57,546 bases of DNA, taken from Octopus bimaculoides (lineage: Eukaryota). The notes below the pieces were generated by a model. That model did no database searches, was not told the DNA's origin, and saw only the letters and a list, made by a program, of their open reading frames with translations. A program made the position numbers and the translations under genes. The stretch covers positions 50,876,961 to 50,934,506 of the forward strand of contig NC_068985.1 in NCBI RefSeq assembly GCF_001194135.2, given 5' to 3'. Positions 1-57,546 of this stretch are shown one piece after another. The first letter of the stretch is position 1; each line of letters opens with the position of its first letter.

Positions 1-180
1 AAAAACATGAGATACAGGTATTCTTTTCCTTGGGACAAATTCTTTTCCTTGGGACAAATATCGTAGTTTACAAATCCATGCTTGAATATGTGGGTCTCCT
101 TTAGAAACGCACCTCTCCAAGAAAATGAAATGCAATTAAATAAAATAAAAAAAAAGTTATGAAAATGGAAAATATATACA

Positions 181-749
181 AAATAAATGATGTATGCAAA
201 AAATTAGAAAGATTCGTCCATTTTTAAATATTTTGTACTAAAAAAATAAAACGGATACTCGCGACTATAAACAAACATGTCGGACGATACTAGGCGAAGT
301 AATTTACTTTTACCAGTCAGTTATTATTAATGATACAAGGAGACCGACAATATCGTTTGCAAATTCTTGATCATTTTTAATCAGATTTTTTTTTTACTGT
401 GCACACTCGTTAGGGTTAGGTGGTGTGCTTTACCTTCGCCCATTCTATGATGTGATATACGATAGAAGTAATTATAAAACCATAGAGTAAATATGTTGAA
501 GACATATGTAAGTTTTGTTATTTTTATTTTCAGTTTACAGAGAAAATAAATTATACAACACATAACTCAGTGGCTATTTGGCCCCTCGTATCATTAATAA
601 TGCCTGATTAACAAAAGCAAATTACCTCCCCATGTATCGTCCGACATGTTTATTTGTATTCGCAAGTGCCCGTTTTTCCGTTTGTTTTATTTTTGAGTAT
701 AAAATATTTTAAAATGAATGGATCTTTCTAATTTTTACATCATTTATTT
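181..749. mobile_element. Foldback/MITE-like element with about 170-bp imperfect terminal inverted repeats and a central TTAGGGTTAGG
   Basis: 181-~348 (aaataaatgatgta...aattagaaagat...acatgtcggacgatac...attaatgatac) is the reverse complement of ~573-749 (gtatcattaat...gtatcgtccgacatgt...atctttctaatt...tacatcatttattt). ttagggttagg lies at 410-420. Confidence 0.7.
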
Positions 750-797
750 GGGGCAAATTTCTATATTAACACCCGCACGATTTTCACTAAGAAAAAC

Positions 798-936
798 AAA
801 AACTCGGATTTCTTGCGTGGAATCAAGTACCCTGACCTCCTAATATGCTACAAATCCCTTATTTTGGTTCGGAAAAAAGGGATTTGCAGCATATTAAGTC
901 AAGGTACTTGAATCCACGCAAAAAATCCGAGTTTTT
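798..936. repeat. About 140-bp imperfect palindrome (hairpin) abutting an assembly gap
   Basis: aaaaactcggatttcttgcgtggaatcaagtacc...atatgctacaaatccctt pairs with aagggatttgcagcatat...ggtacttgaatccacgcaaaaaatccgagttttt. Confidence 0.75.
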
Positions 937-1984
937 NNNNNNNNNNNNNNNNNNNNNNNNNNNNNNNNNNNNNNNNNNNNNNNNNNNNNNNNNNNNNNNN
1001 NNNNNNNNNNNNNNNNNNNNNNNNNNNNNNNNNNNNNNNNNNNNNNNNNNNNNNNNNNNNNNNNNNNNNNNNNNNNNNNNNNNNNNNNNNNNNNNNNNNN
1101 NNNNNNNNNNNNNNNNNNNNNNNNNNNNNNNNNNNNNNNNNNNNNNNNNNNNNNNNNNNNNNNNNNNNNNNNNNNNNNNNNNNNNNNNNNNNNNNNNNNN
1201 NNNNNNNNNNNNNNNNNNNNNNNNNNNNNNNNNNNNNNNNNNNNNNNNNNNNNNNNNNNNNNNNNNNNNNNNNNNNNNNNNNNNNNNNNNNNNNNNNNNN
1301 NNNNNNNNNNNNNNNNNNNNNNNNNNNNNNNNNNNNNNNNNNNNNNNNNNNNNNNNNNNNNNNNNNNNNNNNNNNNNNNNNNNNNNNNNNNNNNNNNNNN
1401 NNNNNNNNNNNNNNNNNNNNNNNNNNNNNNNNNNNNNNNNNNNNNNNNNNNNNNNNNNNNNNNNNNNNNNNNNNNNNNNNNNNNNNNNNNNNNNNNNNNN
1501 NNNNNNNNNNNNNNNNNNNNNNNNNNNNNNNNNNNNNNNNNNNNNNNNNNNNNNNNNNNNNNNNNNNNNNNNNNNNNNNNNNNNNNNNNNNNNNNNNNNN
1601 NNNNNNNNNNNNNNNNNNNNNNNNNNNNNNNNNNNNNNNNNNNNNNNNNNNNNNNNNNNNNNNNNNGAAAATGAGGATTTTTAAATGAAATTTTATAAAA
1701 ATACCTTTGAAACGGCATACATTACGACTATAAAGTAATTTGTGGGGAAAATCTTGAGGTGCAAGATCCGAATTTTTCCTCGTTATATTCCGAAATCACA
1801 TTCAACTTTCTACAGATATCCTAGCGTAGTACTACTACACTACGTAGTGTTTATTTCTACCCACTTTCTATAATTTTTAGTGTTTTGGCTTCAATTTTAT
1901 TTCATTTTCAATTACTTTAACGCTGTTTTAACCCTTCGTCGTTATTCTCATTCACTCGTTATTACTTCCTCTCTCTCTCTTTCT

Positions 1985-2100
1985 TTCGAAACGTCGAGTT
2001 AGAATAGAGGCGGCTGATGAAGGAATAATTCCAAATGGCTATCTGTTTTCCTATGTGTTCGTTCCGTTTTCTGTAGTTCATTGTTCTAACGTCCTGTACC
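1985..2100 (+). mobile_element. Probable Penelope-like element remnant with degenerate hammerhead-like motifs
   Basis: GAAACGTC at 1988-1995, then CTGATGA (2014-2020) and a GGAA/TTCC stem (2022-2032) followed by AAA. The G of the GAAA core is missing. Confidence 0.35.
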
Positions 2101-2169
2101 CTGATATGCATCTATATACACATGTAGATGTAAGTATGTACATATATGTGTGTATACACGCATATATAT

Positions 2170-2178
2170 TCTTTGTAT

Positions 2179-2221
<43 letters not shown>

Positions 2222-2257
2222 ACATATATATATACATACACACATATATATACACGC

Positions 2258-2289
<32 letters not shown>

Positions 2290-2290
2290 G
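2170..2290. repeat. Compound (TA)n/(GA)n/(CA)n microsatellite
   Basis: Directly visible dinucleotide runs. Confidence 0.9.
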
Positions 2291-3185
2291 AGGGAAAAAC
2301 TTGCATCTTGTAAATTTTCCTAAGTCCTCTCCCCATCCTTTGGAAAAGATTTTCCCAACAAATTTCTTTATAATCGTAATGTATGCCCTTCCAAAGATAT
2401 TTCTATAAAATTTCATTGAAAAAAAACCATTTTCCTGAAAGTTATGAGGGAAAAACTCCGATTTTGTGAATTTTCCGAAGTTCTTTCCCAACAAATTTCT
2501 TTATAATCGTAATGTATNNNNNNNNNNNNNNNNNNNNNNNNNNNNNNNNNNNNNNNNNNNNNNNNNNNNNNNNNNNNNNNNNNNNNNNNNNNNNNNNNNN
2601 NNNNNNNNNNNNNNNNNNNNNNNNNNNNNNNNNNNNNNNNNNNNNNNNNNNNNNNNNNNNNNNNNNNNNNNNNNNNNNNNNNNNNNNNNNNNNNNNNNNN
2701 NNNNNNNNNNNNNNNNNNNNNNNNNNNNNNNNNNNNNNNNNNNNNNNNNNNNNNNNNNNNNNNNNNNNNNNNNNNNNNNNNNNNNNNNNNNNNNNNNNNN
2801 NNNNNNNNNNNNNNNNNNNNNNNNNNNNNNNNNNNNNNNNNNNNNNNNNNNNNNNNNNNNNNNNNNNNNNNNNNNNNNNNNNNNNNNNNNNNNNNNNNNN
2901 NNNNNNNNNNNNNNNNNNNNNNNNNNNNNNNNNNNNNNNNNNNNNNNNNNNNNNNNNNNNNNNNNNNNNNNNNNNNNNNNNNNNNNNNNNNNNNNNNNNN
3001 NNNNNNNNNNNNNNNNNNNNNNNNNNNNNNNNNNNNNNNNNNNNNNNNNNNNNNNNNNNNNNNNNNNNNNNNNNNNNNNNNNNNNNNNNNNNNNNNNNNN
3101 NNNNNNNNNNNNNNNNNNNNNNNNNNNNNNNNNNNNNNNNNNNNNNNNNNNTGAGCTCGGGTCAAACGTTTTAGTTTGACCGTTA

Positions 3186-5381
3186 TTTACCTATACTGGA
3201 AGATTACCATAAGTTGTTGTGCAGCCGGTACTATGATATTCAATCACGTGTGTGATTTATTTATAAACAGCTAAAAAAAAATTTTTTTTTAACATTTCGT
3301 AGTACGGATAAGACTAGTAAGTTATTTCCCTTGTATTTATTTACTTTTTTTACTTCCCTAAACTGGAAGATTGTGGAAGCGCAATGGCCCAGTGGTTAGG
3401 GCAGCGGACTCGCGGTTTCGCTTCCCAGACCGGGCGTTGTGAGTGTTTATTGAGCGAAAACACCTAAAGTTCCACGAGGCTCCGGCAGGGGATGGTGACG
3501 AAACCTGCTGTACTCTTTCACCACAACTTTCTCTCACTCTTGTTTCTGTTGTGCCTGTAATTCAAAGGGCCAGCCTTGTCACACTGTGTCATGCTGAATA
3601 TCCCCGAGAACTACAATAAGAGTACACGTGTCTGTGGAGTGCCCACCCACTTGCACGTCAGTTTCACGAGCAGGTTGTTCCGTTGATCGGATCAACTGGA
3701 ACCCTCAACGTCGTAAGCGACGGAGTGCCAACAACAACAAAACTGGAAGATTACCATTTTGGAAGTTATTTCGTGTTAAGGTTGTATTTGGGTAATTTCA
3801 ACCCATCAACGACGTATATTCAGTTGAAGAAAGCTACTGTTGTTTGCGATAGTAATCGAAGAGGAACAACTTCCGGGTCGTCTCTACTAAATGTCACCAC
3901 TCTGTTCTATGTCGAGCGGCCACCTTTATCCTTTCTTCCTTTCCAGTAGCACCGTGCATTCCTTACCTTTTCCCTCCCTTCTACACTATCAACTGGCAAC
4001 CAGCGAACGAACTTCTCACTGCACTGCAGTTACCGTATTTTCGGGTGTATAAGCCGCTATTTTTGTTTTACCTTCATGTTTTTTATGTTATTTTTAATGA
4101 CAATACATCTCAGTTAGAAAATAAGGCATTTTGAAACTACATATACGTCAACGATCTGTTCAGTTTGGCTCAAAAAAATCAGTGACTGAAACTGAATAGC
4201 TCCAATTTCATTACAAGACATCCATTTCCCTAAAAGTTACGAGGGGAAAAATTCGGATCGTGTGAATTTTCCGAAAGTCCTCTCCCCGCCTCCGATTCGT
4301 TCGTGAAATTTTTGTTTTCATATTCCATTAATACACATTTTTTACACCTATTACACTCGTTTTGATTTTTGTTTTGGTGACCAGTAGTTAAAGTAACATT
4401 AACCGATAGAATAACCAGGTTTTAAAAAAATGAGTCCTGGGATCGATTCATTCGACTAAAAATTCCCCAAGGCGGTGACCCAGCATGGCCACAGGCTAAT
4501 GACTGAAACAAGATAGAAGCACAATATACTGAAATGATTTTAACGAAAAAAGTGTGGTTACTCGGCTGATTAAAACTAGCAACCAAATCTTATCCTACCT
4601 TTTTTCTTTAACATTTCTAAGAAAATGTTACTTTCACTTTAATTTCCAAGAAGTGATTATATTAGATACTATGACCAGCAAAACTTTCCAAATTCAAGCA
4701 GATATTTCGTAGAAAAATAATCTATGGAGCTGCTGTTTTAGCATTTCACGCAAGATAATTCATTAACTGCCTGCTGCGTAATAGAAACTCAAGTACGTTG
4801 ACTTATTTCCCTTGTTTATATGAATTTACCTATACTGGAAGATTACCATAAGTTGTTGTGCAGCCGGTACTATGATATTCAATCACGTGTGCNNNNNNNN
4901 NNNNNNNNNNNNNNNNNNNNNNNNNNNNNNNNNNNNNNNNNNNNNNNNNNNNNNNNNNNNNNNNNNNNNNNNNNNNNNNNNNNNNNNNNNNNNNNNNNNN
5001 NNNNNNNNNNNNNNNNNNNNNNNNNNNNNNNNNNNNNNNNNNNNNNNNNNNNNNNNNNNNNNNNNNNNNNNNNNNNNNNNNNNNNNNNNNNNNNNNNNNN
5101 NNNNNNNNNNNNNNNNNNNNNNNNNNNNNNNNNNNNNNNNNNNNNNNNNNNNNNNNNNNNNNNNNNNNNNNNNNNNNNNNNNNNNNNNNNNNNNNNNNNN
5201 NNNNNNNNNNNNNNNNNNNNNNNNNNNNNNNNNNNNNNNNNNNNNNNNNNNNNNNNNNNNNNNNGCGTAATAGAAACTCAAGTACGTTGACTTATTTCCC
5301 TTGTTTATATGAATTTACCTATACTGGAAGATTACCATAAGTTGTTGTGCAGCCGGTACTATGATATTCAATCACGTGTGC
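3186..5381 (+). repeat. Three copies of a 67-bp segment upstream of the ParB-like ORF (3186-3252, 4825-4891, 5314-5380)
   Basis: tttacctatactggaagattaccataagttgttgtgcagccggtactatgatattcaatcacgtgtg is identical in all three. Copies 2 and 3 lie in a 117-bp duplication (4776-4892 = 5265-5381) flanking an N gap. Confidence 0.85.
3373..3739 (+). mobile_element. Full-length tRNA-derived SINE with (AAC)n tail and 13-bp target-site duplication
   Basis: A-box-like TGGCCCAGTGG and degenerate B-box-like GGTTTCGCTTCCC near the 5' end; caacaacaacaa tail; AAACTGGAAGATT duplicated at 3360-3372 and 3740-3752. Confidence 0.85.
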
Positions 5382-5476
5382 ATAACTTCCCTTGTTTATA
5401 AGAATTTTTACTTTCATTTTGATTTCCGAGAAATAGGATCTTCACAAGTTGTGTTTTGTCATTACATACGTTAACT

Positions 5477-6224
5477 ATGTTCATCACACTGTCTCCCAAA
5501 GAGATCCGCTATACTCAAGATTCTATTTCTTCATGTTTTCAAAATGGAAACGAAATACAAGATCTTATTTCAGAAATTATCAGGGGTCAAACCACAACTC
5601 ATGAAATTCGAACAATCAGAGTTTTCGATAAAGATGGAAAATATTATAGCTTAGACAATAGGAGACTTTACGTGTTCAAAGAAGTACAACGGTTAATTAA
5701 GTCAGCCAAATTTGAAGATAAAGGTCAAATTATTATCACACGTTGATTCTGTCGAAGATAAATTCACTACAAGGAACAATGGCTTAAGTATACAAGTAAG
5801 AAAGAGTAAGACAGCAAATAGAGTACCAAAATATGCAAGTCCCAGAACAACATATGAAGCAAGTCCCAGAACTACATATGAAGCAAGTCCCAGAATTATT
5901 TATCCAGCTGGATATAATTTGTCCAGTCTAAGTAATCGTAGCGATGGAACGGATGACTGGACACTTTATGGACTGGACAGAACAACGTATGAAGCAAGTC
6001 CCAGAACAACATATGAAGCAAGTCCCAGAACTACATATGAAGCAAGTCCCAGAATTATTTATCCAGCTGGATATAATTTGTCCAGTTTAAGTAATCGTAG
6101 CGATGGAACGGATGACTGGACACTTTATGGACTGGACACTTCAAGAGCTCCAAATGTTATACGTGAAGATCCCATAAAGCCAAAACCAAAGAAATCCGAT
6201 GATTCTTGGTGTGTAATTCTTTAA
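5477..6224 (+). CDS. ParB/Sulfiredoxin-like domain protein with repeat linker and C-terminal CaaX; reading frame interrupted at about 5693-5700 (frameshifted allele, pseudogene or assembly error)
   Basis: ATG at 5477 gives MFITLSPKEIRYTQDSISSCFQNG...IRTIRVFDKDGKYYSLDNRRLYVFKEVQRL. The +1 frame continues SQPNLKIKVKLL...KFTTRNNGLSIQVR, then repeats, then KPKPKKSDDSWCVIL*. The IRYTQDSI and hydrophobic-SLDNRRL motifs resemble the ParB/Srx N-terminal box and the DG/GxRR catalytic motif (recognised from memory, no HMM run). Confidence 0.7.
5835..6138 (+). repeat. In-frame nested coding repeats: 24-nt unit (TTYEASPR) inside a 159-nt (53-codon) tandem duplication
   Basis: 5835-5979 matches 5994-6138 with one substitution (gtccagtcta vs gtccagttta). 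There are five TTYEASPR units and six SPR motifs. Confidence 0.95.
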
Positions 6225-6820
6225 AGTCACCCGGATGCTACTGACTAAAAGCAATATCACTTTTTAATTTTCTTGAATTTTGCTTGTTTTATTTGAGACG
6301 AAAATGGAACTTACATTTAAATCTTTGATACTACGGATGTGAAGTAAGAACCTTCTAGTTTTCTTTACCTTTATGGTAAAGTTTTATCACCCCAACCCCA
6401 AACTTTTCAACAACAAAGAAAATGGTAAAATTTAACGGTTTTTTTGTTTTTTTACCTTTCATATTTTTACGGATAATAACACGCATACGAAGCAAAATAT
6501 TCAACAAAACACTTTACAATGTATTCAAATGGTATAAATATTGAAAAAGAAAAAAAAAATTAGAAATATTAGGATTCTGATTAAGTTTTCTTTATATATT
6601 CAAACTGATCATTTAAACGATTTTACTGGGAAATTATGACAAACGTAATTAAAATTGAATATTATCGAAGAGAAATCGTTATATCCTTATTCGTAGGAAA
6701 GCAACAATTGGTATATCACCTTTCATTTATTTTTTTTGTCAAGTTATAAAACATTATATGTGTGTATACCTCTCTCTCTCTCTCTCTCTCTCTCCATATA
6801 TTTATATATATTATATATAT

Positions 6821-7772
6821 ATATATTATTGTATAACCGGGAACTTGTTACACTTAAAGTTCTGGGAAAAACTTCCTTTTGTAAACTCCCATACTTTGTT
6901 TTTTTCTTTTCCTTTTATGGTTAATGTTTACATCTTAACTTTATGGAGTCATTCATATCGATTCATTTCAACAATCATTATAATTGATGACAACGCCGTT
7001 ACATAGCAATACTGATCATAGCAATTCAATCATTCTGCAGAATTCGGTACGTAACCTTNNNNNNNNNNAGAATTTAAGGAATGGAGAAAACGCATGTTAT
7101 AATTGTATACTTTATTCCTACATATGTTTCAAAGGATTACAACCTGTGTGATCCATAGGGATCTTTGATATTAAAATTGTAACCTTCTCATCAGGGAAAG
7201 CATGGGAATCATGTGTTCTTTGCTACATTGGTTTCTATTAACGAATTTATTCTATCAGAAGAATTTTTATTCATTAAGATAGAAGAAATGCACATAATTA
7301 TATATATATGTATAAAAGGGGCGGAGGTAAAGAATACGTACACCACCAGCTTTTGCCAGAACATAAACCCTAACACTGAGTGTAAGTATTCTTTACTTTC
7401 GCCATAAAAGGTTTTTGTTTCATTTAAACAATTTTAAAAAGTGTAAATTATAAGTTTATGGTTTAATAGACCTCTCCCACACGCGGCAAAAAAGTTTCAA
7501 TCTCTCTGCTACCAACGAAAACGATAAGCTTTCTCAATATATTATTGTATAACCGGGAACTTGTTACACTTAACATTCTTGGAAAAACATCCTTTTGTAA
7601 ACACCCATATTTTGTTGTTTTTTTTCCCTTTATGGTTAATGTTTACATCTTAACTTTATGGAGTCATTCATATCGATTCATTTCAACAATCATTATAATT
7701 GATGACAACGCCGTTACATAGCAATACTGATCATAGCAATTCAATCATTCTGCAGAATTCGGTACGTAACCT
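6821..7772 (+). repeat. About 238-bp direct duplication (6821-7058 vs 7537-7772) across a 10-N gap
   Basis: The copies share the same text. Differences cluster in the first ~85 bp and the remainder looks identical. Confidence 0.85.
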
Positions 7773-8865
7773 TTTTCATTCGTAAATTGGATAAATTTTC
7801 ATAAATGCACCCGCACGCGTTTCACAAAGGATCTTTTTTTTTTTTTTGCGTGATTTTTAAGCCTTGATTTGCATTTTCCCAATGCTCAACCGTTTCTGTA
7901 GGTGNNNNNNNNNNNNNNNNNNNNNNNNNNNNNNNNNNNNNNNNNNNNNNNNNNNNNNNNNNNNNNNNNNNNNNNNNNNNNNNNNNNNNNNNNNNNNNNN
8001 NNNNNNNNNNNNNNNNNNNNNNNNNNNNNNCACTCCATAAACGGCTCCTTTCTGCAGAAAATGGAAGATTTGACTGCTATTTCTCGCACGCGCTGCTACC
8101 ACGTAATAGCTGTCATGTCCTTTATTGCAAATAGCTGTTCAGTGGTAGCAGGACGTGCTAGAAATACCAGCCTAATCGGTTCATAACAAGGTTTCACTTT
8201 GTATCGCTTTAATTATAACTGGGGAGGGGGTGATCTGCAGTTACTGTCATTATTAAAGTGTTGCTTAAAAATGCACCTAATTTTTAAGCCTTGATTTGCA
8301 TTTTCCCAATGCTCAACCGTTTCTGTAGGTGGTCACTTTCTACATTTTATTAAAATACTGCGATATGCGCTCAAAATACAAAGGAGTTACATTTTAATTC
8401 AAAAGACTTCACCAGTTCTTGAATCTTTGAGAAAATTAACTAAAGAAAAGTGGTGCTCTTTCGTATATGAAGAGTGACTACACTTGTGGTGGGAAAGTGT
8501 ACAAGCGAATCCCCCTTTTTTTTTAATATTCTTTATAATTTAACCTTTCACAAGATCACAAGACAAATGCACTTTCCATTGTCTTTTATGAGAATTGACT
8601 GTCCATGTTTCATATACATTTCGTCAGTAATACATTTCCATAGTAGTATTAGCCATGAAAGAAAGAGTTACTTTAAAATACTGATTTGAAATCAGTTTTA
8701 TAAGATAAATAATGATAGCAAATGGGTTGAAACAAAAATGTGATCGTAACGTCATCAATTCGTTTATAGTCAGAGAAATGTTTTTTTGTTTTTTTTGTTT
8801 CGTAATCAGCTTAACCCAAAGTTAATAAGACATGTCAAGTTGAGGAAGGTGTATAATAACCTTTA

Positions 8866-9992
8866 TCTTCATATATAAATCTGTCTGTCTGTTTGTGCGC
8901 TTATAACTCGAGTATTGTTCATCCGATCGCGCTGAAACTTCAAACATGGTACATGAGAGAGCAGGGCGTTCTGTAATCTAAAAAGATTTTCAAAATTGTT
9001 AGTTTCAAAGTGAGAACACTATTTTTCTAATCTTTTTGTCCTGTTTGTTCCGCCATTAAAAGCAACGAGTTTGCTCATGCAGCCGGCACATACCTTAAGC
9101 TCGCAACAAGGTAAGTACAGGATGACAGTCAGCCAAAACCGTCGCCATGCTGTCTCTCTTATGGAAGTTGTGTATATATTGTGTTATGATTCGTTAGCAA
9201 TCAATTATCCTTATTGAGAAGAAACAGTCAAAAGTAACCACCACATACAATCACCAAACACCTCCACTACTTAACACCGTACAAGTTAACCATCTTCACC
9301 TTTACAGCTGACATGAAAAACTACGAAGAAAAGGCAACTATTTTAATTAAGCAAAAAGAAAAAATTGATTGCTATTAAAACGCGTAAAATTTGGGGGTTA
9401 ATAATCTTAATCTTTAGTTATAGTTTCTCATTCAAACTACATAATAGGCAGAATTGCCGGATTAAGGCAGTAGGGGGGGTTTCAGGGAGATTTGGCTGCT
9501 ATTTCTACCAGGTCTAGCTACCATATAGAGGTCTCTCCCATTGGCTCATACATACATATATACATAAACTCGAAATAAAATACTTAAAGCAACAGGCATC
9601 AAATACGTAAGCCAAAGTCCATGCAGTATCATGGGCCAAAACAAATTCCAACTTCTTGCCTGATACGAGCCGAGAACAATCTCTTATCTCTTACACTATT
9701 TCAGTAATACGTCTCTATTGTAACGTGAGATAATACTTTCAGTTTGAAAGAAGTTTGTCCTATGCCTTATGCATTCCAAAACCGAGTTACAGATTTTAAC
9801 GTATGGGGTACCAAAAGATTCAGTACTATTTCGGCTACAAATTAAACTTAATTTCCATTTACATATTTGCATTTCAAAAATTTAAAATTATAATCTTTTC
9901 CATAAATCAACTATCGTAAACATTTTATACGTTGACGTTACATTTTCTATATATGTGAGTGCCTTAAAAGACATCAATCGTAACGTCACACA

Positions 9993-10032
<40 letters not shown>

Positions 10033-10510
10033 CACACGTCCATTTCATATAGGTGTACATACATCTTTCACTTTCTCTTTCAATAAATTTTTAAGGATAC
10101 AACTGCTTACAAAAATAGGGATTAATGTATAATTTCTTTTTATGTTCATAATTCTTTGTTTACAATATTGAAAAAAATATATGCAACCAAAGAAAAGACA
10201 TAATCTCTCCAGAAACAAGTATAAAGCAAGGAGGATTGTAGAAAACCTAAAGCGAGAGTCTGAACAGAGAAGCGAGATGAGATTTTCTCAAGATCAGCAA
10301 ATGCATGTTGCAGCACTTAATGCTGGATCATTAAATCAATGTTTTAATGATACAATAACTCTCAGAAACAGACAAGAGACTGGACATCTAATAATAGTTT
10401 GAAAGACCTCTGGCTGAATGCACTATCATGACCAGATACAGGAATCGATGGAGATAGATGCTGTATGCATCAAAGGTCCTTTACCCTCAGAAATGAGAAA
10501 GGAAATAGGT
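8866..10510 (+). mobile_element. Probable non-autonomous Helitron: 5' end plus decayed N-terminal ORF fragment
   Basis: A|TCTTCATATATAAATCTGTCTGTCTGTTTGT start, typical of animal Helitron 5' ends. ORF 10181-10402 (MQPKKRHNLSRNKYKARR...ESEQRSEMR) resembles basic RepHel N-termini. No 3' CTAG terminus identified. Confidence 0.45.
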
Positions 10511-11062
10511 AAAGCAATGCAATGTGTTTGTGCTTGTGCACGTGTATATGTAAATGCTTGTTTATATATTTACGTATGTGTGTGAGTTTGCGTATATATA
10601 TGTGTGTGTGTTTATGTATTTGTGTGTGTATAATGTGTTAAGAGATAGTAGGGATTGATGTCAATGGTTAAGTTGATGTTAAAAGCCTAGGGGAGGGGAT
10701 TATATTGGCAATGGTATTGTCACCAGGGTTGTTCATGAAAATTTTGAAGTGATAGGTGGAGCAACATTTTCTCCCCAAGCCACACTCCTTCCCTAAAACC
10801 ACACCCCACATCCATCCAAAAGATTCTTTTGTGTTTTAAATGTCTGTTCCCTTTTTACTTCACTTTTATTGCGGCAACTGTTGATGTCTCAAAGGGCAGA
10901 TGAAGGCAGGTGTGAAGTGATGTGTGTGTATGTGTATTCCCTGTTGCATCCTGTTATAATTAGTTATTTTGTGATAACTTGGCATGAATTGGAAGATAGG
11001 TGTGTGTGTGTCTGTGTGTTGTAAAGCAGTATTTGCTTTCTTTCTATTCAAATATACAAATA

Positions 11063-11101
<39 letters not shown>

Positions 11102-12174
11102 CCATGTGGATCGTGATTGAAAAAAGAAAAGGGAAAAGTAATATGTGATAGAGAAAATTCTTAGCGTATTTATAATGTAACATGATGTTTTGTAATTTTG
11201 TGCCCTTTTGGTTCATAAAAACATTGTTAAAAAACAATTATAAAGAAATGTGTATTGCTCACCACCAGCTTTTTTCGTTGTTTTTCTCACAATCTGCTGC
11301 ATGGATTTATAGGTGTACCTTTTTTTTTTTATTCAAACGGTTCTCACATTGTGTATACACACACATACACGTTTATGTTTCAAATGACTCATAATGTTTA
11401 TGAGTCACTGAAACACCTTTGTAAATGTAGACTTTGTTTCTTAACTTATTTAAAAATCCTTGAATGGTCATCTTCGACATGATGTCTGTTATACTATGGC
11501 TGTAGCCAGTTTACTTCGAAGGGAATATTCTAGTTAATAGTTTTATCAAAAGACGCAACATTTTACGTGTGTCATGTTGGAAATCCCAAACTGATAAACA
11601 ACAGATCAGTCCATAATGATATTCCCTTGATCCTCTATCGCTGTCCCAGTTGTGAATTTATTGAGAACATGTATGTGTGTGTATGTAATGTGTTTATAAC
11701 TATGTATTTATATAAGCATATGTGAATGTATGGCTGTGTATCTCTATCCATAACCTTTATAAACTACAAAAGAAAAAAAAAACCCCAAAAGACAAACCAT
11801 TCAACCCACCGGTCTATCGAAAAGTCTAGGTTGAGAAGTTTGGCTGTTTTTATATTCATATACATGCTATTATTTACTCACACTGACATGCTCTATCCTC
11901 CCTTCACTCATATCCTCAGTCAATGTATGAATTAGTGAATGAAGGAATTCAAAATCAGCTCAGCCTTTTTCTTGTTGAGCTCCAGTTGGAAGCATTCACT
12001 TATATGATACTTTTGAGGCACATAATGTTGTTGTTTAACTCCAAATCAAATTTTTATGAAGTCAGCTTATAATGAAAGACTTTTCATAGGGACCCTCTAG
12101 TTTTTGTACATATACGTGTTTTTTCTTTATTCTAAGACTGCTGTTTTAAACAGGTTGAACCACTGCACAGTGGT

Positions 12175-12960
12175 TCCAAGTTACTTGAACATATAATGTA
12201 GAGAGGAACATGGAAGATGATCTGAAGACTCTTAAAAGCCCAATGACTCTTCTCTATAGGACGTTAGTGCTGAGGTTCTGTGACCTAATGACATGCTCAA
12301 AATTCTGCAGCTTTCTCTTTCTAACAGTTGCCAAAATTTCTCTTTTTATCATTTCCTCAAATACAGGCTTGCTCAAAATGGTCAGTCCAACTGATCCACA
12401 GTACCCTTCGGTCACACTGAGTTTGGCAGTGACATTTGCCCTTAGGGCCCAGCTTTCACCAGCATACAGTGCAACAGGCCAAAGTAATGTCTTCAGGAGC
12501 TTTTAATTTAACATTCTTGTTAAGAGCTGTCTTTTCAGATTGCTGACCTTGCTGCCCCAAACCATACTCTTATTTCATGACCTCTGTCTCTTGATTGTCC
12601 TATATTGGGCACCCAGATATCTGAATTGGGTGACATGTTCTAAAGTAAGTTCCTTGGCATTGGACGTTGAGTTGCTCTGGTGTTTTTATCACTGCTATAA
12701 CTTTTGTCTTCCTTGTACTGATTTCTAGACAGTATTCGAAGCACATGGGTGAAACAAGACAACCTTGACAAACTCCTTTCTTCATAAAGGACCATCTATA
12801 TGTCCCTTCTCCACTCTGAAGGCTGCTTGTTGGTTCTTGTAGAGATTACGAAATAGAGTGACAGCTTTACTGTTCACACCCATCCTTTTCAAGATGGACC
12901 AGAGGGATATATGTCGCACTGAGTAGAATAGTTTTTTGTAATCTATAAAGGCTATGGATA
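12175..12960 (-). mobile_element. RTE-clade LINE reverse transcriptase fragment (decayed)
   Basis: AFIDYKKLFYSVRHISLWSILKRMGV...LFRNLYKNQQAAFRVEKG then KKGVCQGCLVSPMCF correspond to RT motifs FIDxxKAFDSV and GVRQGCxLSP, with frameshifts. Confidence 0.85.
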
Positions 12961-13974
12961 AAAAAACATACACACACACACACACATATAGAGAGAGAGA
13001 GAGCAATTGTTGCCATCATTTAATGCCCAGCTCCCATGTACATATGAAAAAAAAATTATATATGTAAACCTACAAGAAAATTCCATAATATTGGCCCCAG
13101 TAGATTACATACATATGTATAGGAGAAGCATCCATGACAAAGTAGACACTAGAGTATGACATATTCCTCAAAGAATGTCATACTAAAGAGCTCTCTCTGA
13201 CTTATAATATTTCCTGTCATTAACCAACCACTTTATAGAATGTGCCGAGTGTATTTTGTTGTGGAACCAGTAGAATAGAGGTTGTCTTGTCCTATTTAAG
13301 AATATAGCAACTTCTCTATTCTATAATGTCTCTGTGCATTTAAGACATTTTGAGCTTTCAAGGAAAGAGGGGGGGGGCAGACTTGAATAAAATTATACTA
13401 CTTTTAAAAATAATAAAACAAATATGATGTATCAGAGAACGTGAAATAATGCATAAGTTTCAAACAGAAGATAAATAGATCAATTGTGGATGAAAAGTAG
13501 GATAAAAAGAGATGCCTTCAGAAAGAAGATATAAGAAAACATAGCCCCTCACATAAAAAACAAGAAAGAAAGATGGATGGCCATGGCTGAAAAGCTTTCA
13601 TTACCATTCTGCTTAATCAGGTTTGACCTTGGACTAAATAACAACTTTGTTTCCAGTGAACAAGAAATCCTCTACCTTAGAAATTCTATACCTTCCTCTG
13701 TCAGTTATATATCATTCACGTGTTCGTGACGCTAGATCATGGGTTTGATTCCTAGACTTAGTGGTGCATTATGTTCTCAAGCAAAACACTTCATTTCACA
13801 TTGCTCCAGTCCCCACTTTTGATTAACATGGAAGTGTGGCCTGCTCACCTAGCCAGCTGGGTAGCATTATTTGAAAGCTAAAATGATGCAAAATGCATTG
13901 TGACCAATGATGTGTAACGACATCTGATAGCTTGGTCGGTCACGTGATCACATATGTCTGAATGTGTGTGTGTG

Positions 13975-14150
13975 TGTGTTTCATCATGTAACCTCGTGGG
14001 CATCGGTACCATTTTCCTCTTTCTCCGTTCTTCCATTCTCCGAACTTTCCATCTTTCCGACGAAGGGCTACGCCCGAAACGTCATACACTCTCTCTTTCC
14101 TTTCCTGAGCGTCCAATAATACTATCCATATCACGTCCTCACTTTGTTGT
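13975..14150 (+). mobile_element. Penelope-like element terminal remnant with a minimal hammerhead-like core
   Basis: CCGACGA-AGGGC-TAC-GCCC-GAAACGTC at 14057-14083 in a pyrimidine-rich, CpG-retaining island. Confidence 0.55.
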
Positions 14151-14179
14151 TTTTTTGTTTTTTTGTTATTGTTTTTTTG

Positions 14180-14182
<3 letters not shown>

Positions 14183-14242
<60 letters not shown>
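14183..14242. repeat. (TA)30 microsatellite
   Basis: Uninterrupted TA run. Confidence 0.95.
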
Positions 14243-14243
<1 letters not shown>

Positions 14244-16689
14244 CAGGAAGAGAGAGACAGATATACTAGCATATAGTTAATCATATTACGTCTACGTATA
14301 CATACATACAAAAAAGAAGAATCAGAAAGAGATTTTAAATGGCTGGTATGAATATGAATAGCACTGACACAGAATTAAGAAGCCTGAAATGTTGTACAGG
14401 AGGCAGCTATACAAGCTACACCTGGTTATACCCTCTATTCTACTTTGACTTCATCTTTCTAGTGATGGAGATTTATTAGAAAACGAACTAAGAAAAGGGA
14501 GGGAGTAAATGAGGAAGGAAGAGAAAAATGAAATGTTTAATACAGCAGACTAACACAAATAATATCTGAACATGAAATATAAAAGAGGAGGGGACAAATA
14601 GTTTCGTGAAGGAACATGGGAAGGTGAGGGCAGTAAGGAGAGAGGTGAGAGTGAAATACATGTTGGGAAAATTAAGAGAAAGTGATGACAAAGCATAAAG
14701 AGAGAAAAGGTGAAAGAAAGAGAAACTGCAAAAGCTAAAAGTGAGAAATCATTAAAGAGAAATGAAAGTGAGAGGGCTTATCCTGAGGATAACTAGATTT
14801 AAAAAGTAAGGAAAAATGCTGAAGGTGAGCAAGAATAAAATTGTAGAAACACTGTAGTTATTACTACATGCACACACATTAGTTTGGTTGTTTTACATTC
14901 GTTTTTCTACGTTGGCAAAGATTGAACTTGTACTTCTTTGAGGCAGTATTTTTACAGCTGAATGCTCTTCCTGTCACCAATCCTTACTGCTTTTACAAGT
15001 AATTTTTTTTTTTATCCCACTGCTTCAAGATTGCATAACAAAGAGACATAATGTTCACAAAAAATGTAAACACATTTATTTTTGTTGTGCTGATTTCATA
15101 AAAGAAGAAAAAAGACATTTTCATGCACATACACACATGTACACATTTATACAATAAATTTTCATAAAGTTCCCATCTACCAATTCACTCACAGACCATT
15201 AGTCAGCAATAGCAGAAGACACTTGTCCAAAGTACTATACAGTGGGACTTAATCTAAGTGGTTGTAAAGCATACTACTTAACAACACAGCCACGTCTATA
15301 TGCAAGCACGCACACACACACACACATACATACATAGTAAATAAAAGCATACACCAGGACAAAGGGACAGACAGTAATAATCTAAGCCAGAACTTAGCCA
15401 CACTGTCAAGTAAACACAGGTTTTTCTCAATGTGGCTACAAGAGGAGATTGATCAATCAAGTTTCAGCATTTATTAACATCATATCTATTAATTATTCTT
15501 GTCTACAGAGAGAACAGCAGCTTCTAGCTATTCACAGTGTATGTAAATTTGGACAGGACTAAACTCATCTGCCTATTTTGCCTAATAGTACAAACATTGA
15601 CAATATGAATTAATAAGTAACTATATAAGGCCAGGAATCTTATAGGCCAGTAAGCCAATGATATCAACCCAAATACCTGACTGGTATTTTTCTTTTAACT
15701 CTGATGGAATGCCCTTTTGTCACCAACTCTCACATGTTTCAAAGCCAGACATTCTTTCAGAGAATACTGAAAATGAATGACATTGCTTATATGACAGTGA
15801 CCATGCAATGTCAAAACAAGGAGATGCAAATATATACACACACTCACATACATACATATACGTGTTTGTGTATATATACAGTGCTCCAGCATGGCTGCAG
15901 TCATATGACTGAAACAAATAAAAGAATAAATACACAGACACATGCAATGATAGGCCTCTTTCGATTTCTGCTCACAAGACTTTGATTAGCCCAAGGAGTC
16001 ACACACGGAGGATTGAATATGAAATTACGTACATGGCTGAGAAACAAACTTAATTATATATACAGGCCCACACCTAAAATATAATATTAGCAGTTCCAAG
16101 GTTTATGTTCTGTGCTGGTATGGGTTCATATATACATAAATTCTGTTATGGGAGTGTGGTGCACATGTATGTACTTACAGGTGTAACAGGGTGCACCAAG
16201 TTTCATATCTTTACATCTACTTAGTCACGCAATAAATAACAAATGATGAATTATGTACTTGAGTGAGTTACCAAGCCCCTTGCAACCAGTTGATGTCAAC
16301 TGTTTAACAACTTGAATACGCAAGAGCAATAGTAAAGAAAACCTAGCAGTTATTCTTGACAAAGTTTGCATTGATATCATGTTCAAAAAATATTGTCAAT
16401 CGTAAACAAATAATGAAGAGTTTAAAAAAATAAAAACTAGTTAATCACAAGTGGAACATCTTTGACCATGAGTCTGTTAAACCAGGACAGACATAGGGTT
16501 ACACAATAACAATTATCTACATCTTAGGACAAATATTTTCTGTTAACAAACTTAATACAAGAAATAAAAGATGACAGGATCAGATAAAACAACAGCAATA
16601 TCTTATTGGTACTTACCTTACCAGTATTAAATGGGTAAAAATCAAAATGATCTCCAGTGTGAAACAGAAAATAGTTAGGAATTAATGCT

Positions 16690-17370
16690 GATGCACACAG
16701 AGGCAGATTGTATGATGTCTGTGTGTGAACAGCCATGCTACATGGCAATGAAACATGGGTTGTGACCACTAATGACATGCATAGGCTTGAAAAAAATGAA
16801 GCTAGTATGCTTCGCTGAATGTGCAATGTTAGTGTGATGTATGAGAGAGTGTAAGCATCCTGAGAGAAAAGTTGAGAATAAAAGGCATCAGATGTGGTGT
16901 GCAAGAGACAACTGCACTAGTATGGTCATGTAACGCATATGGATGAGGACAGCAGTGCAAAGAAGTGCCGATCTCTAACTGGGGAGGGAACTTGTGGAAG
17001 AGGTAGAGCCAGGAAGACATGGGACAAGGTGGTGAAGCATGATCTTCAAACATTGGGCAAACACGGAGGCGATGACAAGTGACCAAAACTTTTGATGATA
17101 TGCTGTGCCTGAGAAGATTTGTCAAGCCAGGTGAAATCAGTCATGGCCAATACTGGTGTCACATAACTGGCACAGAAAAGAACCCTTTGCCAGTGACAGG
17201 TAAAAAGCACCCATTACACTTTTGAGGTGGTTGACATTAGGAAGGGCATGCAGCCATAGAAACCATGCCAAACCAGACTTGAACTTGGTGCAGCTCTCCA
17301 ACTGACCAATTCCACTCAAACCATCTAACCCATGCCAGTATGGAAACGAGATGCTAAATGATGATAATTA
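16690..17370 (+). mobile_element. RTE LINE 3' fragment (C-terminal ORF remnant plus 3' UTR with GAT tail)
   Basis: Decayed ...LREKLRIKGIRCGVQERQLH*YGHV... text, followed by the aaagcaccc...aggaagggcat...aacccatgc...gatgat tail shared with other copies. Confidence 0.75.
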
Positions 17371-18019
17371 TTGAGCCCATCATCTAGATACCACTTATAA
17401 GGATAATTCCCAACATAGACACAAAGTCATAAATTTGTAAGGAAAAAATACAGTTAATTGAACTAATTAATGATTATCTTTTTACACACTGAAATAACAA
17501 ATGTCAAAAAATCAACTACGACAGTAATTAAACTCAAGACAAAGAAATTAATAGCTAAATAGTGATTGATAATGATAAAAATAATGATACTCTCTTTCAC
17601 ATTTTATTACTGATTATTAACAAGACTTGAATAAGACAGAAATAATAATTTTTAACATAGGTGCAAAGCTGCAAAATTTGGAAGAATATACAATCAAATC
17701 AATAACAGTATTTACTAGTATTGTAGTTTACTGACCAGGGAAAACAAAGTTGACTTTGACAAAATTGAGCTCAGAATATAAAGCCCTGTAGCTAAAGACC
17801 ACCTCAGTATACAAATATTACGAATAAAAAACCACCTAGGCATACAAATATTATGAATAAATAGAATTAAGATAACAATGTTTCTTACAAGCTCATCTGT
17901 GATGGTTTTCCAGGCAAGAATATGTTAGATTATGACATAGCTTGACTTAGTGACATGCGAAAGAAACAGCTCACAATCTTAACTTGCTAAAAGATTTATT
18001 TTGGTTTTAACATGATCAT

Positions 18020-18235
18020 CACATTTCATCATTATCATCATCTCTTAACATCTGCCTTCCATGCTGACATGGGTAGAATGGTTTGACAGGAGCCAGGCAG
18101 GCAGAAGCCTGCACCAGACTTCTGCAACTGTTTTGGCAGGATTTTGACAGGTGGATGCCCTTCCTAAAACCAACCACTCAGCAGAGTGGACTTAGTGCTT
18201 TTTTCATGGCACAAACACAGGCGATTTTTTGGCAC
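18020..18235 (-). mobile_element. RTE 3' UTR fragment (diverged)
   Basis: catcattatcatcatc...ttccatgctgacatggg...ggatgcccttcctaaaaccaaccactc is the reverse complement of the family tail. Confidence 0.7.
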
Positions 18236-20879
18236 CTCATCACCACTATATTTACCTCCCTTTGCTGCACCACTCCAGCAACCACCACCCCAGCCTATTA
18301 TAAAATTCAAAATACCCATGAATCTTCTCCACAACAAACTTGTCCTTAACCCAACTTCTTCCATCATAAACTAACTTCTCAACACCTCACATAAAGTGAC
18401 ACTATCACCTATTTTCCCTTTCAGGAAAAGGTGAAGATGCTCCAATTTAATTCATATTGTTACATTGGATCTTGTAACTATCTAACCTCTGGATAAATTA
18501 ACAATGAATTGAGTAACAAACTGGACAGAAATTTTTTTTCAACTACCAAACTGTACCTCACACAATCTAACACTATATAGCATTAAACCAGATTGAAGTA
18601 TGATATACAAGTCTGCTAGATTGTTATGTCATTCCTGTGGTTGGTCAGCTAGCTTGTCAAGCAAACCTAAATTTAGGATATTCAAAAACAGATGGGGGGG
18701 TACTGTTTTTTCATTTCACCTTTGAGTAGGTGATGTTAGAAATTGCATCCAACAGTAAAACAGCTGCCCCAAAATATCTCTGGAATCCTCTACTTTATGC
18801 TAGTTTGGTAAAACATAAAATTGAAAGTAAAAGAAAAAAAAACAATTATCATTTTACGGCTTTGATTTAAAATTTATCGATACCACAAGTAATATAAAAA
18901 AAGACAAAACATTTATTACACTTTTTCTCACGCACTCTTCCACTTTCAGTTTAAACCAGACAGACAACCCACATCTGAGAAACTATTTAAATAAAAATCA
19001 CTCAGATCCATTTTAAAATAAGATATTGCAGCTGGAAATAATGTATACAGAAAGAAAGGTTTTAAAATATATATATCAAAACAGATCTAAGGCAAAAGAA
19101 AACAATAAAATGATGAAGAAAAAATATCAAAATTATTATTATTATAACCACTATCATTGTTACAATCATTTTTATTCAGCTTCCAAAAAAAAATTTTTTA
19201 AAGTTACATGACACAAAATAAGGAAATTCTGAAGAATGTTGTTACAATTTAAAATATGTATATTTTCTACATAAACTCACTTTAATAATCTCAAGTACAT
19301 GTATTTACATACCTACATGTATGTGTGCAATGTCAACATTTTTTAAAACACACATTGCATTTAATTCATCAATCTTTTTAGAAGATTCATGCATCAAAAG
19401 ATTCTATAAAATTGGAAAATCATTTCAAACATCTATGATTATTTTCCTTCATTACACTTAAGAAGAGTAAGCCAAGTTATCAGAGAGGACAGTGGGAGAG
19501 AGAGGTGATAAGAAAAAAAAAAGAAAAAGACAACACTAGGAGTAGAAATGAGGTGAACATATCACTGCTGATAAGGGACACCTTCCAAGACACACCAATT
19601 AGCAGTCTTTGTCACCACCAATTGGCACATCACAAAACATGCCTACTCTTTACAAAAGCACTCTAAAAATAATTGAGGGAGGAAAAAAAATTAACAAAAC
19701 AAAAGATAAATTAAATTAAGATAAATATAAATGAAAATCTATTTGCAAAGGGAAAGTGAGAAAAATTGGGAGATGCCTCAAGGGGAGAAATATTTAAAAA
19801 GGCTACTAAGTATTAAGGGAAGAACGCAGTAAGAAGTTGAAAAATATGGGTTAAATTAATAGAAATCAAACAAGACTCATTTTCTAAAAGAAGAAAAGTG
19901 TGTTCAAGTCACAGACCAAACCTTTGTTTCAAAGATACTGTTTCCTTGTTTCATTTTCCTTGCCTTTTTCATTTTAAAACAACACTGCAGACAGTAACTA
20001 AATTGGCAGCTATTATGATCAATGCTAAGCTAGATTAAGGTGAGACAATGCAGACAGCAAATAAGAAATCAAAGAAACAATAATTTCTTGAAATGAAAAC
20101 ATAGACAAAAGAGGCAGATGAATAAATATATCAAGAGATATAATGAATGATTGAATGAATAAATACATAAATAAATCTAGTGAAGAATAATATTCCACCT
20201 CAAGGAGAAATAAAACAAAAGATGAAGAGACAGAAAGGAGGGAAGGAAGATGAAAGAAAAAGATGAAGACAAAGAAGAATAAGGAGATGAAGAAAAAGAA
20301 GACAATGATTGGAACTGTTTTGTTTTTTGTCACATAGGCATGAACATATAGAGATATTTAAGGGATATGAAAAAGGAAGTTGTGATGTAAATAAAGTAAT
20401 AGTAATAATAACAATAGGATGCTTATCTTTTAGTTATTGCAATATTCTTCAAAAGTGCTAGGGCTTTACAGATGAATTCTAATGAAAACTAAGAGAAAAT
20501 GTAAAAGAGGCCTTTAAGTTAAAACATATTCTACAATGCAAAAAAGTTTCCTTAACAGCCACAAGATAATCCAGTTCTTTTGTTTTATTCTACTGATATG
20601 AAAGACACATTGCAACAAAGTCAAAGACTTCAACAACCACAACTATTACTGCATCTTTCCACTGTTAATATAACATCCATTATAAAATTTACTTCCCTTT
20701 CTAACAGAGAAATCCATCTTCAAAAAGATGTCTATCTCTTTCACATACACTCACTGTTACATGCATATGCATACTTAAGAACATGCAGTACTCATTCACA
20801 CAGCAAGATAGAGAGGAGTTAAAACAAAATTACTGGTAATATGTTCATAGGTAAATACTGTAGAGATCAAAAAGACCCA

Positions 20880-21152
20880 TCCTCCACAGCAGACGTGTTA
20901 AGGCTGCTCCACCTGGTGAAGAGGATTAGCCTGCAAGAGTCTTGTGCCAGTGCCATGTAAAAACCTTTCATACAGGTGCTACATTAAAAGTACCCTGCAC
21001 ACACTGCAAAGTGGTTGGCATTAGGAAGGGCAATTAGCCATCTAAACCAAACCAAATCAGACTGGAACCTGGTGCAGTTCTCTGGCTTGCCAGCCATGGT
21101 CATACTGTCAAACCCATGCTAGCATGAAAAACAGCTATTAAAGGATGATGAC
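20880..21152 (+). mobile_element. RTE 3' UTR fragment (diverged)
   Basis: gtggttggcattaggaagggc...aacccatgctagcatg...ggatgatg. Confidence 0.7.
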
Positions 21153-21289
21153 ATTCCTTGCCAAAATCCACCAAACTTTTGGCTACCATGATAAGGTATG
21201 CCCAACATTAACTGATAATCAAACAAGAAATGCAAACAGAGCAACTAAATTATAATGACCCTACAATTATGAACACACATGAAGTTCTA

Positions 21290-21501
21290 CAGGGTGTCCA
21301 CAAAATCTGGGTACATGGGGATTAATACATAGTTTAAGAAACTATTATTTCTTATATCTAATTGTTTATGTCATGACTTTATTTACTCCATGTACCCACA
21401 TGGGGATTAACACATACTTTAAGAAATTATTATTTCTTCTATTTAATTGTTTATGTTATGATTTTATTTACTCCATATACTCAGACTTTGTGGACACCCT
21501 G
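21290..21501. mobile_element. Tc1/mariner-type MITE with 24-bp TIRs, TA TSD and an internal ~83-bp tandem duplication
   Basis: TA|cagggtgtccacaaaatctgggta ... tactcagactttgtggacaccctg|TA (2 mismatches). The interior is two copies of catggggattaa...tttatttactcca. Confidence 0.85.
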
Positions 21502-22289
21502 TAGATTTATAAAAAAGTTTTCCAATTTATGCCAGCCTTGAAATATGAGATAACAATAAACACCAAAGTTCAATGTAATTAGCAATACAGGCAATGGAAA
21601 ATAGGTATGCTTCACAAACAAGAAAGCACAGGATGGATGCAAATATAATAGTTATACCATGCTGAAGATACATTGGAGTAGATATAGTTATATCATGTTG
21701 CTGATACACTGAAACAAATATAAGTATATATGTATGTCATGTTGCAGACATACTGAAACAAAGTTATATAGTGTTGCAGACATATCATGACAAATAAAGG
21801 TATACAATGTCCATACTACAACCATATGGATATTGAAATGATGAGGATAACTGTAGTTCAAGTATATTTAACATAATGCTAAATATAGGCTTTTACAATA
21901 CAAACCAGACAATGATACTTGACTCTAAGAAGTATTTAAATGAGCTTTAACATACTTTTTTTCTTATATCACAGTACATGAATAACATAACTGGTAACAG
22001 ATTTCCAATGGCCAGTTACAAAGTTACATTTCCAAGAGCAAGAGTAGTAGGAGAATGCCTAACTCAGTGTAAAACAAATAGCACTACAGATATATTGTTG
22101 GTACCGGTTTTTCAGTTTCCTAACCAATGCTTACACCTTTTGCCAAAAGATACATACACACACTACACACATGTACTGGTTAATCTAAGGCTTCAAAAGA
22201 AGACACTGGTCCAAGGTGCCATGCTGTGGGATCGGGGATGGGATAAACTACCTGCATCAACTTGCTATAAAAGCAGGTAGGAATTTTAT

Positions 22290-23437
22290 CTTGTCCTTAT
22301 TCTTAGTGCAAGCTTTAAAGAGTACAGTTCGATTTTAACAGTTTTTCAAAGCTATAATGGAAGTGACAAAGGAGCATATTCAGCATATTTTGCTTTATGA
22401 GTTCAATAAAGGCAACAACATAACGGAAAGTGCAAGAAATATTCATGAGGAATATGAGGATCAGACAATAAGCATAAGCCAGTATCAACGGTGGTTCCAG
22501 AAATTCCAAGACCGGAAACTACAGTCTAGAAGACAAGCTTCATCCTGGAAGATCTGTAGAGCTCAACAAGGACATCCTGCAAACCCTGGTGGAACGAAAA
22601 TCCCATTGTAACTGTTGAGGAACTAGCAGAGAAGCTTGGATTTATTCATTCAACCATTCATCAACACCTGCGTGCCATCAGAAAAGTTAGCATATTGGGT
22701 CAATGGGTTTTACACAAACTTTCCGAGTCTAATCACGCAGAGAGAGTGAATGTGTGCCCTTCTTTGTAGTCGTGTCTCACAAATGAACCTTTATGGACCG
22801 AATAGTGACTGGTAACGAGAAATGGGTTCCCTATAAAAATGTCAAGTGCCGAAGACAGTGGGTAGGGAAAGGAGAAACACCAGCACCCCAGGCTAAAGGT
22901 GTGGTTATCTGTTTGGTGGGTATGAAAGGTTTAGTCCACTTTGAACTTTAAACCTAAACTAAATGATAACAAAGGAGATCCACTGCAAGCAGCTTGAGTG
23001 GCTTCAGTCAGTGCTAAAAGAAAAATGACCATCTTTGGTTTCAAGACGAAAGGTGTTCTTCCATCAGGATAATGCTTGGCCACATACACCAAGGATGACA
23101 TTTCAATGGCTGGAGCAGTTTGAATGGAAAACAATGCCCTACCCACCATATTCGCCAGATGTTGCCCCATCTGATTATTATTTATTCCGTAGTCTTCAAA
23201 ACCATTTGGGTGGAAAAAATATGAATTCTGTAGACACGGTCAGAACAGTACTGGAGGAGTATTTTTCAACACAGACAAGCAAATTTTGCAAGAGAGGCCT
23301 TGCAAATCTACTAGATTGATGGAAGAACATTGTAGAAAATGAAGGAGAGTATATTTTAGATTAAAAACGAACTTTGTTTATCTTAATTTTGAAAAATTAA
23401 AGTATAAAAAAAACATTATTTATGGGATGACACAATA
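22290..23437 (+). mobile_element. Mariner (Mos1-like, DD34D) transposase fossil; right TIR retained, left TIR not seen
   Basis: N-terminal HTH MEVTKEHIQHILLYEFNKG...QRWFQKF; VTGNEKW; HQDNAWPH...PPYSPDVAPSDYYLFRSLQNHL. TIR-like cattatttatgggatgacacaata at 23414-23437. Multiple frameshifts and stops. Confidence 0.9.
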
Positions 23438-24238
23438 AATAACAGGAAATAAAATAAGAACCCTTACAAAAGAATGCCATAAAGGCAAACAACTTGGCTT
23501 CAAATGGCACTTTTTCAGAAGTAAGACACACTGTATCCCATGATTACATGTACACTAAGCCTTGTCCTACATCTAAACCTCACAGTCACAATCTCATACA
23601 TTATGACATCATTTTATTTCAGAAAAAAAAAAAATTAATATCACAATCTGATATTACCCCAAACCAATAAGCCTAAAGCTATTTACTCTGTGTCCACAAA
23701 TTAATATTAGAACCCTTATTGACCAAAGCATAACTACTAACAAAAGAGATTATGGATATCCTTTCCCAACACATGACAATGCAATGATTAAAATGAAGGT
23801 GGTAATAATTGCAATTGAAAAGGTGCAATGATGATCATAAAAAAGATCTCAAGAAATATTTCAAAAGACTATTCTATAATTATAATCCTTGAAACCCATC
23901 CTTAAATAATAATTAATATGCTATCTGAAGTCCTTCAGTCCTGTTAGTTAAAAAAAAAACACACACACAAATAGAAAGCATCATAAATTAAGCATATCAA
24001 AAAGATCACAGCCAAGTTTGTAAAATATGTCTGGAATTCCTTTCTAAGAAATAAAAGAAAACAAATGCAATAAAACAAAGGATGTTAATTGTATATGGTT
24101 TCAAAACATAATTAACAGCTTGTTTCAACATTTCCTCACTCAAATATAATAAAATAAAAAATGTTTGTATGCATATTGGATATATGCATGAATGGGTCCA
24201 TTCCCTAATGGCATAGTGCATGTGTGTTTATCCTCACA

Positions 24239-24281
<43 letters not shown>

Positions 24282-24544
24282 NNNNNNNNNNTAGTTTCAG
24301 AACAACAATACATAGATCCCTAAGTTGTAAAAAAAAACTAAAAAGTGAACTTAAATGCCTAAACTATAAAATATGGGAGATATACTACTGATTTTCTCTT
24401 CCTGGTAAGACAACTGCAAAAGTATTTAGCCAGAAGTAAATAACTGTATTTGGCTTGCATCAGTCTGGAGAAAGACTTCAACAGGGTCACTTGCTCCCTC
24501 ATCTGGTGGTCAGTGTGGAAGCTAGGAATAGATGAATAGCTAGT

Positions 24545-25640
24545 GAGAGCCATTCAAGCCAAGTACAAAGGCGCTGTCAGTAAGGTGAGAGTTAACAATG
24601 AATACAGCTACAACTTTAGTATGCAGGTAGGAGTTCAGCAGAGCTTGGTTTTCAGTTCACCTATTTATGATAGTCCTCCAAGTCATAACAGAAGAGTTTA
24701 AGTACAGTTGTATTTGGGAACTCATCAATGCTGATGATCTTGTTCGTATAGCTGAACCTGTAGCAGAATTACAACAGAAATTCCAGGTGTGAAAGGAAAA
24801 GACCTAAGATATTGTAAGCAAGAAAACACAGTACACTAATCCTTTCTGGAAACAGCATCATTTGACATGTAGAAAAGGTACAAGTAGAAATTCCATATGA
24901 TGTACTCAGTGCAAGCAATGGACACACAAAAGACACAGTGGATGTAATGGAATCACAGAAAAGATTAATGGTGAAAGTAAACTTCCTTTGTAGGAGATGC
25001 ACATGAGCAATGAACACGGAGGACACAAATGAAATAGATTTTCTCAAATGTCCAGAACTATCTTTAGAGATAGTAGATAGCTCCTTTTACCTAGGTGACT
25101 GAATTAGCAGTGAAGGTGGAGGTTCAGAAAGTGTAGCTTCTAGAAAATGAAGCAGCTGAACACAATTCAGAAAGCTATAATCTCTGTTGGTAACAACAGG
25201 CCTCTCTCTCAGACTGAAAGGCAGATAGTATGATGCTTATGAACAAACAATAATGCTACATTGTAGGGAAATATGGGTCGTGAATGCAGGGGATATGCCA
25301 AGATTAAAAACAATTGAAGCTAGCATGCTTTGCTGGATATGCAAAGCCAGTATGCATGTATTGCAAAATGAGAATGTAGTGAGAGAAAAATTGAGCACGA
25401 GAGGCATCAGATGTAATGCGCAAGAGAAAAGACTGCACTGGTATGGACATGTGATGCGCATGGATGAAAAAAGTTGCATAAAGAAGTATCAGTTGTTAAA
25501 TGTGGATAGAACTTGTAGAAAAGGGAGACCTAGAAAGACACAGGACACAGTAGTGAAGACAACCTCAGCTTATTGAGCTTCACATTAGGAATGTCAAAGG
25601 ACTAAGATTGATTGGTGATTCACTGTGTTTAAGAAGACAA
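24545..25640 (+). mobile_element. RTE LINE RT and C-terminal fragment (decayed)
   Basis: QVGVQQ..., INADDL (YADD equivalent), then RLHWYGHVMRMDE...GRPRKT in ORF 25253-25576. Confidence 0.85.
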
Positions 25641-26824
25641 ACCATCTCAGAAAAAAAAATGAGGTCCTAAAGCAAATCAATTATGAAAATACCTCAATGC
25701 CCAATCTGTACCTGTCAAGCCTTCCTTGTCATTCATCTTCATAACACCCACCTCTCCTTATCCTTCTAACTACAACACTATTTCTTTAGCTGTTGTAATC
25801 ATATGAGAGTAGAACAGCATATTTCCTCGCCACTCTTCTGCTACCAGTTATCTCCTTGGAACCACTTCCCTTGTCACCCATCCTGCATTCAACATTATCC
25901 CTTGCCCCTCTCCCCTGAACACCCTCTCACATCTGCCATTGATGTCCCTCCACCAGTCTTTTCATCACTTGCTACATCCATCTCTACATACCACTGACCT
26001 CCATCTCTGTTAACTGTACATCTTCACTTTCCCTTGCCATACTTCACATCATATTCCTATTTCCCATCCAGATAGTATATGACAGTATGAAGGAGAAATA
26101 CAATAGTAAGTGCACAAAGGTAGTGAAGGCATATATAACAAAGTAGTTAAGGGGATGTATATAGACACTGATATATANNNNNNNNNNNNNNNNNNNNNNN
26201 NNNNNNNNNNNNNNNNNNNNNNNNNNNNNNNNNNNNNNNNNNNNNNNNNNNNNNNNNNNNNNNNNNNNNNNNNNNNNNNNNNNNNNNNNNNNNNNNNNNN
26301 NNNNNNNNNNNNNNNNNNNNNNNNNNNNNNNNNNNNNNNNNNNNNNNNNNNNNNNNNNNNNNNNNNNNNNNNNNNNNNNNNNNNNNNNNNNNNNNNNNNN
26401 NNNNNNNNNNNNNNNNNNNNNNNNNNNNNNNNNNNNNNNNNNNNNNNNNNNNNNNNNNNNNNNNNNNNNNNNNNNNNNNNNNNNNNNNNNNNNNNNNNNN
26501 NNNNNTGGAGGTGATGTACAGGAATTATATTACAGAAAAAAATTAAGGTACTCAGAAATCTGGATGGTTGTACATTTACAGATTTTTATTAATATGTTAC
26601 ATGTTTTATAAATCGCTTTTCACCTAGTCTTGTAGGATTTTCAAACTTTTGATTTCACCTTGCGAATGCCGTCTCTTTATATAGTTTTATTGAGTGTGTA
26701 GGGGTGGAGAGAGAGATATATAGGATAGTAAGAGAGGGTGAGGAATGGAGGGAAAAGTGAGAGAGAGAGAGAGTGTGTGTTTTTGTGTTGGTGTGTTTGT
26801 CTGTGTGCGTGCATGTGTGTGTGC

Positions 26825-27110
26825 CTGTGTATCTGAAAGGAGTGTCAATGGGAAAGAGAAAAGAAGAAAATTGTGTTTATAGCTGGTCAGTTCTTTCATG
26901 ATAAGTTTATTCTTGGCCTTTTAAAGAAATGGCAAAACCAGGTGGCCTTGTTTTGAAGAAAATTGTTTTTCAAAAAGAATCTTTGGTGTCATTGTCCAGT
27001 AGGAGAGAGTGTGTGTGTGTGTCTTTGTGTGTTTGTGTGTGTGGGTGTGTTTGTGTGTGTCTGTGTATCTGAAAGGAGTGTCAATGGGAAAGAGAAAAGA
27101 AGAAAATTGT

Positions 27111-27116
<6 letters not shown>
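26825..27116 (+). repeat. Direct repeat of ~56 bp plus flanking GT-rich microsatellite (period about 236 bp)
   Basis: ctgtgtatctgaaaggagtgtcaatgggaaagagaaaagaagaaaattgtgtttata occurs at 26825 and 27061. Confidence 0.85.
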
Positions 27117-27154
<38 letters not shown>

Positions 27155-27175
27155 TCACATATATTCACAAACATA

Positions 27176-28722
27176 TACAGTGGTTAGTCATTTTTCCCTA
27201 TTCACAAAACAGTTATTGAAGGTGACTACACAAGAGGAAGTATATAATGTTGATGACACTGCACTTTTCTGGAAGCACATGCCTACTAGAACTTAAATTT
27301 CTTGAGAAGAAAAATCAGCACCAGGATTTAATGCTTCCAAAAATTGTCTGATGCTTCTTTTGAAGGAAATATCAGTGGTAATAAGAAATTCAAGCCCCTA
27401 CTCTTGTATCACTCCAAAAATCCAAGGGCTTTCAAAGGTTACACAAAGTTTAATCTGTCTCTGATTTGGCCTTCAAATAAGAAGGCATGGATGACTAAGA
27501 ACCTTTTCAAAGAGTGATTTACAAATGTTTTTTGTCCTACTGTAGTAAGATACAATGCCAGACAATATTTCCAGTAAAGCATTCCTTCTTATAGAGATGC
27601 ACTGAGCCACCCAGTGAACATAGATTACTTTTTCGATACTGTGAGAGTAGAATATATCTCTAAGAATATAACTTCTTTGCTCCAGTCAATGGATCAAGTT
27701 GAGATAGCTAACTTCAAAGACATATTGTTTGAGAAAACTTTCAAACAACTTATGAAAGCAATTGTTAGGAAGAATAAACCTACAGTAAAGATTTTTGGAA
27801 GAAATTCAACATAATAGTTGCTGTGGATAATATAGTTGAGTCATGGGATGAAGTGAAACTTTTAACAGTGTTTGGTAAAATATATGGCTAGACTGTATCT
27901 GTGATATTATAAGTCTTCCTCAAGCAAAAAATCTGCATCAAATTCAGAAAGATAATGCAACATTTGCAAAGGATGTAGGATTGAAGAAGTCATAGAGAAC
28001 GATGTGATTGCGTTTCTGGTATCCCAGCGAGAAAGTTTATCTAACAAGGAGCTGATGCTGTTAGAAAAAGAACAAACTGAGAATACAGATGAGACAACAG
28101 AAGTTCCACCTACACCACTTAAATTGATTACAAAAATTATTGCTAAACAGCTGGCATTCATAGAGAAGCGTCTGCAGATTTTGATGATAATGATCCTAAT
28201 CGTGAACGTAACACAAAAATTACAAGAGGAGTTTACAATGAACTCAGTTCCTACACTGAGCTGTACAAAGAGATGATGCATCATATACAACAAACAACTT
28301 TGGATAGGTTTTTCAGCCTCTCAGACTGACGTTGGTGATAATTAATTGCAAATACCGTCCCTCATCATCTTAGTAACGCTCATTCTACCACCAATCTTCA
28401 CAAAGTAGTCAACATATTTTGTGGTAAGAACGTACTTTTATGATATTACGATTCTTATTTAATTCCCTAAATGTTATTGTTTTTGTGTATCTATATTATA
28501 CTCTGTGTGTTTAAAAATTGTTATTTTCATGTATAAAGGTGATCGTGTTTGCCTGTTCACTGTTGTTTACATGTGCTTTATTTTATTTCAAAAATGTCCG
28601 CAGGAACGCAATCTCACTTGATAACAAGAAAATCATTATGAAAATTAATTTCACATTCTGAGATTTCTCGTTACGGCCAGATTTTCTGGAACGCATTACT
28701 TCCGTAAAGCGAAGCATTCCTA
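27176..28722 (+). mobile_element. pogo/Tigger (CENP-B-like DDE) transposase fossil, 5'-truncated
   Basis: EVYNVDDTALFWKHMPTRT, SNKKAWMT and KNITSLLQSMDQ match pogo motifs FNxDETGLFWKxMP, AWMT and NTTSLIQPMDQ. TIR-like right end ...cgtaaagcgaagcattccTA. Confidence 0.8.
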
Positions 28723-29344
28723 TATTTCTACATGAATGTTCCTCAAAATATCTGCCTGCATCCCATCTTCACCGCACGAGAGATAAGGGAAGTAATTCTA
28801 GAGGTTTAAATCAATTACCTCCCCTCTGTAAACTTGCCCACTTGTATGTGTATTTACATAGACTGTTTCACTGCTCTTTGCTTGCAGTTTGCTTCGTTCA
28901 AAACATAAAAATGCGTTAGTTTGAAACAAATGGATATACATTTCATTTGCATCTTCTAAATAATACAGATTATTGCTCTAAAGAATGAGAAACTTGGAAG
29001 ACATGTAGAAGCATTCTTTTATTTGTTTCAGGCATTACACTGCACCCATACTGGTGCACCACCTTGATGATACCTGCAATTATTTTAAATCTAGTGATTA
29101 CTCAATTGGTCTCTTTTTGCTAACCGCTACATTATAAGGAACACAAACAAACCAACATCAATTGTCAAAGGGTAAGAGATACACACACACACACACATCC
29201 AGTTTCCATCTCTGAGTTCACTCATGGGCCATGATTGTAAAGCAAACATCTGAACCACAGCCGAGCCTACAGTAATAAATAAATTTGAAATGATTAAACT
29301 CTACTACATATACTGAGTATTTTCTTTTTTCATTTGCACATTAA

Positions 29345-29740
29345 AAAATCGTTGCCAGAGCAGCTGTCTGGCTCCCGTGCCAGTGGCACGTAAATAGCAC
29401 CATTTGAGCGTGATCGTTACCAACTTGTGCCGGTGGCACGTGTAAAGACATTCGTGTAAGGTTGTTGCCAGTGCCGCTGGACTGGCTCCTGTGCAGGTTA
29501 CACGTAAAAGACACCATTTCGAGCATGGCCATTGCCTGACTGGCCTTTGTGCCAGTGGCATGTAAAAGCACCCACTACACTCTCGGAGTAGTTGGCATTA
29601 GGAAGGGCATCCAGCTGTAGAAACTCTGCCAAATCAGATTGGAGTCTGGTGTAGCCACCTGGTTCACCAGTCCTCAGTCAAACCGTCCAACCCATGCTAG
29701 CATGAAAAGCGGATGTTAAACGATGATGATGATGATGATG
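29345..29740 (+). mobile_element. Young RTE 3' UTR copy with tandem gtggcacgtaaa units and (GAT)n tail
   Basis: CpG-rich, closely matches the copies at 30598-30788 and 42283-42470. Confidence 0.8.
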
Positions 29741-30179
29741 TACAGTTGACATATCTACAAATCCTTAGGTTCAGGTAATTGTTTATGTTACATATATATT
29801 TTTTCTTCGTATTTTATGATCATTCTGGAAATATATATTCTCTTAATATGTGACACATTTTCAACTTGCTCAATATCTTCATCAAAAATGCACACCAAAT
29901 TATATTTGTGTGTTCTCAATAAGCAGAATATTCTATTGTAAAACTGGTTAAATTCACCCAAAAGGCAACAGAAACTAAAACAATTCTATTAAAAAATAGT
30001 ACAAAATCATTGTTTGGCTGTTTTTTAATGGATAAAAGGCAGCATACATAGCCTTTTTTCAGGACTTCAGTGACTGGTGGGAGGAAGGCCACCGAACTAA
30101 GCCAAATGCCAGAAATGAAGTGGACTCTGTTGAAATCATCTGAATGCCCAGAGTTAGTACTAAACCAAGTAGCACATTA

Positions 30180-30461
<282 letters not shown>

Positions 30462-30597
30462 TTAAAAGAAATAACATGAAAAATGTTTCAGTTTCAAGTT
30501 ACAATTTAAAATGACTTTCTGATACATTTTTTTTTTTCATCCCGTTATCATAGTTTTGAAAACTGTGAAAGCACGAAAGTGAAATACTCACAGACTA

Positions 30598-30788
30598 ATC
30601 ATCATCATCATCATCATCATCATCGTTTAACGTCCGCTTTCCATGCTAGCATGGGTTGGACGATTTGACTGAGGACTGGTGAAACCAGATGGCTACACCA
30701 GGCTCCAATCTGATTTGGCAGAGTTTCTACAGCTGGATGCCCTTCCTAATGCCAACCACTCAGAGAGTGTAGTGGGTGCTTTTACGTG
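30598..30788 (-). mobile_element. Young RTE 3' UTR copy, inverted relative to 29561-29740
   Basis: (ATC)n followed by gtttaacgtccgctttccatgctagcatgggttggacg...gtagtgggtgcttttacgt. Confidence 0.85.
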
Positions 30789-30985
30789 TCATCCACACGA
30801 AGGCCAGTCAGGCGGTACTGACACAGTCAACAGAAACTATTCCATGACAATATGGAATAATTTCTATTGGGAATACTATGAGGATATGGAATAATTCTAT
30901 TAGGAATACATAAATTCATATACAAAATTACCAACAAACCATGGGACCAGAGTCACTGAGATTATTCTATTATTCATACTGATAT

Positions 30986-31546
30986 TTTGATAGATGGAAA
31001 TGTTGTTCAGGTACCTGTTGTGTACATGTGAGTATGCCTGTATGCTTATATCTTTTGCTAATGTATATTAAAGAAGGATGTGAACATGAGCAAATGAATG
31101 TATTTCACCAATGTTCCCTTATCACCCCTTGCTGTCAGAAATGTAATGAACCAGTGATTAGTTCATTGGAGACCTGTAACCAATCCCTTTGAGCCCTACA
31201 CTTACACAAGGTGTCTTTCTAGTAATTTCCACTTACTTTAACAATACATCAAGTTACAGCTCACAGTTGCACTGTTAGTATATCTGAAATATCATTACAC
31301 TTAATACATATTTAATTGTTTTATATTTGATATCACAATCTGTAAACAAAATGCATGATTGGTTACAGGTCTCCAATAAACTAATCACAATTTCATTACA
31401 TTTCTGACAGCAAGGGTGATAAGGGAACATTGGTGAAATTCATTCATTTGCTCATGTTCACATCCTTCCATTGGCAAAAGATATAAGCATATAGGCATAC
31501 TCACACGTACACAACAGGTACCTGAACATCATTTCCATCTATCAAA
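30986..31546. repeat. Long inverted repeat (arms ~200 and ~190 bp, spacer ~170 bp) in a NUDT21 intron
   Basis: 30986-31185 (tttgatagatggaaatg...ggagacctgtaaccaatc) is the reverse complement of 31357-31546 (gattggttacaggtctcc...catttccatctatcaaa), with a few mismatches and one ~10-bp indel. Confidence 0.9.
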
Positions 31547-32810
31547 GTCACTTTACAAAGTACTGGTCAACTTGAGACTATAGCGGAAGACACACAAGCA
31601 AAGTGGAGCACAGTGAAATTGAACCCAGAAACACATGGTTGCATGATGAAATTCTATATCACACAGCCATTCCTGCATCCATTTACCTGTTGATACATGA
31701 ACAGACTGCAAAGGTTTCAAAATTTAAGCACCAGAAAGATTTTTATTACATTCTTTACCAGTACAGTCCACCTACTTTTCTAAGCTTCAAACTTAAGCTG
31801 TTTCACTGAGCATGCTACATAGCTTTTACAGATAACTATGATTATAAACTCTAGTTAGATAAGATTATGATGAGCACATAACCAAACACCAAATTATTAT
31901 CAAAATATGATGTTAATCCTAAATACTTCTTTCACTTCTTCAGTAATATTTCATTTCATGAAGACCAAATTGTATCATACTGGTTTCTGTTAAACATTAA
32001 AGGCTATTAGGCTGTTTTTATCAAATGTTTAGATGTGGGAATGATTGAGTGCTTGAGAATATGTTTTACAATTGGTTTCAATCCCACAATGCAACACTTC
32101 AGACAAGTGTCTCCTGCTACAGCCTTGAGATGACCAAAACCTTGTGAATAAAATTTGGTAGCTGGAAACAGTATGGAGGCCTATCAGGTGGACCATTCTT
32201 GCTCCAAGGTGACAGACAATTTCTCACCTGATTTCCTACTGCCACCAGGTTCTGACAGCACCTACTGTTGCAAGTATTTGGACCAGATCTCTAGTCTAAG
32301 GATAACTTTTACCCTTCCTCCCCACAGTCACAGCTGCCCTCAAAAGGGTCTTGGATATTGCCATTCTTCCTCTGACTATGCCATTAAAAAATATTACAGT
32401 TAACACATCCTTTTTGTGAAGTTGACAAGTGCCAGCTGCCATTGTGAAATCTAGATAAATCTTAACCATTTTACTGTGATAGCAGATATATCCATTCAAA
32501 ATTTCATTACTTTTAACTGTGGAAAGCAGTTTTATATATCAGTCTATCCTTTGTTACAGAATGTGATGTTTGAAACTATTTTCTGTTAAGGTATGTCAAA
32601 CTTGAGGAATATGACTTGCAGAAAAGACCAATTCTATTGTTTGTTAGATATTTAACATCATTACTGGAAATTCAAATGCCAGAGACCAAGCCATACTTTT
32701 CAAACATTAAAACTTACTTAACATCTTCAATATGTCATCCACATACAGTCTAATAATTATCTGAATACACTATAAAATGATAACAGAGTAGCAAGACCAA
32801 ATCTACTTAC

Positions 32811-32886
32811 CTTTTTCAGGAAGTTGAACTAAAAATAGTCTTTTGTGTTCTTTGGGTTTTGTTATGTGAGCTGGTACATAAGGATA
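32811..32886 (-). CDS. NUDT21: CFIm25 coding exon (76 nt)
   Basis: tttttag|TAT CCT TAT GTA...GAA AAA G|gtaagt encodes YPYVPAHITKPKEHKRLFLVQLPEK(A). Its phase matches the next exon. Confidence 0.97.
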
Positions 32887-33859
32887 CTAAAAACAGAAAA
32901 AAATTAAACAAAATGTATCCTTCATGGATATTTCACAAAATAAAGTTCAGGCTAACAATATTCTGTTTGTCAAAAACCTAAGATCTGAATTACAGCAATT
33001 AATTTCTTCTTACAGAGAAGTATTCTTTGGTTCTTTAAAATAGCTACTTGATGGCTGGTCTCTTTTTATCACTAATACAAACCACTACTAACAAGTTATT
33101 GTTTAGCCTCAAGTCAGGCCTGATTGTGCAAACTTTACAAAAAGCTTTCTGGCTGTAGCCATCCAATCTTTTTGTATATTTAAGACTATATTGTCCAATG
33201 ATAATAGGATATGATTTGAGGGGTATTTTGCTGGTGTTTCAAGTAGGTGAAGTAAACATGTTACACAGGCTAAATTGTTTTCAATGGCAATAACTAATCA
33301 GTTAGAACCATCAGTTTCTTACTGTATCTCTTTAATTAGTGCTTCTAGTCCCAATATCAGTACTACTGTAACTAATTTGAATACAAGTAATACAGAAAAC
33401 AAAAGCCTTAATATGCTTTGGGCACAGCCCTTGCTAACATTTGAAATGAACTGATGCTTGTTTGACTGCTATAGGATATAGTTTCTAAAAAGGAAAACAT
33501 TCAGTACTTTGCTTAAATATTGGTCTTTTTATAGTTGGACTCATAACTTCAGTAAACACCTACAGATGGGCAATCAAGAAGTACAAGCAACTGAATCAAC
33601 ACCAGGATATTACTGGTATTTAGTTTACCAACATAATGGGTATCACAAGAGAACTCAAATTATATATATCATCATATATATAAAAACATAATATGGTTTT
33701 ACTCAACCAAACTTGTTTTAGCATGTTCCTGAAACAATATCTTAATAGAAAATGAAAGAGTTGTTTTGTTCAACACCAAGAATAATAAAATAGTAAAAGC
33801 TGTAGAAATTGAATGAAACAGAATTAAATTAAAACATGTCTTCTCAATAATCATAATTA

Positions 33860-34024
<165 letters not shown>

Positions 34025-34727
34025 TCAGAAAAATATTTATTAAGAAGGCATAGCAAAAATAAAAAGACATTCAATATCAACATTACAGCAATATTTTACA
34101 TGAAATATATTTTCTTTTATAATTATTTCAGCAAAATTTGATTATAATCATTCGCAGTTTAGCTGGAATTCTGATAAATAAAAATTAAATAAAATATCAA
34201 ATGGTGGACTAGAATATTAAAAAATATTAAAACAGAGTGTTTTAACATTTTGTTCTATAGAATATCTTCATATTATATGCAAATAACATGTAATCACCAC
34301 TTGTTAAAAAAAAACTGTATAAACTATGGAAACATAAATAAAAGTAGATACAAAAATATAAAAATCAAAAGTATTCTGAGCTAAATACCACAACAAACCA
34401 AAATGATAAATGTAAATATATGAGTATTCTCATATGATTCATAAAGAATTTCCTTAAACTTCAAGAAAGCCTTGCTATTTAACACTTCCTTATTCAATGG
34501 CTGTGTGGTTAATAAGTTCACTTTGCAACAATGTGGTTGAACTACAAAACATGTTTAGGCAAGTGCCTCCAATCAATAGATTTGGTCTGAACAAAGTCTG
34601 ATTAGTGAAATTTGATAGATGGGAATTGTATGGAAGCCATTTGGAAGGATCATTCTCATTGTGAACGATAAGTTTAATCAGTTACCTTGTTTAACACTAT
34701 GACTACCTGACTTTTGAGTGCAATTAA

Positions 34728-34910
34728 CCTTTTCGGTACCAACCCGGCTGAAACCAGCTCTGGCTCTGTAGTACAAATGTCTTGTTTTCATAAGTTTTGA
34801 ATTAAAATCTTCCACCAAACCTAAGTCACAATTTATGTTTCTAACACTAGCTTTAAAAATTAATTGAAAGAAACACAGAGCATCTCAAAATAAATACGAT
34901 AACAAAAGGG
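34728..34910. mobile_element. piggyBac-like MITE with TTAA TSD
   Basis: TTAA|ccttttcggtacc ... gataacaaaaggg|TTAA (short imperfect TIRs). Confidence 0.7.
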
Positions 34911-35980
34911 TTAAGTGTTTACTCTGTAGCAAGCATTCAGGCTACATCTCTAGTTTGAGGATAACTTTATTTCCTCTTACAAGTCTCAGGTCATGTGTGT
35001 TGCCCTTCATATTCTGACTAAACCATTAAAAATTACAGAGAAAGACTAAAAAAAAGTTGGTTAAGGTTATGATAAGTATGATATTGTGTCCAAGTAACTC
35101 TTGACTATGAATATAGATCTGAAATACTTGTACAGGATTACCTTAATGTAACATAACAGATGTGCAGGGCTGACCTTTGAAAATAGCAGAGAATAAACTA
35201 AGAAAGCAACTAAGTTCTGAATGCATTGAGAGTTGTTTGCAAAGAGAGAGATGTACAAGTTTCGATATGTGGTGTGAATGGATGCAGCAAGTTAAATAAA
35301 AATGTGGGGTATGTTAGATATCATAGCAGAAGCAAACCAAAGGAGACACAGGGATGAGGAAGAAGTCAAGAGAGATCACCTCTAAAGTATTTTGCTTCAC
35401 AGAAGAAAGAAGCCAAGAAAAAAGATGCTGAATTAAAATCCCATCAAACCCACTCAGTATGGAAGACCAATGTTATGTATATGTGCATGTGCGTGTGTGT
35501 GTATGTGTGTGTACACACACAACAATCACCATCATCATTTTTTGACATCCATTTTCCAGGTTTGCATGGGTCAAACAAAATTTATGGAGGCAGATTTACT
35601 AGGACTGGATGTGCTTCCTACCACCAGCCCTAAACCTTCTTCTAAACAAGGTAACAATTGCCCTAATCCTTCAAACATGACCAGCTCAATAGATGGACAT
35701 GTTTCCACTATTTCTGTATGAAGCTGACTATTTACACTCAGTAAGCAAGTGTCAAGGTCAAGAAAAGGAGACACAACCACACACATACACACAACAGACT
35801 TCTTAAAGTTTCCATCTACCAAATCCACTCCCAATTCATTTGGTCAGCCCAGGACTACAGTAAAAGACACCCAAAGTACAATGCAATGGAATTGAACTCA
35901 AAACCATGCGGTTGTGAAGCAAACGTTTTAGCTGCACCTGCACAATCATGTTTGCACTTGTATGTATGTATGTGTGTGTG

Positions 35981-36022
<42 letters not shown>

Positions 36023-36044
36023 TATATATACACACATATATATA

Positions 36045-36269
36045 CAGTAATTCCTCAACTATCATGGGTGTTACATTCCAACCCCAACCCCCCCGCGATA
36101 GGTGAAAATCCGCAAAGTAGAAACAGTACTGTACTGTATATATTTTTTTATTATTTCTATTTGTACATATTTATTTTATTATAAATGCAAAACAACACCA
36201 TGGAGGAATTGACGTAAGCTTAAATAATAAACCGCGATAGGTGAACCACAATATGGCGAGGGATTACTG
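36045..36269. mobile_element. pogo/Tigger-like MITE with TA TSD
   Basis: TA|cagtaattcctc ... gagggattactg|TA; internal ccgcgataggtgaa is repeated twice. Confidence 0.8.
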
Positions 36270-36599
36270 TATGAGAGTGGGGCGTGAATATATGTTATAA
36301 CTTTGTCATTTGTATGTTCACTTTTAACACACTAGCATGGATTCAGAAATTAAATGAGAGACTTGTTGAGGCAGTTTCTATGACAGAATACCTTTCATGT
36401 CACCAACCCTTATTTGTTTTACAAGTAAGATATTATGTTCCTGTCTTTTGCACAACCAAGCATTGAAACCCCAAACATGATTTTATTGCAAGTTGCATTA
36501 GTGGTGACACATCACACTAAGAATGTAAACAATATATGATACAAATGAGAAAACACAAACACACATGGTGACTGCCACTTCTTTACAGAAGGCTACCTC

Positions 36600-36870
36600 T
36601 TCAATTAGTAAATGCCATCATGAGATCTCATATGAGTAGCAAGTCCAACTTTATGCAAACAGACCCTAGTATAGATGTTACAGACATTTTCAGGCAGGAA
36701 GGTGTCTGGGATTGAGTCCTGCTTACGAAACATTTGCTTCAAAGAGGAAGCATTCAATTCTTCAGATTTCAAATGCTTTACAACCATCATAGATCATTTC
36801 ATCATTTCTAAACCAATTGATTTTTCCGTCATCTGCTCTCAGTCTTTAACATCCACATTAAGAGCCAAAC
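36600..36870 (-). mobile_element. LINE (RTE/BovB-like) C-terminal remnant
   Basis: CNIYTRVCLHKVGLATHMRSH resembles the terminal CxxCxxxxxSxxGLxSHxRxH motif. Confidence 0.5.
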
Positions 36871-37043
36871 AAACATACAAATATAAATAACAGGCTTCTG
36901 CCTAATCTCTGCCTACCATTTTCAATTACAATGCATTGGTCAGCTTAAGACTACAAAAGATACTTGCACACAGTGCTATACACTGAGAATGATTCTGTAA
37001 TCACAAGGCTTTAAAATGGACTTCTTAACAAAATGATCATGAG

Positions 37044-37045
<2 letters not shown>

Positions 37046-37088
<43 letters not shown>

Positions 37089-37098
37089 NNNNNNNNNN

Positions 37099-37131
<33 letters not shown>
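37046..37131. repeat. (GT)n microsatellite spanning a 10-N gap
   Basis: Directly visible. Confidence 0.95.
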
Positions 37132-37140
<9 letters not shown>

Positions 37141-39128
37141 CGTGTGTGGTATACACCATCCAGCAAAACATGCTCTCTTCATTTCTTTCTAATCACCATT
37201 TCTTTTTAGTATCCGTCCAACCCATACCAGCATGGACAACAGACATTAAATAATGTTGATGATGATGTATATCAATGAGGAAGTACAAATAATCTAAGAG
37301 AAAAGCTGTGTATAAGTAGCAACAGATGCAGTATGCAAGAAAGAAAACTGCATTAATACAAACATGTGATCTATATAGAAGATAACAGCTGCATAAAAGG
37401 TGCTGAGCATTCAAAGTGGATGGTGCCTGTAGATGTAGACCGAGAAATACATAGGACAAAGTAGTGAAAACCAATCTCAAGATACTGAATAGCTCAAAAG
37501 AGTTGACAAAAGACTGTAACAACTGCCAGCAAGCAACTGGAGAAAATCTTCACTCTCATGTAAGTAGAGACAAAATGGTAAAATGTGTAGTTAAGGTAGC
37601 TGGAATTCTCTCACAGCATTCATTCTCTGCTCTTCCATCATCTCTATGATACTTTCCTGCCTAACTTTCACTACATTCATCTACTGCACACCTAGCCATA
37701 CTCCACTTCCTCTCAATAACCCAGACATACAGCATCTCTGCTGCCTCAACACCCTTTCATCGCCCTCTTTCTGCCTGCCTTCATCTTTAGCACCCTTCAG
37801 CTCACTGATCCTCTACCTACAGGTTCTCCAGCTTCTCACCACCCTCATCTGTATCCTTTTCATGCATCCCCCCATCCACTCCACCTGTCCATATTCTCCC
37901 TAATACCAAGGGATAGCACCGAACCCTGCTATTCAATCCACTCCCACTCACAACAATTATCATACTCTTTCAACTTCTTCCAACGTCTTTCCAGATGTCA
38001 TACTCCTTATTCTCCCTATCAGTTGTGGACCTCAGTAGTGTAAATGATGTATAACTCTGCGTGTGTGTTTGTATGAAAAGACTTGAGAATAGTTAAATTT
38101 TCAAGTATAATTCTTCTACAATAAATTAGTTATAATTATCAAAAGATGTAACTGCCATCAGATTACTAAAGACAAAATGACCATTAGCAAACATCAAGTA
38201 GCATGTTAATTTTAAAGAGCATCAAATAAGTGTCCACCATCAAAAACAACTAACAAGTAATAGCTGGTACCTGCTGTTGTGAGTATTGGCTTTGTAATTT
38301 ATTTATGCCTGATTTTACGATCCAAGGACTGTTTTCTGTCCAAAAACCAAGATTTCAGACAATACAACTCTGGTTACATAACTGCTACATGCTTCCCATT
38401 TTTAAGAATCATCATTTGGCATTACATGACAGTCACATGATATACAAAAGTTCTATGTAGAATAAAATGTCAATGAAATATTTTCTCAAGAGAACAAGTG
38501 ATTTCATATATGCATAAATCCTAATATTAGAAGAAAAAGCAAATGTATAATGAAAGAACTATCCATTTCCTGACCATATCATAAACCACTAAATCTTCAT
38601 GTTATACAAATGAAATATTACCAATTTCCTAAATTGCTATTCATTCTGAGTAAAGTATTTTGCAATAAAGCTGAAGATAAATTACTTTAGAGCTGTTCAT
38701 TAATATCAGGTTCAACAACATCAGTCACAAGAACTACCATGAAATTACACAGCAAAAGGTCAAGTTGTAATAGTTAAACTTTCTAACTCATATATAATTT
38801 TGAGTCTAGAAAAAGCCACAAAGTATAATTCTTTTTGAATTTTGAAAGACTTTTCATTCAAAAAGTGGAAATGTAACTAACCTATAAAATAAAGCAACTT
38901 GAAAAATTAGGTTTTATAAAGTATATATATATATATATATATATACATGTGTGTGGAATGTGTGCTATATGTATATAACTGTGTATATGTGTGTATATGC
39001 AGATATGTATGTATATACATATATGTATTTATAAACATATGTATCTATATACATACATATATATCATCATCATTAAAGCAGACTAAGTATCAATAGTGGT
39101 TTGGCCTTGATAACGAGGTTGTAGTCCT

Positions 39129-39167
<39 letters not shown>

Positions 39168-39432
39168 CTTTTCTCTGTAAACTGCTGAAAATGACATCAC
39201 TTTGAATATGCATTCTCACACTGAGTGAAATGACGAGAGGATCTAATGAAATATTTATTTAAACGATCACCTAAGGAGGCACATTTTATACCTTGGATGT
39301 ATGATAATTATAACACAGCATTTACAGGTGTAAAAATATGTCAAAACAATTGCAGTGATTTTAAATAAAGAATGCCGTTCATCCTATTTTCTGCCATTTA
39401 TCTATTTATATAACACACACACATAATTATAT

Positions 39433-39492
<60 letters not shown>

Positions 39493-40765
39493 GCATATAT
39501 ATATATATATAACTGTATGTATGTACATATATATACATACGTTCAATGTGTGTGCGTGTGTGTGTATCATTATATATACACACACATATCGCNNNNNNNN
39601 NNNNNNNNNNNNNNNNNNNNNNNNNNNNNNNNNNNNNNNNNNNNNNNNNNNNNNNNNNNNNNNNNNNNNNNNNNNNNNNNNNNNNNNNNNNNNNNNNNNN
39701 NNNNNNNNNNNNNNNNNNNNNNNNNNNNNNNNNNNNNNNNNNNNNNNNTGTGAGACAACTGAAACTACAAGTATTTGATTTCCAAGGGTAATTAAATAAA
39801 AAAAAGAAAAACGAAGATTAAATCAAATTTTTAAACATTTGAATTCAAATCAATGAAAACATGTTTGCCAAATTAAAAAAAAAAAAGAGTATGAAAAAAA
39901 ATTAATCCACATTTAGGAAAGAAATGTATCTTTTCTTTTATAGTGTTCTTATCATTTGTGGTCATGCTGGAGTACAATGTTTTCCAAGCAGAAAATCATT
40001 TCTAAACTAAAGCATAATGATGCAAATTTCAAAGAGAAGGAAAGGGGAAGCAGAGAAATTGTGTAGCATTTATGCCAATCTCAATGGCATCAGGGGAAGT
40101 AAACTGACTTCAACTGAGTATCAAAATAGATTTCACTCAACATCAGCTTACTTCTTGATCTATGCCACTAGTTTCATTAGTTAAACTGACACTGAGACAA
40201 AGGAATATAGAAGAAAGATGTTATAAAGTTTTGCTTTAGTTTTTAAATCATCAACAATTTTCACCAGATTATAAGATCAAAGATTTTGAAATTAGTAGTG
40301 GCATGTGTAAATAAAAAAGAAAACAGGGGATGAATTAACAGCTATAAAGTGTGAATTCTTCTAAGTTTTCAAAATAAATATCTTTCAAAAATCAGTAATT
40401 TCCTGTTCTAAACAAATAAGTGTATAAGTTATCTGTGCATGCATGTGTGTGCATATATAAACACACATAAATGTGAAAAAAAGGTATGTATGTGTATAAG
40501 TTTATATATGTGTGTATGGGTGTAACTGACTTAACATCTATTATTTTTAGATTGGCCTGGTTTTAGCAAGTTTGGAATAACTGTCACAGACTCAGGAATA
40601 GGTCCGTGTTTAAGACATTTGTGTCACAGCCTCATGAATCAGAATATGACTCCTTTGCACAGCACCTTGGACAAGGATACTCTAATTAGCCTTGGGTTGA
40701 CCAATGCTTTCTGACTGGAATTTAGTATATGTTAACTGTGAAATTAGTCACACACACTATATGTA

Positions 40766-40801
<36 letters not shown>

Positions 40802-40963
40802 GGGCTTCTTTCAGTTTCTGTCAACCAAATCTACTCAGAAGATTTTGGTTGTCCCACATCTATGGCAGAAGACGCATGCCAAAGGTGGCATGCATGGGAT
40901 TGAACCCAGTCATATGGTTGAGAAGCTGAGAAGCTAACTTCTTGCCACACAGCCACGCCTGCA
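40802..40963 (-). mobile_element. tRNA-derived SINE family, representative copy. Other diverged copies at about 15170-15300(-), 31550-31680(-), 32050-32180(+), 34495-34640(+), 35790-35940(-) and 56480-56640(+)
   Basis: The minus strand reads tgcaggcgtggctgtgtggcaag...gggttcaatccc...gtcttctgccatag...ttggttgacagaaactgaaagaagccc. The same text recurs at the listed sites. Confidence 0.7.
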
Positions 40964-40989
40964 ACTCTCTCTCCATATATATCTATCTA

Positions 40990-41028
<39 letters not shown>

Positions 41029-42160
41029 GGTGTGTGTATACCCTACACACACACACATACAATTGGCTTCATCATGAAGCTGTTAATCACTCTCTCTTCT
41101 GCCACCCTCTTACACTGATTTTCTTGCATCTCTCTCTCTCTGCTACCTACCAGGGATAAAATTTCCTCTGGTGCTGGTGAACAAACAAACAAGACAATGC
41201 TGAGTCAAGGGGACATTTCCAGCCATATTGAGCAACCTTTCTAGTGCTGGTGCATAATAATAATAATAAAATGAGAAAGCTGCAGCATGTAAACCTGTTG
41301 GTACATAAACAGAGATAACTGTTTAGTCTTACCAGGATTATGAAAACTTCTCTAGAGCAAGTGCCACAATAAGATGTATCCAATACACTGTAAAGTAACA
41401 GGAAGGCCATCGAGCTGAAGAAACGATGCCAAAAATGCACATACAAGACATGATCTCCAACCCATCTAAGAAGGTCTTCATTCCAAATTAAAATGACTTA
41501 ATCTGTGATACATCCAACCCATGTCAGCATAGAAAATTAGATGTAAAATGAGATGTGTATGTGCATGCGTGTAACTTTTCTTCACATATTAACAAAAATG
41601 TAAACATTGGAAGGAAAACAGAAAAACTAATGTTTTCAAATAAAAAATATCTTGTATGGCATTTGTTCCATCTGAGTTGCCATCAGATAATGAACAAGCA
41701 ACCAATGACATTATTCTTCAGCAATTGTAACGTTAAATGATGGAAGATCAGTTACAATAGCATATTTGGCTATGTTTCAAGGTACATTGTTTTACTTCTA
41801 TTTCTTTATCTAGATGTGTATGTGTGTGTGTGTGCTTGTAAATGTATGTGTGTGCGTGTAAATGTATGTGTGTGTGCATGTAAATGTATGTGTGTGTGCG
41901 TGTAAATGTATGTGTGTGTATAAAATGAAATAATTTTAACATCAATTTGAAGCCAACAGCATAAACAGTTTGAAAACCAACAACATTCTGAAAACGTGTG
42001 TGTGCATGCATGCACACACACATACTTTTTAACTCATGAATGAAAATGTCAGCCAATAATAGCTGGATGCACAAAACTCATAGATACGAGTATGCAATCC
42101 AGATAATCTCACACACGCAATTAAATTGGTTAAACAAAATTATATAAATAGACATATACA

Positions 42161-43593
42161 CAGGGTGTTCCAAAAAAATGTATACTCAAATTCAATGATT
42201 ATAAAATCAGCATTTATTAAAATAAATTTCATTTGCAAAATTTTGACTGAATTTACAGACAGAATTTAAATTTTATGAACGGTGGCACGTAAAAGCACCC
42301 ACTACATTCTCGGAGTGGTTGGCGTTAGGAAGGGCATCCAGCTGTAGAAACTCTGCCAAATCAGATTGGAGCCTGGTGTAGCCATCTGATTCACCAGTCC
42401 TCAGTCAAATCGTCCAACCCATGCTAGCATGGAAGGCGGACGTTAAACGACGATGATGATGATGATGATGATTTGTTTTCAAACTGATGAGTATTCTGGT
42501 TCAGGCACTGCTGATAATGCAAAGCAATGGAATCACAAACATCAAGAAACATTTCATCCTGTATGTGTTCACACTCTCTTTCAATGGCTGCCTTCAATTC
42601 TTGACTGTCACCAGCTTTGTACTGTAAACTTTATCTTTTAAGTATCCCCATAAAAACGTCTAGTGGTGTGCAATCCAGTGAACATACAGGGTATTTTAAC
42701 TGAACCTCTTCACCAATCTACCTATTTGGCAAGGTAAGCCCTTTCATTATTCTGGTAGAGTGGGAGTGCTCCATCTTGTTGGAAATAAAACTCCACGTCT
42801 TCGTGTCCTCATGAATGTGTAGCATGGCAGATTGTTACAGCATGTTCAACTAAATGGGAACAGTCACAGCACTGCCAAAAAAGAATGGTCCAATTAATTC
42901 TTTTGATGGTAAGCCACATCATATTGTAACTCCTGGTAAATTCGCATGATATTCATCTGTAATATGCAGCTTCCAAGGTCTCCAGTAAATGCAACTGTGA
43001 TATTTAATTGAATCATTTAATTTAACTGTAATTCATTACTCCATACAATCTTTGTTGGAAAGCGTGCATCTTATACATCTTGCCAAGTACCACATGCAAA
43101 AGTTCACTCTTCGGTCTACATCAGCTTCATTGAGAGCATGGACTATTCTTAGAATATAACTTTTCCAATGATAGCACTTCAAAATGCGACAGATGCTTAA
43201 TTTTGAAATTCCTATCTCAGAATCCGCTTGTCGTACAGATTTTCTTGAACTATAGCAATATGTTTCTAGTACCTTTTCTTGTTTTGTGAGAATTGTCAAT
43301 GTAGGTGCACTTCTGGAAAGTTTTCTGCAGATGTTCTGAACAGTTCTATCTGCTTCAAACTTATCTCTAATTCAAATGATATTAAATTGCAGTGGATTTG
43401 TTTGAAACTTCCCACCAAATTGTCTTTGCGCTCCAACTATATTTTCAAATTTCTAGTAGCATTTTAGGATAATTTTTCTTTGTTCAAAGCTTAATCAGGC
43501 TTTCTTCATTATTTGTAAAGAGTTAAATCTAAAAAGAAATGAAAATTAAGTTATCAGCTGTTAAGTGTGTATACATTTTTTGGGGATCCCCTG
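42161..43593 (-). mobile_element. Tc1/mariner-superfamily transposon fossil with both 25-bp TIRs; RTE tail inserted at about 42283-42470
   Basis: TIR cagggtgttccaaaaaaatgtatac vs reverse complement caggggatccccaaaaaatgtatac (21/25). Minus-strand remnants [25 protein letters not shown]...[20 protein letters not shown] (42770-42784) and SLDCTPLDVF/WGY. Confidence 0.85.
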
Positions 43594-46500
43594 TATATAT
43601 TAAACTTTTGATTCAAAAGAAAGAAAATAAAAAGGTTTCAAAAAATTAAAAAGAAAGGAAATGCAATTTTGCACTACTTGAGTGAAAAATAATTTTCAGT
43701 AAATTTAGTCACAAAGTAAAATATAGCTATTTATAAAGCCAATATAAATTGAAGTAATATTGACGACAGTGTTTGAAGTCAGTTTCGGAATTATGAAGTT
43801 GGAAAGATTAAAGAAACATGGCAAAAAACTGATATAATATTTTGAAGAACAAGGATGGGTGGTCAAGGTTTAAATACTGACAAAGTTACTGCCTTTGTTG
43901 TTGAATAAAGCAATTTCTTGAAAATGTTCACATTCACAAAAGCACGCAAAGTTAGTAACTATAAAACATTTTGCAATAAATGCTGCTTGGCTCTGATTTT
44001 CTTTTGATATGATGAAACTCTAATAGGGTGATCAACTAAAATTAGACTCCATCCACTAGAAAAAAAATTCAAAAAAAGCTTCAAGGAATGTAATATAATT
44101 AAAATAAAAGTAATTAAGGTAATTGAGATTATTCTATTACCAACTAACTTAATCTTGTTAAAAGCTGACCAAACTTGCAGTGCTAATAAAATATAACTAA
44201 TTGTTATAAGTTATACAATCTAATACAGTCTATGACATATAATCTATATTGTATTATATACAAACAATTCTTGCTGTAAAGAGATTTCAAAGCAAACCTA
44301 AATATGGTTTCATATACACCCTCACAAACAAATGACCAAGGTGCAGTACTTGCCAACCATACAAACAGAGGATCATCATGATCACATAAAATTTACACCT
44401 GCAAGTTAAATACAAGTGCACTGTATAACTGATGGCTATTTCATTAGATTTCAGTGTTTGCCATAATAGAGAGAGAATATCTGAATGCTCTACCATCGCT
44501 GTCCTTATTCCCATTTCCATGATAAATATAACAATGACAGTTTCATCAGGAGTAATTTCAGATCAATTATGAAGTATTTGCCTAACAAGTACAGGTGCAT
44601 ACCTGCTCATTCATAGATGCTTATTGCCTGTAAAACAAAAGGCACCAATCAAAGCATCAGTTTTATGTTTACAAGATAAAAAGTAAACACTGAATTATAA
44701 AGATATTATAAAGTTTCAGACCTTAAAAAAAAAACAATCAAAACAACTGTTTCCAGAATTCAAACTATTTATAAAAATAAAAATCATAAATCCTTTATAA
44801 ATGCAAAAATATAATGTTTTTAAAAAATGAAAGACATTATATAAAATTATGCATGTACCTGTATAGTTGTGCTCTAGCAAGAATGCTTAATTATCAAGTA
44901 CATATATTATCAGTCCCTTTGCTTATAAGTTACAAATATTTTTTGTTTTATGCTATATACTTGGACAAAGGACTTGATTCAGTTTGCTTAGATCTTGGGA
45001 ATATTCTATTGTTGTTTAGCCCCAGGTCAGCTTTGTTAGAGCTGACCCATGATTAGCTCACCCACAATTATATCATCCTGGATACATGTATCTTCTTTTT
45101 AAGAAGAGTACAATTTGAAGAGGATCTAGTTGTTATTTATACCAGGTTAAGTAATTACACTAAAGCTTGCTAAGGAGTATAGACATACTATTGGTGAACT
45201 GCATAACACCTTAAGAGTCTTAATTTTGAAAGGATTATAGATAAAATCTTTGTGTAAATATATACATATAAATATGTGTGTATGCATGGTAGCTGTAGCT
45301 AGATAAGCTATCAGACTACAAGCCAAAGTATAAATAGTTTGTCTATCATCACTGTTACTGTGTTATGTTTGTAGCCAAAACAATGAAGATTCTAAAGCAC
45401 TGTCCATCTAGCAGTGCAGAAGATAGAAGGGAATGATACAGCCTCTACTAAGCAATAAGATAGTTATTAAATTGTTTCATGCTCTTCAAGTATTAGTGGT
45501 TAATTTTGTAATCTTACTGGATCACTGAAGAACCACTGGAAACAAATTTAATGATTCAATTTGAGGAATGCATTGAAGTGCTTTTCTTATTTTCCTCTCC
45601 TAACTAATGAAGAGACATGAACTCAGCACAACAAGATAATGAAGCATTTCTAAATGTAATGCTACAACAAACAGAGGCATGATGTGTACCACCCTCAAAA
45701 CTTGTATATTGAGTCAAATGCATTGGTCTCAAGACAGAATAAAGAGACACATAAAAGATGCAGGAGGTTCAGTTCCCCATCAACTCAGTTCTGAGTATGT
45801 TCCCCATCAACTCTCTGAACTCAAACCACAAAAAAATTAGCATTACTCCTGAAGTAAAGATTACTGGTTCATTAATGCATACATATCATTAAAAATTCAA
45901 GCAACTATTTATCTCAAATAGAAATAGCCAGAAGCATGTATGGATGCACACACATACACTCACACATACATATACAGTTTAATATTTAATCTTTAAATTG
46001 TTTCAGCTTCAAAGCTGCGGTCATGCTGGGGCACCACCATTGATCATATTGGCTATTTTTAAAATCATAATGATCAACTGTAGATATCAAAACCACAAAT
46101 TGTAAATTTCAAGTCAAGCATAATCATTTAGTGCTACTCCAGGCAATCCTTGTTTCAAGAAACCACGAAATAACGATCTATAAAAATGATATATTTTTTC
46201 ATAATATAATGCAACTTTATAATAAAATACTCCAAAACACCAAGATATATAAATAGATATTTTTAAAAAATTAATAAATGATTTATAAAAGAAAAAATGG
46301 GTAATCTTATATATAAAATGTTGATAATCCGAAAGACAAAAACAGGAAAAAAATAAAACCATCATGGAAAGAAAAAATAGCTCCATTTTTCTTTATAATT
46401 ATTTATAAATATGTATTTATAAATAAAGCATTAAGCAATGGAAAAATATAAGTGTAGGTATAAATGAAATAAACTCAACTTGGTAGTATTCAGCATGAAC

Positions 46501-47589
46501 ATTTTTTTCAAATTTTGGATTAAGAGCAATATCATTTACACACATACACACAACCCCAAAATGTATAAGCTGAAATTAAACATTTACACATAGTGTATAA
46601 AGTGAAATTATATACACACAGTGTATAAATTGAAATCATATGTATGTATGTATGTATGTACACACACACACAGAATTATCACATATCATACAATGAAAAC
46701 CAAACAACTTGCTGATGTAATCTTCAGTAAGTTGTTCGCTGCATCCAATACAGTTAACAAAATTGATCAACATTCAATCATGTCTTCTGTCATACAGAAA
46801 CCATAGTTCACACACACACACACACACACATATATTCAGGGGTGTTCTAGTTACAGGTCTTCACTACTCTATATTCTAAATACTGTATATAGCCATATAA
46901 TCCTACCCAGGTTACCTCTGGTACCATAATACAAAACTTCTCATTTTAAAAATGCTGATATGTATATTTAAAAGATTCCATTATAATTTTAAGTAAGACT
47001 TTTAAGTTATGTTCCAAACAACAGCCTAAAGTGATTTTACTAAATCCTACAAACTCTGGATTATTTTCAAAATTAATTGAAACAAACAAGACATTACAAG
47101 TATGGTAACATATTCTATTTTATCTTATTAACACATAGTTTTAAGAGTTGTACAGTACCACAGGTCTCAATACGTATATATAAATATTCAAACTACTTGT
47201 TCAGCTATGTTGGAGCATTGCTCTCAGAGAAATCAAAAATAAAAAAAATTCTGGTGCCTTAGAAGTTAAACCTATTCAAGGTATATTTGGGACACTGGTA
47301 CCAAATATATTATCAGTTTTGCCCTACTAACTCTAGATCTGGTTATATGGTATATCAGTTTCTAAGCTATTGTGTACTGAAATTAGGGATACCAGTAGCA
47401 TCTTCCCTCAAATTTGACTTCTAACCAGATAGTTTCAGTCATCAATAGCTAAAACAGAATGTTAGATGAGACTTTATATCTATAAATTGGTATCTGCAAA
47501 TTTTAACAATGTACCTACCTGTGATCCAGCATATACAAAATGAATCTAATTTAAACTAATTGTTAGCTTAGCAGATTCAATAAACATAA

Positions 47590-49560
47590 TTGCTTCCTAA
47601 TGAAAAAGGTGCATGAACCATTGAGACGTCATGTTACTTTTGAGACAAGTACACCATGAATGAACATAGGAAACCCATTAGACATCTTTGAACAGAGTAT
47701 ATCTCGCATATTTTAAAGTACATCCTGGAAATCAAGATAAATCATGGACTTTCCAAATGCAAGCAAAACTTGCATGGAACATTTGTAGCAATGGGCTAAT
47801 AGAAAGAGGAGCTACTTGAAATATAAAGTACCACATTATGATGATTGTTATTTCTGTCAAGTCAATATCAAGGGCATCAAGTGAAATTAGGGAAGAAATG
47901 ATGGCCTAGATCAGCAAGAGGATCTGTTCCTTGCTCAGATGAAATATCAATTCTATCTTTCAGCCACCTAATAGAGCTTCTAACTGATGAACAGGAATCA
48001 CTTATGTCTGATGATGTAGACTGTAACAGAAATTTAAAAAGTGACAAGGATTTTTAAAGAACTATATCAAGTAACATTTTAACCAAGTTGAATTCTGTAC
48101 TGCTGGCCTCCAGGTTGAAAGAGAAGAATTTACTTCATTCTGGAACCAAAATTATATCATTAACATAACAGAGAAAAAGATATGCTTCCTTTTAAGACAC
48201 ATCTTGAACGGCACATCGAGAAATTAATTTTTTGTAACTAAACACTTTCAAACTTCGGACACTGGTAGAATGTGTCATACAAAACATCTTTTACTCTTAA
48301 TGATGTTGAGAAAAGTTTATATTTTGAAAGTTATTTCGTGTTAAAGTTGTCGTATTTCAGTAATTTCAACCAATCAATGACGTGTATTCAACTGAATAAA
48401 ATTACTGCCGTTGTTTGCCAACAACAACTGCCGGCGGTGTATATTTCGTTTGTCACCGTTATTTATGACATCGTTCATGCGTTTGTACTGGTTTTAGCTT
48501 TAGGGGGTTAGGGTTAGGGTTTTAGGGTCAGGGTTAGGGTNNNNNNNNNNNNNNNNNNNNNNNNNNNNNNNNNNNNNNNNNNNNNNNNNNNNNNNNNNNN
48601 NNNNNNNNNNNNNNNNNNNNNNNNNNNNNNNNNNNNNNNNNNNNNNNNNNNNNNNNNNNNNNNNNNNNNNNNNNNNNNNNNNNNNNNNNNNNNNNNNNNN
48701 NNNNNNNNNNNNNNNNNNNNNNNNNNNNNNNNNNNNNNNNNNNNNNNNNNNNNNNNNNNNNNGGTGACATGAAGTAAACATGCTTCAGATACACTCGTTT
48801 ATTCATACAAACATAACTGAGATGAAATATGTCATAAATAACAGTGACAAACGAAATATACACCACCGGAAGTTGTTGTTGACAAACAACAGCAGTAATT
48901 TTATTCAGCTGAATACATGTCATTGATTGGTTGAAATTACCGAAATAAGACAACTTTAACATGAAATAACTTTCAAAATATAAACTTTTCTCAACATCAC
49001 TAAGAGTAAAAGATGTTTTATATGACACATTCTACCAGTGTCCGAAGTTTGAAAGTGTTTAGTTATAAAAAAATTAATTTCTCGATGTGCCATTCAAAGG
49101 GTAAAGATCCCAAACAAATGATGTCAAAGGAAAATGGAACTATCAGAATGTATCTCAACTGGATAGTGGCTTTTTCCTTGCCAAATTCAAATGAAATTTA
49201 ATATGTTGCTTTTACGCAACAGTTGACAAATATCGCTCAATTGCAATTTGTCACCCAACCAATATGAAAGAAGAGTACAAAACATTCACTCTAGTCTTGG
49301 ATACCTAAAGGGGATTTGAGTAGCCCTAAAGATAGTGAATCTTCATGTTGGTCAACAAAGCAGACAAAATATCTATGCTTTTTATGACTTTGAGATAGCA
49401 GAGTCAAAGTTAACCAACAGATAGGTAAAAGTGGTCTTTGAGAGAATATACAGTTGTTATGTTAAAAAAGAATTTACCTAAGGTTGATAGAGGAAAACAT
49501 TATCCTACCATTATTACATATCAAACTTGGCCTGATGAAACCACAAAAAAAAAATCAATT
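47590..49560 (+). mobile_element. Chapaev3-like (CMC superfamily) transposase fossil, split by a foldback insertion
   Basis: YDDCYFC (47837-47857), LLASRLKEKNLL (48100-48135), NMKEEYKT and ILPLLHIKLGLMK (49502-49540) match remembered Chapaev3 motifs DCYFC, LLASRLKEKNLL and LPPLHIKLGLMK. Many stops. Confidence 0.75.
48204..49097. mobile_element. Foldback element with ~268-bp TIRs and a (TTAGGG)n core running into a gap
   Basis: 48204-48471 is the reverse complement of 48829-49097 at high identity (the ORF track gives mirror peptides MSYKTSFTL...). Degenerate TTAGGG repeats at 48499-48540. Confidence 0.9.
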
Positions 49561-50446
49561 TAGAAAAGGGACTTTTTGATGGTCCTCATAAGAGAGATAA
49601 ATATACCCAAATATTGAGTTAATTTGTAAGACACCAAAATGGGTGTGTGTGTGTGTACGTGTGTAGAGAGAGAGAGTTTAGGTCTTTCTGCACTTTGACA
49701 TTGTTATTTCCATTATAACATAACATTCTTTTCAAAGAACCAGCAAAGTATGCATCATGTCAGGCAAACAAACTGAAGCATATCGTGCAGTTTATAAGAC
49801 AAAGGCTTTAAGTAAACTTCTAACCCATGACCATGTGGTCAATAATCAAACAACCTTAATCTCACAGAAATTTGTTATAAGGTGGATATATACAAATGCG
49901 TGTACATATATCGATATTCTATAGGGTCGTATAGCACAGACAGTATTGGGATCAATACAACCTTTCAAGCTGTTGCTCCAGCATGGCCACAGTCCAATGA
50001 CAAAAATTAGTAAAAGAAACGATGGATGAACTCTCAATTTCAATGAATAAGCATTACGGTTGTTTCATAAATGAAATTATAAACTCAACATACTGAGCAT
50101 TCCACACATGCACGAACCCTTCCTGTAATAATCACACAGAATCAGTGAGACACAGTGCGAGAAATAGCTGACCTATGGAATTAAGAGAGAGTAGCAATTC
50201 CTACACTCTTTCTGTCATCGGGTTTCGCTAAGAATGCTTGGCTCAACTAGAGGCCATCATTAAAAAACACACCAGGTGCTATACAGAGGGAACCCATTCA
50301 AGAAATAGAGGTTGTGTCATGTACTTGTTAACTATGTGGCCATGCANNNNNNNNNNNNNNNNNNNNNNNNNNNNNNNNNNNNNNNNNNNNNNNNNNNNNN
50401 NNNNNNNNNNNNNNNNNNNNNNNNNNNNNNNNNNNNNNNNNNNNNN

Positions 50447-50485
<39 letters not shown>

Positions 50486-52020
50486 AACATATGAATTACT
50501 AATCTGAAACAAAAGCAGTCCCATCAGTAGCCTATTTCTTGTTCCTATTTCAAACTGGCTGACAATTTACATGCACACACATAAATATGTTTGCATGTAC
50601 ACACACAGTCTCATACAACAAGTGCTTACAACCAGACCCTGGACAAGAGATGCATTACTTTCAAAACCAGATTCCAACCCAATCAAAATAAGAGCTCCAG
50701 TAAATCTGGTACCCATTTCCAATAGACATGTAAACTAAGTAATATAAGATATAACTGTCTTGTCTTGACAATGCCTGGGATGACTGTTAACTCAACACTC
50801 ATGAATTGAGAGCTTAATATGTCATCTACTGAACCAATGTATGTCTGCATATATACACATAGTACACACATATACTGAACTGTGATATATAATTTTTCAA
50901 TTATATACTTGTTATCTTGAGATAAATAATAATAACTGTATCCTGTAATAGCAGAATTAATGAAATAGATAATTGTTTTCAAATTTAAAAGGATACTAAA
51001 AATAAAGAGGAATTACCAATTGAAAAGAAATAAATATTTGTAAAAACTGAATAAAGGAAGATATAAAATGTAGGGAAAAAAATGAAAATACTGAAACAAA
51101 AATATATAAGCAAGAATTGAGCTTGTATATGTGTGTGTTTGTGCAGGTTGTGAATGTTTTGTGTAAGTGAGTAGCAATTTATTGTTGTGCAATGCCACTT
51201 AGCTGTATTCAAGTAATTTTATAAAATGAAAGTAACTGATCAAAAAAAAAAAAAAACTTCAATCAGGAATGTTAATTGCAACCAACTTATAGTAGACTGG
51301 TCTTAAAATTTAGGACTTAAAACAAAAAAAACACAAGTAGTTATTTTAATACTAATACAGAGGACACTGAAAGATTTCATCAAGTGAGCAGACTTTTCAT
51401 CAAGCATCTCTGCCTTGAACAGGCAATACTATTGTTTATTTTTTTCAAACATAATGTATATAGAATTGATTTGAGAATGATTTGGCAGTTATGTGAAACC
51501 GGTTGACCAACTGCATAGAAGCCCTGTCATCGGCTCGTATATTTGAGGAGTTCCCCAAATAGGTACAACAATTTCATACAAGCTTTATTGAAGGAAAGGT
51601 GTACATTGGCTACTTCAGGAAATAGGGAAGTATTCATGAGCCTTTTAGAGACTCTTAGACTGTTGGGAGGACAAAAGGAAGTTATCCTCAGACTGAAAAT
51701 CTCCAACAAAATGGACGCCAATGAAGGCAATCAAGATGTTCTTGCCCTCCATGAGTTTATGTTAAATCTATTCACGCCAATTGTGTATCTAATTTACAAA
51801 ATTATATGATTGGTGTGTGTATGCAAGGGTTTGTATATATAGTATTGTGTAGAAGATTCTATGTAGATCTCAGCACTGCATTGTGTAAGTACCATATATA
51901 TATATGGGCTGGTGAGTGTATTTTTGCATGTAATGGACATTTATTTGAATATATTTGTGTATCACATAAATAATAAAATGCATATATAAAAGCAATCATT
52001 ATAATATATAAATAGACATC

Positions 52021-52055
<35 letters not shown>

Positions 52056-53994
52056 ATAGATACATATATATACACGCACACACATACACACATATATACA
52101 CACACACACATACACACATATATACACACACACACACACATATATGCATGCATACATATACATATATGTATGTATATACCTTAATATATATATATATATA
52201 TAATGTATAGAAAATATAAAATTTCATTATTATAATCATATGAAAATGTAGTTTTCAGACACGCACTTTTTTTTTAGCCGTGATTTCCCTGGATTCCTCC
52301 GTGTTGTCACTGTATGACTGTGCTGTAGATCCCCTCATTGGTAACCACTTCACAGGGAAGAGAGAGATGATGGCATTAGGTAAGTTGTCACATCAACAAA
52401 GTCACAGCATTCACAAAACCTGCTAACAGCAGGGACTACATTAACTCAATGAAATGACAATAGTTTGCCTTCAAAAAAATGAGAAAATTGCAGTCAATAT
52501 AAAAACAAAAATTAACAGAAAATGTTGAAATAATCCTTTTGCAACATCCTCGCTGACCATACACATTGAAACAAAGTTTATTTAAGTAATAAAAGAAAAT
52601 TGCTCAGAAGGATTTACTTAGTATAGTGTTATCTGCATTATAAAAGCCAGAATTTAGAGCTCTTTGTTTACTGCTGCAAGTGCATTTTGGCTAGTGCAAA
52701 GCTTTAGTATAAGTCTAAGTATGGGGGGGGGGGGGGTAGTAGCTTTTTTTTTTTGTATTCATTTTTACAAACTTATAGAATTTAAGAAAAATGGTGTAAT
52801 ATAAATCTTACAAGCATTCTTTAAACCAAATCAATTCAATGTTATAAATAATGATTATGTTCTTGCTTTCACACTTGCAGAATCTGAAGCTTTTGCTTGT
52901 TCATCTTTATTACAATGTGGTAACATTGTAATCGGGGTAGGTAAATGAATATTTTTCTTGCAACAATGATTTCAAAATTCTAAATAAAAGGAACCACTGA
53001 AATTATAGATGAAAATTCCTATAGTCATGTGACAGTCAAAAGAACCTAATGTATTTGCCAATGGCTCAAAAGGTTCTGTAGCTGAAAAGGGCTCTACAAT
53101 GATACATCAAAATAATTCAAAAGAAGAAGTGAATATATTAGTTAGTGCTCTACCCAGGTTCTAGTTAGAATATAACAAGACATCAGATATTCAGCTAAAC
53201 TGTGTATATTTACATTTGCAGGAAGAGCTTCCAGAACTCTACTGAATTACAAGAAATCCAATTCAATAAAGTCATAGTCAAATATCAACAATTTCTTAAG
53301 AGTACAACTGAATATGATGATATTCATGTCTTTACTCCGTGATATTAACAGTCTAATTGAAGTAAAAGAGCCTCAACCATATAGTATAATCAGCTTGTCA
53401 ACTATTAAGATCTTACATTTTTACCATGCTGCATTTCATGATAAAGATGTTTATTTTCTACTACTTCCGATCTATTGTTTATTGCATCTTTTAGACATAA
53501 CTAGTATGAGAAGAACTGAATTTGCTAATACTTTTCATTACAAGAAACCCCATCATTTCAGTTTATATGTATATAATAACCTGGCAGTTAAGTAAGAGTA
53601 AGACAGAAATCTATCCCTACCATTATTATTTGAGATTTCAATCACTCCACAGAAATACTTACTTTCATATACTTCAGTTGGTCACTTTGATTAAAAATCA
53701 AATGCAGCAATGAAATAAAAACAAATTTTATAGCTGTTCACTACCCTTCAGCTGGACAATGTTCAGTTCTAAGGGTAGATCTGAAGCTTCTTTTTTTTTA
53801 TTTAGCTAAAATATTATATATCAATTAAATAATTACAAAAGGAAAAATACAAAAACTAAAACAAAATAAAAATAAAGACAGTATTAAAATGTTACCTGTG
53901 CTTTAATTTCTACTTCCTTTTCCATAAACATATTTAATAAACCAGCTAATTTAAACATTTCTCATTAGCTACTTTGTGCTTCAGTAGAAGTCAC

Positions 53995-54190
53995 TTGAAC
54001 CTAAGTCAGCTCTGGTCAAGCAGGTCTAACATTCAAAGATGTTCCAGTAGTAACCATTTAGTATTTTTTCAGATGTAGTGTCTAATATAACATTATCCAA
54101 TATATATATTCTTTTTAAGACAGTAGGATGTGATTTGAGAGGGATTTGGCTGCTACTTTTAACAGATCAAGCAACTACGTAAAGGCTTTC
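53995..54190 (+). repeat. Dispersed repeat family, representative copy (also about 9440-9545, 33100-33265 and 45015-45160)
   Basis: Shared text ...gtcagctctggtcaagcagg...gtgatttgagagggatttggctgcta... Confidence 0.6.
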
Positions 54191-55200
54191 TTATTGCTTA
54201 GACTCTCTTGACTGTTGTTATATAATCTACCAACCCAAAAGTATACAACAATAACTCTGCTAAATTTAAGTTCAATGCATACGTTTAATTAAATAACACA
54301 TACAATTATAATACACTCAAACTAATAACACTCTTAGGGGTTTTTTTTTTATTGATAAACTATCATCAAACATAATAACAGGTCTATAATTATTTGGCAA
54401 TATCAAAAACTATTAAATTGCAAAGTTGTATACAAAAACATTAACTCCCCAACAAATCTATTTCCTTCTGATTAACATGAGAGAAGCATGATGTTTCAAA
54501 ATAAAAGAATACTAATACATTTTACACAATACACTTTAAAATAAGTTTAAATACTTCACTCAAAGTTGTTATTCATAAAATTCATTGCTTGCATGTCTTT
54601 ATTTCTAACTGAAGGCTCACTAGTTTCCTTGTAACAATTTCACACACACACACACACTCTACAACTCAGCCATCACTCCCAAATGAGTATGACTTGGTAG
54701 CAGCAAGCCCCATGCTTTCACTCTTGTGTTAGATGCCTGTGTAGTTGCAAGCAGATGCAGCAACTCTTTCAATCCTCCACTTAACTCAACGGAATGTCAA
54801 AAATATGACACATACATAGTAGAATCACTAGAATACTGGATAAAATACCTAGTACGATTTGTTTTGACTTTGTGAACTGTGTTAAAAACCTGCCAATATC
54901 ACATCTGCTTTTCATCTTTTTAGGATTGATAAAAAGTACCATTCAAAACCAGTAGATTAATAGAAGTGAGTGCTGAAAGATACCTGGCAGTATCTATTCT
55001 GACTTCTAATATTCCAAGAGCAATGCTTGCAACAACACTGATGCCAAGCTGTATTGGCCCTGGCACAGTAACTTTTCTTTGGACAACATCACTGGCATCA
55101 AGACGGGGAACTTTCTTCCACAAAAAATCCCTGCCCAGGCTTGTCGATACTAGTGTAGAAACATGATCAACCCTGACAAACAGAGACCCCCATCACCTAC

Positions 55201-55232
<32 letters not shown>

Positions 55233-55438
55233 TAGCATATTTGTCATACTACCCATGAATATTCTAAAACTATGATTTAAAGGATTGCATTGAATTGTTG
55301 TAAATGTTTTTCAGAGACGACCTACAGTGATGCATATACCACCACTTCAACTGCAAGCAATTTGAAGATCAATACTTAAAGAATACCTGTGTATACCTTA
55401 CAGCTTGATGGCAATGTTTAGAATAAATTTGTTCTTAC

Positions 55439-55502
55439 TTCAGTTAGCAGTCTTTTCAGTCCATCAACTTGGTCTTCATTTGGATTTAATTCTCCACCTG
55501 GC
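55439..55502 (-). CDS. NUDT21: CFIm25 coding exon (64 nt, start of the Nudix box)
   Basis: tacctgcag|G CCA GGT GGA GAA TTA...ACT GAA|gtaaga encodes PGGELNPNEDQVDGLKRLLTE. It joins 33926-34015 in phase 0. Confidence 0.96.
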
Positions 55503-56995
55503 CTGCAGGTAAAAATGTAAGCTGATGATAATTATGTCTTTAAAGCACAAGAGTTAATTATTGTTCATACATGGCATACATAATATTTATCATTAACACT
55601 GCATCAATAAAACTGATATGATGACAAACTATGATGACCATATCAACATATCTGATGCAGAAATGGGAAAAAGACATTAAGTTAAAGTATATCTTGCAAG
55701 AAACATCTCTTGACATGATACTTTCTTTCTTTGAAATTTCCATTACTTTCAGAAATCAGAATCCTTTGAAAGATCAAACCACATTGAGTCAATATACTTA
55801 TTGTCATGTCACAATGTAATTCATCCTCAACTGTAATCTAAAAAGTATGTTTGTTATACAATGATACAGGTGACTAATGCACAAAGGGATTCTACATACA
55901 AGGGGAAACACTTCAAACAGATTCTTATGGGAAATATTAATGGACCTTAATTGGTCTGCTTTATTCCTTGCTCAAAGAAGTCATAGAATATCTGTACTAA
56001 ATTGTCCACACTAACAAGGCAAGTAAAACAAACACAAAAATAAAACAAAACGGTTCACATTTAGAGAACTCAAAAACAATCATCTTACCACAAGCAAATA
56101 TAAAAATCCATCAATAAGACACATGAATACATAAAATATAGCATTAAAAATAAGAGAAAAAGAAAATATCTAAAATAAGTCTGCCAAACAGCATATAAGA
56201 CTGAGCATGCATATATATATATATATATATACATCATCATCATCGCCGTCGTTTAATGTTCGCTTTCCATGGATACACACAAAGTGTACTTCTTCAGTTT
56301 CCATCTACTAGATCTACTCACAAGGCTTTGGTTGATACAGGGCTATCGTAGAAGACACCTGACCAAAGTGCTGCACAATCATAGGAAATTTGCCTTGATA
56401 AACTCCGTCCAACCCATGCAATCATGGAAAAGTGGACGTTAGAATGATGATGATGATGATGATGATGATGATATACAACATAGTTGTGTTGTTAAGAAAT
56501 TCACTTTCCAACTATGTGGTTTCAGGTTCAGTCCAACCGTGTGGCACTTTGTATCTTCTACTATGGCACCAATTAAATCCTAGTGAGTGGAATTGGTAGA
56601 TAGAAACTGAAAGATGTTCACCATGTGTGTTTGTGTGTCTATGTGAGTAAGTTCGTATTTCCCTCATTTTCAAAGATATAAACAAAAAATTCAGACAGTG
56701 TCAAGTGGTGTTGTTTGCTTACACCAAGAAAGCATGCCTGAGTTTCTTAACAAGTTATGCAAACATTCTAAATAAATAGTTAACTCAGTGTCATTTGTTT
56801 CTAGTTCTCTACATAAACACATCCAGGATTGTTGTTACATAGAAGGTTATTACATAGCTTGGAAACAGGAGGGAGTTGGCATCAAGAAGAGCACCCATGA
56901 AAAGAAAACTCAGCCCTAACATATTCACAAAGGACCCATACAAGGATGGAAAAGTAAGCATTTAAATGATGATGTTCCTGATAACTACATATATA

Positions 56996-57546
56996 CTAGC
57001 AATGTATCCGGGCGTTACCTGGGTGTTATAACCTACAAGCACATTGTATTATTTACTCCTTTCTTATGGGCAGAATCGGCACAGCTGATACATAGTTAAT
57101 GGAATAATGGAAGTTATTTTTTGTTTAATAGTAAAGGGCAAGGGTACAATTTGCATGGGCTTGCATAAAAGTGCTTTCTATTCTTAAGAAGGATCAGATA
57201 CTATGTATTGTTTCATCGTATAAAAGGGGCTTAATACGATTTTGTCCAGAAATCACATTTTCAAAATTTTAATTTCCCTCTATCCCTACCGCAATTTAAT
57301 TTGAAACTTTTTTGTGAAATTCTCTTTATCTTTTTGTTATCTACATAGAAAAATACAGAGATTACGAATATGGGAAATATATATTTTTTTTATAGTTTAA
57401 TTTTTCTGAAAGAAACACTCAATGCCCCTTCCCCCACCTACCAGCTTTCAAGAAGCCAAAATCTCCCAATCTTTCACTTTACAGATGCTTACCGCATGTG
57501 TAGACTTCTACTGAAATAGTAGATTAAAAGATACCAAACCACTACC
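56996..57546 (-). mobile_element. Helitron 3' terminus (element runs out of the window)
   Basis: The minus strand ends ccaggtaacgcccgg (hairpin, 57008-57022), ~8 nt spacer, CTAG|T: the canonical Helitron 3' structure. Confidence 0.65.

Follow-up and report, generated by a model that had tools for sequence, protein, structure and literature searches.

The Tox-ParBL1 family was defined by Zhang, de Souza, Anantharaman, Iyer and Aravind (2012, Biol Direct 7:18; PMC3482391), with NGK_2271 of N. gonorrhoeae as the type member and with metazoan, plant, fungal and protist members already listed. According to that definition, the domain carries an N-terminal Ser/Thr that is absent in classical ParB, together with an [NT][RT][RT] motif, mostly N-R-R, which is equivalent to the DGHHR/GERR motif of ParB; this equivalence is supported by a published HHpred result (PMC3482391). 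Neither Pfam nor NCBIfam contains a model for Tox-ParBL1, and no experimental work on the family was found in the literature, where the sole paper found to use the name is computational. The octopus gene described here is a further member of this known family. An initial annotation, made from the DNA letters alone, had assigned it to an uncharacterised animal family; this holds for the experimental side, but the family had been named in 2012 with metazoa included.

Tox-ParBL1 toxins and the octopus domain share the N-terminal Ser, the N-R-R motif and a predicted ParB fold. In bacteria, the members sit at the C-terminal tips of Rhs/HINT toxins, with an immunity-like gene downstream, whereas the octopus domain occupies the N-terminus of a small animal protein of the cytosol that continues into a repeat linker and a prenylation signal, and its gene has neither a delivery module nor an adjacent immunity gene. 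A second related system is ToxB (Kaljevic et al., 2026; bioRxiv 10.64898/2026.05.05.722872), a ParB-CTPase-fold ATPase toxin of CdiA. It came from a PF02195-based survey, cannot do without the arginine of its GxxR motif (GNHR), and shows toxicity towards plant cells. The PF02195-based discovery and the GNHR motif indicate that ToxB corresponds to the classical Tox-ParB. It is a ParB-fold toxin warhead whose essential phosphate-binding arginine motif occupies the position equivalent to DNRR in octopus; like the octopus domain, it lacks a DNA-binding domain, and it is active against eukaryotic (plant) cells. On the other hand, the octopus domain differs from ToxB in having no PF02195 match (E ≤ 10), a DNRR without the motif Gly and an extra Ser motif.

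Reading frame, frameshift and gene models

The window analysed here is a stretch of 57,546 nucleotides from Octopus bimaculoides, and all coordinates refer to it. It contained an intronless ORF at 5477-6224 on the forward strand that was split by one +1 frameshift. Frame 1 runs from the start ATG at 5477 to a TGA at 5744-5746, and the +1 frame is open from 5694 to the TAA at 6222-6224, with the C-terminus ...SWCVIL.

5477-5692, + strand: first part of the coding sequence in frame 1, ATG and codons 1-72 (MFITLSPKEIRYTQDSI ... DNRRLYVFKEVQR)
5693-5700, + strand: 4-nt tandem duplication, TTAA to TTAATTAA, the source of the +1 frameshift
5697-6224, + strand: second part of the coding sequence, codons 73-247 and TAA stop, +1 relative to the first part
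5744-5746, + strand: premature TGA in frame 1 as assembled, giving an 89-aa product
5724-5757, + strand: 34-nt GT..AG "intron" of the A0A0L8FR60 model, an annotation device that restores the frame

The repair site was set at 5693-5700 by nucleotide alignment to both orthologous copies from Octopus sinensis, which have a single TTAA at the frameshift site. The extra TTAA copy can be placed at either 5693-5696 or 5697-5700. Deleting the 4 nt restored a 744-nt ORF of 247 aa, and exactly one repair was required, in agreement with the initial annotation, which had proposed an intron-free ORF of about 247-248 aa after one repair. Residues 1-72 are identical to residues 1-72 of the UniProt entry A0A0L8FR60 and collinear with both O. 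sinensis copies, and the restored strand LSQPNLKIKVKLL agrees with QPNLRIRVKLI of O. sinensis and EPNLTIKVKL of paralogue P0008. The motifs IRYTQDSI, DGKYYSLDNRRLYVFK and KFTTRNNGLSIQVR were all found in the translated ORF. A chance ORF is ruled out by the homology E-values, which range from 1e-18 to 1e-58. The orthologous, collinear locus of O. sinensis harbored two copies, both of them intact single-exon ORFs, and the O. bimaculoides coding sequence likewise needs no intron.

Two public gene models were shown to be wrong, which is of practical use. The locus is present in UniProt as A0A0L8FR60, and joining 5477-5723 to 5758-6224 translates exactly to this entry (P0168). Its spurious 34-nt intron masks the frameshift, drops 12 codons and swaps the conserved strand 5 for out-of-frame residues; the strand that is removed (V83 in alignment numbering) is nearly invariant across the family. 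The second model, XP_036358910.1, fuses two tandem genes into one chimera.

The 4-nt TTAA duplication at codon 73 means that the frameshifted O. bimaculoides copy may be a null allele, either very young or polymorphic, or else an assembly error. It is also possible, if rather doubtful, that the duplication is real and fixed and that the gene is dead, so that O. bimaculoides makes only the 89-aa stub, which lacks strand 5, the C-terminal motif and the CaaX tail, and has no function. A clean 4-nt tandem duplication is unlike a homopolymer-type error, the published model required its 34-nt pseudo-intron, no second record with an intact O. bimaculoides allele came to light, and dN/dS against O. 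sinensis was close to 1, all of which would fit such a gene. However, 175 codons downstream of the frameshift have stayed open, for which the chance computed from base composition at 34% GC is about 1e-6, and neither O. sinensis copy is disrupted. In the O. bimaculoides copy the catalytic-type motifs have all been preserved, along with the CaaX box, so any inactivation would be very recent. The scaffold itself is a poor draft in which exact duplicates flank gaps, and this too speaks against a fixed mutation. A tblastn search found only one copy of the gene in the window; given the gap-flanking duplicates, the scaffold could still hide a second.

The ParB/Srx-fold domain and its conserved residues

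The N-terminal part of the repaired protein comprises the following features.

5477-5810, + strand: Tox-ParBL1-type ParB/Srx-fold domain, residues 1-110 of the repaired protein
5516-5524, + strand: Q14-D15-S16 of IRYTQDSI, with the conserved N-terminal Ser that defines Tox-ParBL1
5654-5665, + strand: D60-N61-R62-R63, where helix 2 starts, a motif predicted to bind phosphate and comparable to ParB GERR and Srx GCHR
5760-5801, + strand: KFTTRNNGLSIQVR (K94-R107), conserved C-terminal motif of the domain, with the T, T, G and R columns at least 90% conserved

A ParB/Srx fold had been claimed for this domain, with AlphaFold and Foldseek suggested as the check, and both bear it out. The AF2 model had a pLDDT of 92 and a pTM of 0.84, and the top 36 PDB matches in Foldseek were all ParB/Srx-fold proteins, including sulfiredoxin (Srx), Atu1540, Noc, ParB, SerK, pNOB8 ParB and KorB. 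The top matches among viral structures (BFVD) were almost all ParB/Srx proteins as well. The matches were marginal (E of 2e-3 to 0.1, TM of about 0.45-0.59), though uniform in fold. Pfam, NCBIfam and PDB-sequence searches with the protein and the family profile returned nothing meaningful, and even at the permissive threshold given above PF02195 did not match; the link to the fold therefore comes from the structure comparison and the published HHpred result. Together these support the prediction that the octopus domain adopts a divergent ParB/Srx fold.

In the family alignments, Q14 was nearly invariant, and D15 and S16 were invariant among close relatives, with the S16 position kept as S/T among relatives. 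N61 was invariant in both alignments (A3 and A4), R62 was invariant in A3 and at least 90% conserved in A4, and R63 was at least 90% conserved in both. At the C-terminal motif the alignment numbering is one higher, because the query used for the alignments carried an extra Leu. In the AF2 model, helix 2 begins at residue 61. DNRR had initially been read as the counterpart of the arginine motif of ParB, and this reading is upheld by hhalign, which, run against verified reference sequences, puts N61-R62-R63 on GERR of Spo0J/ParB and on GCHR of Srx, and by the published HHpred result (PMC3482391). The hhalign matches to these single sequences were weak (31% and <1% probability); the Spo0J match was not significant and was therefore used for motif register only. 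Since D/N takes the place of Gly in GxxR, nucleotide binding could differ or be lost.

Sulfiredoxin and the archaeal free serine kinase SerK, which are single-domain ParB-fold enzymes that carry out ATP/ADP phosphoryl transfer, were the best or near-best structural matches (6ky4, 2rii, 1yzs, 5x0b). The strand-strand-helix register placed octopus R63 on the Srx Arg in the weak hhalign profile alignment. In contrast to Srx, the octopus domain has LDNRR without the catalytic Cys of FGGCHR, its conserved residues are different, and a predicted lipid anchor is added. Phmmer and hmmsearch with the octopus protein and profile found no Srx among PDB sequences. Because the motif lacks the Cys and there is no sequence-level match, the protein is not sulfiredoxin, as the initial annotation had also concluded.

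The CTP switches ParB, Noc and KorB share the N-terminal fold and the position of the arginine motif with the octopus domain, whereas the octopus protein lacks the HTH, the dimerisation domain, the ParA-binding motif and the PF02195 match, and is not a DNA-segregation protein. It could still be imagined as a non-catalytic, nucleotide-gated switch, similar to these proteins, that would dimerise or exchange partners when it binds an NTP at the membrane and would serve as a scaffold: canonical ParB-fold proteins are CTP-dependent switches, Noc is membrane-associated and is a structural match to the octopus model, and the 2-3 tandem domains in animal members P0005, P0007 and P0011 could mimic dimers. 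We consider this quite improbable, as a toxin warhead of about 100 aa with its own immunity gene is almost certainly catalytic, and the octopus protein has neither an HTH nor a dimerisation domain.

Linker, CaaX box and predicted membrane anchoring

The remainder of the protein consists of a linker and a short C-terminal signal.

5802-6209, + strand: low-complexity Ser/Thr/Pro/Tyr-rich linker, including a tandem duplication and the polybasic KPKPKK
6210-6224, + strand: CaaX box C244-V-I-L247 and TAA, a predicted geranylgeranylation signal

Within the linker, 159 bp are duplicated in tandem and in frame (5835-6138, 99% identical). The duplication is made of 24-bp ASPRTTYE repeats, and the number of repeats in O. 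bimaculoides was not the same as in the two copies of O. sinensis. KPKPKK (6177-6194) lies ahead of the CaaX box, in which CVIL occupies 6210-6221 and is directly followed by the stop. CVIL is kept in O. sinensis, where the two copies end in SWCVIL and RCCVIL, in O. vulgaris and in the O. bimaculoides paralogue; tails among the orthologues and paralogues also included CCCVIL, SCCVIL, CKCTIL, CSCTIL and CGCIIM. CaaX boxes (CVIL, CTIL and CIIM) recurred in octopod and tunicate paralogues despite divergent linkers, and other family members had C-terminal TM (tail-anchor) helices, a pattern that favors the membrane-tethered animal family proposed at the outset. On the other hand, octopod paralogues P0016, P0045 and P0061 and most bivalve and Ciona members had no CaaX box, so membrane anchoring is not family-wide. 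No CaaX or tail-anchor architecture for Tox-ParBL1 was found in the searchable literature, and the recurrent lipid and tail anchors of the animal members offer a concrete, testable idea of the site of action.

CaaX-prenylated effectors include Rho/Rap GTPases and the guanylate-binding proteins GBP1/2/5, and the GBPs are prenyl-anchored, nucleotide-hydrolysing immune effectors. As in the octopod members, a CaaL box follows a polybasic stretch or an extra Cys in these proteins, whereas the fold of the octopus domain is unrelated to theirs, and both its prenylation and any immune role are putative. In a yeast reporter, CVIL and CTIL were completely and CIIM near-completely geranylgeranylated by human GGTase-I (PMC11152559). 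The octopus protein has the C-terminal Cys-aliphatic-aliphatic-Leu and the lack of a signal peptide that are expected of GGTase-I substrates; a signal peptide is impossible because the folded domain starts at residue 1-5 in the AF2 model. Prenylation and a membrane location in vivo are predicted from these features, with indirect support from the reporter data.

Family distribution, origin and possible function

An exhaustive profile search retrieved 3,684 relatives (cluster representatives) with E-values down to 1e-51; a word-indexed homology search had given 3 matches and missed the identical UniProt entry. The family spans many bacterial phyla and scattered eukaryotes, with paralogues in Octopus spp., Argonauta, bivalves and tunicates, and some animal members contain tandem domains. 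Many of the relatives correspond to the final ~100 aa of Rhs/HINT polymorphic toxins from bacteria, with PT-HINT, RHS repeats and the Rhs core located upstream of the domain. A narrow bacterial alignment yielded 68 bacterial-genome loci, in which the pattern [YF][ST]LDNRRLY biases which bacteria are recovered; Neisseriaceae (Snodgrassella) members were among them. In the sampled cases the protein terminated with the domain, immediately behind DPxGL or VHN, and a small ORF came next. None of these immunity-like ORFs matched SUKH or Imm44, and two of them matched DUF7660. The connection to bacterial ParB-like toxin tips is thus stronger than the initial annotation had guessed. With its ParB/Srx fold, N-terminal S16, N-R-R motif and homology to toxin tips, the octopus domain fits the published definition of Tox-ParBL1.

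In an NJ tree, eukaryotic members clustered separately from the bacterial tips, so the bacterial origin looks old and eukaryote-wide on the sequence comparison, and the retroposition or horizontal origin that had been suggested initially does not, as a recent event in octopus, agree with this topology. Animal Tox-ParBL1 members show how a eukaryote can keep a bacterial toxin warhead. The octopus domain shows 46-48% identity with a stand-alone toxin cassette from bacteria (P0001) and its CDS is intronless, as might be expected of bacterial contamination or recent transfer, and the frameshift lies at TTAA, the target site of piggyBac, which would suit transposon cargo. Nevertheless, these origins are extremely improbable and are contradicted by the genomic context. 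An O. sinensis chromosome matches the flanks collinearly for >5 kb, with 81-88% identity. In both species, exons of NUDT21 are found close by, on the strand opposite to the gene. No transposase-like ORFs were seen nearby. The GC content of 34% is host-like, a eukaryotic CaaX tail is conserved, and the animal paralogues and the NJ tree also stand against such an origin. The three points on which the initial annotation had made its reading depend came out in its favor: a fold match was present, membership of a transposon was rejected and intact orthologues were found in O. sinensis.

The explanation that we consider, taken as a whole, to be probably correct is that the locus is the O. bimaculoides member of a small octopod multigene family, and that its ancestral 247-aa product, composed of a Tox-ParBL1 domain, a linker and a CaaX box, is an NTP-using enzyme that is tethered to a membrane and derives from a bacterial toxin by domestication. 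This cytosolic product would have three parts, namely an N-terminal domain of ~110 aa that eukaryotes would have taken from the C-terminal "warheads" of polymorphic toxins, a disordered Ser/Thr/Pro/Tyr linker of variable repeat length, and a polybasic stretch with the CVIL CaaX box. GGTase-I would geranylgeranylate Cys244 and thereby anchor the protein to a membrane, on its cytosolic side, with the linker as a spacer between membrane and domain. The domain would bind an NTP, whose phosphates N61-R62-R63 at the N-terminus of helix 2 would grip in the manner of the GxxR of ParB, Srx and ToxB. The NTP would then be hydrolysed, or its phosphoryl or nucleotidyl group would be passed to a membrane-proximal substrate, and Ser16 and Gln14 may contribute to catalysis. 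The short intronless octopus genes and the intact O. sinensis copies make functional assays straightforward, and assays on octopus members would be the first to assign a biochemical function to the family as a whole, bacterial toxins included.

Instead of an NTP-using hydrolase or transferase, the domain might be a nuclease (DNase or RNase), as Zhang et al. suggested for the ParB-type tips of toxins; this appears unlikely. Atu1540 (2hwj), which belongs to a family annotated as "ParB-like nuclease", is among the best structural matches. Zhang et al. argue that nuclease domains predominate among polymorphic toxin tips and that the metal-dependent phosphoryl chemistry of ParB domains could cleave phosphodiesters, but they also note that the nuclease label of ParB has a disputed basis (PMC3482391). 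Moreover, the one toxin of ParB fold that has been studied hydrolyses ATP, and nuclease activity has not been reported for it; a prenyl anchor would hold the enzyme away from nuclear DNA.

Returning to the proposed membrane-tethered NTP-using enzyme, its evolutionary rate bears on its possible role. Across the domain, dN/dS against O. sinensis was 0.77-0.94, a range equally expected of a decaying gene, and the present copy carries a frameshift in the assembly. Between the two copies in O. sinensis there were 15 nonsynonymous changes and 1 synonymous change; this is not significant alone (binomial p of about 0.12), and positive selection is hence not established. The tandem duplication, the repeat turnover and the dN/dS near 1 suggest that the gene is evolving fast and may have a conflict or immune role. 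A more specific and speculative reading, to which we give little weight, is that in octopods and tunicates the toxin warhead has been turned into a geranylgeranyl- or tail-anchored, NTP-consuming effector that acts at host or pathogen-containing membranes in innate immunity or another genetic conflict. If true, this effector would parallel the prenylated GBP effectors, but on a ParB fold, and the hypervariable loop (codons ~86-96) and the variable spacer would be engaged in an arms race.

The frameshifted gene and its public models

The gene starts with an ATG at 5477 (plus strand), and frame 1 reads MFITLSPKEIRYTQDSI...DNRRLYVFKEVQRL up to a TGA at 5744-5746. The +1 frame contained no stop from 5694 to the TAA at 6222-6224 and ended in ...KPKPKKSDDSWCVIL; by our own calculation, an open frame of 175 codons has a chance probability of ~1e-6 at the composition of the window (34% GC, 11 N runs). 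Alignment to both copies in O. sinensis located a 4-nt insertion (TTAA to TTAATTAA) at 5693-5700. Deletion of four bases resulted in a 247-aa ORF that regained ...QRLSQPNLKIKVKLLSHVDSVEDKFTT..., in agreement with a strand that is conserved in the paralogues. The single ORF with one frame repair that was proposed in the initial annotation is thus real. Within the tail, a 159-bp stretch built of 24-bp ASPRTTYE units was duplicated in tandem and in frame (5835-6138, 99% identity). The compared features are listed below.

Features of the window and of the orthologous O. sinensis locus (L002, CM016863.1)
Window 5477-6224, plus strand: ParBL1-type gene with one frameshift
Window 4776-4892 and 5265-5381: exact 117-nt duplicates on either side of a gap of 372 N that lies immediately before the gene
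Window 3184-3252: 68-nt core of the 117-nt duplicate, after another gap
Window 6821-7058 and 7537-7773: direct repeat just downstream of the gene, beside a 10-N gap; spacing ~715 bp, 91-97% identical
Window 17188-17371, 18029-18201, 20987-21151, 29348-29740, 30606-30823 and 42280-42467: copies of one interspersed repeat, in both orientations
Window 30333-30461, 32812-32886, 33926-34018 and 55436-55513, minus strand: exons of the NUDT21/CPSF5 (CFIm25, NUDIX_2) orthologue
L002 10001-10648: O. sinensis copy 1, intact, single-exon, 215 aa, ending in SWCVIL
L002 13529-14272: O. sinensis copy 2, in tandem with copy 1, intact, single-exon, 247 aa, ending in RCCVIL

The insertion duplicates TTAA, the target site of piggyBac; it is more simply explained by replication slippage, and transposon remnants were not observed. 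Database look-ups retrieved no independent record of this locus from O. bimaculoides, and the lesion may therefore be a null allele, either very young or polymorphic, or an error of the assembly. A rival explanation is that the window copy in particular is a dead gene. Plain decay of the family is argued against by intact ORFs and conserved motifs.

Two public gene models are faulty, which, together with the exact lesion, is new. UniProt A0A0L8FR60 (237 aa, labeled "uncharacterized") is the exact translation of 5477-5723 plus 5758-6224, and thus spans the frameshift by a 34-nt GT..AG "intron" that swaps the conserved strand for out-of-frame residues, indicating an annotation artefact. RefSeq XP_036358910.1 (LOC115211823) is a chimera, with its 5' part taken from O. 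sinensis copy 1 and its 3' part from copy 2. The scaffold of the window is clearly imperfect, its gaps being flanked by exact duplicates. These duplicates resemble contig overlaps left unresolved or tandem copies that were collapsed; how many copies of the gene O. bimaculoides has is therefore uncertain, with a single copy detected in the window (tblastn, repaired protein as query).

Fold and family assignment

An AlphaFold2 model of residues 1-119 (62 aligned sequences; pLDDT 92, pTM 0.84) consisted of strand, strand, helix, strand, strand, helix (from N61), and strand. With this model as the Foldseek query, PDB ranks 1-36 were all ParB/Srx-fold proteins, namely Arabidopsis and human sulfiredoxin, Atu1540, Pfu-392566/serine kinase SerK, Noc, ParB of Myxococcus, Bacillus, and Caulobacter, pNOB8 ParB, and KorB. 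What counts for the predicted fold is the uniformity of these matches, the individual scores being marginal (E 2e-3 to ~0.6, TM 0.33-0.59); named matches among viral models were almost all ParB/Srx proteins. With hhalign, LDN-RR was aligned to FGGCHR of human Srx (P = 5e-4, 31% probability) and DNRR to GERR of Spo0J from B. subtilis, the latter match not being significant; both reference sequences were confirmed against PDB chains. The uniform matches and these registers uphold the ParB/Srx fold and the equivalence of DNRR to its arginine motif, as initially annotated. Sulfiredoxin carries a Cys in FGGCHR, whereas the octopus domain has none there, and in contrast to canonical ParB it lacked a PF02195 match and an HTH. 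The protein is therefore not a sulfiredoxin, in agreement with the initial annotation, and not a canonical ParB.

Searches of Pfam, NCBIfam, and PDB sequences returned no matches for the family, and an exhaustive profile search retrieved 3,684 cluster representatives at E<=1e-3 (1,411 at E<=1e-10). The octopus protein contained Ser16 and a KFTT..G.SI.VR motif; N61 was invariant in the family alignments, R62 was invariant in one and >=90% conserved in the other, and R63 was >=90% conserved in both. Tox-ParBL1 was published as "predicted ParB fold; [ST], [NT][RT][RT]" and was read as a domain that eukaryotes had acquired from polymorphic toxins and independently of sulfiredoxin (PMC3482391). Judged by this motif description, the pattern of the octopus family is that of Tox-ParBL1, a name used by this single paper in the literature searched. 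The initial interpretation was essentially right, although the supposedly uncharacterised animal family had already been defined computationally with metazoan members (PMC3482391), and the gene already had its UniProt entry.

The domain formed either the C-terminal ~100 residues of longer proteins, several with RHS repeats, an Rhs core, or a pre-toxin HINT domain just upstream, or the N-terminus of short eukaryotic proteins. The C-terminal pattern was also seen at 68 loci of actual bacterial genomes, including Clostridia, Paenibacillus, Streptomyces, Pseudomonas, Pectobacterium, Snodgrassella, Xenorhabdus, Bacteroidota, and Parachlamydiales. At each of 10 loci inspected closely, the protein ended with the domain and a small ORF began only a few bases further on, which is the arrangement expected of toxin and immunity genes. 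In five cases, the domain directly followed Rhs DPxGL (loci L046, L054, and L056) or HINT VHN (locus L003 and protein P0009). Two of the five small ORFs tested were DUF7660 (L009 and L038). Another recurrent ORF of ~120-130 aa (...PLE..I.I..DD....R....PYQA.RVTT.DC...), directly downstream of the bacterial tips (L001 582-938; L003 from 2834; L013 from 2785; L014 from 2813), had no Pfam model and is likely a new immunity family.

N-terminal-type members were found in cephalopods (Octopus bimaculoides, O. sinensis, O. vulgaris, and Argonauta), bivalves (Mercenaria, Ruditapes, Tegillarca, and Mya), tunicates (Styela, Ciona, and Clavelina), one dinoflagellate, and one haptophyte. Seven bivalve and tunicate proteins (P0005, P0007, P0011, P0043, P0048, P0107, and P0139) harbored two or three tandem domains. 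In Styela, a separate Cys-rich W-C-x-C-T-(I)L motif came after each domain, suggesting that the whole domain-plus-CaaX unit was duplicated.

Membrane anchoring and predicted activity

The octopus protein ends in CVIL, a CaaL box, which both O. sinensis copies carry. The box is also preserved in the paralogue LOC118763415 and in its counterparts from O. vulgaris and O. bimaculoides (CCVIL, CCCVIL), in a Styela protein (CTIL), and in two transcript-like contigs (CSCTIL, CGCIIM), even though the linkers of all these proteins can scarcely be aligned; a Clavelina protein and the relative P0101 had a C-terminal hydrophobic tail-anchor helix. Upstream of the CaaX box, the window gene encoded KPKPKK and the paralogues extra Cys residues, both of which are usual second membrane signals. 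Human GGTase-I geranylgeranylated CVIL and CTIL reporter tails completely and CIIM near-completely (PMC11152559). The octopod paralogues P0016, P0045, and P0061, along with the majority of the bivalve and Ciona proteins, had no anchor signal, which limits anchoring to a subset of the family. The initially proposed membrane tethering of an animal family is supported by the recurring CaaX and tail-anchor signals. No description of a ParB-fold protein with a lipid anchor turned up in the literature searched, and this recurrent architecture is new, as is the fast evolution in octopods.

Beyond fold and motif conservation, we infer NTP use, anchoring, and mechanism by analogy with the studied single-domain ParB-fold enzymes Srx, SerK, and ToxB. 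Srx is an ATP-dependent phosphotransferase and SerK a kinase. ToxB, a CdiA warhead, binds and hydrolyses ATP, requires its GxxR arginine, and is lethal not only to bacteria but also to plant cells (bioRxiv 10.64898/2026.05.05.722872). The octopus domain would bind NTP through N61-R62-R63 and hydrolyse it or spend it on modifying a substrate, and a geranylgeranyl anchor would hold the domain at a membrane via a flexible spacer. In rival explanations, the domain is a nuclease, which was the suggestion made in 2012 (PMC3482391), or a non-catalytic nucleotide switch. Through this locus, first biochemical data on a toxin-derived family that is large and unstudied should be easy to obtain.

Evolution and neighbourhood of the locus

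Between O. bimaculoides and O. sinensis, the domain had a dN/dS (Nei-Gojobori) of 0.77-0.94, with 0.46 for codons 1-73 and 1.1-1.5 for codons 74-110. The domains of the two O. sinensis copies differed by 15 nonsynonymous and 1 synonymous changes, which is suggestive but alone not significant. Tandem duplication and changes in repeat number point to rapid turnover. In a NJ tree of 167 domains (unrooted, no support values), eukaryotic N-terminal-type domains clustered together and apart from the bacterial tips, so that the bacterial origin looks old. It does not resemble a transfer or retroposition specific to octopus; the initial annotation had noted that the intronless CDS fits retroposition or horizontal origin.

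L002 was collinear with the window (81-88% nucleotide identity). The gene lies antisense to NUDT21/CPSF5, ~24 kb past the last coding exon of the latter in the window. The NUDT21/CPSF5 exons shared 69-88% identity with residues 103-225 of the human protein. The neighbourhood was the same in O. sinensis, where the ParBL1 gene lies inside the annotated NUDIX_2 gene range. No transposase-like ORF was found near the octopus gene. The segment repeated just downstream of the gene also occurred twice in O. sinensis (L002 ~11210-11635 and 16793-17208). The interspersed repeat, also present at L002 1244-1655 (71-91% identical), is probably a SINE-like element, and (TA)n/(CA)n-type microsatellites were abundant in the window.
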